64,000 bases of DNA, taken from Klebsormidium nitens. Its lineage: Eukaryota > Plantae > Klebsormidiophyceae. The notes below the pieces were generated by a model. That model had not been told where the DNA came from, searched no databases, and was given only the letters and a program-made list of their open reading frames with translations. The translations under genes were made by a program, and so were the position numbers. Positions within the stretch are counted from its first letter, which is position 1; every line of letters starts with the position of its first letter. Of this stretch, positions 1 to 64,000 are shown in pieces. Where the stretch lies: contig DF237457.1 in assembly GCA_000708835.1 (NCBI GenBank), positions 1 to 64,000 of the forward strand. Direction: 5' to 3'.

Positions 1-942
1 TGGTTACACAACCGGTAAAATAGCCGGGTATGTACCCTTAGAATGTTGTGGAAACGTCCTAGGATTGAATCCGGCAATTATAGGGATTCAGCGAATGCAA
101 CTGGCTAATGGACGTCCAATGGAATGCGTCCGTTTGTCATCCTGTTCTGGCATGTTCGCTAGTTAAGGTACGGTTATTCTAATCATGAACAAGTCTGCTT
201 AACCTAGTACTTGCACGATTGCGCCACGTGTTGCACGCTTACAGGCTAGTCGAGGCGATCTGGCACCGAGGGCATATGGCATGACAACATGTATATAAAG
301 AAAATAACAAAACTGTTGAGAATCTTTATATATAAGCGGCCGCGCGCGGGGCCGGGCCTTGGGCCCAACCGCAGCCGCCCTGGCCGATATCCGAAAAGGT
401 GGCCGGCCGGCGCGGGCATGCCTAAACGTTCGGTTTAAATCGAGGCCGGCCCCAGAACTGCGCTGAGCAACCAGGATACACAGACCACAACTGAACTCAT
501 TAAAATTGAGTTGCTGCGCATGGATTGGTCCGACTGGCGCGCCGCACCCGGAAAATGAGGAGCTGTACAATATGATGGTGATGGTCCAATGCAGATTCCA
601 GCTGTTGCCTGCTTAGAACAAGCTACGGCGGCCAATATTTGGTACAAGTTTGGAATCACAGCTTCCGTTCACAGAAGGTCAAATGGTCGAAGTTGATGAT
701 TCGATCACAGTTCCAACGGGTCCACCGCACTGATCAAGTTGCGCACACCTAAGAGCAAACTTCATTGCTCCTGTTCCTTGAATATCAGACATGACTACTC
801 TCAACGGTTACAGATCTGCTTCATTGCGGATGAACGCTCAGGAAAGCTCGTTATTAGTTGAGAGATCATGGGTCACATAACTCGTCCTACCCTTGATTTC
901 TTTGCCCCTTTGCAGAGCGACACAGAACAGCAACACTGCCCA

Positions 943-3589
943 TCAGTATACCTGCGTCCTCTCTTCGTGCAACTCAGGAGCGCTCACCTTCTCGCTTAAT
1001 TGCACTCGAACTCCGTTTTCTGCATATTCTGCTCCAGGCTGTTGCACTCGCTTCCCCTCTTTATCAAAGAATCTTCCACCTTGCACTATCTGCGGCAGAC
1101 CCGTTACGATTTTGCTAACAGCCCCGAATGGAGTGAGATAATTAACACTTGCGTCGCGCAAGCTGAGCTCTTTTATCTTGGGCACCAACCCAGCCGCAAC
1201 CGTTTCAGGTTCTTCGGCCAAAGCGTTGAAGAAGCGCCGAGCAGACGGAGTGGAGTCTTTGAGAAGAAGGTCGGTTAGGACCATACCGGGAGAGCAATTA
1301 TGGACGCCAATGCCCAGAAGACCTGCACATGAATGTGGTCAAACGAAACAGATGCTCGGCTGAATTCGATGTGTATAGCAAAGTCAGAAGTCAGTAGCGG
1401 ACTGGGGTCAACAAACGCATTTGACCGCAGCAAAGTCCGAGATCAACTTCTTTCCGACATGGGTCGGGCCGGTGCTTTTGGATATCCAAGCCGGCCATGA
1501 AAGTATCCAATCAACGACACTCGAAAGTTCACCAGGTGTTGACAGATTGATTTTGATTGCTGTTTCCAAGAATTGTACAAGAACTCGCTTCAAAAGTTGG
1601 TTGCCTGATCCTACTCGAATCAGGATGATATCATCGACGAACATACGCTCTAATAAGTGTACTTACTGACCGCTGACAATTGCTAACTGTAATTATCGCT
1701 GAAGTGTAACGATCGCTGAACTTGGAACATCATCCTGAGAGCCCAGGCAACTGTTGCTCGGGCCGATGTCTGCGGCTCAAAGCACTTGCTTCATCCAAGC
1801 AAAAGCTTGAAACAATCAGAAGTTATCGAGCCAGTCGTCCTCACCAGCTTCCTTCAGTTCGTCCAAAAGCGCCCTCGTGAGCCACATCAAGCTGGACTTG
1901 GTCGCCTTGTGCGTGGTGGCGCTCTTTGTGTTTTTCACCCCAAAGTCTGTGAAGCCGAAGTTGAGGATATGATATTGTGGGGGGCCCTCTCGGGCTCCCG
2001 GTTGTTCCCGCATCAGCTGAACGGCCGCGCGGCTGCCGAAGAGAGACCCCAACACATTGCAGGACACCGCGGACTGGATCTCGTCTATGGGCACGTCTGC
2101 AAGGAGGCGCTTGCTGGTCACCTGCAGATCTGGAGCGGTGAAGCTTGGCATAGGAAACTGAAGAAGTGAAATCCGAGAGCAAGATCGGAAGCGCGTCTCG
2201 ACCACCTAAACTGCTCGCGCTTTTGACACTAAGCAATCCGAATTTTTTGATCAGACTGACAAGAAGCAGAGCCGAAGGAACAGAATCACCTATAATGGGC
2301 AAAGATTAGGAGAGTCCAAGTCCAAACGAAGGCAGAGGTAGTGAGGTTTTGAAGCCCCCGGCTGGTACTTGGATGGAAACTTCGCCAAGGAGAAAAATTT
2401 AAGGAAACCGCCTGATTACCAGATAGCGGGCGGAACCTCCCCACAATGAAGCAGAAATCTATTTCTAACTCAACTGTGCGGAAACCTTGCAGAGACCTTT
2501 TTGAAGATGCTGCGCTCTTGAACCAGCTTGTATCATTGCAAACAGTCTCCACCATCCCGACCAAATCAAAGTGACATTCCGTTGAATATCTCGATGCTCA
2601 CCTGGCCTGCGTTGTTCAACCAGATGTGCACCGTCCCTAGTTTTTCTTGGGCAAACACACTCAGCTTTTCCACATCCTCTGCCGCCCCTACATTGCACTT
2701 CAACCCGTGAACCCGCCCTCCGGAGGCATTCTCCAAGCCTCTAAGAGAGGCCACAGCTTTGTCCACACCCTCCTGGGTACGTGAGCATATGACCAGATTG
2801 TCCCCTTGCTTCAGAAACTCCTGAGCAAGGGCGAAACCCAGCCTGCAAAAGAAAGGGGCCTCGAACTGACCAACAACTTCCAAGTTCAAAATTAACGTAC
2901 ACATACCTTGGTCCCTCAAGAACTCCGCTTTTTCAACACATTGGCAAGGCCGGTGCAATACAGAATGTTTGAGCGAGTATTCCTCTATCTACCACTTGAA
3001 ATCATGGTCATAAGACCTGGGTAAATTACCATGAAGCTCGACCACACTCACCCTTTTGACGCACCAGTCACGACGACGCCGCTTGGAGTTGCAGAGGAAA
3101 GCGATGCTCTGAAGCAAGTTCTGCTCTGTACAAAAAAGGTAGTCATTGCTCGTGAGGGACAAACTCATGCAGGCTGGAAAGTTCATTAGCAGGGATTCCA
3201 ATAGTGGCGCTGTGTACCGGGGCATGGTCGTGACGTTAGATGCATTCAAACATCTGGTGGCAGAAAGTCCGTTGTTGGCACAGCAATCAATATACTGCTG
3301 GACTACATACCTGTAGACGAGTTGGACCCGCATTGTGTCTTTGACTAGCGCCCTGCCAAATTCCAGTATGCCCGGGCAGGAGGATTTGATGGTCTTGCTT
3401 AAGGCCACCCCAGCTGAACCCCCAAAGACTTTTCCGGAGCATAGATCCAGGTCTTCTAAGGTGAACACCCTTCCAAAAGTTGGCTTCATTCCGGATGTTT
3501 GACGCAACAGGATGACTGGTGCTGATTGGCCTTCCGCATACTTTTACAAGTGTAACTTCCTTCAGATGGGGACTGACTGCAGCTGCCAT
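943..3589 (-). CDS. Short-chain dehydrogenase/reductase, chlorophyll b reductase (NYC1/NOL)-like, with transit-peptide-like N-terminus, ~416 aa
   Basis: Exons 3589-3311, 3125-3052, 2842-2602, 2121-1845, 1322-943; all GT-AG and in phase. Motifs: VVVTGASKGLG (Rossmann TGxxxGxG), ICSRT, IWLNNAG, GVHNCSPGMVLTDLL (NOL-like). The catalytic YxxxK reads HKATK. Confidence 0.85.
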
Positions 3590-3937
3590 GACGCTATGTC
3601 AACAACGCTTCGATCCTCTTTTTTAATGAAAAACGTTATCTCGCTTATTGCAGGCAGCTTCCACCAGACAGAACACCTAGAAAAGAGAATCTACAGACAG
3701 GCAGCTCCCTCACTCCCTGGAAGAAGTCAATGGCGAGATACTGCTAGTTTGCTTTAAGTTTGCGGCACAAATACAGCCTTCATCAGACATCTGATTCTGC
3801 ATTTCCTCGCCCTTTGTCCAGAGTTGTTTTAGGGTGTCGTTCCACGGGCGGTGGTGGAAGTCAGGAGAATAAATAAAATATGTGGCTCTGAAGAGGCCGG
3901 AATTTGCCTGGAAGTTCAATATTATACCAATTTCCGG

Positions 3938-4213
3938 CCGCTCGTGGAACAGCTCGCCGGTGGAAGTGGCATTCAAAAAATACGCACTTACTGCAGAATC
4001 CGACATGGCATCCTCTCATTCGCTGATTGAGTGCCACGTCCCGGCACAGAAAAATATTTTCGTTCGACCCTACAAATACTCGGGTCGAGTTTTAATAAAA
4101 GTTGTGCCGCCGACGTGGCATTTATTTGCCCGGAAGTCCGCCCGTTGACCGACGGCAGAAACAATTTGGGCCAATCAGGGAATTTATATTTCTACTTCCA
4201 CCGCTCGTGGAAC
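3938..4213. promoter_or_regulatory. Putative bidirectional promoter core: ~90-nt imperfect hairpin (4032-4120) with G-box-like ends, flanked by 13-bp direct repeats
   Basis: Nested inverted repeats tgccacgtc/gacgtggca, ggcaca/tgtgcc, tcgaccc/gggtcga. ccgctcgtggaac occurs at 3938-3950 and 4201-4213. Lies between divergent starts at 3589 (-) and 4762 (+). Function is inferred. Confidence 0.5.
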
Positions 4214-4761
4214 GACACCCTTAGTTCAACTTCAAGCAAAGACGTCGTCGTCAGTGCATTCAACGACAAATCTGACACAACAAAATTCTTTGCAGACACC
4301 CCATGTAAATACTCTCAAATTCAAGCTTGTCTTGACAAAGGCCGTCCGTCGTTCTTCAAAACCAGGCCATCGACGGTTTTGTATGAATCTTCTTGGCGCC
4401 ACAAATCAAAGCCTGGATCACTTCCTGATCCTTGAAAACATCTGATCAAGTCTGGGCTTTTGACTGTTGACAAGGGCTTTGAAGTCTCTGCGGCAGAGCA
4501 AAGGTCTGAGAGGGGAGAGCAGGGTGCGCTGGTGAAGTTGGAGGCTGCCGCTGTGCGAGAGTCAATCATTTTTGTTGGTGTCTGGCTCTCTGATTGGCAT
4601 TGCTCAAAGGGGACCTGGACATCAAACGGCCCTGTCTAGAGTCGAACATGAAGCACGGCGAAGCGCTTTGGTTTCAATTCACTTCCCAAAAGCTACTTCG
4701 AAGATAGGGCAAGGCTGACTTTGCTAGATCGAGATCGGAAGCCGGCAGGGGTTCACCAGCC

Positions 4762-7700
4762 ATGACCATGTCTGCACTTTCAAATGGAAGTCACACATCA
4801 AGGGGGTCTTCACTGTCCTACGGAAGCTTAGGATCGGTGGGAAGGTGGAAGCTTGATGAGCAGAAGCGCAGACTACGTGAGGCAAAAAGACGAGCAAGCG
4901 GGTGTGTGCAAGAGATAAAGGTTTTGAAGGAGGAATGCTCTGGTCTGAGTGCCAAAATCAACGACGATGAAATAAAACAGCAAGGTTTGCAGGAGCAGAA
5001 GGAGCAACTGCAAACCAGCCCAGCAGGTTAGGGACCGTGTCTCTGTATTCCTGATACCATTTGTGTGGATTCTGAAGCTTGGTTCAAGCAAGTTCCTATC
5101 TGTGCAGGTTGGCTGTTTAAAATGATCAGAATCTTTTGCAAAGGCACAATTGGCAAAATGATGCCAAACTTGTTATTGGTGGGCTAGTAGTTTTGCTAGC
5201 AAGCTAGGGGCATATGGTCTGGACTCTGTTCCCAGACCTGAGTGCCAATGCAAGGCTCCTTAAATGATTCAAAATGAAAGTTCCATAAAGGCGTCAGCTT
5301 TGTAGTCATAAATAGCTCTTCTCCAATATATCTGTTGATAGAAGCGGACTTGCTCCTTCCAGTCCTTCCAACGATTGTACGAACAATCTGATTGTGCAGG
5401 TGGTTCACAACTAGCGGAGATTGAAGAAAAGCTTCGTGAAATCCGAAAGCAGATCAAAGCAGACAAAATGGAGTTGGACAAGGCAACCAAGCTGCTTGAC
5501 GAGCGTCTTGAAGATCAGCGGCTTTTGTATGAGCAGCTCTTGACAGATGAGAAGGCTATCCAGAAGGCAGAGAACGAGGAGACCTCATCGACAGATGCTG
5601 CCCTGCAAAGAGAGCTGAAGCATCTGTCAGAGGAGATGCTGCGGTTGCAGGTGAGGCCCTTTGACTTAGAAGGAACAGTAGCTTCCGCTGAGGATCGTGC
5701 CTTGTATCTGGAAGACTAACATGCACACCTTTTGGTAATATTGAGAGCAGTTACCTCTTGTCGCTCAACCTGGTGAAGTCCGTTAGGTTTATCAGTAGAC
5801 AATTTGTTCAGTTGGTCATAGTTGACAGTAACAGCTGGCTGTCCACAACATCAAGAGTTGCAGATCAATAGACAAGCTGTCCAGGTAGTCTTTGCTGACA
5901 GCTGTCTGTCTTCAACATTGAGAATTGCAGAAAGTGAAAGTTATTCTGGTCTTTATTGCAATTATTCAAGTCATTGACTCCAGGGATCAACATCTACATG
6001 TTTCTGATACAGGGGCTTTGTCAAGAGATGCAAGAGTTGCAGACCCAGTGCAGCACTGTCAAAGAGCAGGAGGAAGAATCGGCCCTGGTCTTACGTCCGC
6101 AAGACGAGAATGTTGTCAGCGGTCTCTCCTCAAAACGCGAGCTACATGGGTCGTCAGGGAAGAATGCTGTTATTCGCCAAGAAAGGGACCAGCTTGAGAG
6201 GGAACTTGCAGCAGCAAAGGCAGTGGCCGACTCAATTCGCAGGGTAAGTGTTTGTTGCAATCAGGCCCGAAGCTTGCCAAGGAAAACATCTGGCGAAATT
6301 ATACATGGAGAATATCAGAAGCGGCTCGACTCCCTTTCCAAATCCGCATGTTGTATGTATGTAACCTAGCATCGGAAGATTCTCAGTCAAGTATGTGAGG
6401 ACAATTTTGAGGTTCTGTATAGACAGGGGCATGAGCAGAAAGGCCTTGCTGATATACCTGTGGCATACGAATCTGTTTCACCTTTCCCTGATCATGCTTC
6501 TGGTCAGGATGACCAGTCAAGGACAGCAGATTCTTGGGCTACACTCCAATGTTGCCAAAACGGCTAGTTTCTGGTGATGATGTTCAACCACAGTGTTTGC
6601 TAATCCTAGCACCTGGGAGGTGACGTCTTGTAAACAAAAGGTGGTCAGGAAGCAGGACATAAGGAACTTAAGACTTGAAGCTTTTCTGCTCTATGCAGGA
6701 GGCTGAAGAGAAGGCTGCCAGCCGCCAACAGCAGCTGACCGCGTTGACTGAGGAGTTGGAACATTTGAAAGCCGCGAACGCCGAGCTGAGCCAGGAGGTG
6801 CCGCTGCTGTCGGCACAAAACCAGCAGTTGAAAGACGAGCAGGAAGCGCAGGCGCGCAGGACGGAGGAGCTCCAGATGACCATCGACTACATGCAAGAGT
6901 GGCAGGCGGTTTTGAAGCAGAAGGTGGCGCGTAGCACGGGCAAGAGCTTTGGGGGAGTAAACGACCAAGGCTCAGCAGAACGGGGGGGTGCAAGTGCTGA
7001 GAGGAATCGGGGAGGTTTGGCCAAGCGGCTAGACTTCGAGGACGGGATGCTGAGCCCCGACTCTGTGGCCCAGAACCGAACACCGGACTCAGAGATGCGC
7101 GGGAGAGACGCGTGCGCACGGATCTTTGTTCAGGGCCTGGAGCGCGCCATGGTGGGGACGCCGCTGACTGTGCCCGTCCAGGAGGAAGAAGGGGACCTGC
7201 TACAGCTTGTGCGCGACGTGGAGAGGGACATGGGGGGAGAGCGCATCCGCGAGCTCGAGTCCCTTGTCTCGAAACTGACGTCAGAGGCGGAGGAGCTCCG
7301 CAAGGGGTCCCTGGAGGACGCACTGGCAGCTGGAGAGCAAGGGGAAGAGGAGCCGTTTGAGAAGGAGGCGAACCTGGTTCAGCAATTGGCGGAAGAGCAG
7401 GCGAAGAGAGAGGCGGCTGAGAGGCGAAGTGAGGAGCTGGCTAGGCAGTTGATGGATCAGGCGCTCTTCGGGAATGCACAAGATACCAATGGTATCTTAG
7501 AAGACGCTGGAAGGAGGCAAGGAGTTGCAGTCCAAGGTAGCGAGGAGTCTGACGTTCCTGGCGGACTTCTTTCAGGTGATCATTTGCTGGTTTTCGACTT
7601 GAGGTTTTCGTTCCGATTCCTTTCCTTTCAATCGAACGGCAGGTCCTGAAGCGATTACTGCTTACTCAGGTCCAAGTGGCGCCCATGATACCTCGAATAA

Positions 7701-8294
7701 TCAGGCGGAAGAGAAGATTGTTCAACCTAAGCAGAAGCTGCAGATTGGATGGCTGCTTAATGTATGCCCCTTCCAGACGTGTCGTCGTGAAGGCGCAAGG
7801 GTGCCTTGAAATGAATCTCTCTTTTACCTCTGCACTTTGATGCTAGCTGAGTTCCAGGCCCTTGAATAACCCATCGTTTGACAGCCCCTGCTTATTAGCC
7901 GGTTGGGTACCCGGCACGAGAAGGGCTCTAATAAAAGTCCTTGGCTGTTGCTAAACATTTACCACGCACTTCTGCAGATGCCTCTCATTCAGTCAACCTG
8001 GATGAGATGGTGGCGAACCTTTCCCAAAAGCTGTCACAGACGGAGGCTGCAAGAGAAGAAGCGGAGGAGACGGTGTTTGAGCTGGTCAAGGATCTAGCCA
8101 CTTTGCGTGGCCAATATGAAGCCTCCCGACGTGACAAGCGGATCGCCTCCAGTTTGCAACGCGAATACGAAGCTTTAACCCGGCGTCTAACCTGGCGAAG
8201 TGTATTGGTGGCCGCGCAAGTTGCTCTGTTCCTGTACTTCGCTTTTGCAGTAGCTGGGGAGCTAGGATTATGTGGGTTTTTAAGCCCCACATAG
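4762..8294 (+). CDS. Long coiled-coil protein with C-terminal transmembrane anchor and short tail ending LSPT (candidate KASH/tail-anchored protein), ~646 aa
   Basis: Exons 4762-5026, 5400-5650, 6013-6243, 6699-7575, 7978-8294, all in phase. E/Q/K/L heptad-rich sequence. C-terminus RRLTWRSVLVAAQVALFLYFAFAVAGELGLCGFLSPT*. Confidence 0.8.
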
Positions 8295-8957
8295 CTATCG
8301 AGATTGCAAGGTCAGGGAAGAGCTGATATTGGCGCCCTCTCTCTTACAATCTCAAACGGGATCAGAAATCAGTATTCAGGTGGAACAAGCGAGACATTGT
8401 TGGAGCGAGTAGAAAGACTCGATATTTGGTAGGCAATCCCATCCGTTGTATAATTTGCAAGAGCATACTCGGAGTATTCAAGTCACCTATTTTCAGCGAA
8501 CCATTACAAGGTCCACTAGTTCATCTGTCGAAGGGTTTCATTGCGTTGGTGGCTAAGCACAATGGTCATGTCTTTATGATCTTGGGAGATGTACATATAC
8601 TACACTTCTATGTTCGAAGGCTCGATTTGTAGAATCGTTGCAGGCCACAAGGTGTACCAGTAAACTTAAGTGTTCCTTCTCGCGATCAGAGTCATTTGAT
8701 ATCACAAATGTATGCTGACCGTGCCGCGTCCAACCGCTTTGTATGAATGAACATGGGATGGCTGAGTCAATCTAGTAGACACTGATCCTGCCATGATCGG
8801 ACGCAGGCAGCTTATATACTCCGTCAGTGGAATCCGCATCATTAATTGAAGATCTAAATCCAGAATATTCAACGTGTGCCCAACATGTTTCGACTACGTA
8901 CGTAGGTACGCCCGCTGCAAGCATGCGGCGGCATGCCATATTGAGCAGCTCGCGCTT

Positions 8958-9193
8958 GACCGTCCGATCGAATCACGGATCGACGGTCTGCTCCGACCGT
9001 CCCGTCAATAGCCGCGGCCGCCTGACGCTATCATCGCGCCCGGCCGCGGGGTGCCAGGGCGGCTACCAGAGGGGTTTGAGCAGGGTTTAGGCGGGTTTGA
9101 TTCAAATTCAAAAGGTGACGCAGCTAGGTATTACCGGCGCGCCGCGCAGTTTACAGCCTCCGGTGCAGGGTTTCAGGATCATGCAGGGGTTTC
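8958..9193. repeat. Two adjacent GC-rich hairpins followed by degenerate telomere-like GGGTTT repeats
   Basis: Hairpins at 8958-8988 (gaccgtccgatc/gatcgacggtc) and 9012-9049 (ccgcggccg/cggccgcgg). GGGTTT(G/A) at 9072, 9083 and 9093, with two more GGGTTT before 9193. Confidence 0.5.
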
Positions 9194-10135
9194 AACTTTC
9201 TGCCTCCTAGGTAAATCACGGCCCATGCACACCAAGGGCCAAGGGCCAGGCGCACCTGAACTTGGACTTGAAGATCCCTGAGGCTGTAGGCAAGAGGTGT
9301 AGTGCTCAGGCTTTTCTGAAGCGCTCGTTGCAGGTGCTATTATGGTTTTCTGCTGGCACTCTCGAGTCTGATTCCGCTGCTTCAGCATGAAGACGTTGAG
9401 GTTCTAGATTGACGCGGATCGGCCCAGCTTGATCAAACTGAGATGCTGGGCATTTGGAGCAACTGTCTCTACTAATTCAAGGTAGGCACAAAAGCGTTTG
9501 TCCTCAACGGGGCTTTTGCAAGTTGAAGAGCGCACCAATATGGTTGACGATCTGCTGCAGGCAGAGGAATTTTTGAATCACTGGTGCCTTTTTAGGGCTC
9601 ATTAAGATTCGGATCCTTGTGTAAGCAAAAGTTGCACCAAGAAGCTGGCCAGGCTCTTCCCTTTCCCTCTGACCCACTGATAAGGAGGAAGGCTGTAGAA
9701 AGGGTTTGCCACTGAAAGGTCATGAAGTGACCCCCTGATGAGTCAGATGGGAGCTCTGCCTTTCCTCCGCTACATGATCAAGATAAGTTAGTGCTGCTGC
9801 AATTGTAGAGATTTGCTGGGACTTGACTCGATGACACTTCAGTGTCGTCCCTCACACCATTTAATAGGGCGATGCTGAGCTCCCACAGGAACAGGGTCTT
9901 ACTTTGAGACAAGGAAACCAGCACTTTAGCTGTTGAAGAGTGCCCGTGCTGTTGCAGCTCATGTAGCAGTTTCTTATGATAATGAAGAAGACGTGCATCT
10001 TATAACATTTACACGCATCTAAGCTTCAAATCTTTCTTGACAGTATTCCTGTCTCAGTGTTGTCGCATGAGCTGAACTGATTGCCAAGCGCTACCTTTCC
10101 ACTGCAGACCCAGCACTTAGCCCGGTGCCATCACA

Positions 10136-13100
10136 ATGATTCCAGGGGGAGGGGCCATGCCAGGCCAGGCTGGCTTTGGCCCTGAACTGAGCGAGGCGCA
10201 AAAGATGGCGGCTTTTGCTCCCCTAGACAAGCCTTTGCTCATTGTTGCTGCAGCGGTTAGTACCGTAGCAATAGCGGTTGCTTCATGCTTGGTCGTGGCT
10301 GTCAGGCAGGAGTGTTTTACGAGGCCCTTGCATGATGGGCATCCATCAAAAGTGATTGCATCCTTTCAAATACCAATCAAAGTGTGTTCTTACATGAATA
10401 ATCTTGCTTCCCTTGCATTTGCATACTCTGCACTTCAATGGCTAGAAAGCGTTCGCAGCTTTGGGCTTGCACAGTGTTGTCTCCGAAATTTTGGTTGCAG
10501 CTGAGAAGACCAGATCGCTTTGTAGTTTGTGCAGACTGACGGGACCGTTGGGGCACTTTGATGAAAGACTCACAGCAAGCAACTTCAAGGGAATGCCAAA
10601 TTGGTTATTAGCAATGTTTTCGAGACCAACACCTTCCAGCACAAACAATGTTCTTTTTGTTACATTTCCGATTTGACGCTGCAGGGCTCAGGCAAAACGT
10701 CTGTCCTGTGTCACAGGATCCTCCACATGATTGCCCAGGTGAGCAGCACCTCTACTTCGGACTGCAGATGGCATTGTTGACTGGCTCTCCCGCAGATACG
10801 ATTCACCAGGTGTATTTGATCACATGTTCGTTCTATTAAGGCTCCAGCATGCATTGGTCATATATATTTTGCAGAGGGAAGGTGACCAAACTTCAGCTTT
10901 CAGGAGATTGTAAGATGCAAATGTGGAACACGGTAAGCTCCTGTGACACCTTTTTCTTTCGTGGTACAGGGCATCGAACCAGGCAGCGTCTTGGCAGTAA
11001 CGGTAGGTCCACGGCAATCCTGCTCGGCAATATTGCCATGATATTGCACGAAATGACGGTCAGGAACCTGGATGGCAATGCTTGTCGAGGTTCTCGTCAA
11101 CGTGAGATGTGAAAGGGCCCCGCGGGTCCTTAGCCCCATTTACAATATTAACCTCGTCTTCTCCAGTTCACACGCCGTGCCGGGCAAGACCTTTTGCGCC
11201 GTATCCGTGCGCTCGCGCAACTGCCCGGCCTGGGCCCTGCGCATGCAACTGCGTGCGAGCGCGTGCGCGTGGGCACGTTTCACTCGTTCTGCCTCTCGGT
11301 CCTGCGCAAGCACCCCGAGAAGGCGGGCCTGGCACGCAACTTTGCCGTGTACACGCCCAAGATGCAGGTGAGGCGTGCTTCGCTCGCCTCACAGTCTTGC
11401 TTCATGCTCCAACATGCATGTGAGAAAGTGATTGGTCCCCTAGCAGCTTAGGAGTGGGACGAATTGTCCCTTTTAAACTCACAGCTTTGCGCATTGGCTT
11501 AGCGTGGTCCTTTCAGTGCGAAGCTTCTGCTTTCAGATGCATGACGTATGCACTGATATTTCGTTTACTCAAGGATCGAGTAGGTTGTTACGACAAGTGC
11601 TCTGGAAATTCCACTCGGATCCTTCTTCTACAGAGGGACCTTCTGCTGGGGCTGGTGCACGAGTACTACATTGGCATGGGCATGATCCAGCAACGGCGCC
11701 AGGGACGGCCCATCCCTCAGGTGCAAAGTCACACAATCTCTTGTTCGACGACAGGCAAAGGCTTGCGTAAGAGGCAAAAGCACCTAGCTTGGATGGTCGA
11801 AACTTCATCCGAACCGTTGTTTGATTGAACTCCTTCGACGCATCGTTTGTGGAAACTTCTGCTCGATATGGTCAGATTGCTGGTATCGACCTCACATTCG
11901 CTGCCCACTTTCAGCGCTCAACTCAAGCCAATTTTTAACTTCGTCAAATTGTTGAACGGGTTCGATCCGACCTCAAACACTCGTGCGATTACCGATCCGC
12001 AAGGAAACCGTAGCTTATCTTTGCTGACAGGAGCTGCACTCGAGCGCCGCGCTGGTGAGGTCTCTGCCGCCCGAGCAGCGAGCCCAGTTCCAAGCAGAAG
12101 CTGCCCGCCTACTGCGCAAGATTAGCCGACTGCAGGCTGACGCGGGTGGGTGTTTCGTCGTGTCTTTTGAAGCCTAGGATGCCGGCAAGAGAGCAGGAGT
12201 GGAAAGGAGAATCGAAATGAGAATATCCAGCCGTCTTGCATAAGGTCGACAAGCGCGGGTGGGTGGAACTCACGTCGACAAGGGGGCAAGAACCCTGGCC
12301 TAAAGCTGCCCCTGGGCAGATCTTTGGGTCGCGAAGAGTCTTTTCGGCGTTCCAACGGTCCTTCAAAACCTCAACTTCGAGTAGGTTGATAGATCCAAGG
12401 TTCTTCGGATAATCCTCATGATGCTTCCGTTGCATGCATTTTCTGACGACCGGAACCTTTGTTAGCCTGCATAAGCCTCCCCTGCAAGTTGTTCTTTGGT
12501 CCAATGCTCCATGTTTACCACTTCCCACACCTTTCGCAGGCGCGGGGTCGAGCCAGAGCATCCTGGGAGACGGTACCGACAACGAGATGTTCTCGTGGAT
12601 CTACGACCACTATAAGCAGCGGCTGCGCGAGGTCAACGGAGTCGACTTCAACGGGTTCATCAGGTGCGGGTGTCTTCTTGAGTCGCCATTTGAGCGACTG
12701 CGCTTGATTGGTTTGATTGTCTGTCTTCTCCTGAACGGCTTATGTACGTCGCCTCTTCCTTTTCGAAGATGGCGTCGTTGCTTGCCGACCGTTTTTCTGT
12801 TTGTCGTTGGTACACCTGGTCGACCCTCTTGGTGCTGGTGCAGATGAGTGTTGTGCGTACGATCAAGTGTTGATATGAAGGTATGTCTCCACAACGGGTT
12901 TCTGTGTTGATAATCATCGTCCTCTGCGTACCTCTTTGGATAGCCCCCCTCTGATTTGGTTACAACCCTCAAGGTCCAGTACAGCCAGACCGGTTTTTCT
13001 TCGCGGTCTCGTTTAAGTGGTGACCGTCGGAAGGGCTTTCGCGGGGTTCCCATCAGGAGATTCTCCTCAGTTTGCCGTCTTTCCACCTCCAATGGAGTTG

Positions 13101-16100
13101 CGGAACACTGGAAAACCATTGTTTCCTTCTTCGGCAGGCACACCGTGAAGCTGTTCCAGTCCTGCCCGGAGGTACTACAACAGCAGCGGGGCCAGTCAAG
13201 ATACGTGCTTGGTAAGACCCGTTTGTTTCGAACGCCTGATTGTAAACGCGGTGCTGATTAGATGGATCGCTACTGGACATCTGCTAGTGTAGCTTTGACC
13301 GGTAGAAGTTAGGATTACGATACACTGTGATGGACGTCCGCTGCTTCGACAGAGTTGGCTTGATTCTGGTCACTTGATGGACCAGGAGAGATATTATCTT
13401 TTTGATGAGAGGGAACGACACAATGCTCGTCCTGAATTTCGCCTCATATCCTGGTCGGCTGTTTTGTCCCTGTTGTAAGCTCATAAACGGTCTCTTAACC
13501 TGATCAAATGTGTTGTCTCTCTTGTAATATCACAGATGACCCACAGAGCTAAGTTGTGGAGCCTTTGCGGTCTTTCAAACCGACAACGAAATTGTTTCCA
13601 ACAAATAGAAGCATCTTTGCCTCCAGCCACAGAAATTTGATCTCCCTCCTTCCTTTGCAGTCGACGAGTTCCAGGACACTGACACGTGTCAGTTCGAGCT
13701 GCTCCGCCTGCTGTGCGCGCCCGCGCCCGGCGACTCGGGCCGCGTGACGGTGGTGGGCGACGATGACCAGCAGATCTACACATGGCGGGGCGCCGCGGGC
13801 CTGCGCAACTTCGCGGCATTTGACGAAGCGTTCCCGGATGCCAAGACAGTGCTGCTAGAACAGGTGAGCAGCAGGCGTATGGGAAAAGGGTCACTGACAC
13901 TCTGACCATCTCTCGGTGCGCTTTCTCTACTTGTGCAGCACTTTAACGTCTTGAAGTCACACCCGTCTTGAAGTCATGAGTTGTGGTCATCCTTTCTTGT
14001 TAACTGTACTGTCCAACTCAGAAAATTTGCTTGGAGCATCTAGAAACGTAATAGCAAGTTTATCGCAAAGCGCTGTCTGTCTTATGCTTTGAGCAGCATA
14101 CTAGAGTGGACGCGCGCAACAACTGCGTCCCAATAGACATCGCAGCCCGTCCCTAGCACTTTTGTCCCTTCACTTCTGTTTCGTTTCGTTGGAAATCTAT
14201 TTTAGGGCCTCCTCACCCTCGTCCGCCCTTCCGCTCCGTGCAGAACTTTCGGTGCTCCGCCGCCATCGTCTCCGCGTCGCGCATGGTCATCTCGCGCAAC
14301 ACGCGGCGCCGCGCCAAGTCCATCCGGCCGGTCGCCCCCTTCGGAGTCGCCGTCACTGTTTCCGAGTGCCGCAACGAGGCGTGCGAGGCGACCGAGGTAG
14401 CCGAGGCCATTCACGAACTGGTCGCCGCGCAAGGCCTTGTTCTGAGCGAGATCGTCGTGCTTTACCGGCTGCAAAGAGTGGGGCTCGACGTCATGCAGGG
14501 CCTCCGAGCGCGGGGGATCGCGTGCCACTTCAAAGGGAGCGGGTCCGGTGGGGGTGGGGGAGAGGAGGGGTTTGGGTTTGGCGCGAGCGGGGGTGGGAGT
14601 GCTTTCGAGGACGTTTTGGCTGTGTTAGCCTTAGTGGTGAACGAGGGAAACGATGCGGCGTGCGCGCAGTTACTGCACACGTGCAGCCAACACGTGGCGG
14701 CCCCCGACGGCGCGGCACTGGCCTGCGTAAGCCTCCTGAACCACGAGAAGGGGATCCCCCTGCTGGCCGCAATCAAAAGCGTGCGCGCGCATGCGCTCGG
14801 AGTCATGCCGTGCGCAGAGCTGCGGGAGTTCGCGCCGGCCCAATCGCTGGACGCCACGTCAGCAACCATCGGCGCCATGCTGGCGGTGTTGAGGATCGTA
14901 GCGGCCGCGAAGCAGGAGGCGCAGCAACTGGGGTGCAAGGACCTGGTTCTAAACGTACTGAAGCAAGTGGCGCCGTATCACGGAAGCGAGGCGCAAGATG
15001 GAGAAGAAGTGCCTACACAAGGGACGAGAACAGGGAAATCGTCGCAGCCTGGAAAGGGAAACGGGGTCAAGGGGAGCTTCGCGTTTGCGGGCATCAAGGC
15101 GCTGATTCGAGAAGCGGAGCTGTTTGAGGAAGCCGAATCAAGTCGCGTGCCCGAGACGCCTAGCGCATTAAAGCCCCCATTGAGCCAAGCAGAGGGTGCG
15201 GCCTTAGACGGAACGTATACAACCGGCGGAATGACGTCGGCGAGAAACGTGGGAACGGTTATTCAGGACGGCAGTCCGCTCCGGCGAGAAGGCGTTTCGT
15301 TACGGCCGGAACAGGTGCCATGTCAGCCCCTGGGTAGGGACAATGGGGCAGAGGCGAGCACCAGCGGACGGGGCCAGGACCCGCAACTCTCGGGGGGGCA
15401 GAATGGCTGTGTTAAAACACCCCTGCAGGGACGGGAGCAAAGGGAGGGCTGGCTGACACCGCCGCCTAGCAGGGGGCTGAGCAACTTGGATAACACGCCG
15501 TTGAGGATGGGGTCCCAAGGTTCGGGGCAACAATCGAGCCATCTGAGAACGTCGGCAAGCAGAGGGGGTGAGTGGAATCTGCAGGCTCTGCTTGCAATGT
15601 CCTGTTGTTGCCATCTTATTGTAACTAAGTTAGAAGGGTTGAGAAAACCAGAACTTATATATCTCTCCGCTCCGGTAAGCGAAGCAATCAAAGACTTTGC
15701 TCCCTGAGATGGACTAGCAAAAGCACAGGTTACTCTACTTGACTGCATAAATTGTGCATCTAACGACCGTGCAGTGAACACGCAAAGCTCTGCCCTACTG
15801 TCATTTGTGGGCGACTCGTATCGGGCAGCTTCATTTTTGTGCAGAAGCTTGCACAGAAAAAAATTGTCGCGCTTTTGATTTTTTAAGTACATGCTCATAC
15901 TCTTTCCAGAGAACCAAGGCCTATTGTATCCAGGATTCAACGATGTCGTATTTCGGAGTTATAATCATCAGCGCGTTGTAGGCATCGGAGCTTCTAAAGG
16001 TCTTGTATTTCGCTGCTTCCTTCCGCTCCGCTTTTCAGGTCACACGTCCCCCCGCTTTGCAGGCTGCGGTCCTGCGCGCGAGGGCAGCTACGCGGACCTG

Positions 16101-19007
16101 ATGGCGAAGCGCGGCCGCCGCAGCACTCCCGCGCAGCTCAGCAGCGCGCTCCGATCCGTCCCCCCGGTGCCGCGGCCCAATCTGTGTCTGACACCTGGCA
16201 CCACTCCGTCCACCGCTCCCCGAGCAGAGTCACCCTTACGCAATCCCGCCAAGGAAACGTCAGCAACGGGGGTGGAGTCCGGCGGGTTCTCCTTCGCCGT
16301 TACTCCGTGCGAGGACAGCCGGAGCCCCACCCTGTTCAAAGCCCCGGGGGCCAGCAGGCCTGCGGAGGGATCCCCCGCCTCGACCCCTGTCGCCAATCCC
16401 CGGACGCATCCCCATCCTAGTTATGCCCCGAGCTCGCAATCGGGAAAGACCGCCAAACGAATCGGCGCAACCGAAGCGGCCAGGATTGCCCGCTTGCAAA
16501 AGTTCGTGGACCGGGTGATGTTGCGCAGCGAGGAACAGGAACTAGGGGAGGCGGGAGATTTGGGCGCGGGGCCAGAAGAGAAGGACGGAGAGGAAGAGGA
16601 GGCGGTGACTCTGACCACGATCCATCAGGTTGGTTAAAACTGGCTATTTTTCGGCGCTTCGGGGAAATGCTCTTCGAGAACTTTTCGAAACCTTTGGCAA
16701 GCGTGTTGAGCATTCATTTTCTGGTTTTCTTTAATTTTGTTGACGTGTTTTGAAGGTGTGTGCTGTAAAATTTCGAGGATGCTTAGAGAGAGCATCGATA
16801 GCAGTCTTAAATCAGAACTGCCCTTCGATATCGCGCTTTTTTCTTGACTCACAGACCTGCAAGGGAGCCGCCGATCTAACCATCCGGACGATCGCCCTTG
16901 CTTCTACCAGCTCCATTTTTGCAATTTAATCGCGAGTGCCGCAAGCTTTGGCGTGGGCTTCTACTGTAATCACGTTATGTTTCTCTCCCTCTTTTCTTCG
17001 GTCCCCTGGATCAAAATCCTCTGCACATTCTAGAAGACCTCCCCCCGCGAATCATGCCTGCAGCCGTTCCTGGACTCCCTCCCATTTTCTTCGAGCAGGC
17101 CAAAGGCCTTGAATGGACCGCCGTGATCTTGGTCCGTGCCATCGAGGGCGTCCTACCGCTCTCCGACCATTCGTACACGTCCGCACGGGAGACTCGGACG
17201 GTGGTCGTCAGAGATCAAGGGCACATGCCGCCAAGTGCGAGTAACGCTCAGTTGGGCGATGGGCCGAGCGTTACGGCGGCCGACACCGTGGACAACGTTG
17301 CGGCGCTGGGGGCAGTCCGGAGGGAGGGGGGCGACGACGAGCCTGAAGCGTTGGAAGAAGAGGTGAGGCTTGATGAGGATCGTTTGAGATTTTATGACAG
17401 GTGGACACATTGTCAACGTTATTGTTTTGAGAACTCGCGCCCTGGCCTCTCTTCAAAAGTACCTGGAAACTTCGCTTCATCCTCAACACAAGAGCCTGGC
17501 AGTATAAAGGATCCTGATCATGTTTCTGCAAGGTTGAGTCCGCGTTCAAAAGGATGTGGTGACATAAGATGGGTCACGACGTCAGCACGTCAGCAGTGAA
17601 TATGATGGCACCCTTTCCGTTGTCCAGGAGTTGTCTGTCTTGCTACTTTGAAAGAGAATGTGAGGTTTCTTACTACAATGCTTCTCGCTCCTCCTTGCAG
17701 CGGCGGCTTCTGTACGTCGCTCTCACGCGAGCCAAACGATTCTTCATGGTGAGAAGTCAGTCTCGCATGCGGGCATATGTGGAGTGTGACGTGTCGCTAG
17801 TGCTGATGCGTACCCGTGGACCCCAGAAGTTGGAAGCCGAGACGCCTTTGCTTCCTGATATGTTTGCGCACGAAGTAAGGAAAGGAAACGTTGAAATGCG
17901 CAGGGAGTTGAGCGTACTGCTAATGGCTTCTTTTGCACACGGCTCGGTCAGCTTACCTTACGCCTCGCGAGGGGACTGGTCGTCCTGGTCACTTCGGTCG
18001 AGCCTCCTGCTGTGCGATCCTCCTCAATCACGAGGCGCCAAGTCTTCTCGGGTCTTCTTTGCAGCAAGTTTTATACCTAAGCAGAAAGCTTGTACCTCAG
18101 CAAAAAAGCTTGTGCCTAAGCAGAACAAATTGTGCCTAAGCAGAATGGCTATCTCAGCGGATGCGAGTGTGCGGAAGCCGGCTTTTTGCGCAGGTGACTC
18201 ACGTGATGTCCGATGGCGGCCAGCAGCGGAGTCCCTCGCGCTTCCTGCAGGACATTCCCAGAGGTGAGGTACAGGAGCTTAGGATGCTTGGGAACACTTC
18301 AACGTTCGAATCAGCTTTTGGTCTCAGGCGCGCGATGGGGCAGAGCCGTGCATTCGGACCCTTATCAACAGGACAACGTTACAGTGGCATGCTATCCACC
18401 GAGGGCCTGTTCACTGAAAATTGCGGGTTCCGAAAGGGCTGCAATTGCTCCCCTTGTGGCGAGATTGACAAGATCAACTTAGTGCGGGATGCCCGGCAGC
18501 TCCTCTTCCAGATAAGTCTTCTGACGCAACAGGTCCGTCCGCAAATTGCCTACGCACCCGTTGACGACTGCATATTCTACAGGCCTGACGAGAAGAACAC
18601 AGCGCTACGATGTTGGGCCACCCCCCCAGGCGCTTACCCCAAGTCAGTCGCAGGCTGCGGGGCCCAGCCAAATGGGCCCCGGTCGACCATCACCGGGCAC
18701 GTCGAAGCGTGGCGGAAGCTCGCTCGCGAAGACGGGACGGGCTGAGAAGTCGAGGGGCAGGAAAGGGGGCGATCAAGGTGGCGTCAAAAAAGGCCGGGGG
18801 CGGAAAGAAGGGGAAGACAAGGAGAACGCCGGGGAGGGGAAGAAGCGGAACGGGAGGAAACGGAACGCGAAGAAGGTGGTTGACGAGGAAGTGACCGCTG
18901 ATTGTGATGTTGGCACGTCGGATGCTGAGAAGGATGCTGAGATTGACGAGCCGCTAGCGAGGCGAAGGCAGGTGAAGCGACGGCCTTTGCGAGTGGTCGA
19001 GGACTGA
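10136..19007 (+). CDS. SRS2: UvrD/REP/PcrA-type SF1A ATP-dependent DNA helicase, SRS2-like, ~1235 aa
   Basis: 15 exons: 10136-10255, 10685-10738, 10970-11002, 11167-11367, 11634-11720, 12031-12145, 12540-12663, 13138-13211, 13661-13863, 14244-15567, 16063-16628, 17099-17362, 17701-17748, 18194-18263, 18583-19007; all in phase. Motifs AAAGSGKT, VTFTRRA, GTFHSF, VDEFQD, VGDDDQQIYTWRGA, LEQNFR, TIHQAKGLEW, EEERRLLYVALTRAK. Orthology to SRS2 is inferred. Confidence 0.92.
18061..18145 (+). repeat. Intronic minisatellite, ~4.3 copies of a ~20-bp unit
   Basis: Units gcagcaagttttatacctaa, gcagaaagcttgtacctca, gcaaaaaagcttgtgcctaa, gcagaacaaattgtgcctaa, gcagaa. Confidence 0.75.
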
Positions 19008-19801
19008 TTGCAGGGGTGAAGATGCGAAGGAGGACTGCCCGATAAGCAGTGAAGTAGCCTATAGCTTCCCAAACAACTCTTCTTTTTCCAGCTAGACTTA
19101 CGATAGGACCTAATATTACGTGATTGGTGATTTCCTGCGCGATCGCTCGCCTGTTACAGTCGGATCGAGCTTGATTTTTTGTTGAGGAGGCGAACTCGCG
19201 TTTCAACCGCTGAATACACGGAATCAAGAAGGTGCAATATAGGGAATAGTTGAACATTTGAAAGATATGTAACGCAGGCATGCGGCCTACTACAGATTCA
19301 CAAATGCTGTGACTTTCCATGCAAGTCCGATTCACGTACGGACCATTTCCATCTGCTCCCTTTGCTTTATCAAAATATGCTATCTGCCAGCGTTGGCGAA
19401 GGGCCTGGTCGTTACGCGTTCGGAGTCGTTCGTACAACGATGCCGCATGGGCGCAGATCAAGCTTGATCTACGCCCACAGAGCGCCGGCGTCTAGTAGCT
19501 TGGCCGCCGCGCCGTACTACCTAACTTCACGGCTTGCATCATTCAGCTGATGGATCATAAGCCGCTCTGAACTGTCTACACGACAGTGCACTTGCATGTG
19601 GGGCCGGGCCGCCGATCTTCCAGTCGTGTACCGGCGCGCTTGAAAAATAAGTTGATCACAGACTCCGGCCGGCTAATGAAGCTCGGCGCTACGTATTACT
19701 TAGCTATTTTCAAAGCTGGGCTCAACCGCGGGCAACCGCGGGCATGCTTCGATGCATCGCAAGCCTTGCCTTTGCTTCGGCCAGCGGGGGGGCCATGACG
19801 C

Positions 19802-19966
19802 GACACTTTAGGAATAGTACTAAAAGCTCAAACCAACCTATCCTAACCTATAGAAACTACCCACCTGCTCCGCACCCATACCCACCCTAACCCCCAAACT
19901 AAGCCTACCCGTACGTCCCTGGCTGGTGAGCTTTCGATTCCTAATACCTACTGTTCCTGAAGTGTC
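19802..19966. mobile_element. Short fold-back/MITE-like element with a C-rich telomere-like core
   Basis: 18-bp inverted repeats (19802-19819 gacactttaggaatagta vs 19949-19966; 16/18 match). The core at 19876-19905 is 26/30 identical to the reverse complement of 28412-28441. No target-site duplication seen. Confidence 0.5.
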
Positions 19967-20342
19967 ATGACTCGGGAAGGCCTTTCTCCTGCCACACACG
20001 TTTAGCCTGCCTACTGTCACCGGCAGTCACCTCAACGAGAATCCATCGTGCTCGGAATCCAACGTGGCAGCCGCTGATCGAGCGGCCAGGTCACCACAAC
20101 GCGGCCGCGGTGTCGCCTGAATAAAGACGCGGATCGGATCATGATGCTGGTACACAACACTTCGGCCTGTTGGCCGTTTGATCGATCATCGAACGGCTGG
20201 GGAGCACATTTCAGCCATTACGTTCTGGCATGGCTGCTTCATAGCTGACATAAGTTTAGGTGAGAGCTTAAGTGACCCAAGCTAAGTTGAAGGCGAGATC
20301 GCGCCCATACCTTGCAACCTTGGGCAGAAGCATTCGGCACCA

Positions 20343-22433
20343 ATGGCGGCGGAAGCACTTGACAGTCCCTCGCAGCAGGCTACTAGCATTCAAGATCTCC
20401 CAGCAGAGTGCCTGGGCCTTATCTTCAAAGGCTTAAAGGCGAAGGACAGGCACGCCTGCTCTGAAGTGAGTGCATCTCCTTCACCACCAACAACCGAACA
20501 GTTCTTTTATCCCCAACTTGTTCTTGGAGCTTCATCAGATCTGTGTAACATACCATGCAGAAGAGAGACTTCGGCCTCAGCAATAAGCACGATTCTTAAT
20601 ACAACGGCCTTCGACAGCAAAATCTGGAAACAACGAGACAGTCTGTAACAAATCACAATATTCTGAATCCTGGCTTCCATAATTCTAAGAGCGTTTGTTC
20701 ACCTCGAGGAACCGTGGTGCATTCTACCCCTCCCTGTCAAGTCGGCAGTATCTCTTTCTAATTGCAGGTGTCTCGCGCTTGGAAGCTGCTGGATGAAGAG
20801 ACGCGCGAGGATCTGTACATCGGCCTGATGTTCAAGCGTGGGCGCAAGCCAATCTCCACACCTGCGGCCCTTGCACTGGTCCTCCAAAGGTTCAAAAACC
20901 TGCAAAGACATACGCTGGTAGACATGGAGCTGTCTCCGCAGCTTTTGCATGTAAGTGCCTTCTGCTGTCCTTCTGACTCCGTACTTCAAATTTGAGCTCT
21001 GAAGACTACCAAACATTCATGGATTGCTCAGTAAGGTTGCGTGACTGAATGGCAGCTACTAATCAGATTCTCTGATTAATAGAAGGCGGTTAGATCGTCA
21101 CCTTAAAATGAAGTCAGGACGACATCTATCGTGACTTCTTGAAAGCTGTGAAATGATTCCGTAAGGTTTTCCGCCAAAGCAGCCTCTGAAACTGTATTGA
21201 GAGAAACCTGGCTTTGTCTCATTACAGGTACTCAATTCCGCCTGCAAGAACATCTCAGCGCTGAATATGCAAAGCTGATAGCCTCAACATCGCAAAACTG
21301 CACCTGCCGAACTTGAGCATTCTTCACTTGACGAAGTAAGAGCCAGTAGGAGAAATGATTTCAAAAAGGAGCCTCCATTCTGTGCATAAAAAGTAACGGA
21401 GTTCGTCGGCCTATTCTTGATGTCAAAAGATACTCAACGCTTGCCATGATGATGGTAGTCAAGAGGAGCGCTAACGTAAAGATGATTCCCGATCTGTTCG
21501 GAAAAAGTGACCTTTCCGGCGAAGAAAAGATGGATCTGCTAAAGCCGTTCTACGTAATTTGTATAGGGTATCCTCGACTGGGAGCTGCACCTTGTAGTGA
21601 CTCAACCTGTCCTTTGTCGATGCCTTTGATGCGATGTACTCAGTGCTGAGAGCTGACCCTCCCTCAACATCTCCCGCAGGCTGCCGGAACTGTCTGATGC
21701 TGGCTTTCTCAACCTCGCTCAAAGCTCCAGCGCCCTGAAGGAGCTGTATCTCGAAGAGGAGTCAGTGTTCCTCCTGACTGACGCCAGCATGGCTGGCTTG
21801 AGGGCTTTGTGTCCCGCCCTCGAAAGGCTGACTCTAAACCGTGTTCAAGGAGTTTCAGGACACGGAATCGGACACGGGTGTCCGACCTTGACACAACTCC
21901 GCTGCTTTGCTGCAACAATCGATGCCGTCGGCTTGCAAGCCGTGTGCAAGGGGTGTCCCAAACTCAGGGAACTGAGCCTGGACACGTCAGCTTTAGAGCA
22001 ATCGTCAGATTTTGAAGCAATCAGATTCTGTCAGTCGCTTCGAGATCTTGAGATCCTTAGACGTACTCCTGCATTGCGCGATGCCGCTGTGACCACCATA
22101 CTCAACAAGTGCAAGGAGCTGCGGACGCTTCGTGTGGGGAATTGGATCTCGGACGGTCCGGCAACCCCACCCTTTGTTGGCAACGGAAACCTGACCTTTT
22201 TGGACCTCGGTTGTTCCTCTGGACTGAACGCTGAGCAGCTCCACAACTTCGTCACGAAGCTGTTTCCTTCGCTACATTGCTTGATAATCTTTCGTGTCAC
22301 AGGATTAGATTGGACATTTGAGAATATCAGAGACCAATTGCAGCAAAGGAGCCGACAGTTGGAAGTCCCTAGGTGTTTCTATGAATTAAGCAGGTGCATC
22401 CGCAAGTCAAACTGGCAAGTGTTCGTGACGTGA
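20343..22433 (+). pseudogene. F-box/LRR protein gene, copy 1, frameshifted in exon 3 (probable pseudogene, null allele or assembly indel)
   Basis: Exons 20343-20465, 20768-20950, 21228-21335, 21680-22433. F-box TSIQDLPAECLGLIF..DRHACSEVSRAW plus LRRs. Exon 3 is 108 nt versus 116 nt in the paralog, giving an in-frame TGA at 21276-21278. Confidence 0.75.
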
Positions 22434-22751
22434 AGGCGAGAAAGTATGAGGAACTTTCTTGATTGTAAGTGCACTCTGAAGGGATTGGGGCGTGCTAAGA
22501 TAGTTCATAAGCTTCACTTGCAGGCCAGTCCCGGGATATATAGCTTTTCGAATCAAATCGAATAGCAGCATAGGGAGCGACTGCAATAATTCGAGTTATG
22601 TTTTAAGTGAGATCGTGTGATATAGCTGACAATCACATTCATGCAATCTGATATCCGTCAAGGCCGCGTTGACGCAAGCTGGACCGGCCGCCGCTGTGAT
22701 CCTATAAATGGCGTCTACTCACAGCGCCACTGGCCATGATGTCGGAGGGCC

Positions 22752-22799
22752 AGGCAACCGAAAGTGTGCTCAAGTAGGCAACCGAAAGTGTGCCCAAGT
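22752..22799 (+). repeat. 24-bp tandem duplication
   Basis: aggcaaccgaaagtgtgctcaagt followed by aggcaaccgaaagtgtgcccaagt (1 mismatch). Confidence 0.85.
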
Positions 22800-24048
22800 T
22801 GATTGCGGCTTGGTCCGTCGGAGTCAGATTGCTGCAGATGTGAGTGCGTGCGAGTGCAATGCCAGGGTTCATTAATGAATTCGTTCTACTGCCAAGTTGG
22901 CAGCTAGTGTACGTTGGCCGGTCGGGGCTCTATATTGATTGATTGATTTATTTATTTATGGTCCCTACGGGGCCATAACAGGTGCAGCATATGTATCAGG
23001 TGCAGCAGATCGTGTGCAAGTGACGAGCAGCGATATGAATGGCAGAACCGGAAGCACTTCATCATCATAGCATCTTTATCTAGCTAGCAGCGTTAACGCT
23101 TAAGTTCATGCAGGGCTTGCAATGTAGTCACATGAGGGTTTGATGGACTCCGCAGGGGGACCCAGCACCTTTTCAAAGTACTTCAATACTGATTTTGCAA
23201 TTATGCAGCAGGCTCTCCTTAAAAGATTCGTAAAAGATAGTGGTTGAACTGAGACGACAGGTGGCCGAGCGCGCACAAATGCGCAGCTCTACATCTGCAA
23301 TGGACTTATGCAGTGCATGCCTAGTTTGCAACGGCCGCCGTGCATGGTGCATATTACGTGCTCAAGTGTCCGGTCCGCCATCATTGATCGCCTTGGAGAT
23401 GGTCACTGGTATGACGCGCGGTTGGGGTCTTGGGCCGGCCGGCGGGCCGGCCAGCTAGTATTTCGTGCAACGTACAGCAGCTGTCCATGCTAGATACAGA
23501 CTACGTACACGGACTACATCGTCAACCAATTGACAATGAATTAAGGCTTCACGTTCCAATCGATCTTTGAATGCTGGACATATGCGCGCGCTGCGACTTT
23601 TAATTGCAATTTGGCACTGGGACTCACGTGCAAGAATTCCAAACTTCGTTATATGCACATCCGAGGATCATTTGCAGGGCCGAACGTTTAAATTTTGGGC
23701 CACTTGTTGTATGCGTGAGCCCTTTTCTCAATCCGGGCTTACCGAGTATAGGTACACACCAGTCTCTCATTTCACTCATGCAAGTTCTGTTCAATTGCTT
23801 TTCTGCGGTCCCAGCTGACTTGAAGATGCCAGGCCTGAGCTACAAATGTCCTGAGCTTCAAAAGTATGTACACAAATGCTTATCCAGCTGCCACACTGGC
23901 ACACTTTCATTTGCTATAAATAGATCATCAAAACATGATCAGCTACTCTCAACTCTCTCTGCAACACAACTCGCTGTACAAAGTTTCTGTCAATCCCTAG
24001 CTCTACTTTTGTTCTGTGCAGTCAATTGTACAATGGATGTCGACACTC

Positions 24049-27000
24049 CTACACCCACAATCTGGTAAGAGGGTGCGGCGGTTTCTCCTCGATGGCCCAC
24101 TCTGTCACAAGAGGCCAGCCTCGGAGCTCTGCAATCTGGCGCAGCCGCTTGTCCGGCAGCACCGCGTGGGGATGCCCAACCTGCACCGTGAAAGCGGGGA
24201 CGTTGGGCGCGCACACTCTTCCATCTTCATTAAAGCGACGACTGTCTGACAGATACTTTCCGAAAGAAGTTGGCGTCCGCCCTTTTGCACTTGAGCATGA
24301 CGCAACGGTGCCCTAACGTTATCCTGGGATCCTGCTCCTTCGAAGATTTGCTGTTTCTCGTGAAAGCAGTTTGCCTGCTCGATTTCTTTCGAATAGATTT
24401 AGACTTGTGCTCACACTCAAGATCCAGTGAGCGCCCAAGCTTGCACAGCCGACTGTGTGATCGCTTGCCTCTGACTTCCCTTCTCAGCCGTTCAAATCAA
24501 CAGGTTGGACAACTTTCCGTGTGAGCAGATTCGTCCAGAACTGACCGCCCGAAAAGGAGATGGCTGATGCAAGGACTGGGGGGATATAAGAAACCACGAA
24601 CGCAGCCACAGCTAGTCAAGCGTTCTTTTCTTACAGAGTAAAGAACGGCGACCATCAAGCCGAAGGCCGGACTAAGCGCAGTCCCAGTCAATTAACATCT
24701 TCGAAAACCTCTCGAACGCTCAGGATTGATTGACATGTCCAAATGAGATACTTGCACCACGCACACGCCTGAAGGATATCAAAAAGTCGAACTCGAGCTG
24801 TTGTCGTGCTGGTAAAGCTTGCCAGCGCCGACAGAGCCGACCAATCTGGAAGCCCGGGACCTATCTTTTACCGCTTACACCTTCCAGCATGCCCAAGATG
24901 CAAAGCGCCAACAATCCGAGAATGTGAGACAGCGGCGCGTTCGCAGCTGACTCTCGGCTCACTGAGAGTGGGCATTCTCAGACCGGCGAAGCACAGCACC
25001 AGTCACAAGAAACATCCCGAAGGGAATCGACACCAAAATCTAGCAGCTCACGCTTTCCAGCATGCCCAGGTCCGCGATGCTGTCCCCGTAGGCGTGGCTC
25101 CTCCGGAGGTCGATCCCGTGCTGCACGGCATACTCCTTCACAATCACTGCCTTGTCATCTCCGTTGAACGCGGCGCCCGCCATCTCGCCCGTGAACCTGG
25201 GGCAAGAAGTGATGACGTCAGCGACCGAGCTCGCTCGTTTTTTAAGTGGTGTTCTTGGACTCAACCCTGAGATTCGATTCAGCTGCATAGTATGTTGCTG
25301 ACAGGGCTGAGGACGTCAGCGAGCCATCTTGCTCGGCCTTATTGCCGAGCAGAAGGACGTCAAAGTGACAGCGTAATGCAGCTGCACGCCGTTTTGAGTG
25401 GCACGTGGCCACCGATCGGATGGGCGATCAGTGCAGCGGTTGCTATCGACTTTACAAGACATCGAGGACCGAATGGCAGCGGAGTAGACGAACCTGAAAT
25501 GCATTATCCGCTCGGAAGTAGCAGTGGACGTTCGGACGTGCGAAGGTCAGGTGAAAGGCCCATGAAACGTAAGATCGGAAGAGGCCGATTGTGTGATCGG
25601 ATGACCAGATGCAATCTGGCAGAACCATCAAAACGGCTTGCATCTAAGCTTCTGTAAACACAGCCTCCAAGCGGCGAGCCACCGAGAAGTCCCTTACATT
25701 GAAAGGAGGAGCTGCATTGGTGCGTAAAAGTCGGACCGGATGTGCTTCTCACCTGCCGTCCCTCTCGACCAGGTCTGCCGCAATGACGTCATCTGCAAAG
25801 TCGATCAACAGGGATACGATCGGCTATGCCGAGATTTCTTCTCAGAGTCTCTCTCCTAATGCAGTGTTGATTGATATCTAAGAAGTCCAATGGCGTTGCA
25901 GCCAGGGTTGGAAAAGCGGTTCGCAGCATTCCTCATAGAGTTGAAAGTGAAATAATCTGTCCTTGTTCATCACCATTTCACCTCTGCTCAGTGACCGACT
26001 TGTAGCTTTGCCTGGGTTGCTTACTTTCTGCCTTCCTGTCTCTAACGTTTATCAATCTGGTTTTTTGAGTGTTCCTACGGGCTTAGTTTTCATGTCCCAT
26101 GTGCGGTTTACGACTTTAAGTGGGCCGAAAGACTTGACGGACTTTGCTCAGCAATGACGATAAGACCAGATTCTCGATGATCACGGTTTTCAATTGGATA
26201 TCAGGTTCTCCCAACGGACTCATTGCCAATGAAAAGCACGCCCTATGCCCAGTTGAAGCAACGTAGCTTCGGGACTTGCCTGCGTCGATCTCTGCCGCGA
26301 GCGGCGCAATCATGAAACTGAGCGAGCCCGTGACCAGCACCACCCGGAAGCCTGCCGCTTTCAGGTCGCGGATGCGCTGGATTGCGCCCTGGAACACTCT
26401 GCACCCAAAGTAGGAAGAGTTTGAGAAAATCATAAAAATAAAAGTAGGGCACCGGAACACAAACATGAAGACATGGGCCTGAAACCTTCCGGCTTTACTC
26501 TCCTCAACCACATCTCAGGGACAAAACTCTGACTACCATCATTTCTACCGAAACGAGAGGGAACTCTGCTACTTCTGTGGAAGAATACCCCAGAGCTTTT
26601 TTGCGAGTAGGAGGACCCTATATGAACTGGGCCATGCTCCAATAGTAGCAGACAAAGTAGACGAGGGGACCAAACTACACCATCCTCACCCTCTGAAACT
26701 CTGATTGTTCGCCCAATAGTTTCAATGTCCACTTCAAAAGGGGTCCGTTATTTTCCTCAGGATCTCAATTGGTGCACAAATAGCAGTTTATCAACTCCTC
26801 CATCAGTGGCTGTGTGAATGTCAAAGCTGAGCGGCAGAGACACGAATATCACCTTGGTCTCATGTACTCCTCGTATGCGAACTTGCCCCACTCGCACGCG
26901 GCCGCCGCGGGCCTGCCGCGATAATTGAAGTAGAAGAAGCGGCAGAGCAGTCCTCTGTCGATCTTGTCAGCCAGCCGGTACAGGACTGAGAGCGTTGTGA

Positions 27001-27469
27001 AGTACGGCACCCAAAACACGCGCGCCAGCATGGATAGTTCTCGCAGGCGCAAGTACACATAGGGCCACACGATGTTGGTTTTGGCAATCGTGCCGTCAAC
27101 ATCAAAGAAGGCGGCCTTTGCTGTGGGAGCTTCACGTCGGGGAGTTACGGAAGCCCCCTGTTCTGCCCGGATTGGTGCGCTGCGATTTGTCGCTCGCTTC
27201 TTCTGACTGGATAACCTAGTACTTAGGCGCCGGGCTAGGTGTGGTTTTTGTGAAGAGGGGAGGGAGGAGCTGCTTGAACCGGCAGGAAGCAAGGCCCGTT
27301 GATTGGTTGGCCAATGATATGCAAGCGAAGGTGAAACCTTGGATAGGGGCAACAAGCGCGGGCCAGATCTGAGGACCTTACTCTTTACTACGCCTTTGGT
27401 GAGAGTAGTTCCAATGGGGCCATGGCTGAGGCTGCCCCATGTACTGGATTGAAACGTCAGCGACTCCAT
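24049..27469 (-). CDS. HAD-superfamily hydrolase subfamily IB (SerB/PSPase-like phosphatase, TIGR01490-type) with transit-peptide-like N-terminus, ~350 aa
   Basis: Exons 27469-26853, 26398-26280, 25792-25753, 25196-25052, 24180-24049, in phase; intron 2 has a GC donor (G|GCAAGT). Motif I FFDVDGT, motif II LVTGS, motif III K (GDDK), motif IV AYGDSIAD, then VGHPHAVLPD. Confidence 0.88.
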
Positions 27470-28221
27470 TGGAGCTATTGACAAGCTAAGAATTGGAGAG
27501 TGACGTAATTGAAGGTTGGGAACTGGAAGTCAAAGGTCAGCATCAAGGGATCCCTTCAGGTCAATAGGGGCCTGCAGACGGTGAATTAGTGACGTCAGGA
27601 CCGGCGACTTCATGGTTTTCACACTTCTGGTTTAAGCAGCCCCAAAAATCTGCAGCAGCGTCCCAGAAGAGCTCACCAATGCTGCGCGCACTGAAAAGGA
27701 GAATAACTCTATTTTGCTAGCAAATGCCAAATTGTATTGACCAAGGGCTGGCTAGCTGGAGGGAACCAAGCGCATGAGCACTGCCTCGTCAATGAGTGCA
27801 AGGCCACATTGCTTGAACTGCCTCCTGCTCTTCAATTGACATTCAAAGACCATGCGTCTTTTGCAATACAAATAACAGAAGGGTCAGATTCTTTGAAGCT
27901 CACCTTGACTTCACATTGCCCCTCAGCTCCTTCCGCCCACACAATTTTGATCCACCAGAACCAGGTAGGGAGTCCCTTTCCAATAAAAGTTAAAGATGGG
28001 AGCTTACGCAAGGACCTTGGTTGCAAGGGGCCAGAGGGCAAATGGACTTTGAGCCCAAGTTTCCCTTCGCCCTGCCTCCTTGGCGAGATACTTTGCCGAG
28101 CTGCTTTCAAGGCGACCCTGGCCCCATGGTCTTTGCATGGCAATTTGACAGCTAAATCATGGTCTCCGACGTTTAAGACAAATTTGTCTGTTCATGCATG
28201 CTCGGATGCCCCAGTAGAGTC

Positions 28222-28569
28222 TGTAATTTCACTAGTTTCAACCGCAACGTAAGCATGACATCACCGGTACTCATGGTGTACGGTGCGGCGGTACGCTACC
28301 GTGTCAAAAATGGTCGGTACCGTGCAGGGTTCAACCGGGCACTAGATTGCGGGGAGACGGAGTGCTCAGGGGATGTTAGGGTTACTTGAGGGCAACCGAC
28401 TGATCTTGGTGGGGTTAGATGGGGGGTTAGGGTGGGTACGGGCGGGCTATGGCGGAACGCCTTAGGGTGTCGGCAAAACCCGGTTACTGCTCTCAGTTTG
28501 ACCTTAGGGTTTTAGGTTTGGCAGGTCTTTAACTATGATGACGTCGCAGTTGAAACTAGTGAAGTTACA
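28222..28569. mobile_element. MITE-like fold-back element (~348 bp) with ~35-bp terminal inverted repeats and internal TTAGGG/G-quadruplex-type core
   Basis: Left end tgtaatttcactagtttcaaccgcaacgtaagcat (28222-28256) matches the reverse complement of 28535-28569 with 5 mismatches. TTAGGG at 28376, 28427, 28462 and 28504; telo-box TAGGGTTT at 28505-28512; G-tract cluster at 28411-28446. No target-site duplication identified. Confidence 0.65.
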
Positions 28570-28993
28570 TACCTACGTCCAATGCCCATAGCTTAGAGGC
28601 GCGCTGACGACGGTTCTATTGACGCTCAACACGCCTGGCCCAGCTAAGCCTATTTTGCCAGGAGCGGCAATGATAACCGGCCTCCCTGCGTCCTTGCCAC
28701 ATTCTCGTATGTGAAGTAAATAGAACTATATATTGAATTGCAAAATCGAGTTTCAGATATATCATATGAGAAAACTTCAGAGAAGAGAGAAGCCCAGCAA
28801 CAGCTGCAGCCTGCCAGCAAATGCGTGTATGCATTCATAAATTTAATGCAGATTTAATGCAATGCTGGCATGCATGCCCAAAACCATGGATCAGGACAAC
28901 GCTGTGGGGTCTGCTGCTGTCGCCGGTCATCTTCGGAACATGTAGGGTATACACAAGGATCCATTGTCTTTAGAGCAATGCCATGAAGCGGCA

Positions 28994-31900
28994 ATGAGCG
29001 TGGCCCCCAACCTTTGCGCCACCGAGCTGGGCATTATGGGCCAGCCTGCGCAGGTTTGCGCGGCTCCAAACTTCAAACAAACTTTGGGTACAATGCTGTG
29101 CTGTCCGGGTTCTAGCAGATGCGAACTGGCCAACAGAGGAGAAGGTCTGCAGCTGCGGTGTGCATTGCTGCGAAAGGATCTTCACAGCAGTATTGGGAAT
29201 GCGAAGGCCCAAGCAACCGGGACATTGAATGTAGCTTGTGTCTGGCGTCTGTCAAAAGCTGTGAGCAAAAGCATGCCCACACGCCACGCCACCATCGCGC
29301 CCAGTCTCTCTGAAACAGCTGCAAACAGGCAACTACAAAGAAACAAAGTGTTCAACGGTGGTGCAGTTGTACTGGAAAAGGAGAGTGATGCGTTTGGGGT
29401 CAGCAGAAAGTGGGCGAGTCTGTTGGAAGCGGTGGAGGGGGGCACAGTCAAGAAGTTGGGGGAGCTGCAGGCATTGGATGAGAACATGTGTATCCCCAAC
29501 AACACCAGCTGGGACAAGGCAAGCACTGTTCTTCCCAAGGAACTACACCGCAGGGTTGCAGTATTTGCTCGGAATGCAGCATCTCAAATTGTTACGCACA
29601 AGCGTTTGAGAGTTGGGCAAACTTCGCTTTGAGCTACTTGATGTTTTGAGATCTTTGGACATCGAGAACAGCAAGGCCGTCTTGAAGCCCCAATCTTGTT
29701 GACTGCATCAAAAGCTGGTTGTAATCTGGGCATAACATGTTGGACTTGACGAATGTTCAGGTTTCCAACGGAAGAAGTTGTAAAGTGAGAGTGGTGGAGT
29801 CAGGGGACTCTTCTGCGTTTGAGCCTTTGCTGGACTTCTGTCATGAACGTGACCATTGCTGCCTCTCTTATTTCTTGATAATCTGCGCCGTTTTGGGTGC
29901 TTGAAACGCAGTACCTTTCACGCTTCAGGTCGGGCAGGAGTGGGCGGATGCGATCAAAGCAACGCTTGGAGTATATCAGAGCTCGTTTGGCGACCGCTTG
30001 GTCTCTGTGTATGTCCGTGGGTCGGTGCCGAGGGGCCTCGCAGTGGCCGGAATATCGGACCTCGACATGCTTGGTGAGCTTGGTTTTGAGTCAAGCAGCA
30101 AGACTCTGGACTTTTCAGGTCCGACATGCATCTGATGAGATATAGAGGACTTCATGTCTACAGGCGAAGAAAGTCTCTGCTCTCGTCTTATCAAGATTGA
30201 CCAGTGAGCACACTTTGGTATTGGAGAGCGATTGACCAACTTTCGAACCTTTTGAATGTGTTCGAAGGTCTGTCCTTGAAGGAGTGTGACCATGCAACGT
30301 TTTCCTCAGTGGCCCGTTCAAGAATGTCAAAGCTTTATACTCGATAAGATAAAAATCCCCCTCTGAATTCTTCGTTGCTCTCCATTGCAGCTTACGTCTT
30401 TCAAGACAATCTGAATTCCCTGCCTAGGCCTCATACCACTTCAGCCCCTGAAAACAAACGATGGCGGGAGCTAGAGCGCCACAAGTCAGAGGCAGTCCAC
30501 CGGTTCCCGTTCCTGACAGGGATCGAGATGCGGGTGGCTGTGCTAGATCCTTCATCACAAGAGGGCCTCACAATAGCAAACGCTCTATACCGTCAAAAGC
30601 CCGAGTCCATCTTCCTCCAGAACCCCGAAAGACAAACTCATCAGCAACCCACGTTAAACGCGGTTTCCCCTTCAGAACGAGCAGAGGAACTTTGTCCAAG
30701 TTATTCAGAAGCCCTACTGCCCCTCGACTTTCCCTTCGCTTTTCTGGTCAAAGCCCAGGGTCTCAAGGTGTGGGGTTTGGACGTCCAAAGCCTGCTTCCA
30801 CCAGAGGCAGCGCGTCCGACGTCTCGGGCCCGTCCGACGCTCCGCGACTCGGTCAAACGGGCGATAAGCTATGGGCAATCGCACGTGGAGGAAGGGGACT
30901 GGGAGGCGGCGGGGGCTGTGTATAAGTGGGCGCTTAAGAGGTGCATCCGGGCGGGCTTTGAGAGCACGATGGAAGAACTCGGGTGGAGGGTAAGCCTGCT
31001 TCCTCAGTCTGCTTCCCAGCTTCTGATCTTGAGAACCTCTCGCCAGCTTACTTTCCCCACTTCTCATATGCTCCTTGTGTGATTTCTGTCTTGCTCGTTA
31101 TACTGGTTGTGATGCTCAGTGCCTCCAGACCATGAGTCATTTATGACGTGAAATGTTAGACTTGCTTCTCTTTCGCTGCAGGTTTACACCCGCGACCTCT
31201 ATTGGTGCTGCCACGTGGCAGCCCAGCACCGTCCCGCGCTCGAACCCGTTCTCGTCCAAGCCCTGTTGCTGTGTCTCGCTGACACCACATCGGTGGCGGG
31301 TTCGAGGAACACGGTAGAAAATTGCTTGCAGGTCCTAGGTAGCGCTTTTAGTCCGGCCATACCTACACGAACCGCTCAGAAAGGCATTGCGAATGTCAGT
31401 CATTTAGATAGAAGGCGCGCTTCGCCTAGCACAGCCACGTTTGTAAAGACCCCACCTCAAGTTCACGGCGTAGAACAACAAAACACCACATCTCAGGCGG
31501 AGACGGCCGAGAATAGCAGGTGGCCAGAAGCAAAGTGGCGCCTCATTTTGGGCTTACTCGGAAGGAGAAGAGACCTCGAGACGGGTTGCGTGGCTGCGCC
31601 TCTGCCCGCTTTCAAGGGCGCCATTGTGCGGCCGGTTGCTGAGTTTGAGTGGCGGGATGAACGAGCCCGGGAGGCCGCAGTCAGGGAGCTGCAGCTGATC
31701 CTGAGCGGGTCGCGAGAGGCTCGGCCTGTGATTCTCCGTGGTGAGAATGCCTTTCTAACGCCGGTATAACAGTGGGTTAACATAGTTCGTTACTCTTTCT
31801 CGGCAGGATCATTTACCACGACGCATAGAAGTTTCCTTCTGTCCTCTACTCTAGCATTCGCGCCCGATTCGTCGTATGTTAATGCACGTTTCGGTCCGTA

Positions 31901-34900
31901 CTTGATTTGCAGCTTCCATTTCAGTCGACGATTCCTACTGACGGTCGTTCAAGACGTTTGCCCTCCGTCGTGTCTCTGTCACTTTCACCGAGGCTGCCAA
32001 TTGTTCTGGGGCTTTTAAACTTGGAGCGGATTCCCCACCAGGAAGGTTTCGGTGGTCTGATCTGATTCCTCATCAATGTCAAGGCTTGTTTGGAGATATT
32101 CAAGGAGCAAGCGAGCCTTTTGCTTGTGTGCAGGTGCCGGTGCTGGTCACCCTGCCGTCGGGAAGTGGACGCTCGACTCCCTGGCGGCAGACGGCGGGCT
32201 CTCGGGACTTGTCCGGGTGTCTCCCGACTTCAACGTATGGCACGCCCTTCTTTGTTTCCACTTTCGACCCGCCAACTTTTTGTTTGCTTCAGCCGCTTCA
32301 CACAGCTTTTACGTTAATGTTGAAGCGCTCTGAGCACGGCAATCGGTACGCAGATCGGTTGACGACTTACACTGTGCTCGCGCTGACGTGTCCCCGTTCT
32401 TTCAGCAGTGAGACAAGGCGTGGAACTGTATCTGACGCGCCGCTCTTTTTCGTGCAAAAGAGCGCTTTGCTAGTATCAGAGGGCGCTTGTCAGACTCTCC
32501 TTGGGTCCAAGCACCACTCTCTTTCCAATTGTTAAGCACAGAACTCAGCAGGACCCTACGCACAATCCTGGCTGTGCGCGGTCTAGTGAATGTGAGGAGA
32601 GTCAATTTGACCTTGCGCCAATCTCTCAACCGATTTCACAGCCTCTTTGTGGATCTGCCACACTTTGCACGCTGACGAAGAACCGTCGAACGTTCAAGCT
32701 GAACCAACGCGGACACTCATACGCCTACTTCTCCATTGCTCAGAGCTCTCGCCCTCGGTTCGCGTCTTCGTCTTGCTGCAAACGGCTGCTGTCTTATTAA
32801 GACTCTGGATCCTTACACGATGTCCCTTGTGCGCAGTTCGTGTACTGCGAGGAGAGCCATCCAGACGTCCGCAGCGGCCGCGTGTCCGCGCCTAGCCGCA
32901 CCGTCCGCATGTCCGTGCACGAGTTTGCGGTGCGCAGCCAGGCGCGACTGCCGCCATGGGTAGGGCCGCTGCGTGGAGGAGACTACTTCTGGCGGGCGGA
33001 ACGGTGAGGACTGCGGAGCAGACAAAGCTCTCAAGTGATCGAAGGGACAACTGTATCAGGTGCGAGGTTCGTTGGCTGGTTTTCTAAGGGTCATTGAGAA
33101 CTCTCCCGCTCTTGAAAGGAGTCAGATTGATCGGTCCTCGAACGACCGTCTTGCTAACTTCCGGCATCGAAGGGCCTCCGACAAGAAGAGCGGCTCGCAT
33201 TTGTTTTAGATTATCAGGACTGGAGAGTGGATCCAGAATATCTTTCTTGTTTTCTGCTAACGTCCTCGCTGCTTGTGTGCAGGTACTACCTGCAAGCGTC
33301 TCTGCCGCCCGCGCTGCTGCAGGACCTCCGAGCAGCCCTGCCGCCCTTCGTGGTAGCACGCGGGCAGGCGACTGTGAACAGCGCACGCGTAGATCACAGC
33401 CTTACGCATGACTTCCACCCTAGAATTAGTCGTAGCACTGTCGAAACGCAGGGCGATAGCGAGAAGCGGCGGACCCTGCCGGCAAGCGTAGGACAGACTG
33501 AGAGTTCAGCGGCAGGGGACGACAGCAGAAACAGACGTCAGCACAGCGGTGATGACGTCAGCAATCAAATTGACACCGGGCGTAGCAGCACGCAGCGTGG
33601 ACGAAGCGGATCAGAAGCGAGCGTTGTCGGTCCCAGCCCGACTTCTTCGAGTGACGTCAGCGGAGTCGCTCGAGGAGGCGTCAGCAAGCGACTCGTGGAT
33701 GACGTCAGCGGGCGACGGGGGTGGGAGGTGTCGCAGGAGCCGCGGCTGTGGATGTCGCCACGTGGCGCCGTGTCGCCACTCCACTTCGACGCGTCGCCGT
33801 CCTGCCTGCTGCAGGTGAGCGCGCGCAGACCCTCAGCCCGTCATAGACAATTACAAGGTTTTGCGAAAGCTTTATTTGTCTGCACGAATGCCGGCTTTGA
33901 TTGATCCTTTTGCTTGGTAGTGGTGAGATGTTCTGCACGGGCCTTGGTAAGCGGCGCTGCAAATTCGGCATTTGTTCGATACCAGAAGCCGGCCAAAAGT
34001 GGTAGTGTGCTGAGTGCACATTCTTGTTCGGTGAAGGAACTTTAAAACGTTCTTGGCCTGCGCAAAGGCGTCTCTTCACGACTTTTTCGACAAGTATGAG
34101 CTCAGCAACTAGCACCAGATCAACAAACATCAGGTGTCCGTCATTCCGACGTATGTCTTCCAGCCTCGTTGACTCCGTCCGTACGAAGCTCTCAGCCACC
34201 TTGTGGCAGCGCTTCTCAGCAATAGCAAGCTTTTGCCAAAAGTTCCGTGGTTCCAGTTGGAGGTTTGATCTTGGCTTAGTCTTGGCTTATTCTTGATTTA
34301 ATCTCTGTCCCGGTAACCTAAACCGCAGGTGCGCGGCCGCAAGCGGATGCTGCTATACGACTCGCGCGACCTGCCGGCCCTGTACCCCTACCCAGACGAC
34401 CACCCACTGAGGAGGCGGGCACAAGTAAGCCTTGCTTTTAATCAAGTAGTCCTTTTCTGGACCTCTGCGTTTCTAGGTTTGAGCGGATATGAAGACGTCC
34501 AAAATGTATCCAAACGGACTGAAGTGAATGAGAGGTCAATGTAAAGCTCATACGACAACGACAGGGCCAGGGTAACGCTGGTTTACAGAGGGTGTCTGGA
34601 ATGATTTCTGAAGTCGCTCAAGGCTTCTTGCCCGGCTCGCCGTTAGATCCTGCTGCGTCCTCAAGCTGCAAAATCCTACTTGATCGCGTGGAGGATTTGG
34701 GAGCGAGGGGTGCCTGCGTCGCATCAGCAAGACATTGACTGACCTTTGATGACCCATCTGTCCGGTGTCAAAACAAGTCAAGGAAAAGCTCCATCGTTCT
34801 GCATTCAGCGCAATGCTAAAACTGTGTGCCAGAGCCGGTTTCGAACTCTGAGCATGTAACGCAGGTCGACGCCCCGCGTGATTGGCCGCGCTCGAAGGAA

Positions 34901-35532
34901 CGGCCCCGTAACAGTTTTCAGTACAGGGATCTTTGATCAACCAAGGGCGTGGACACCGTCAATGGAAGCAGCACTGGCACTGCTGATCGCCCCACTCTAC
35001 GTGCAGGTCGACCCCACGGCTCCCGCCTTGTCTGCCTTCCCTGCGTTTGCGGAAGTTGCCGCGCTCGAAGCGGCACTTTGCCCGGGTGACGTCATCTTCT
35101 TCCCAGTAGGTCAATCTTTCTTGATGAAGATGTGCTGAGCATACCTAGCCTGTTGTTTGGAACACCTTTGTCATGCTTCGAGACGTAGTCGCTTCTCAAG
35201 TGTGTTGACAAGTGATCGAAATCTCAAGTACTCGTAAACAGGTTTTGCAACCCGTCCAGCGTCCACAATCTCTTCTTTTAGTCTACCACTTCGTCCCTTT
35301 CCTGCGTGGTCCTCTTCAAGAGCACGAGCGACAAATGTTGCGCCACCATGGGCCGGAGGGCAGACTTGACCATATTTAGGAAGAGAATGCGATTGTATCT
35401 TACGGGTTCCGTCTGAGGGCACAGGAGTGATAGAAGCGTTTTCCACCGGCGCTGCAGAGGCGGTGGGCGCACTACACGGAGAGCCAAGACTTCTCTATGT
35501 CCGTGAGCTGCCGGTTCTTCGAGGCGCACTGA
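28994..35532 (+). CDS. Fusion protein: Pol-beta-superfamily nucleotidyltransferase (bacterial type, with helical domain) plus JmjC/cupin-8 2OG-Fe(II) dioxygenase, ~965 aa; start codon uncertain
   Basis: Exons 28994-29518 (GC donor AAG|GCAAGC), 29929-30073, 30391-30989, 31182-31740, 32134-32234, 32837-33003, 33283-33814, 34329-34424, 35007-35105, 35458-35532; frame continuous throughout. NTase motif YVRGSVPRGLAVAGISDLDML, then GIEMRV and KWALKRCIRAGF..VYTRDLY. JmjC motifs RPVILRG..HPAVGKWT, RLWMSPRGAVSPLHFD, QVRGRKR, LCPGDVIFFPRRWAHYTES. Confidence 0.85.
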
Positions 35533-36981
35533 ACGCCCGCGCTTGAATGCAAACGGCTGCATATACCGGGTCTCAAAGGAGGGACGGTGATTAGTTCAAG
35601 GTGGATATCAGTCTGAGTAGGACGGCCTCCCACACAGGTAGACACGCTCGATCATAAGTACGCCCAGCGGGACGTGCATATGGGGGGCGGTGACGGTGAC
35701 GCTTGAGTTCTTAGATGATACGGTCCGGGCATGCAGCAAAGGAGGGAGGATCTAGCGCAGTGGCATGACATAAGGCTAATAAGCGCAGCGAATCCATGAA
35801 TCTGGTGAGGACGCTCAATTCCTATCAGGACCCCTGCTTTGCAACGTCTCTGGGTTCTGGCTTACTTCGCATCATGCATGTCTAACCTACCGAATCTCGT
35901 TTTTACTGAGTCCTACTACCCTGAGCCGCGTTTATCTTTCTAGGTCAAAAGGTTGTAATTCTCAAACTCAGATCGAGTCTTATAATCGAGCAAGCGAAGT
36001 CTTCCTCAGAATGCCTTCCGCAGTTTGAAGGCAACTTGAGAACCTGCAAGCTGAAGTTCCACAGACTCAACGGAATGCAATATATGATACCGCGGCGCGC
36101 CTGGCGGGTATTGCATGCAATTCAAGTCGAGATTCGCCGTTCATTTGAGTATGTTATACTCGTAAGAACATGCCGGCCAGCTGCCAATGCGGCCATGATG
36201 AATGGATTGTCTGCAGACCTTGTTAAGTGATGCATAGACGGACTCGATCATGTGCTGGATCCAGCTTCCTTGTCAATACCCGCGAGTTCGCGAACGAAAT
36301 TGCATGGATGTATAAGACATGCCAAGATCTAAGATATCTCAATCGTCAGCGCGGCTAGACCGGGCGCCCTTCGTAGCTGGTGCGCGGCCTACTGAACGTG
36401 ATCATTATGCATGATCGCCGATCTTCAATTAAGTTACATGCTGATGATATACGGTTGACAGGCATTATGGATTTATGAAAAGCTTGTGGAAGGTGAGTCT
36501 TCAATGATAAGCCAAGGCTTTTGGTCAGTCATTGGGTCACATCAAAATGTCGTCGGAATTGTCAAAGAGCAACATGTACCAGTACGCTGTACGCCCAATC
36601 ATGATGATCCGCCGCAACGATGATCCACAACTACGATTAGGTGATTCCAAAACACACACACCCTGACAACGCGTGGCCACAGCCTTACCCCAAGCGCGAA
36701 GATCCCTTGACTATATAATATGCATTGCCTCTGTGTACACTCGGCCTCAAGACCAGCAAGGACTTCACACGTGTATCGCCATATGCGTCCTAACTACGCC
36801 CTCAAGTATTTGACTCTCTAATCCGATCGGCTACCTCGGCTGGCGAAAGGATCCCCCTCGGAGCTCTCTCACCTGGCAGCATGTCCTCGAAGGGGCCGGC
36901 TGCATACGCCTGCGAGCAGAACATGCAAGGTTTGGGGCAATCAGATAGCTTCGGAGGCCGTTCTACCCGGGACTCAGCTGC

Positions 36982-38651
36982 TCAAAAGCGGCGCAATGGG
37001 GCGCAAGTGAGCAAATCAGCGTCTGCCCTTGTCAACTTATACAGCAAACGCAGCCGGCGGTTAAAAGTACTGAGAGCGGCGCTGAGCTGGACAAGAGGGC
37101 GGGCAAGAGGCAGGCGGCCGTGCGCCTCGCTAGCCCCTAGCCAACGCGAGCAAGAAAGGGTGCCGCCCGACCATCGGGCCCCATTGTAGGGCTAGTATGC
37201 AGGGGGCGGAAGGTGTGCAGGCTCACCTTATAGAGATTGTTGGGAGTTTTCCGCAGCTTTTTGAGCATGTTGTTTTGGAAGGCAGTCTGGCGGTCCTTGT
37301 AAGCCTGCAGGTGAAGGAAACCGGTTTGCGAAACGTTATTCTTTCAAACAAGCAGCGAGCAGTCCGGGCTTGAAGTGAGGCTGCCACCTCAGCGATGAAA
37401 AGGTGGACATTGCTCTGGTGGGCTTGCTGGCATGCTCTACTCATTGAGTACCCCTGAACAGAATTGGATTTGACTTTGGAAGAAGCAACAAGATCAAAAG
37501 CATGACAAAAATGCAGCAATCGACCATCTCGGATGATAACGCGATTAACGATCTTCAGCAAGAAGAGCAAGGTTACGTAAACTTGAGGGGCCTGGGGGGC
37601 AATTCAATTCCTCGGCACATTCATCAGTTCTTCATTGCCAACCCTCCCGCCCCTCTTTGAGCAATGCATGCAGGTTGTCCCAACTCGGATGCTCAACTTT
37701 CCTCCAACACAGTTGAACAAACTTACACACATGAGGTGCCCAGGGCTCTCTCAGCGCATGCTCAGGTGCCTACGTAGATCCTTTGAAACACTTTGCACCA
37801 ACCCCAGCTGCCGTCCTGTTGGCAAATATTTTGCAAGTTAGGCGCCGCTCATCCACCCGCAATGTCGCTTGCACCAAATCAAGGATGGCTCACCTGGCTC
37901 TCAGGCTGGCTGGCCCACGTTCTAGCTGTTATGACGAGCCTGTTGTTTCTGACCTTCTCCAGGTACTGGCGGTACCCCTCTGCCACCCCCCCCTCGTAGG
38001 TTGCCTGTCCAATGTCGTCCATCGGCATCTTGCCAGGGCTCTGCGCAAGGAGGTAGCGCAGCCAGGCGTGAATCTCATCCTCTGGGGAAAGATTCTGCTC
38101 GGGTGTGGGGGGGTCACCGCCACCGCCTCCAGCTGCAGAGGTATCCTCAGGGTGCACCTTCCGCGACTGTAGGCAGCCAAGAGAGGAGAGTGAGCAGAGC
38201 GCAAAATGGAGTGGGCTCGCCTGTTACGTTCCCACCTGCATTTGTGTTTTTCAGCTAGGACAGAAAATCGTGGTACTTGTGCATGTGCAAGTTGAAGGGC
38301 TGCACTGTGCATATGATCCTCACAGATTATTTAGAACCTATACGAGGCGCCTACAAGAAACTGGATAGGCAGGCCAAGGTAATCTTAGTCTTTGCTGGCT
38401 TAGGTTGCTGCTGATAGGTGCCTTCCCTTATTGAGGAGCTTTGTGATCCCTGCCCACAGCTCGCAGTCCAAGATTCTCACGCGCTCTAAAAGCAGGCTTA
38501 CTCTCTACCAATATGCTTGTGTGGCCCAGAAAGATGGGCTGTTCCCGTCCAGCCCTTACAAGTTACATGCTGCATGAAACTGGTGCAAATGTGGTCTATT
38601 AAGCCCAGACCTGGAAGTGAGAGCTTGTGAGCTTACCGGTAGCTCTGCCAT
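36982..38651 (-). CDS. Small protein of unknown function (155 aa) with a 15-nt microexon
   Basis: Exons 38651-38637, 38166-37954, 37815-37774, 37591-37577, 37304-37227, 37086-36982; all GT-AG, all phase 0, no internal stop. Sequence MAELPSRKVHPED...EDEIHAWLRYLL...YRQYLEKDGSWGWCKVFQRIYAPQVYAYKDRQTAFQNNMLKKLRK...LRRF*. No family recognised. Confidence 0.6.
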
Positions 38652-39382
38652 AATGTTCCTGGTATCGTGTCGTGCAGCTGTGGGAGAGGTGTGGAAGCAA
38701 AGCTGAACGTGCTTTTGTTCAAAATCTTTATACCCTGCGCCTTCCGTCCTATTGATAGCGCTCTACCTCAGATGGACCAAAGCGAGGGTGGAGTCAGCAA
38801 GTTCGTGCCTCCTGCCCGCCTCCTGCAAGAAAGTCAGCTAGGGAGAGCTTTGCAGCATCTGTTTTGCCCCTTGCCTTGTTGAGAAATCCTGTCAGAGAAG
38901 CTGTCACGTTGTTCCAATGCGCTATCTCCGTCTGCAATCCTGGACCTTGAATGGTTACGTGTGTGAAAAGGGCAGCCGGAGAGCGAGGGATCCCTGGTCG
39001 CGTCACTGCAGCATCATGGTACTGCGCGCGGCCGCCGGCCCTGCGAAGCCGACCATCGGATATGAACCATGGCCCTGGGCTCATCAATCTGGTGCAGACT
39101 TGCATTGGTTGCAAAGGATAGGAGGGAGGATTGAGAGCGGCGCTCTGGTGGCATCTTTTCATCTGCAGCACGAGGTGTTGAACTTGAAGTCCTGCTCTGT
39201 TGTACGCCTGTTATTGGAGCGTCGGCGTCAAGCCCATTGTCAAGCGTGTAGGATGGTTCGACCGGCGAAATAGTCTGACAGCATTGACGTGCTGGATTGT
39301 TGAAGTTTTCTGCTTGTGCCCTATAGCTGCGGCTCTTCCAGCGGTGACTGCAGCCTTAAACTTTGAAAGGAAGCAGCATAAG

Positions 39383-41599
39383 ATGACTTCCATCCAAGAC
39401 CTGCCATCTGGGTGCCTGGGGCTTGTTTTCGGCGCTTTGGAAAGCTGGAAAGATAGAAACGCATGCTCTGAGGTATGCTTAGGCAAGGAATCTGACCTTT
39501 GAGACGTTTTTATCTCAGCTCGTCGTTGTCATTCGAGAGGGCAACTTCATGCCACTAAGCGCAGAAGGGCGTTTTGATTGCTCGCATTTGATAGCCTAGC
39601 ATCTCATACGTCGCACAGATTTGCAGAGGATACAAGATAGCATCTTGGCATATGCATCCATGCCGGTGCACACTATTTCTTGGATAGATAACTGTATTTA
39701 GTCTTATTCGCAAGACCTCTTGCAAAACTTTTTGCTCCAAATCTGGTCAAGGAATTGTACGTAGGCAATGGCGAGGATTTTGACATTCGGGCACATGTTC
39801 CAACATTAGTCTGCTCAGTGCATCTCCATCAGCGGGACTTTGCAAGCTTTTAAAACTCTCAGATCTAAAGATTCGAATACCATGTTCCGTTCTGGACTAG
39901 TCTGCATAGAGCATCTCCGTTAGTGGGACGCTGCAGCTTTCAAACTTTCATTCCTGTTTGCAGGTGTGTCAGAGTTGGAAGCTCGTGGATAATCAGACGC
40001 GCACCGATTTTGCAATCAGTCTGAGCCGCTATCACAAGCCGCCCCCCACACCAGCAGTCTTGGCATGGGTCTTCCAACGATTTCAGAACCTGAGGTGTTT
40101 GGGTTTAGCGTACATGGACTTGTCTGCAGAGTATCTGACGGTGAGTGCTTCCCCTCCATCACCTTTTCCTTGCGATGCGATGACCAATGCCGAACCTCGA
40201 TCAAGCAAGTATCCATTGTTTTGGACATAGTCTTTATTGTGTTGGGTTTCCTAGCTATTCCTTCAAGGGCCACGTGGTGCAAATCTGTGTTCAGAATGCA
40301 AGGACAGGTTAAGGGGACCCTGGCAGTCCTTATGGACATCAACAGTGAGGCGTGTACCGCTTAAGGAGCGGTTTCTTCGCTGTTCTCAGAGTGGGTTGCG
40401 AGGTCTGGTCAGGACATATTGACTCCATACCTACTAGCAGAGTCAATATGCTCTGAATAGTCATTGATCTTTAACATATATTGTTGTCTGCTTTTGGATA
40501 GGTTCTTGCGTCTGGTTGTCAGAATATCTCGGAGCTCCGTATGAGGATGTGCAAAGGCAACGGACTAGACTCCGCTGGGTTGCACCTGCCGGTTTTGACG
40601 AGCCTCCACTTGACAAGGTGAGTATTTGAGATGGGTTTCAGATTACAATGTGGTCAATGGGTGAAGGGGTCAACCCGAAAGATTGATCGATGAAGTGCAG
40701 TGTCCATCCGAACGGACGCCTGCTTGAACCAAAAAGCTGCTGGACCTGGGAGCTTACTGGAAGACCCAGAGTCCATGTGTACGTTTCTTAAATTGTGTAC
40801 CTTAATTCTCCAGTGTGGTTGTAAACCGATTTCAGCTAACGAAGTACCTCGTTTTTTCCGTCCCGTCTGCAGACTTCCTGATCTTACGGACGCCGGTTTG
40901 ATCAACCTGACTCAGAGCTCGAGGGCGCTGAAGGAGATATATGTGGAAGGGTGTGCTCTCTTGACCGATAAGGGCTTCTCAGCATTCAAAACGCAATGCC
41001 CCGCCCTCGAAAGCCTTACTCTGGACCGTATATACAACGTCGCAGGCGATGGAATCGCAGACGGTTGTCCAAGTTTGACGCACCTCCGGTGTTCTTCCGC
41101 AAAAATTGACGCTGGCGGCCTGCAAGCGATATGCAGGCGGTGTCCTGGGCTGACCAGTTTAAGCCTGCAGACGTCAGCATTGCACCTGTCTGCGGACTAT
41201 GAAGCAATTGGTTGCTGCACTAAGCTTCAGGATCTTGAGCTACACCAGCCTCTTGCATTACGGGATACTGCAGTAGCTGTTATAGTAAACAGTTGCAAGG
41301 AGTTGCGGTCGCTCCAGTTGCCAAACTGGGATACACAAAATCTGTCAGGTGTGTCCCTCCCAGGTCATAGCAAGTTGACCTTTCTAAACCTCGATTCTTG
41401 TGTTGGACTGACGATTCAACAACTTCAGGACTTCGTGAAAGTTCTGTTTCCGTCACTGCAACAATTGGGGATACGGAACATGAAGGCAGTGGATTGGGAA
41501 GTGGACGATATCAAGGACTATTTACAGGCTCTGAAGCCCTCGCTGCAAGTAATCGGATCAACCAGTAGAGATGTTCCCCATACGCTAAGCATACTCTGA
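39383..41599 (+). CDS. F-box/LRR protein, copy 2 (intact), ~369 aa
   Basis: Exons 39383-39472, 39964-40140, 40502-40617, 40873-41599, in phase. MTSIQDLPSGCLGLVF F-box plus cysteine-containing LRRs (CPALESLTL, CPSLTHL, CPGLTSL). Same three intron positions as copy 1. Confidence 0.88.
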
Positions 41600-42438
41600 C
41601 AAGGAGTGGTGAAACCATGGACAAAATCAGCGGTGAGGAACTTAGCTGCCGAAAACGGACAAACATTCACGACAATTGACCATGAATTTCAAGTGCGATT
41701 AGGCAGCTGTTCCTAGAGATCGTATGGCATCAAGGTTTCTCATGGCTTGCGGTGCCAGCCTAAGTTTCCTTTTAGTATTTCCAAGACATATGTGGAGATG
41801 GTGTCCGACGATCTTTCATTAGCATAGATCTCATTGCATGCAATGATGAGCTGGCAATGCGCGCTGTGGCAACACGTCCAACAGGGCGCGCGCACGTAGT
41901 AGCTCATAACTTTAAAGATTAAGACCGCAGGTGCGGCCGGTGCCAGCACATGCTGCAGCTCACGCAGCGTTGATCTGGCACATGATATGTACATGCAGTG
42001 CAAAAAAATCAATCTATACACGCATATTGGAGTGATCTTTGACTGTCAGACCCATACGGTTTGCTTCTGGCGGCCACTTGGACGCATTTTATTCGGCCGT
42101 TTGATTTCACATTTCGGCATTCTCTATACTTTATCATGAAACGCCGCCTAGGGAGCATTGCGATGGCTGCGCAGATACTGACAAAGTTGTTGAACGAAGA
42201 TTATTCCCGTTCACTCGACAATGTATTTCAGATTCAGCGAGGGCGGCTTATCACTTTGATAACCTGCATCCCCCTACGACTTCCTCCTCCTCTGAAGCGA
42301 CCACAGGGCGAAGCATGCCGGACGTGCCGCTGCAGTGCGGCATCTGCACCTAGGCAAGGAAGAGAGATGGTCCCAGAACACGCGTGGCTTTCTGTCAAGT
42401 CGCTGTGAGATATGAACACCTCACAGCGCGCCTTGCTC

Positions 42439-45400
42439 TCACCGAGAGGCCACTACGACAAGACCCTTTCCCGTGTTCAGCACTTTCCTTTGGCTGCCGT
42501 CCTCCTGTCGGCTTTTCCCAGGGGGGCTCGCGAGGCCCCGCTCGCTGGCCACGCTGTTGACCAGGTCAATCTCCGCCTGCTTGGCCGCCTGCCGCGCCTG
42601 CATCCGCTTCACTTTGGCGGGACGCATCTTCTTCTTCTTCTTCCGTGGCTCCACCTCGATCTGCCCTTCCTCGGGGGACTCTTCTCCGTCAGGGTCCTCT
42701 GCACGGAATAGCACACGAGATAAGACAAGCCGAAACAGAAGTAGAGCACGGAGGCAATTTCGGCCCTTTTCCTTCTTTCGGCCCCAGGCATTCTGGCCAC
42801 TGCTGAATCATGTTGCATCGTTGGGGCTGTTAGCCGGATCTGGGATAGTAAAGAGGTACCGTATCGGTCGTTGTATAGAGCCATTCTCGCCCACTCAACA
42901 GGATTGTCAGGTACCATATTGAATTGGATGTCCCCAACAAAGCAAGAAAAGCGCACTCGCAGTGGCCTAGCAATCGATACTGAACACCGGGATCTTCTCA
43001 TGATAATCTGTTTGAAACTGCATCTCCACAAGCACCTCACACGCAAATCCTGGCCACCTTGAGTGGGCCCACTCAAAACTAGCTACAACCACCGGCCATC
43101 CTCACCTGCTTCGGGTTCCTCTTCCGCCTCCACCCGTTGCTTCTTCCTCCCACCTCCCAAGTCCAGCTTCCCGTTCGGCGACGTCTTGGGGGCCCACCGG
43201 TCCCCTTCGTCACTCCTTTCCCTCTTGCTTCCCCGGCTCGGCTTTGCTTCTGTGGTGTCAAGGTCTGCCTCGTAAGCCCCGTGTGGGGTGCTGACACCAG
43301 CCTCGGGTGTGTGCCCGGGGCTCGGTGGCGCCACTTTCCGTTTGAGCAAGATCTTGTCCATGCGAACGATGCGTTCTAAAAGACCCTGCCCCGCCTCGCC
43401 CTCGGTGGTCAGCAGGTTATGGGCGTGCATGAAGGCGGAACGGACCTGGGAGGATAAGAAGGAAGGAGAGAGGTGAGGCGAACGGCCAGGAACGGTCGCA
43501 AGTGATTGTAGAAGATTACGGCGCACGAGAGAAGCCAAAAGGAACGGGAAGCGAATAGACGGATCTGCCCACGAAGAAAGTCGAAAGGGCACTACGACGG
43601 GCGACGACATAGGCACAGAATAAAGATTCCGCGCGACGTGAGAAGGCAAGCAAATAGAAGGGACACATGGCCGAGGAGATAGGAGGTCACTTGAGTAAGG
43701 CCGCAGAAGCCGGGAAAGAGGGCGGACGATAAAGCCAAAGAGAAAGCCCCAAGAGCGACGACCGAGGGCCACATAAAAGCTGGCCGTTGTTGCAAACGGA
43801 TGAAACCGCTTCAGCATTCCACCGAACAGTCTCTTTGACTAGGGCAACACCCGCAACAACAACCGGTGATGATGGAGCGCTGTCATAGCCCGGCCAGAAC
43901 CGACGCGATATCTGGATTCAGGTTACGATGCCCCAATCCCTGAGAATCATGCCAACAGTACGTCCGCCTGCCAATCGCCCACGCTCACCTTTTGCACGTT
44001 GTACGAGTTTTTGCCAATGTCGTTGTTCTCGTCCTGCGGGTCGCGCACCGACAGCAGGAACGGGCGGTCATGATTGAACGTCCCCGCCTCGCGCTTGTTG
44101 AAGAATGCGCCCCCGTCCTTGCACGACACGCCCACGTCTCGTACATTGAGCATCTTGCCGTAGAGCTCGAAGAAATCAATAAGCAGAATGCCCAGGTTAG
44201 AATCAAGCGGCTGCGCGGGCCCGCCGCTCTCGTAGCCGCGCCGGCTGGGGTGGAGCTGCAGATGCGCCATCAGCATCACGATAAGCGCGTACGAGCCGAT
44301 GCCGCCAGTGTACACCTGCACAACGCAAAGTGGCGGAGTTCTCGAAATTGTTGCCGTGTAAAAGTAGCGGGCTTTGAAGTATTTCTGTATTGAATCACCA
44401 TGCTGCTGTCAGGCTTGTGCTTGCATTGCTCTAGACGTGACAGCAATGTGTCGAAATGGTGGCAAACCCTTTTGTCTGTCCTCTGGGCAGCAAAAGCTGA
44501 CTCCGCTTTTGAAAATATCGAGATCGGGAATGGCTTCCTTGAAAGCACACCTGTGACACTTGTAAGAGAGGGCCTCGAACGGCCAACCGCATGTCGTAAC
44601 ACTTGCTCGGGTTCTGGAACAGAGTGTGTATCCTCCAGGCCTGTCTGACAACGCACGCGAATAGAGGGTACGGCAAGAAAAGCAGTCTAGCTGGCAGCTT
44701 TACCTCGTTCAGCTCCCGTTGCTGGAGAAAAATCTTAACCACCAGGCAGAGGGGCCGCAGGGGCGGCAGCGTCTTCATGGACTGGCGGATGAACTTGGCG
44801 GCGGCAGGGCCATTCTCCACATCGAAGCTGATGTCAAACTGGATCTTGCTCTCCACCTCCACGAACTTGATGATGGGAACGCGGGCTTTGGCAATTACCT
44901 GCAAAATATGCAAAGCACTGTGAGCCCTCATAGCCTCGTCAGAGAGTGTCGACACCGGAGGTTTCGAACTGATCTGGAAAGGGATCGGTGAGAACAGAGC
45001 ACTGAAGCTTCCACAACGTCAGCGTTACAGAGGCCCTCTCATATACGTACCGCCACTTTCCGCTTCATGACAGACCACCGTTCTCCGACGTACGACTCTC
45101 AGCAGAGTTCTGCCCGACTCCGATGTGGCTGTTCAAACATTCGCTATATGCTGCGTGCCTCAAAGATCCGCGGAGCCAAACGAGCTTCTTCCCACCTGTA
45201 TCTGCTTCGCAATCCTCCTTTTGGACAGCTGCAGCGAGAGCGCTCGCAGAGCGTTGGGAACGTTGTCCACGCCCGAGTTGAGTACCACCATGTCCATGTC
45301 GCTGGTCGGCAAGAAGAGGCCGGTGGCATATGATCCAAAGACGGTGGGCGTGCAGTCCGGCCATATGGACAAAATCACATCCTTCACGCGCTCAACAGCG

Positions 45401-46147
45401 GCCTCGCGCAGGGCACGCTCGTCATCGGTAGCGGCGAGGAAGTCGCAGAAGTCAATGATCTCTGCGGACAGGGGAAAGGCTTGGGGGTTTACGAGTGAGC
45501 AGAAGCAGGTCAATCTGTGATGATGCAGAGAAATGTAGATGGTGTCAACCAAAAGAGCCGTGGCACGTTTCTTACCAAAGATGGTCAGAGACAAGCGCGC
45601 CATCGGCCAAAAACTTTGAGCTGACTCTGTCACTGAGATCAATGATTTGTCGCAACACAAGTAATCGTACCGCCGTGCCCTTACCTTGATGCAATCTCAG
45701 CAGGGGGCTGCGAACAAGGCCCCGCTTGACACTTGCCAGAGCCCAGGGCGGAGGCGTGTATCCGGCCTTCCCAGCCTGTTGCCCGGAGGACCCCTCCTCG
45801 TGGTCCTCATCATCCTCGTCAGCGAGGGCATACCTAAACTCATCGGCCGGCTCTTCGAAATCTTCCAGGGAAAGAAACTCCCCAATCTCCCCCTCCGAAG
45901 CTCTCGCAGCTTGCAGACCATCATTAACAGCACTTGGCTCAACGTCTGGCAAGGTTTCTTCAAGCTTCCCAGGCGAGCTAGTGGAAGTGGCTGCTTGTCT
46001 GGCACGCACTCTAGCGGCAACTTGCCCAAGGAAAGTGCCGCGCTCGGTGACGGTTTCTTCATGAAGTTCCTTGGCATCCCAGCTGCCAAGCGGCTCGGCA
46101 GCAATGTCGTACTTGAAAGTTGGAACGTCCTCCTCATCAGAATCCAT
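42439..46147 (-). CDS. TRF4: Non-canonical poly(A) polymerase, TRF4/TENT4 (PAPD5/7) family, TRAMP-type, ~616 aa
   Basis: Exons 46147-45685, 45461-45196, 44898-44704, 44315-43989, 43445-43106, 42698-42439, in phase. Motifs LRLHQEIIDF, FGSYATGLFLPTSDMDMV, KARVPIIKF, FDISF, RELNEVYTGGIGSY, DPQDENNDIG; basic NLS-like PRKKKKK. Confidence 0.93.
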
Positions 46148-47265
46148 ACCACCACTTGATCAGGGGAAAAACTTCAATTCGGCACCCACCAAGGATAATC
46201 ATACAGCAATCTCAAGCAGCTCGGTGAGCCCTGCTACAGCAGCTCGAGGGCGCTTCCAAATCTGGACAAGGAGAATTGGATGTAGTGGCAGTGCATCGGA
46301 GCACCCCGGACTCAGAGTCAGAGTCAGTGCACTGTGCAGTGCATGGAAATAGGCCGTCACAGCAGGTGGCGTTGATCAAGAGCGTATGGGGCGAGATATC
46401 ATGCACGCGAAGCCTTGCGTTGCTCACCTTTGGCCTTTATAGCCCGGTGAAATGAAGCCAGTTGACGCGAAACAAGGCCCTCAGCAAAAGCCGCTTTCCA
46501 CCCCAAATTCAGACGGAATATCACCCTTCCTTCTTCTAATATAACTTCAAGATCTCTAATACCAAGGTCAAAGAAAATGTCCTGAGCAATGCTACAGGTA
46601 GATCGCCGCGTTTTGTCGCACTCGGTCTTCATTTCCCATTGGCTGAATTTTTCAGAGTGCCTCCAGTCTGCGCAGTTTAGACCGTTTTTACTTTGGACAA
46701 GGTTCTGCTCCGCTTTTACCGGGTTTTGAGTCATCGACGATCCGGAATGGCTAAAAAGTGGTGACCACGCCAATGAACGGCCGGGAAATGATAGTTTGCG
46801 TGCCACAGGCAGTCCCCAATCGCGGCGATCTACCTGCTAATTATGCTTCAGAATCAAAGCTGAACAAGTTGGCAGAGATGTTCAGGCAGAAAAGGGCTCG
46901 AACTTTGAAGTTCTGAACTTCGAGAATACCGTAGCAGCCAAATGGTCAAGAAAGTCGCCACCACTACTTCGCTTGGAAAATGTCAATGCGGTGGTGGCAG
47001 CAGAACAGCAGAATTCATGCACCCTTCCTGTGATTATTGGATAAGTGGTGACTTGTTGGATGGGTTTCAGCTCCAACAAACTCTGATGCTGCGCCAGCTG
47101 CTGCATTTGAAGAAGATATGGGACCTCTTATCATGAGTTGGCCCTGCCTGTGAGGTGATCGATTAGGAATACAAGGACACACATGCCTTCAAAGGGCCCC
47201 TACTGGCCAGCTCCGCCCCACTTCCTGTAGACTGTCTGGATCTTCAGTTTCTTTCATCTGTTTAG

Positions 47266-48911
47266 ATGTTCGGAGGGATGGCGCTTCGGAAAGCCATCAT
47301 GCGCTGCTTACAGGATGGTCAGCAGCGAGCCATGTTGGGCTCCTTAGAGCTGGCTTTCACGAGCACACCATCAGTGTGTTTGCGTGCGTCTCCAAAAGTG
47401 ACCAAGACAAGTGATCCATGGAGTGCTCATGCTGGTGCAAACCATGCCAGTCCACCAACACTGCAGGCGGATTCAGATAGTCTGGCACGCTATTTGCTGG
47501 TTCCTGAAGAGCGCTTGTCAGTTACTCGGGTGAGGGCACTTTTTTGTGGGCGATGTCTGGGTGGTATTGCGGTGGTGGCCTACTCCATCAATGATTTTGT
47601 TGCTGGTCAGCTTCAATGCAATCCAATCTCTGCAAAAACCAAGAGTGCATCAATAAGGAGACAACAAGTCCCCAGATTGTACTCCTGTAGAGGGGAGGAC
47701 TTTCAAAAAACTGCAGATTACTGTTTACATGCTTCCGCTTAATATGTAACTTCCATTTGGTCTTGTCAATAACCAGGGTCTCTCAACACCATCCATGAAC
47801 ACAGCCCGGCGAAAGTTCTACTCATTTTCACACACGAGCCTGCCAGCGGACAGCTCTCAACCTTCTGAACCGTCAATGTAAGTCACCCCTGGCCTTTATG
47901 TGTAGAGAGGAGGATCCCTTCATTGCTGCATGAGTGTCCATGCCAATAGAAGTGGTTCAGCATGCTTGCATACTGCTTAAACAATATTCCTGCCATGTGC
48001 ACATATTTGTTGACGAAACTTCTGACCACTAACGAGTTTGCCTCTTCTGGGGGCCAGGTCCACAATTCCCTTGAACGAATTCCATGAGTTAGCCGACGAA
48101 ACCCTTCATCGGTTACAAGAAGCTGTAGAGGAGTTTGTGGAAGACCAGGACGTTGATGGGGCTGACGTAGAGTACTCGGTATGTGTCGACTGTTATTTAT
48201 CGACTTGCCTCGAGTCTGTCACGAGTTATCTCTTACGTTGGTCTCTTGCAGCAACGTGTGCTTCACTTGATATGGATATGCGTGCTCCTTCTTCTGCTCT
48301 TGGTAACAAGTCCTTGAGCGTCAGTATCTTTTGACCATCTTTGCAGAAAGGTTTCGTTCCAGATTCGTGATATATTCTGCAAATCTGCATTCAGTTTTTA
48401 GTTTCTATCGAGAATGATCCAGCTGCTGACACAGCCAAAAAAATGTAATTTTGCACAACCTTGTCATCGTCGAAGTCCATTCCCTCTACTTACGGAATCT
48501 CTTTCCTGCTTTCTCAGACGGGTGTCCTCACAATCAAGCTCGGAGGACTGGGGACTTACGTCATAAACAAGCAGACCCCAAATCGGCAGATATGGTTTTC
48601 TTCGCCAGTCAGGTAAAAAGTCGCTCTAAAGAAGTCGTTGCAGTCTCACCTTTAGTGGGCCTTCCTTCGAGGAGCAAGACCTCCACAATCACCCGACTAT
48701 GCATGTCACTTTCCTTGATCATGTGAAACTCAAATCTCGGCTCCCTTCCTTTACGTAACCGACTGTCTCTGTTTCTTGCAGCGGACCTGCACGATTTGAT
48801 TGGTTGCCAGAGTCGGAGGCGTGGGTGTACAGAAGGACGAAGGCCGAGCTTTTGAGAGTTCTCGAAGAAGAGCTTGAACAACTCGTGCACGCCAAAATAC
48901 ATTTGCGTTAG
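47266..48911 (+). CDS. FXN: Frataxin (CyaY family), mitochondrial precursor, ~236 aa
   Basis: Exons 47266-47529, 47777-47877, 48058-48178, 48518-48612, 48782-48911, in phase. Motifs [54 protein letters not shown]. Exons 1-2 (presequence) are less certain. Confidence 0.93.
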
Positions 48912-49971
48912 ATTTAACGAAGAGTACTAGTTTCGCGGACTAGCTGGCTGACTTAGAGAGGGTCTCATAGGCATTAGAGACAGAATCCATTCCCACATAG
49001 GGCGGGTGCACTGCATATCTTAACGGCTGGCTGCTCTGGACTGAGAAAATGGTCGAGCTGCATACGTTTGGTAAGCTGCTGCAGGAAAAGGGACAAAGGT
49101 CTGAAAAGACGTCTCAGTACCATTTTGGCCGTTGCTAGGTAGTACAAGAGCGGGTGACGATAGTTGGACTAGCTTGAGCTTGGCGCGCAGATCAGCATTG
49201 TTCCTGGCACAACCTGCAAATCCAGTCAGCTGGACGGCAAGGGATGAGAGTCATCCAGCCCAATGCAATTGACAGGCTCAAACTGCACTCGTGCCACGGC
49301 CCTAGATCACAAGAGCGCTTATGCGCTAACTTGAAATTTTACATAGGACTGCTGGCGCGACCATCAAACAGCATGCCTAGTGGAAAACTTAATTTCCATG
49401 CGACGGCATACGGCGAGATGAGCTCCGATCAATCGCCGGGAACAAGACCGCACACGTCTAGCTTCAAAGTATTGTAAGAGGATGCTTAGACGGTGTGACT
49501 AAGGCCGTACCGAGCATAAGGTGATGACCACTTATACGAGTGACGATCTAGGTTACTGCTCAGTGGCAATCGAGTGCGATCAACTTATGATTGCATTTAT
49601 ATACGCGCTTTGATCTAGTGCATGAACTAATAAAGAGCTCCAGCTCGAAGAGAGGCCAGCTGCCAGCCGCACCCACGTTGCCGTCGCCGGCCGCACGTGC
49701 ACATGTGAGCAATAGTGACATGCTAATTCTCCATCTTGAAAACAGCTGCATGGGATATAAGAATCTTGCAAGCCTGCCAATCTTAACCAGGCGCGCGCGT
49801 GCACTGCGTGATCGAATGTACACACACGTATATATTGCATCCGGCCATGAGAGATCTTCACCTAGTCATGTTGATTCGAACTATTGTGATCACGTACATG
49901 CTGAACCGTGAACGACACAAATTTCTGTATACACATAGCTTTAGCGCTGATTACTTCCAGATCACACAAGC

Positions 49972-50344
49972 NNNNNNNNNNNNNNNNNNNNNNNNNNNNN
50001 NNNNNNNNNNNNNNNNNNNNNNNNNNNNNNNNNNNNNNNNNNNNNNNNNNNNNNNNNNNNNNNNNNNNNNNNNNNNNNNNNNNNNNNNNNNNNNNNNNNN
50101 NNNNNNNNNNNNNNNNNNNNNNNNNNNNNNNNNNNNNNNNNNNNNNNNNNNNNNNNNNNNNNNNNNNNNNNNNNNNNNNNNNNNNNNNNNNNNNNNNNNN
50201 NNNNNNNNNNNNNNNNNNNNNNNNNNNNNNNNNNNNNNNNNNNNNNNNNNNNNNNNNNNNNNNNNNNNNNNNNNNNNNNNNNNNNNNNNNNNNNNNNNNN
50301 NNNNNNNNNNNNNNNNNNNNNNNNNNNNNNNNNNNNNNNNNNNN
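49972..50344. other. Assembly gap (373 N)
   Basis: Run of n characters. Confidence 1.
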
Positions 50345-50768
50345 GCATATTATCATAGATGAATTGTCCGATTGATGCATGCGGCGTGAAAGTATACAAT
50401 TGAGTCGTCGATCAGACAGTGTGCCGCGCTATTGTTTCAGGGGGCGGCTGACATAAAAAACCGCGATTGAAGAATCACAGATTTGATCATAGTGACTAGT
50501 AAACCAGAGTCACGAGCGATGCAGGCGATCACCTGATGCATGCTTCGACACCATCATGACAGCATTCTCCGAACCCATTGCGATCACTGTGTACATGCAT
50601 TAACATAGAATGGATTCAGCAAGCGAGAAGCCAATGACATTGCCTTGATATAATAGCACTATAACAAATCCAGATAAAGCGGATGACATGCCCGAGCCCA
50701 CCCGTATAGATTCCTGTAATTCCTCAAAAAACCGCTCGAGCGAGTGCGCAAGAGCATAATCCTCACCG

Positions 50769-52776
50769 TTATTGTTCTACATTGGAGACAACCGGGTCTT
50801 CAATGGGTGGCCCGTACACTTGTTCACATCTTCTCTCAAAGGACGACACCATTCGAGCTGCTACTTCGTCGAAAAACAGATTGGCAACCTGCGGGGAGAC
50901 ACGGTTCGAATCACGGTATGCGAACCTTACAAAACTGTCCCAGTATTTGATGTGGATGGAACGAAACCTTAGAAACGCCGGGAAGTATTACCGGCTGAGC
51001 CCAATGGCTGGCCGACCAACTAGACTCCACCAGCTTATCGTTGGAAGGTCGGAACATTGTTAGAAGATTGTTCGTAATCACTATGCGCAGTCAAGGCCAA
51101 CGAAGATTGCACGGGACCGGGGCCCCTATTTTGAAGACGACCCCCGCTGACCTTTTAGTTTCAAGACCCCGGATGCTGAGATGCATCCCAGATTCCGAAT
51201 TTGACAAACATCACGCATGTCTGCTCTAGTAGAGGTTAAGACTTACCCTATGATAGAGCGGTGATCGGAACTGGAAGTCAACTCGGAACTTGAGCGCTGT
51301 CTTGTTGGGAGTGGGGCCGCTGTTAAACTCCCACAAGCAGTCCAGGTACTCAAACAGATTACTGCCTGAAACTGTCGACTGCACAAGAAGCCAAAACCAA
51401 CGCATGTGAGTGATTGTGGGAAACCCGGTGCAACGAAAGCGTCGTGCTTACGAAAGTATCAGTTGCTTTGGCACCTACTGACTCCTTGTGCTCGATCGTG
51501 AGTAGACGGAAGACCTGTGTTAGATCAATCCTGGGTGACTGGAAAGACCCGTTTTGAATAGGCATCTCATTCCTGGTGACTGGGGAGGACTCCTGAACAG
51601 CAAGAATTCTGTTTGAACATCATCACAATCCCAAACTTCTCACATAATTTTGAAGCATTGTTGCAGCCATCCCGGAAGCCATTTACATTGGATGATTCAG
51701 ATTGTGTACTCGTACACAAATGGAATGTTGACGCACCCGCACATATCGTGGTCTCTCCTGGGTCACGTGGCTTGTGTAGCTCTCTGTAAATATTTTGAAG
51801 CCCACTTCTAGCTCTGCCTCCACTTCCTCTACTGGCCCCTCCTGCTTCCTTATCAGAATCTCGCTTCGTTGACACCACGGTACAAAGTCCTCATAAAAGT
51901 CGACTGCGGCCACAACGTCAAAGAGCTGGTCAGGGGGGTACCTAAAGACAGGAGAAGAGCTTAGTCAGCTTTATGTTCACCATATCAAATACGCCCACTT
52001 GCGGTATGAATGGCTGTAGTCCAATAGCAGCCCACTTTACAAGAAACTTGACGCACAGGGAATGAGCCGCTTCTGCCACCACCTACAGAAAAATCTCTCA
52101 ACCACTCTCTCACAAACATATGCAAACTTGATTTTCAAGCTACTCTTTTCCATCTGAACGACCGTTTCAGCTCAATCCTGCAATCTGGGTATGTTAGCCC
52201 TTCAGAAGTGGACCCGCTTTGTACCCATCGCAATATCAGTGAGTGGGGCTAGAAAGAGCATGATTGAAGAATCAGTCCGCCTGCAGAATCTAAGCGTTCT
52301 CATACCTTCGGCACGGCACCACTCCCTTTGACGCAGCAAGTAACCGCAGAAGGAAAGTCTCACCCAATGACTCTCTCCTCCTGATGATGCCGTGCATGGT
52401 CCTTGTCTTCGTCCCCGTCCCCAATGCCAAGCACCATGGTCCTGATTTGATGCTGCACTCCTAAACCCCCCATCTCCATTCCTGATCCCAACCTATGTTC
52501 AATCCCACCTACATTCCTGGCACTCCCGTGTATCCAACTTTTGGTGGATGCATGCAAGCTGCCAGCAGGACTGCACGGATGGCCATGATCGCCATGGTTG
52601 CACGCTGGGTCAGCAGAGCTCGCTGTGCGGGCAGCTGAATTGTGAACTGGCCTGCTTCCCGCTTCAGCATAGCTGGTGCTACATGCCCCCAGAGCCTCAG
52701 TATGTCTGCGGAGGTAGTGCTGCTGCAGAGAGCGGAGAACATGGCGGGCCAGAATGGCCTCTCTACCTAGCGCCAT
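50769..52776 (-). CDS. COQ10: Coenzyme Q-binding protein COQ10 (START/polyketide cyclase fold), mitochondrial precursor, ~289 aa
   Basis: Exons 52776-52364, 51941-51737, 51378-51247, 50888-50769, in phase. Motifs ERVIGYPPDQLFDVVAAVDFYEDFVPWCQRS, AELEVGF, ESYTSHV, LWEFNSGP, VDFQFRSPLY, FERRC. Confidence 0.92.
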
Positions 52777-53267
52777 GGCAATTGCACTCTGGAGCGCCCT
52801 TGAGCAACTTTGCCTGGACTCTGTTCTGATGTCAACAGGAACAGTGTAGCTGCGCTTTCCTGCTTTCTTTGTCAAACCGAACGGGTTGCAAGACAAGTTT
52901 CACGTCGTAACCTGGGGTCACCGACTAATCTGGTTAGAAAGAGTGCCAGGTTTTGCTGCTCTGACAGGGATGGGCTTCAAGCTCGATAGGAACCTTAACC
53001 GTCGATCGGTTTGGAGCGTGGGTAATGTCAATTTGAGTGTTATCTTCTAGACCCCTGCACTGCACCGGGAATTCAAAGTTGAAGGGCAGACATCTGACAA
53101 GTTTTGGCACTTCGGCAATTCAATTCTCAGGAAGGGACGGCTGTGGACGACTTTGAAGCGAAGCAGCCCCAAACTTAACCTGCATTGCAAATGTGCCCTT
53201 CAGTAAAGTGAGTGGCTTTTCACCGCAGCGTTGAGGGTGCATTGGATCTTGTTAGGTTGTCTCCAGC

Positions 53268-54859
53268 ATGGCGCCAGCTGATGCGCTGGTAAGACCATCA
53301 TTTGTACAGCGGAGTTTGCCGCGGGCATCACCTGTTGGGTTCACGCACCGACCGGGCGGCCAGCATTCTACACCACCCTTTTCAATAGTTGCGCTCTTGA
53401 GTAGTTGGGAATGTCAAGACCAGAGGAGCCGCTGTAAAGCAATTGCGGGCATATCAAGCAGTAGTTTCTCCGGGGCACAGTCACGAGAAGCGCTAGTGTC
53501 GGGGTGGACCGCTCAGGGGCTTCAGGAGCGCACACACCTGGTGCGTCAAAGCCCAAGGTGTACAAAGGCAAAAGCAAAGTCTAAGAAGAAACCAAGCACG
53601 GGGAGGCCCAAACCAAAACCTTGGCCTTTTGAAGACCTGATGATGTTTTGGGACGTGGCGTTCGAGAAGTGGAGTGAGGACCCGGAGCGAGCAAAGGTGC
53701 GCCACTCCCAGGTTTCCTGATTTGAAGTGAGCGGCCAAGATGTAGTTTTTAGCAAACAGTCGACTCCAAGATCAATTGGCCTTGATTTTGGAGCCCTGGC
53801 TAGTTGCTTTCTGGTTCTATGACACTGATGGAAGACTCAAGTTCACTGTCGGTGTGTTGCTCAGTGTCGCCTTCCACAAAATGAGTCCACGAAGTTGCTC
53901 GGTGAGATCAACCCCTCTATCGATGGTGCGAAGGGACCCGAGAATCAAATATTTAAGAGTTACTCGTCCTAAATGTGTCCCACGAAGCTTTTCCTTTGCC
54001 AACTAGAACACAGAACGTCCTTTCCTCTACGCAGTTAATCATCGACGCAGCCACAAAGGGACTGGCTGCTTACGGCCGGGGGGCTGTGCTTGTGCGTGAG
54101 ACAGTGACGGCTCGTTCAGTGAGCAGTGCCGGGAGCGGGTTTGGGCCCCAGGCGCAGCGGCAGCGACTACCAGATGACGAGCAGCAATTTGACAGCGTCA
54201 GCTTTGAGGTGGAGTACATGCCACGATGGAAGATGGAACGGCCAGCGGACGCTGACACTCAAAGCGAGGTGATAGACTCGACTGACTTTTGCTTTGAAGT
54301 GAAAGTATTTGTCCTGGCATGAACCACCTTCAAGCGTCCAAAGCCTGGAGTGGCCGTCCACTGGTTACGTACCCTTTACATCTTTGTTGAAAATCCTCAA
54401 TCAGAGCCATCTCCCAGAGTAACTTCAAAGCGAAATCTGGGGTATATCTGAAGGCCTCTTTCATCGCGTTCACAGGTACCGGCCGGCGCGCCTGCGGTTG
54501 TGTCGTATGAGAACCTGCGGCCTCTCCTCGGCAGCATGGATTGTACCCGGATGCTTACCTTGACACACAGTGATGCTGCGGCTGGGCCTACCACAACAGC
54601 AACGGCGGAAGATGGAAGCGAGTTGCAAGTGGAGATTGTCGATCCAAAAGAGGAAGAAGTGAGTGCATCCGAAAGCCTTGGATTTGAGTTCACGGGAGAG
54701 GAGCCATACAAAAGCGAAGAGGGGGAGCTGGTGCTCCTGATGGCTGTCATTGTAGATGGTCAGCTCGCAGTCGGAGCGGACGTGGTGCGGCGAGTGCCTT
54801 TGACAGCGGACGATGACAGTAGCTGGAGACTGGTGACGAGAGACGAGTTATTCATGTGA
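53268..54859 (+). CDS. Uncharacterised protein with transit-peptide-like N-terminus, ~355 aa
   Basis: Exons 53268-53696, 54014-54268, 54476-54859, all phase 0 with canonical splice sites. First ~100 aa are S/R/A-rich; globular-looking core WPFEDLMMFWD..IIDAATKGLAAYGRGAVLV..EYMPRW..GELVLLMAVIVDG. Confidence 0.7.
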
Positions 54860-55463
54860 TTCTAGGTGGATGGTTCCGATCTGCGTATGGAAGGCAATCA
54901 ATTGCTGTCTGCATGCCATCATGCGATGGTGCGCTCAAAATGACTCAGGTACGTCGCATGGATTATTGATTGACGGTATGCATGATGCCAGACCGTATTC
55001 CATGCATGGATCATAATTGTTCAACGCGTACATGGCCACACTGCCTGCATGCCAAGGCCCATGAAACTATCCAGACAATTGCAAGTCACGCTGCTATCCA
55101 ATCTTCTAGTCTGGCAGACGTACATGTTGCGGCTCGTCAAGCATACGTGACAATCACCCAGTCTCAAAGTATAAGACATGCGTGCCTCAGATGTACTTCG
55201 CGCAAGCATGTCAATCAGGTCCAATTTGTTTCGTGCTTGACCGGACTCTGAGTCCGTTTAGAAGTTGCCCTGCCAGCAGTCAATTGCTGCGCTTCAATCG
55301 AATCAGCGCATTGCAAGGCCTCCGAGTAAGAACCTGCGCAAATCTCTTCATGTATGCTGGGGCATGTCCTCTTCCAAGTTCTGGAGTCCGTCCTCATCTG
55401 CAACTTTCTTCAGTTGCACATGCATAGCCATCTTCCGGGAGCAGCTTAGCGGCTAGCGGCTTG

Positions 55464-58400
55464 TTAACTCTGCTCATCGACTCCCTTCACCGCCGCTAGA
55501 CTTTCGTCCGAAGAAGTCACTAGCCCCGCTGAAACACCTGTGCTCCTAGCGGCTTCCGGTGCGTGCTCGCCCATGTCATCCGAAGGCTGCCCGCCTCCAC
55601 TTTCTTGTCCTTCCGCTTTGCGGCGTGCTTGCCTATCACTTTCGATCTCCGCTCTTCTCGAGGCCTCACCGTCGCCTGCTTCCGCAAAGGGTTCCGAGTC
55701 TGCGCGGCTTCCCTGTGCTTCGCTTTTCTCTTCTCTGTCCATATCATGCCCCTGTCCTCGATGTACTTCCGAACGATGGTTGTGCTGCTCAGCCGTTTCA
55801 CTTTCAGACTTTTCCTCACCACTTTTCGCAACTCCTGCCTCTGGCTGGCTCCCTGCCTGTCCTGCGCCTCCCGCGTGACTGCCCGCTTCTTGAGGCGCCG
55901 ACGCCTCTCCTTGCACCTCTCCTCGCGCCAATCCAGTCCCCTCCTGTGCCAACGTCGCCTCCTTATCCCCTGACGACTCATCGGCGCCGGTCCCATTTCC
56001 TCCCGGCATCCCGTCTACTGCCTCCAAAGCTTTCCCCTCATTGAACCCACCGGCCGGCCCGTTGCCAGTAGCCGCAGTTTTCAACGAGTCTCCTTTCCCC
56101 GCCCCCGACTCGCTTTCCGACTGTCCTGGACCACCGCTTTCGGCCGCTGTAACGCCCAGCTGCCGCGCCAGCCCCGCGTTACGCTCCTGCAAGCCCCGTG
56201 CAAGGGCCTCGTACTTGAGCACCAGCTCCTTGTACTCGGTCAGCAGGGCGTCCACGTCGCCCACCCGCAGATCGCCCACTGACGTGTACAGGAACCGGTA
56301 GTCGCGCGCCAGCTGTCCGCTCTCCGCAGCGCTGACAACTGCGGCCGCGCCGCGCGCCTCGAGCTGCGCCAGGGAGTCCCCTGAGAGAGGGGCAGTGCTT
56401 CGGAAGTATTAGGGACTGAAGGACCTTTTCCTTTTACGGGAAAAGGTGGGCGGGTCCGGAAAGCGGGAAGTTCAGCAGAAGCAGGGGTGGGAAGCAGGAG
56501 GAGGGAAAGCAGCAGGTGACCTCTGAGGTGTAATTGATCACTACGACGAGTATGAAGCTCTAGCTGTATCAAGTTACTTCGGAAAAAACCCGAGACCCTT
56601 TCTTTGAGCTAGTCTCCGTCACAGCTTTCAGAAGGTCGCAGAAAGCAGGACTTAGCAAATTTTGATTGCTCCCAATCTGCGTGCTACCAATCTCCTAGAA
56701 CGGAGGGGTTTCAAAAGCTCGCCGACCCTCAGCTCTGACGATCCTTTCAGCCACAGGCTTTATTTGCAATAATCAAGGTCGCATCCAGCCCTGCTCGTCA
56801 CCTGGCTGCGTCAGCGGCGCAGAGGCGCTGTCGGCCGGGGACACGGTCAACCCGGGGCTGGGGGGAGGCGCCGGCGCGCGTGCCGCCAAACCCCCTGCCG
56901 CAGCATCAGCCGTCACCAGCATTGGCGAAGACCCGCTGTTGCTCATGCCAGGCTGCGTCGCTATCCGCGGGCTAGTGTCCCCCTCGGAGTGCGAACGATT
57001 GTGACGGGGGGGCAGGTCGCCTGCCTTTCCGGGGGGAGTGCTGGCCTTGCGTGCTTGGGGGGGAGTCCCGTCGGAAATATTTGGGGGGATCTGCGCGAGC
57101 GCTTGCTGCATCTTGGATTCGAATTCAGCGGGGTCGATGGAGAGGGAGGAGGGGTTGAGGTGCTCGATGAAGGCGGCTGCCGAGACGGCGTTGGTGAAAA
57201 AGTAGGCGGACTCGGCCACAAGGCGCGACGCGGCGCGGTAGCGCTGGATGAACTGCAGGTTGCTGTGCAGCGCGGGGGGGTTGGCCTGGAAGCGGTGGGG
57301 GTGAGGCTGATGTCACCAGCAATAACGGAAGGTTTCGAAGAGGGCTTCTAGTAGGACAGTACGATTGGAATAGGGGCGTCAGAAGAGCCTCAGACGGAAG
57401 CATCCGACGAGCTTTTTACAAACGACTGTCGATGAGGGCTGAGGGCCGAGGCTGATGATCATGGCAAAGAACGTCTGCCATCTAGGCTTCGGCTAGCGAA
57501 CCCCTACATCAAATGTTCTAGGAATGGCAAATGAAACATAACTGCTGCCGAATCTGACTCCGAAGATAAGCTGGGTCCGTTAGGTCCGTTAGACGTGTCT
57601 GGACAATTGTCAGCGAAGTACCATGCAACAATGAAGACCGATCGCACGCCAAACGTTTGGATGTTCGAGCCTGCACTCTGATGCGACTTGAGGCTTCTGC
57701 TTGCACGCTTGTCATGTACACCTCTGCGGGTGTGAACCTAAGGTACTTCCCATTGCCATCACGGAATAAAACCTTCCGTCGATACTTCGGACTCTTAAGA
57801 ACAGTAATACGACTTCCTTAATGAAGCAGCAATCACATACTCACCTTGATGACGACATAGATGAGAACCGGCAGGAAGTCGTCTGCTCCAGGGGGATCCC
57901 CCTGCGCGGCCATGGCCATGTTGAGCAGCAGGTTGTTGATGACGCGGCAGCAGTTGAGAATGCACACCAGCTTGTCGCGAGGGGCCTTGTATGCGCCCAA
58001 CTTGCCCAGCTCCTTTTGCGCCAGCTGGCAGGCGAAGAAAGACGGGTCACTCTTATGTCGTACTCCGCTATTGAGACAGGTTACTGCCCGGAGATCGGGT
58101 GGAGATGTTCTGGGGCTTAGGGTGGATACGGGTGAGGAGCATGTTAACTCGGGGTTTACCTTTCTACTTTGTGTGGATCAGGGAACTGTGTGAGTTAACG
58201 TAAGCCTAATTCAATGCAAAAGCGAGACTTGAGACAGGTCTGGATTGTTGGGGCAGCTAGTAAGTACCTCACTGAGGACTTCGAAAAGTCAAGTAATCTG
58301 CTTCCATGGACGAGCTGCTGTTGATTAAGGACGGTGATCAAAGTAGCAGAGGTCCCAATCAGAGACTCATGTCAGCAATCTTCCACCAGTCCACGCAATG

Positions 58401-59436
58401 ACTCGACCACGATGTTTTTAAAGGCTCATCTAACAGTGATGGCGCTGCGATATGGAGGCGTGTTCTTGCCAGCCAGGAGGGCTCGTTGCCAAAGCTGGCG
58501 GGGATGTCGAGGTGCTCGGGCCGCAGAAACTGCTGCAGCGCGGCCATGCGCTCGGCCAGCAGGCGGTCTGTGGCGGCGTCCGCGGGGATGGGGCCAAACG
58601 CGCGCGCAAACACCTTGGTCAGCAGATACTTCTCCAAGCCCTGGAGTATAGAAGGGGGCAGTGGGAAGGTAAATGTCCTTGCCGCTGCTGGGTAGGCGAT
58701 TTCACAATGCATGTCGCGACGAAAGCAGCCCGTCTTAGACCAAGTGTTGCTGGACGCAGCGTTAAAAGTACTGTGTAGTGTGTCAGCAGGGCCAGCATGA
58801 TCACAACATCTCTTCTCATCAGACAGCGTTCAGCCCTGAACAACTAAACTTAACTTTGTGAACTAGCTATTCCAAGGAGGCCCCCCTAGATCGAACATAG
58901 ACGAGGACAACGAATAATTTGCGCCCACTTCACCTAGCCCTCCCCCGCCACTTGCGCTCACCTCGCCCGCACTCTCGAGCTCCTCCTCAGTGGCACCCGC
59001 CCACAGGGGATGCGCCCGGAACGTGGCCTCAGTCTGCGCCAGGAACTGCTGCACGGCGGCGCTGTCCTTGTCGGGGTCAGGCGCACTGGCCTGGAATGAC
59101 ACGATGAACCTGCACCACATAGAGCCAGTTCAGCAAGCTTGCGTTCAGACTCAACAATTTCCCAATGCTGCCACTCTCAAAACTTCAATCAATCTCTTTG
59201 GTGGCAGCTATACTCATTTGTAAGCATTGCATGAGTCTGTATGTTGGCGAGGGGTGCGATCTGCATATCAGTAAACAAAGCGCTTTTTGTGGCACCAGTG
59301 GTTGCGCAGCGCCTCACCCTTTGATGGCGCGCACCAGGTCGACGGCGCTGGGGTGGCGCATCTTCTCCAGAAAATTGTGGAACGTTAGCTGCGCCGTGGC
59401 CGCCGAGAAAGGGTCCTGCTTGTCCCCACTGGCCAT
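55464..59436 (-). CDS. VPS9a: VPS9-domain Rab5 guanine-nucleotide exchange factor, VPS9a-like, with long acidic low-complexity tail, ~672 aa
   Basis: Exons 59436-59318, 59109-58962, 58640-58470 (GC donor CTG|GCAAGA), 58024-57845, 57285-56802, 56380-55464, in phase. Motifs LEKYLLTK, LAQKEL..YKAPRDKLVCILNCC, GADDFLPVLIYVVIKANPPQLHSNL, ESAYFFTN, and plant-type DVDALLTEYKELVLKY. Confidence 0.93.
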
Positions 59437-60129
59437 CTTGCCACCAAGTCAGGATATTGCGTGGAGATCTCAGCACATGGTTCTCACGGAGTGCTGGTGG
59501 AACAAATTACGGTCCCCCAAGTCAATCGTACTCGCTGGGTAATCAAACCTTAGCAGAAGGCTGTATGCCCTTGAATGAATGTTGCCTTCAAAAGATAGAC
59601 AAAGAGGCCTTGAAGTGGTGACGCTAGCCGGTTGATAGGAGCGATTGAAGCAGGGCTTTGTCTAAGCTGCTCTCTGATCCACTTTCGGACTGCTAGCTGA
59701 GCTGTTCCACTACAAGACTCACCGAATGCAGCACCTTGAGCCTCACCCTTGCTGTGGGCCTGCCTTCAAGATGGGCCGCAAAAGCTACTGCCATCATGCG
59801 CCTGCTGCTGCTACTGGAGCTGAAGCATAGCTGGGGGCAAATTGAGGAAGCTCACAAGCACTTCAAACAATTGTACCGGTAAATTGGAGCCCGCATGAGT
59901 TTAGAAAGAGTATTGCACTCGAAATATCTCCCAAGCTGAGAAGCAACGACGGCATCCCAGCTCGACCTTCTTCCCCAAGACCGAGGTACCTATTCTAATA
60001 GGGTCGGAACTGACCTGCAAAAGCGCGCAATGGCGGTAGGATCAGGGTTCAGAACGCGTGTGTAGCTAGGTAGGTAGCGCTGTAGCAGGAAGGTGGCGCC
60101 TGCGATGCGCGCCCCTGGCATGCGGTGCC

Positions 60130-63100
60130 ATGTCCGGCGAAGTAGAGGTGGCGGGGCCACATGCCCCGGGGCCCTTTCCTTCCCCCTTTCACGAAAGCGG
60201 GCAGGGCGATGACCAGAACAGCTTTTTACCCGCCCAATCAGACGCAGGAGTTGCACCCACAGGAGTGGAGAAGACGGAAGCCTCGAATGGGGCGACCGGT
60301 GCGCAGAATGATGGTAATGGTGGGGGCGAAGGGGCAGCTGGATTGGACCCCCTCGATGCTGCGGTGGCTCCGCCCGGCAGTTCAGGGGGCGGCGAACCGC
60401 TCATCGAAGCGCCGTCCGAGATGCGCGAGGACCCCCCCGGGAATGCCGCATCGGTGGCATCGGGTCCTGGCCCAGGGGAACAGCAGCCCAGCACAATGAT
60501 CCCAATTGGCGCAATGGGGCCTCCGGGTGCGCCCGGCATGCTCGTTCCCCGGCCCCCAATGCACCAGGGCATGCCCGCACCAATGCAGATTTTGGGTCCG
60601 GGGAGGGGGGCGATGCGGCCGCCCGGGCCTGTTTCTCTTCCGGGAGGGGTCAGGCCGGTTCTGGTGAAAGGGGCTTCAGCAGGGAGGGGATTGGGACCAG
60701 GGCCGAGGGGGCCGGGCCCGCCACTTGTGCGAGGGGGGCCTCCGCCTGGGGGGGGCGTTCCGGGGGTGGGCCGGGGAATGCCAGCAGGTGCGGCGGGGAG
60801 GGGGGAGGCGCCTCAGGGGATGAGGCCGCAGGCGCCGGGAGGGGGCAGGGGGCAGCCAGGTGGGCAGACGTTGACGTGTGACAATATTGGGGAAGATGCA
60901 AGGACAGTATCTTTGAGCTGCAGTCCTCAAGAGATGGAGCGATGATAAAACACTTCAAGAATTTGTGCTTCTTGTTTCCTTTGATCTCTGACTTCTACAG
61001 AATATTGACAAAGTCAATTGTCCATGTAGACTCTTCAACGATGGAAGTCTGTCTCGGCTGACCTTAGAGAGGAAGGGGGTTGAGGGTGCAAATGGTTGGT
61101 AAACATTGGCAACTTGTGCCTTTTCTTTTGCGCTTTTTGGTTGTGAATTACTGGTTTCTAAGTCAAGGGCACAAGCTTCGGCATTGAGCTGTGCCCAATT
61201 GGCCCTTGCATTTGTTGTTAAGATGCTTAATGGATGGTGGTGCTAATCAGGGAGTCAATTGCGGTGTGACAGAGGATTGGAAGAAGTTGCGGCTGCGGTT
61301 GCAGTGCGGTTTCACCAACACTCCTCAACAGGGCACTCAGGTCATGGAATAAAACCATTTATCTGATTAACTAATATTTGCTGGGCAGAACAAACTACTC
61401 GTCAACCAGGAACGTGGGCTGAAAAGATCGTAAGAGCCTGATAATTGCTGTGCAAATCCAGCAATGCCCCATTTCGCTCTTGTTGCGCAGGTGCGCCTGC
61501 TGCTGGACGTGGCGCCCCACCGGGCTCCAAGGCCCCCGCCCCGCTGGCGCAGGGGGTCCCCATGGGGACCCAGGGCCAGTTCATCCAACCCCCCCACGGC
61601 TATATGCAACCATACCCCCACGTTTACCACTACCCTGGGCCCGTCATGCATCCCTCACACTTTCAGGGGGGGCCGCCTTCTTCCCACATGCTGCCCCCCC
61701 CTCCCATCCAATTATCCCCCGGGGGAAAACATGTGGGTTCGCAGCCATCTCCTGGGGGCCCCCAAAAAGGTGCCTCCAAGCAGGGGGCTGCTGGGGACAA
61801 GGCAGGTGCGGGGGTGCGCGGCGGGGGGGCACTTCAGGCGGTGGCGATTGCGCCTGCGCCAGCCCCCCCTCAGGTGGTGCGCCCCGCGCCGCCCCCCCGC
61901 TATACCAACCAGGGGAAGAAGCCGCTCGGGCGGCCGCCGAAGCAGGGGGGTGCGGCGCAGGCGCGGTTAGCTCCCAAGGGGGCGCAACGGTTGGTCCAGT
62001 CCGGAGGGGGAGTGGGGAAGCAGGTGGCGGTGACGGGGCAGGCAAAGGGCGGGGCGCCCCCCCCAGCAGCAGGGAAGCCTGGGGCGAGCGCCCTGGGGGC
62101 CCCTCCTGGGGGGCGCGCTCCGAGCCCGAGCAATAGCGGGGGAAAGGGAGGGCCGGCGCGGAAGATCTCGTGCGAGGACATTCAGCTGGTGCAGAACTTG
62201 ATCGAGCGGTGCTTGCAGCTGTACATGAACCAGCGCGAGGTCATCCAGACGCTCAGCTTCCAGGCCAAGATCGAACCGGGGTTTACGAGCCTAGGTCAGT
62301 CCTGACACTGAATTGTGATGACTTCTGAAGCGGCTTTTTAGTCTGGTCTACAGCTCGAGGGAAGCGAAAGTTTGTGGGGGGTGCAAGGTGGTTTCAGGAA
62401 GAATGGGAGTTATATGCATTACAAGGATAGAGCAAGGGAGTCGACTAGAAACTGGCCAGAACAGATATCGTTCTGGGCCCTATCTGGGTTCATGGTATGG
62501 ACATGTGGGCTTCGCAGTTGATGGGTTCGTTTCTTGTTTTGCACTTTCCCAAGCGGACCTGGTGGGCGAAGTCGTTCAAGTTGACAAAAAGCTTGGTGCC
62601 TGTGCACCACTATCAGCCTCCCCTAAAAACATTTTTTGAAAACTTTGTGACTATCCTGTGTCTTTTTTACCAGTCCGTGAAGGGCATTCTATTTCCAGTG
62701 AGCGGTTGCTTCTTGGTGGACCCTACTCTGGGATTGTTACACCCACTTCCTCCCTGCTGGCTACCGCGCGGCGCAAAGTAGCAAGGGGAGAAGCGAAGGC
62801 TCTACCGTCTTCTGATTGCCACCTCGATCTCTGCGCCCGTGGATCACTACAGTGCGACAAACGCGAGAGAGTCCAGGGTGTGGATTCCGACTTTCACGCG
62901 CAGCATGTCTTTGTTGTGCGTGCAGTGTGGCAGAAGCTGGAGGAGCAGAACCCCGCGTTCTTCGCGGGGTACTACGTGCGGCTGAAGGTGAAGGAGCAGA
63001 TCACGCTGTTCAACCACCTGCTGGACCAGCACGTGCACCTCATGCACAAGCTGCGCAACTACGCGCCGCACACCCACAAGCAGCCGCACCCGCTCCCGCC

Positions 63101-63735
63101 ACCCCCGCACCGTGAGCACGCCCGCATGCATTCCCAGCTCTGAAACTATGTGTTGAAGGGTGCAGGGACGTGAGACGTTTGCTATCAGTCAGCCACAACA
63201 GACCATGCTTCGTGGTCTCACGTTATTGAATGTTAAAAGAGAGGCTGTTTGCTTCTGGGCGTTCCGTAAAGGCTACTCTATGCCAACGTTGTCCACATGG
63301 ACTCGTGGCCGTGGTCTATTGCACGCTACAGTCCGAGAACAACGCATCCTTCAGTTCCAGCCGCTCAATTTGCGGAAGACAGTTTGTAACTGTAGTGTGG
63401 TTGTTGCGGCTTGCGGAACCAGCCATATCAGAGTTTGGGTCTCGGTTCAAGGCTAGCCATGCTCGCACCACATGCATTCCCCGGTTCTCATTGCAGCTCA
63501 AACAAACGTTCTTGTGAATGCGGAGAATTGGTCTCGATCCTGCAGTGCATCCCATGGGTCCTCCTCCCCCATACGGTGTCCCCATGCCCCGGCCCCCTGC
63601 CCCAGGGATGCCCCTCCACCCCGGTATGCCCGGCCTGCATCCCCCGGGCATGCTCAACGGGGGCGCGCACATGGCCATGGGCCCTCCCCCAGGGCCACCC
63701 GGGCCGTTTGCTCCGCATCCAGGCGGACCGCCAGG
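60130..63735 (+). CDS. Plant TIGR01589/PF09713 (A_thal_3526) domain protein with long Pro/Gly-rich N-terminal region; probably continues beyond the last exon shown
   Basis: Exons 60130-60859, 61491-62294, 62926-63111, 63546-63735, in phase. Signature ISCEDIQLVQNLIERCLQLYMNQREVIQTLSFQAKIEPGFTSLVWQKLEEQNPAFFAGYYVRLKVKEQITLFNHLL. The end is ambiguous (donor GG|GTGAGC or stop at 63737-63739). Confidence 0.85.
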
Positions 63736-64000
63736 GTGAGCGGGCGGTCCCTGTTCGTCTCGGCTAGGCTGTATTAGCTGTTCGATTTTGTTTTGAAGAG
63801 AAATGAACGTGCTCCGTGTTCCAAACGGTTCCTTCACATGCATGCACAGAGGCGGGAGGTGATCAAAGCTGTACTCCAGTAAGGAGAAGAACAATGTTTG
63901 CGCTAAGCAATCGAGCATGCGGTCTCTGAGGTTCTTGAACACGTTTGGTTTAGGCGGACTGATACGTACGATGCTGATCTTGTCGGCTGGAAGGACAGCG

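Follow-up and report, generated by a model that had tools for sequence, protein, structure and literature searches.

The ten-exon locus at 28994-35532 (+ strand) of the window analysed here, 64,000 nucleotides of contig DF237457.1 from the streptophyte alga Klebsormidium nitens, raises the question of whether a single protein unites a nucleotidyltransferase (NTase) with a JmjC oxygenase and, if so, whether the two activities belong together. To our knowledge, JmjC-only hydroxylases have few known substrates, and we know of no "reader" of the alcohols that they form, nor of any chemistry that follows. A hydroxylase joined to a transferase that acts on hydroxyls would provide a direct handle on the substrates of these hydroxylases.

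Gene structure and transcripts of KFL_005080060

The public match of the locus is KFL_005080060, listed as a "hypothetical protein" of 872 amino acids that starts at a later ATG (29273). Joined in one frame, the ten exons yield 2,898 nt of spliced sequence, corresponding to 965 amino acids and the stop codon; residue numbers given below refer to this longer model unless otherwise stated, and all features are located on the + strand. The nine introns are of the GT-AG type, except for intron 1, which possesses a GC donor (GCAAGC). A four-codon upstream open reading frame with its ATG at 28983, read from the sequence, overlaps the start of KFL_005080060.

Exon 1 (28994..29518), with the first in-frame ATG at 28994, encodes a little-conserved N-terminal region and ends at the GC donor. 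Exon 2 (29929..30073) supplies the strands of the NTase that bear the hGS and DxD motifs, and its RGS (30016-30024), D219 (30058-30060) and D221 (30064-30066) fall within the RGS...SDLD span 30016-30066. The remainder of the NTase domain, in which the Glu of GIEMRV (30525-30527) is the putative catalytic residue, comes from exon 3 (30391..30989), as do an insert specific to the algae and the opening helices of a HEPN-like domain (KWALKRCIRAGF, ~30924-30959). This helical domain is completed by exon 4 (31182..31740), which carries the YTRDLY helix (31185-31202), a low-complexity linker and, from ~31716 onwards, the beginning of the Cupin_8 region. Intron 4 (31741..32133) lies between the NTase and JmjC halves. 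The N-terminal strands of the JmjC/Cupin_8 domain, with the blocks PVILRG..KWTL.. and FVYCEESHP.., stem from exons 5 (32134-32234) and 6 (32837-33003), while exon 7 (33283..33814) encodes a lineage-specific low-complexity insert followed by the double-stranded β-helix (DSBH) core with its W, S and Fe-binding HxD motif (HFD, 33782-33790; His 33782-33784, Asp 33788-33790). The 2OG-binding Lys of GRKR (34341-34343) and LYPYPDDHP are found in exon 8 (34329..34424), further DSBH strands (VDPTAP..PGDVIFFP) in exon 9 (35007..35105), and the second Fe-binding His of WAHYTES (35470-35472), together with the stop codon, in exon 10 (35458..35532). RGS..SDLD, GIEMRV, KWALKRCIRAGF, YTRDLY, HFD, GRKR and WAHYTES are all positioned where the original prediction had placed them.

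In each of four RNA runs derived from four studies, a single contig of 3.0-3.6 kb carries all eight exon 2-10 junctions as modelled, including the NTase-JmjC junction 31739/32133 (GT..AG). Intron 4 is accordingly removed in all four runs, and the RNA depth within it (31800-31999) is zero. Thirty loose letters ahead of 29927 in the RNA contigs are identical to the end of exon 1, and we therefore conclude that the GC-AG intron 1, whose splicing had been singled out as a point to check, is spliced out as well. Two separate genes should have betrayed themselves through a transcript end after 31740 and a new start before 32134, and neither was found in the four runs. The suggestion that two adjacent genes were mistakenly joined in the gene model lacks supporting evidence, and its sole foothold is that the RNA sequences are assembled contigs and not single long reads. 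Against it stand the in-frame junction recovered in four runs of four studies, the empty intron, and the presence of the same fusion in Pterosperma proteins derived from cDNA as well as in several further genomes. For practical purposes such an artefact is refuted and its probability is negligible; that the NTase and JmjC halves are one fused gene with one mRNA, as had been predicted, is virtually certain.

Architecture of the two halves

The NTase unit (residues ~138-438) comprises a Pol-beta NTase domain, which is followed by the HEPN-like domain of four helices. Pol-beta NTases are recognized by hG[GS], a spacing of 9-13 residues, [DE]h[DE]h, and a third carboxylate on the next strand; the algal protein possesses RGS-x11-DLD and the Glu of GIEMRV, and this set does not vary among 12-15 algal and bacterial sequences. 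From Bacillaceae to algae, R-G-S, D.D, the Glu and one Arg of the helical domain are invariant. Pfam gives weak matches of NTP_transf_2 and SMODS on exon 2. KFL_005080060 misses the gathering score of NTP_transf_2 (PF01909; 21 bits) with 12.9 bits for exon 2 alone and no match on residues 60-420, while two bacterial homologues, L010 with 25.6 bits and L016 with 23.3 bits, pass it; membership of the algal NTase half is therefore assigned through transitive homology and fold.

When the AF2 model of the algal protein was compared with known structures (VIA-align), AadA was the closest (Z 10.1 over 217 residues), followed by AAD(9) (Z 9.7), KNTase (Z 8.1), DrrA and GlnE (Z 7.2), and LinB (Z 7.1); Foldseek retrieved AAD(9) at 3e-5. 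For L012, a bacterial relative, the AF2 model (pLDDT 92) matched AadA in Foldseek at 2e-7 (TM 0.55/0.59) and then ANT(3'')(9), AAD(9), KNTase, HalB and LinB. These comparisons agree with the KNTase/LinB-type fold class that had been proposed, and they reveal the two-domain arrangement of aminoglycoside nucleotidyltransferases (ANTs), in which an NTase domain precedes a helical domain and a cleft lies between the two. In AadA, Asp47, Asp49 and Glu87 bind Mg2+, Glu87 acts as the catalytic base, and Arg/Lys/Tyr residues of the C-domain hold the phosphates (PMC6065190). Both AadA/ANT(3'')(9) and ANT(9) (PDB 5G4A, 6FZB, 6SXJ) share with the algal protein the Pol-beta NTase plus C-terminal helical domain, the GS and DxD motifs, and a third-strand Glu that aligns with the catalytic base (..vElrv.. 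of the combined algal and bacterial profile with IELTI of AAD(9)); in the model, basic residues of the algal helical domain also appear to be placed such that they could hold the triphosphate.

The algal NTase is, however, just 12-15% identical to these enzymes, has an additional conserved N-terminal hairpin (h+xhG..DG.h.N), and carries inserts in its algal members. ANT(3'')(9)/ANT(9) enzymes proper are defined by their NCBIfam or Pfam AadA_C scores and by acceptor residues (Trp112, Asp182 and His/Asn185 in AadA). Among five algal NTase halves that were searched, four gave no NCBIfam match, that of KFL_005080060 being one of them, the fifth (P0018) scored 11.6 bits for ANT(9) against a cut-off of 340 bits, and bacterial members reached 20-29 bits for ANT(9)/ANT(3''), whose cut-offs are at least 340. 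Pfam detected no AadA_C in KFL_005080060, and the aminoglycoside-binding YGEW region of ANT(9)/AAD(9) has no counterpart in the profile alignment. The protein is hence not a member of this family proper, and due to the missing YGEW region, the closest characterized enzymes tell little about the acceptor.

By itself, the helical domain resembles the HEPN protein HepT with a Z of 10.3 (AF2 model, VIA-align). HEPN ribonucleases are marked by a conserved Rx4-6H motif; the R-x6-H of Klebsormidium (RDLYWCCH) is a chance occurrence, the His is missing in most relatives, and the protein does not classify as a HEPN ribonuclease. As judged from the model, the domain is HEPN-like by fold only.

JMJD5 (KDM8) is an arginyl C-3 hydroxylase and FIH (HIF1AN) an asparaginyl hydroxylase, and both are JmjC-only enzymes. 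The JmjC unit of the algal protein (residues ~602-958) is a Cupin_8 domain of this JMJD5/FIH type. JmjC/Cupin_8-type 2OG-Fe(II) oxygenases are defined by Cupin_8 or JmjC_2 above threshold, an HxD...H facial triad, and a Lys that binds the C5-carboxylate of 2OG, and KFL_005080060 possesses each of these features. In the whole protein (P0003), Pfam reports Cupin_8 with E 8.7e-25 and 88.5 bits (cut-off 27.4) and JmjC_2 with E 3e-9 and 36.9 bits. The sequence matches of the JmjC half in the PDB, JMJD5 (2e-23), FIH (7e-20) and TYW5 (5e-10), correspond to the class named in the original prediction. With JMJD5 and FIH, it has in common the Cupin_8 fold, the HxD...H triad, the 2OG-binding Lys and Ser, the Trp of the 2OG pocket, and the LYPYPxxHP and VDxxxPDxxxFP blocks. 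Asn327 of JMJD5, whose counterpart in FIH we take to be Asn205, is by contrast an invariant Ser in the algal JmjC half. The algal protein also differs from both by a large lineage-specific insert ahead of the DSBH core and by an N-terminus that carries the whole NTase unit. JMJD5/KDM8 orthologues are recognized by an N-terminal ARM_KDM8_N domain and by one-to-one correspondence with JMJD5/JMJ30 of animals and plants; Pfam finds no ARM_KDM8_N in P0003, and judged by this lack, the protein is probably not such an orthologue. W762, S770, H773, D775, K788 and H853 (872-amino-acid numbering) align with W310, S318, H321, D323, K336 and H400, the metal and 2OG ligands of JMJD5 (PMC9712658), and H773, D775, H853, K788 and S770 are invariant in four full-length relatives. 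The proposed three-part anatomy, an NTase, a helical domain, and a complete JmjC domain with Fe triad and 2OG-binding Lys, is therefore upheld, and we have high confidence in both domain assignments.

Relatives in green algae and bacteria

Proteins were assigned to the fusion family when the five NTase motifs and a Cupin_8 domain with LYPYPDxHPLRRR occur on one polypeptide. The architecture of P0003 is shared by P0015 from Pterosperma, P0011 (GC-rich and green-alga-like), the loci L001-L004 and clusters of the ESM Atlas. An NTase followed by a JmjC domain is found in P0015, P0011, the metagenome loci L001-L003 and the genome GCA_041442895.1, and L004, from a Klebsormidium relative, keeps both this order and all ten exon pieces. 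At least four green-algal clusters in the ESM Atlas, with 55-74 members each, combine Cupin_8 with NTP_transf_2, and one has been named automatically for both domains. Among the cluster models of the AlphaFold DB, the NTase unit occupies residues 1-323 of E1Z6K0 and 743-993 of A0A830H448 (named a JmjC protein); these cluster hits suggest that the domain order may be reversed in some proteins. Conservation of the fusion extends through approximately the full depth of the green algae. No paper describing this architecture was found, and the claim that no such protein had been described thus stands for the literature searched; it does not stand for the databases, in which the architecture is already listed (NCBI, UniRef annotation; ESM Atlas clusters). 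The NTase-JmjC combination is without a studied example, yet it is not a one-off, and each half belongs to a well-understood enzyme class.

The "Bacillus-type" family (YxRGSVPRG..YTRDLY) that the original prediction named does exist, as stand-alone NTases of 261-303 (~275) amino acids from three bacterial groups, Bacillaceae, Saprospiraceae and cyanobacteria (Alkalihalobacillus, Fictibacillus, Rossellomorea, Sutcliffiella, Saprospiraceae and Coleofasciculaceae, among others). With SVYVRGSVPRG..SDLD, ..VEM.. and YTRDLY, these proteins align with the entire algal NTase half; they are true homologues, 26-30% identical and collinear, with all five motifs in common, but lack the algal inserts and the JmjC domain. 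In the tree, the algal NTases form one clade apart from all sampled bacteria (100/100 support), and their branching tracks the split between streptophytes and chlorophytes. A recent horizontal acquisition of the NTase is not supported by this tree; an ancient one is possible.

Bacillaceae and Saprospiraceae NTase genes have no cupin neighbour. GNAT acetyltransferase genes occur nearby in two bacterial genera; in Rossellomorea-type Bacillaceae, the GNAT gene adjoins the NTase gene with overlapping stop and start, and in Alkalihalobacillus it is 1.3 kb away. In two independent cyanobacterial genomes, which are the entire basis for this pairing, the NTase gene (L013; L014/L015) lies tail-to-tail with a JmjC gene at a distance of 45-78 bp; the genes are convergent and thus do not form one operon. 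Between the two pairs, the NTases are 34-39% and the JmjC proteins 45% identical, while the two contigs have no further shared neighbours and no DNA similarity. The cyanobacterial JmjC proteins are of the NO66/MINA53/YcfD type (JmjC_2 1e-24; NO66 3e-23). They resemble the algal half in being of a protein-hydroxylase type, whereas the algal Cupin_8 domain represents another subfamily and has only the DSBH core in common with them (28% over 104 amino acids). These associations provide a first context for an uncharacterized bacterial NTase family related to the aminoglycoside adenylyltransferases.

Probable coupling of the activities, candidate substrates and known systems

The repeated and independent association of the two domains, as a fusion, seemingly in both domain orders, and as a cyanobacterial gene pair with another JmjC subfamily, is a classic sign of a single pathway. 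Because of the conserved fusion, the reversed order and the gene pair, the NTase and JmjC activities are probably functionally coupled; these observations strengthen coupling, but they do not bear on the order of the steps or on the substrate. Catalytic activity of either half is inferred, and we see an even chance that the protein is bifunctional, with both halves active and serving a single pathway on a shared substrate. If the activities are coupled, labelled NTP would tag the substrate in a manner dependent on 2OG and O2; if they are unrelated, the protein would be an ordinary orphan multidomain protein.

In the mechanism that we envisage, an NTP and two Mg2+ would be held in the cleft between the NTase and helical domains, with predicted contacts from Ser207, Ser218, Asp219 and Asp221 on one side and from the basic residues of WALKRCxR and YTRDLY on the other. 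Glu269 of GIEMRV would take the role of general base and activate the hydroxyl of an acceptor for attack on the alpha-phosphate. The JmjC unit, as a 2OG/Fe(II) oxygenase, would yield a stable alcohol on a side chain, and both activities would act in one pathway on one substrate. The most economical order would be hydroxylation first; an NMP would then be placed on a hydroxyl of that substrate, and this hydroxyl may be the newly formed one. This order is plausible; that the NMP is put on precisely the newly made hydroxyl is doubtful.

Among the candidate substrates a protein is the likeliest, although its prospect is slightly less than even; that it is a component of the translation apparatus is a guess. 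JMJD5 hydroxylates arginine in RPS6 and RCCD1 (PMC5862942), the hydroxylation target of NO66 and MINA53 is histidine in Rpl8 and Rpl27a (PMC9994133), and YcfD targets uL16 (PMC5862935). A protein target is likewise on record for NTases, as those of the MNT type AMPylate a HEPN protein (PDB titles). A two-step writer conserved from cyanobacteria to green algae can be imagined, in which the JmjC unit would hydroxylate the side chain of Arg, His, Asn or Lys in a protein of the ribosome or of translation (in algae, a plastid protein perhaps) and the ANT-like unit would esterify the new hydroxyl with AMP or UMP; we regard this full scheme as rather unlikely. If true, its product, an O-nucleotidylylated hydroxy-amino acid, would be a never-described modification. 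We know of no observation of O-nucleotidylylation on hydroxylated Arg, His, Asn or Lys.

The substrate may alternatively be a small molecule or peptide metabolite, the hydroxyl of which is adenylylated or uridylylated by the NTase while the JmjC unit hydroxylates the same compound during biosynthesis or detoxification. All of the nearest solved folds belong to drug-modifying ANTs (AadA, ANT(9), ANT(4'), LinB), bacterial members match the corresponding NCBIfam models, the GNAT neighbours fit equally well, and bacterial JmjC enzymes have been argued to act mainly on peptides of secondary metabolism (PMC2938197). Those NCBIfam matches are, however, far below threshold, the drug-binding YGEW region is unmatched, the JmjC partners belong to types, JMJD5/FIH and NO66/YcfD, for which proteins are the known substrates, and no biosynthetic cluster surrounds any bacterial NTase gene examined, so that we deem a metabolite somewhat unlikely. 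An RNA substrate, with a modified base hydroxylated in the manner of TYW5 and nucleotides added to, or modified in, the same RNA by the NTase, would accord with the TYW5 match, with weak sub-threshold matches between bacterial members and the MTPAP-like palm domain, and with the oligonucleotide-making NTase HalB among the fold matches. Yet JMJD5 and FIH outrank TYW5 by 13 and 10 orders of magnitude, Pfam finds neither a PAP-associated nor an RNA-binding domain, and the best folds are O-nucleotidylyltransferases and not polymerases; we consider this reading very improbable.

One half could also switch the other, through AMPylation of the JmjC domain or the enzyme itself by the NTase, or through hydroxylation of the NTase by the JmjC unit, the models being GlnE with its target glutamine synthetase and MntA with its target, the HEPN toxin HepT. 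The HepT-like fold of the helical domain, the two tyrosines in the invariant YTRDLY, and DrrA and GlnE among the fold matches are in keeping with such a module, and MNT-type NTases AMPylate a tyrosine of their HEPN partner (PDB titles). The same helical domain, however, merely completes the NTP/acceptor site in ANT enzymes (PMC6065190), and in most genomes the stand-alone bacterial NTases have no partner to regulate; cis-regulation is hence quite improbable. In MntA-HepT (a type VII toxin-antitoxin system) and in GlnE/DrrA, an NTase likewise works with a HEPN-like helical domain and O-AMPylates a protein hydroxyl. Unlike MntA-HepT, the algal protein has its domains in the ANT arrangement and no toxin-antitoxin context, and Rx4-6H is not conserved in its family, which leaves no toxin to neutralize.

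What sets the present NTases apart from AadA and ANT(9) is their fusion to, or position next to, a JmjC oxygenase, an association that we know for no ANT. A parallel for the two-step writer is offered by the PLOD/LH3 lysyl hydroxylase-glycosyltransferases and by the Skp1 prolyl hydroxylase with its glycosyltransferase, in which, within a single polypeptide or pathway, a 2OG oxygenase makes a hydroxyl that a transferase subsequently decorates. The logic is alike, but in these systems the oxygenase is of a non-JmjC type and the hydroxyl is decorated by a glycosyltransferase instead of by nucleotidyl transfer.

Gene structure and transcript

Ten open pieces on the forward strand between positions 28994 and 35532 were spliced in silico into a single 2,898-nt frame of 965 codons; the splice sites are canonical, and the donor of intron 1 is GC. 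The original prediction held that these exons form one gene in which a nucleotidyltransferase (NTase) half is fused to a JmjC half, and its description of the gene has proven accurate: both halves could be assigned, and the fused transcript is found in four RNA runs. Contigs from these runs, which stem from four different studies, were aligned to positions 29600-35590. Each run (4/4) yielded one contig of 3.0-3.6 kb that carries all eight exon 2-10 junctions at exactly the predicted bases, including the in-frame junction 31739/32133 between the last exon of the NTase half and the first exon of the JmjC half. No RNA coverage falls on the central part of the intron separating these two exons, and polyadenylation after 31740 together with a new start before 32134 was looked for in the RNA contigs and not seen; the contigs spanning the NTase-JmjC junction rule out two separate genes. 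The unaligned letters 5' of exon 2 in the RNA contigs correspond to the final 30 bases of exon 1, and the GC-AG intron 1 is therefore removed as well. Contigs of low depth (2-7, versus 21-52 for the mRNA) at 30097-30332, 33854-34257 and 35076-35487, in introns 2, 7 and 9, are suggestive of unspliced precursor RNA or intron retention.

In an exhaustive protein search, the 965-aa model proved identical, from its Met94 on, to an 872-aa database protein. This is Klebsormidium nitens KFL_005080060, which is entered as "hypothetical protein" at NCBI and as "JmjC domain-containing protein" in UniRef; hence, the gene model is public, though uncharacterised. The two forms reflect two candidate start codons, the first in-frame ATG at 28994 and the publicly annotated ATG at 29273, 93 codons later. 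Since the RNA contigs extend 0.7-0.85 kb 5' of exon 2, the 5' leader (region 28669-28994) must be at least 190-325 nt long. It contains many upstream ATGs, and a 4-codon upstream open reading frame (28983-28997) overlaps the first in-frame ATG. The N-terminal ~130 residues are unconserved, even in the closest relative.

The two catalytic halves

Residues 509-869 of the 872-aa form match the Pfam domains Cupin_8 (E 8.7e-25) and JmjC_2 (3e-9), and the best PDB sequence matches of the JmjC half are JMJD5 (2e-23), FIH (7e-20), TYW5 (5e-10) and JMJD7 (6e-6), an assignment to which searches with single exons had already pointed. W762, S770, H773, D775, K788 and H853 (872-aa numbering) are invariant across four full-length relatives, and they align with W310, S318, H321, D323, K336 and H400 of JMJD5, the ligands of its 2-oxoglutarate (2OG) pocket and metal (PMC9712658). 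Judged by its sequence, this half is a JmjC-only domain of the hydroxylase type; as it lacks an ARM_KDM8_N domain, it is not regarded as a JMJD5 orthologue. A pattern scan of bacterial genomes found no bacterial relatives of the JmjC half, which holds a long low-complexity insert that varies by lineage. Six copies of the 12-mer GAYGACGTCAGC, with the palindrome TGACGTCA inside it, lie in the window at no more than one mismatch (33551-33562, 33698-33709, 35085-35096 on the minus strand, 25211-25222, 25309-25320 and 17575-17586), where 0.59 copies are expected. Two of the six lie within the insert, in exon 7, and encode the repeated peptide DDVS, which is also present in the Klebsormidium relative (L004).

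The NTase half is nearly invisible by sequence: it stays below the Pfam and NCBIfam thresholds, belongs to no family in NCBIfam, PADLOC or Pfam AadA_C, and gave no match below E 0.1 in sequence and profile searches of the PDB. With the whole protein or a four-sequence alignment as query, word-indexed protein searches recovered the protein itself only, probably because low-complexity words overwhelmed them; with the exon-3 piece, two fragments came up. The core of an AlphaFold2 model of residues 70-470 is confident (pLDDT 80-95). The model's top Foldseek matches are the spectinomycin/streptomycin adenylyltransferases AAD(9) and AadA, followed by HalB, ANT(4'), LinB and KNTase, and VIA-align superimposes AadA over 217 residues spanning both domains (Z 10.1). 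With the same program, the helical domain by itself resembles HEPN domains (Z about 10); identity as a HEPN nuclease was dropped, as the nuclease motif is unconserved.

An exhaustive phmmer search with exon 3 gave 12 matches, none recognisably bacterial, and the conclusion drawn from it that bacterial relatives are lacking was overturned when bacterial genomes, one per species, were scanned with the N-terminal motif patterns [GS]VY[LV]RGS[LV]PR and FPF...EM. Nine loci were found, in Sutcliffiella, two Fictibacillus species, Rossellomorea, Alkalihalobacillus, an uncultured Bacillaceae bacterium, two Saprospiraceae and one Coleofasciculaceae cyanobacterium, and a scan of metagenomes contributed five further loci. 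Their products, stand-alone and 261-303 aa long, are 26-30% identical to the algal NTase half along its entire length and share with it an N-terminal hairpin and the motifs SVYVRGSVPRG..SDLD, ..VEM.., W..K..R.G and YTRDLY. The Bacillus-type family named in the original prediction thus exists and is collinear with the algal NTase half. A eukaryotic stand-alone member, the transcriptome-derived P0019 (474 aa), has an N-terminus that is hydrophobic and signal-like, and lacks a JmjC domain.

Some bacterial members exceed the Pfam NTP_transf_2 threshold, and the family matches the ANT(9) and ANT(3'') models below threshold. The predicted structure of the Alkalihalobacillus protein (pLDDT 92) matches AadA (E 2e-7, TM 0.55/0.59), with other ANTs next, and a combined profile places the invariant Glu of the family on the IELTI strand of AAD(9). 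In AadA, Asp47, Asp49 and the catalytic base Glu87 bind two Mg2+ ions, the C-domain contributes Arg192, Lys205 and Tyr231 to phosphate binding, and the cleft between the two domains accommodates the acceptor (PMC6065190). Given the AadA-like fold and the alignment of this Glu, the NTase family very probably transfers NMP to a hydroxyl group by the mechanism of AadA.

Distribution, gene neighbourhoods and origin

The NTase-then-JmjC arrangement recurs in proteins from Pterosperma (818 aa; transcriptome) and from a GC-rich green-alga-like source (P0011; 721 aa), on three prasinophyte-like metagenome contigs, in the Klebsormidium relative, where all ten exon pieces are retained (44-95% identity), and in genome GCA_041442895.1, with a Cupin_8 ORF 700 bp downstream. 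At least four green-algal clusters of the ESM Atlas (55, 62, 71 and 74 members) contain both Pfam domains. Among AlphaFold DB cluster representatives, the NTase unit is N-terminal in the JmjC protein E1Z6K0 (1-323) and C-terminal in the JmjC protein A0A830H448 (743-993) and the 984-aa "predicted protein" C1MWS4 (687-977); the reversed domain order suggested by the latter two models is regarded as a lead, not a result.

A JmjC partner is also found in cyanobacteria. In L013, a low-coverage cyanobacterial MAG, and in the metagenome contig L014, the stand-alone NTase gene and a gene for a 410-aa JmjC_2 protein are arranged tail-to-tail, 45-78 bp apart; among PDB sequences, this JmjC_2 protein is closest to the NO66, MINA53 and YcfD-type ribosomal oxygenases. 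As L015 has the same sequence as L014, the convergent pair rests on two independent genomes. Their NTases are 34-39% and their JmjC proteins 45% identical; since the two loci share neither further neighbours nor similarity at the DNA level, the adjacency is conserved and not just inherited with a syntenic block. Both L013 genes (NTase, 5872-6668; JmjC, 6746-7935) carry a frameshift, that of the NTase gene in an A-run just 5' of the catalytic VE. Assembly errors probably account for both frameshifts, although the genes may alternatively be pseudogenes.

No cupin genes were found near the NTase gene in Bacillaceae and Saprospiraceae, nor any conserved operon partner except among close relatives. 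GNAT acetyltransferase genes adjoin or neighbour it in two Bacillaceae genera, which hints at a second recurring partner. At the Rossellomorea-type loci (L010:6687-7166, L011:6687-7166), the NTase stop codon overlaps the GNAT start, and in Alkalihalobacillus an Acetyltransf_3 (RimJ/RimL-like) gene (L012:8066-8560) follows 1.3 kb downstream; residues 5-218 of the AlphaFold DB entry D6EAJ5 ("Acetyltransferases", 390 aa) form an NTase unit of similar type. In both Saprospiraceae genomes, the NTase gene is followed by genes of the CotH kinase family (L006:7187-10894, L007:2823-4490), a linkage that may be simple synteny because these genomes are closely related.

In trees of the NTase unit, a fully supported split divides the algal sequences from every bacterial sequence sampled; the bacterial sample is small and was picked by exact motif patterns. 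Within the algal part, Klebsormidium and its relative lie opposite the chlorophyte/prasinophyte sequences. P0019 sits on a long branch beside P0011. A second tree left out L008 and L011 (near-copies of L009 and L010), L015, the partial L017 and L018, and fragmentary proteins. The topology fits vertical inheritance of the NTase unit since early green-algal history. Of the horizontal acquisition originally proposed, a recent transfer is excluded by the algal-bacterial split, while an older one is unproven; a cyanobacterial (endosymbiotic) origin was considered, and the algae are not nested within the cyanobacteria. A bacterium or the plastid ancestor is a possible ultimate source.

A putative two-step reaction

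Our preferred view, at about even odds, is that the fusion works as one bifunctional enzyme, with both halves acting in a single pathway and on a shared substrate. For the JMJD5/FIH and NO66/YcfD groups, the substrates known so far are proteins, including several ribosomal ones (PMC5862942, PMC9994133, PMC5862935). The algal JmjC partner is of the JMJD5/FIH type and the cyanobacterial one of the NO66/YcfD type. On the NTase side, enzymes of this fold AMPylate protein hydroxyls, as MNT-HEPN, GlnE and DrrA do, and all three are among the fold-search matches. For both reasons, hydroxylation and subsequent O-nucleotidylylation of one protein is the most economical reading: the JmjC half would first hydroxylate the protein, and the NTase half would then O-nucleotidylylate it. 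The mechanism put forward in the original prediction keeps the status of a hypothesis, and the organellar location it proposed is, like horizontal transfer, unproven. Live rivals are a small-molecule or peptide acceptor, an RNA substrate, and self-regulation of the fusion protein.

Literature searches found no paper on the NTase-JmjC architecture or the bacterial NTase family; queries for JmjC with nucleotidyltransferase, Cupin_8 with NTP_transf_2, and the locus tag gave nothing relevant, and JmjC-family surveys make no mention of it. The domain pair is already present in automatic annotation. The fusion joins two known kinds of enzyme in a new way; the comparative support for a functional link between them is unusually good, and a clear experimental route is open. 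The NTase family differs from the drug-modifying ANTs in that their acceptor-binding parts are unconserved in it. For hydroxylate-then-nucleotidylate chemistry, as we would envision it for the fusion protein, the lysyl hydroxylase-glycosyltransferases provide a precedent, since they follow the same logic of hydroxylating and then decorating.
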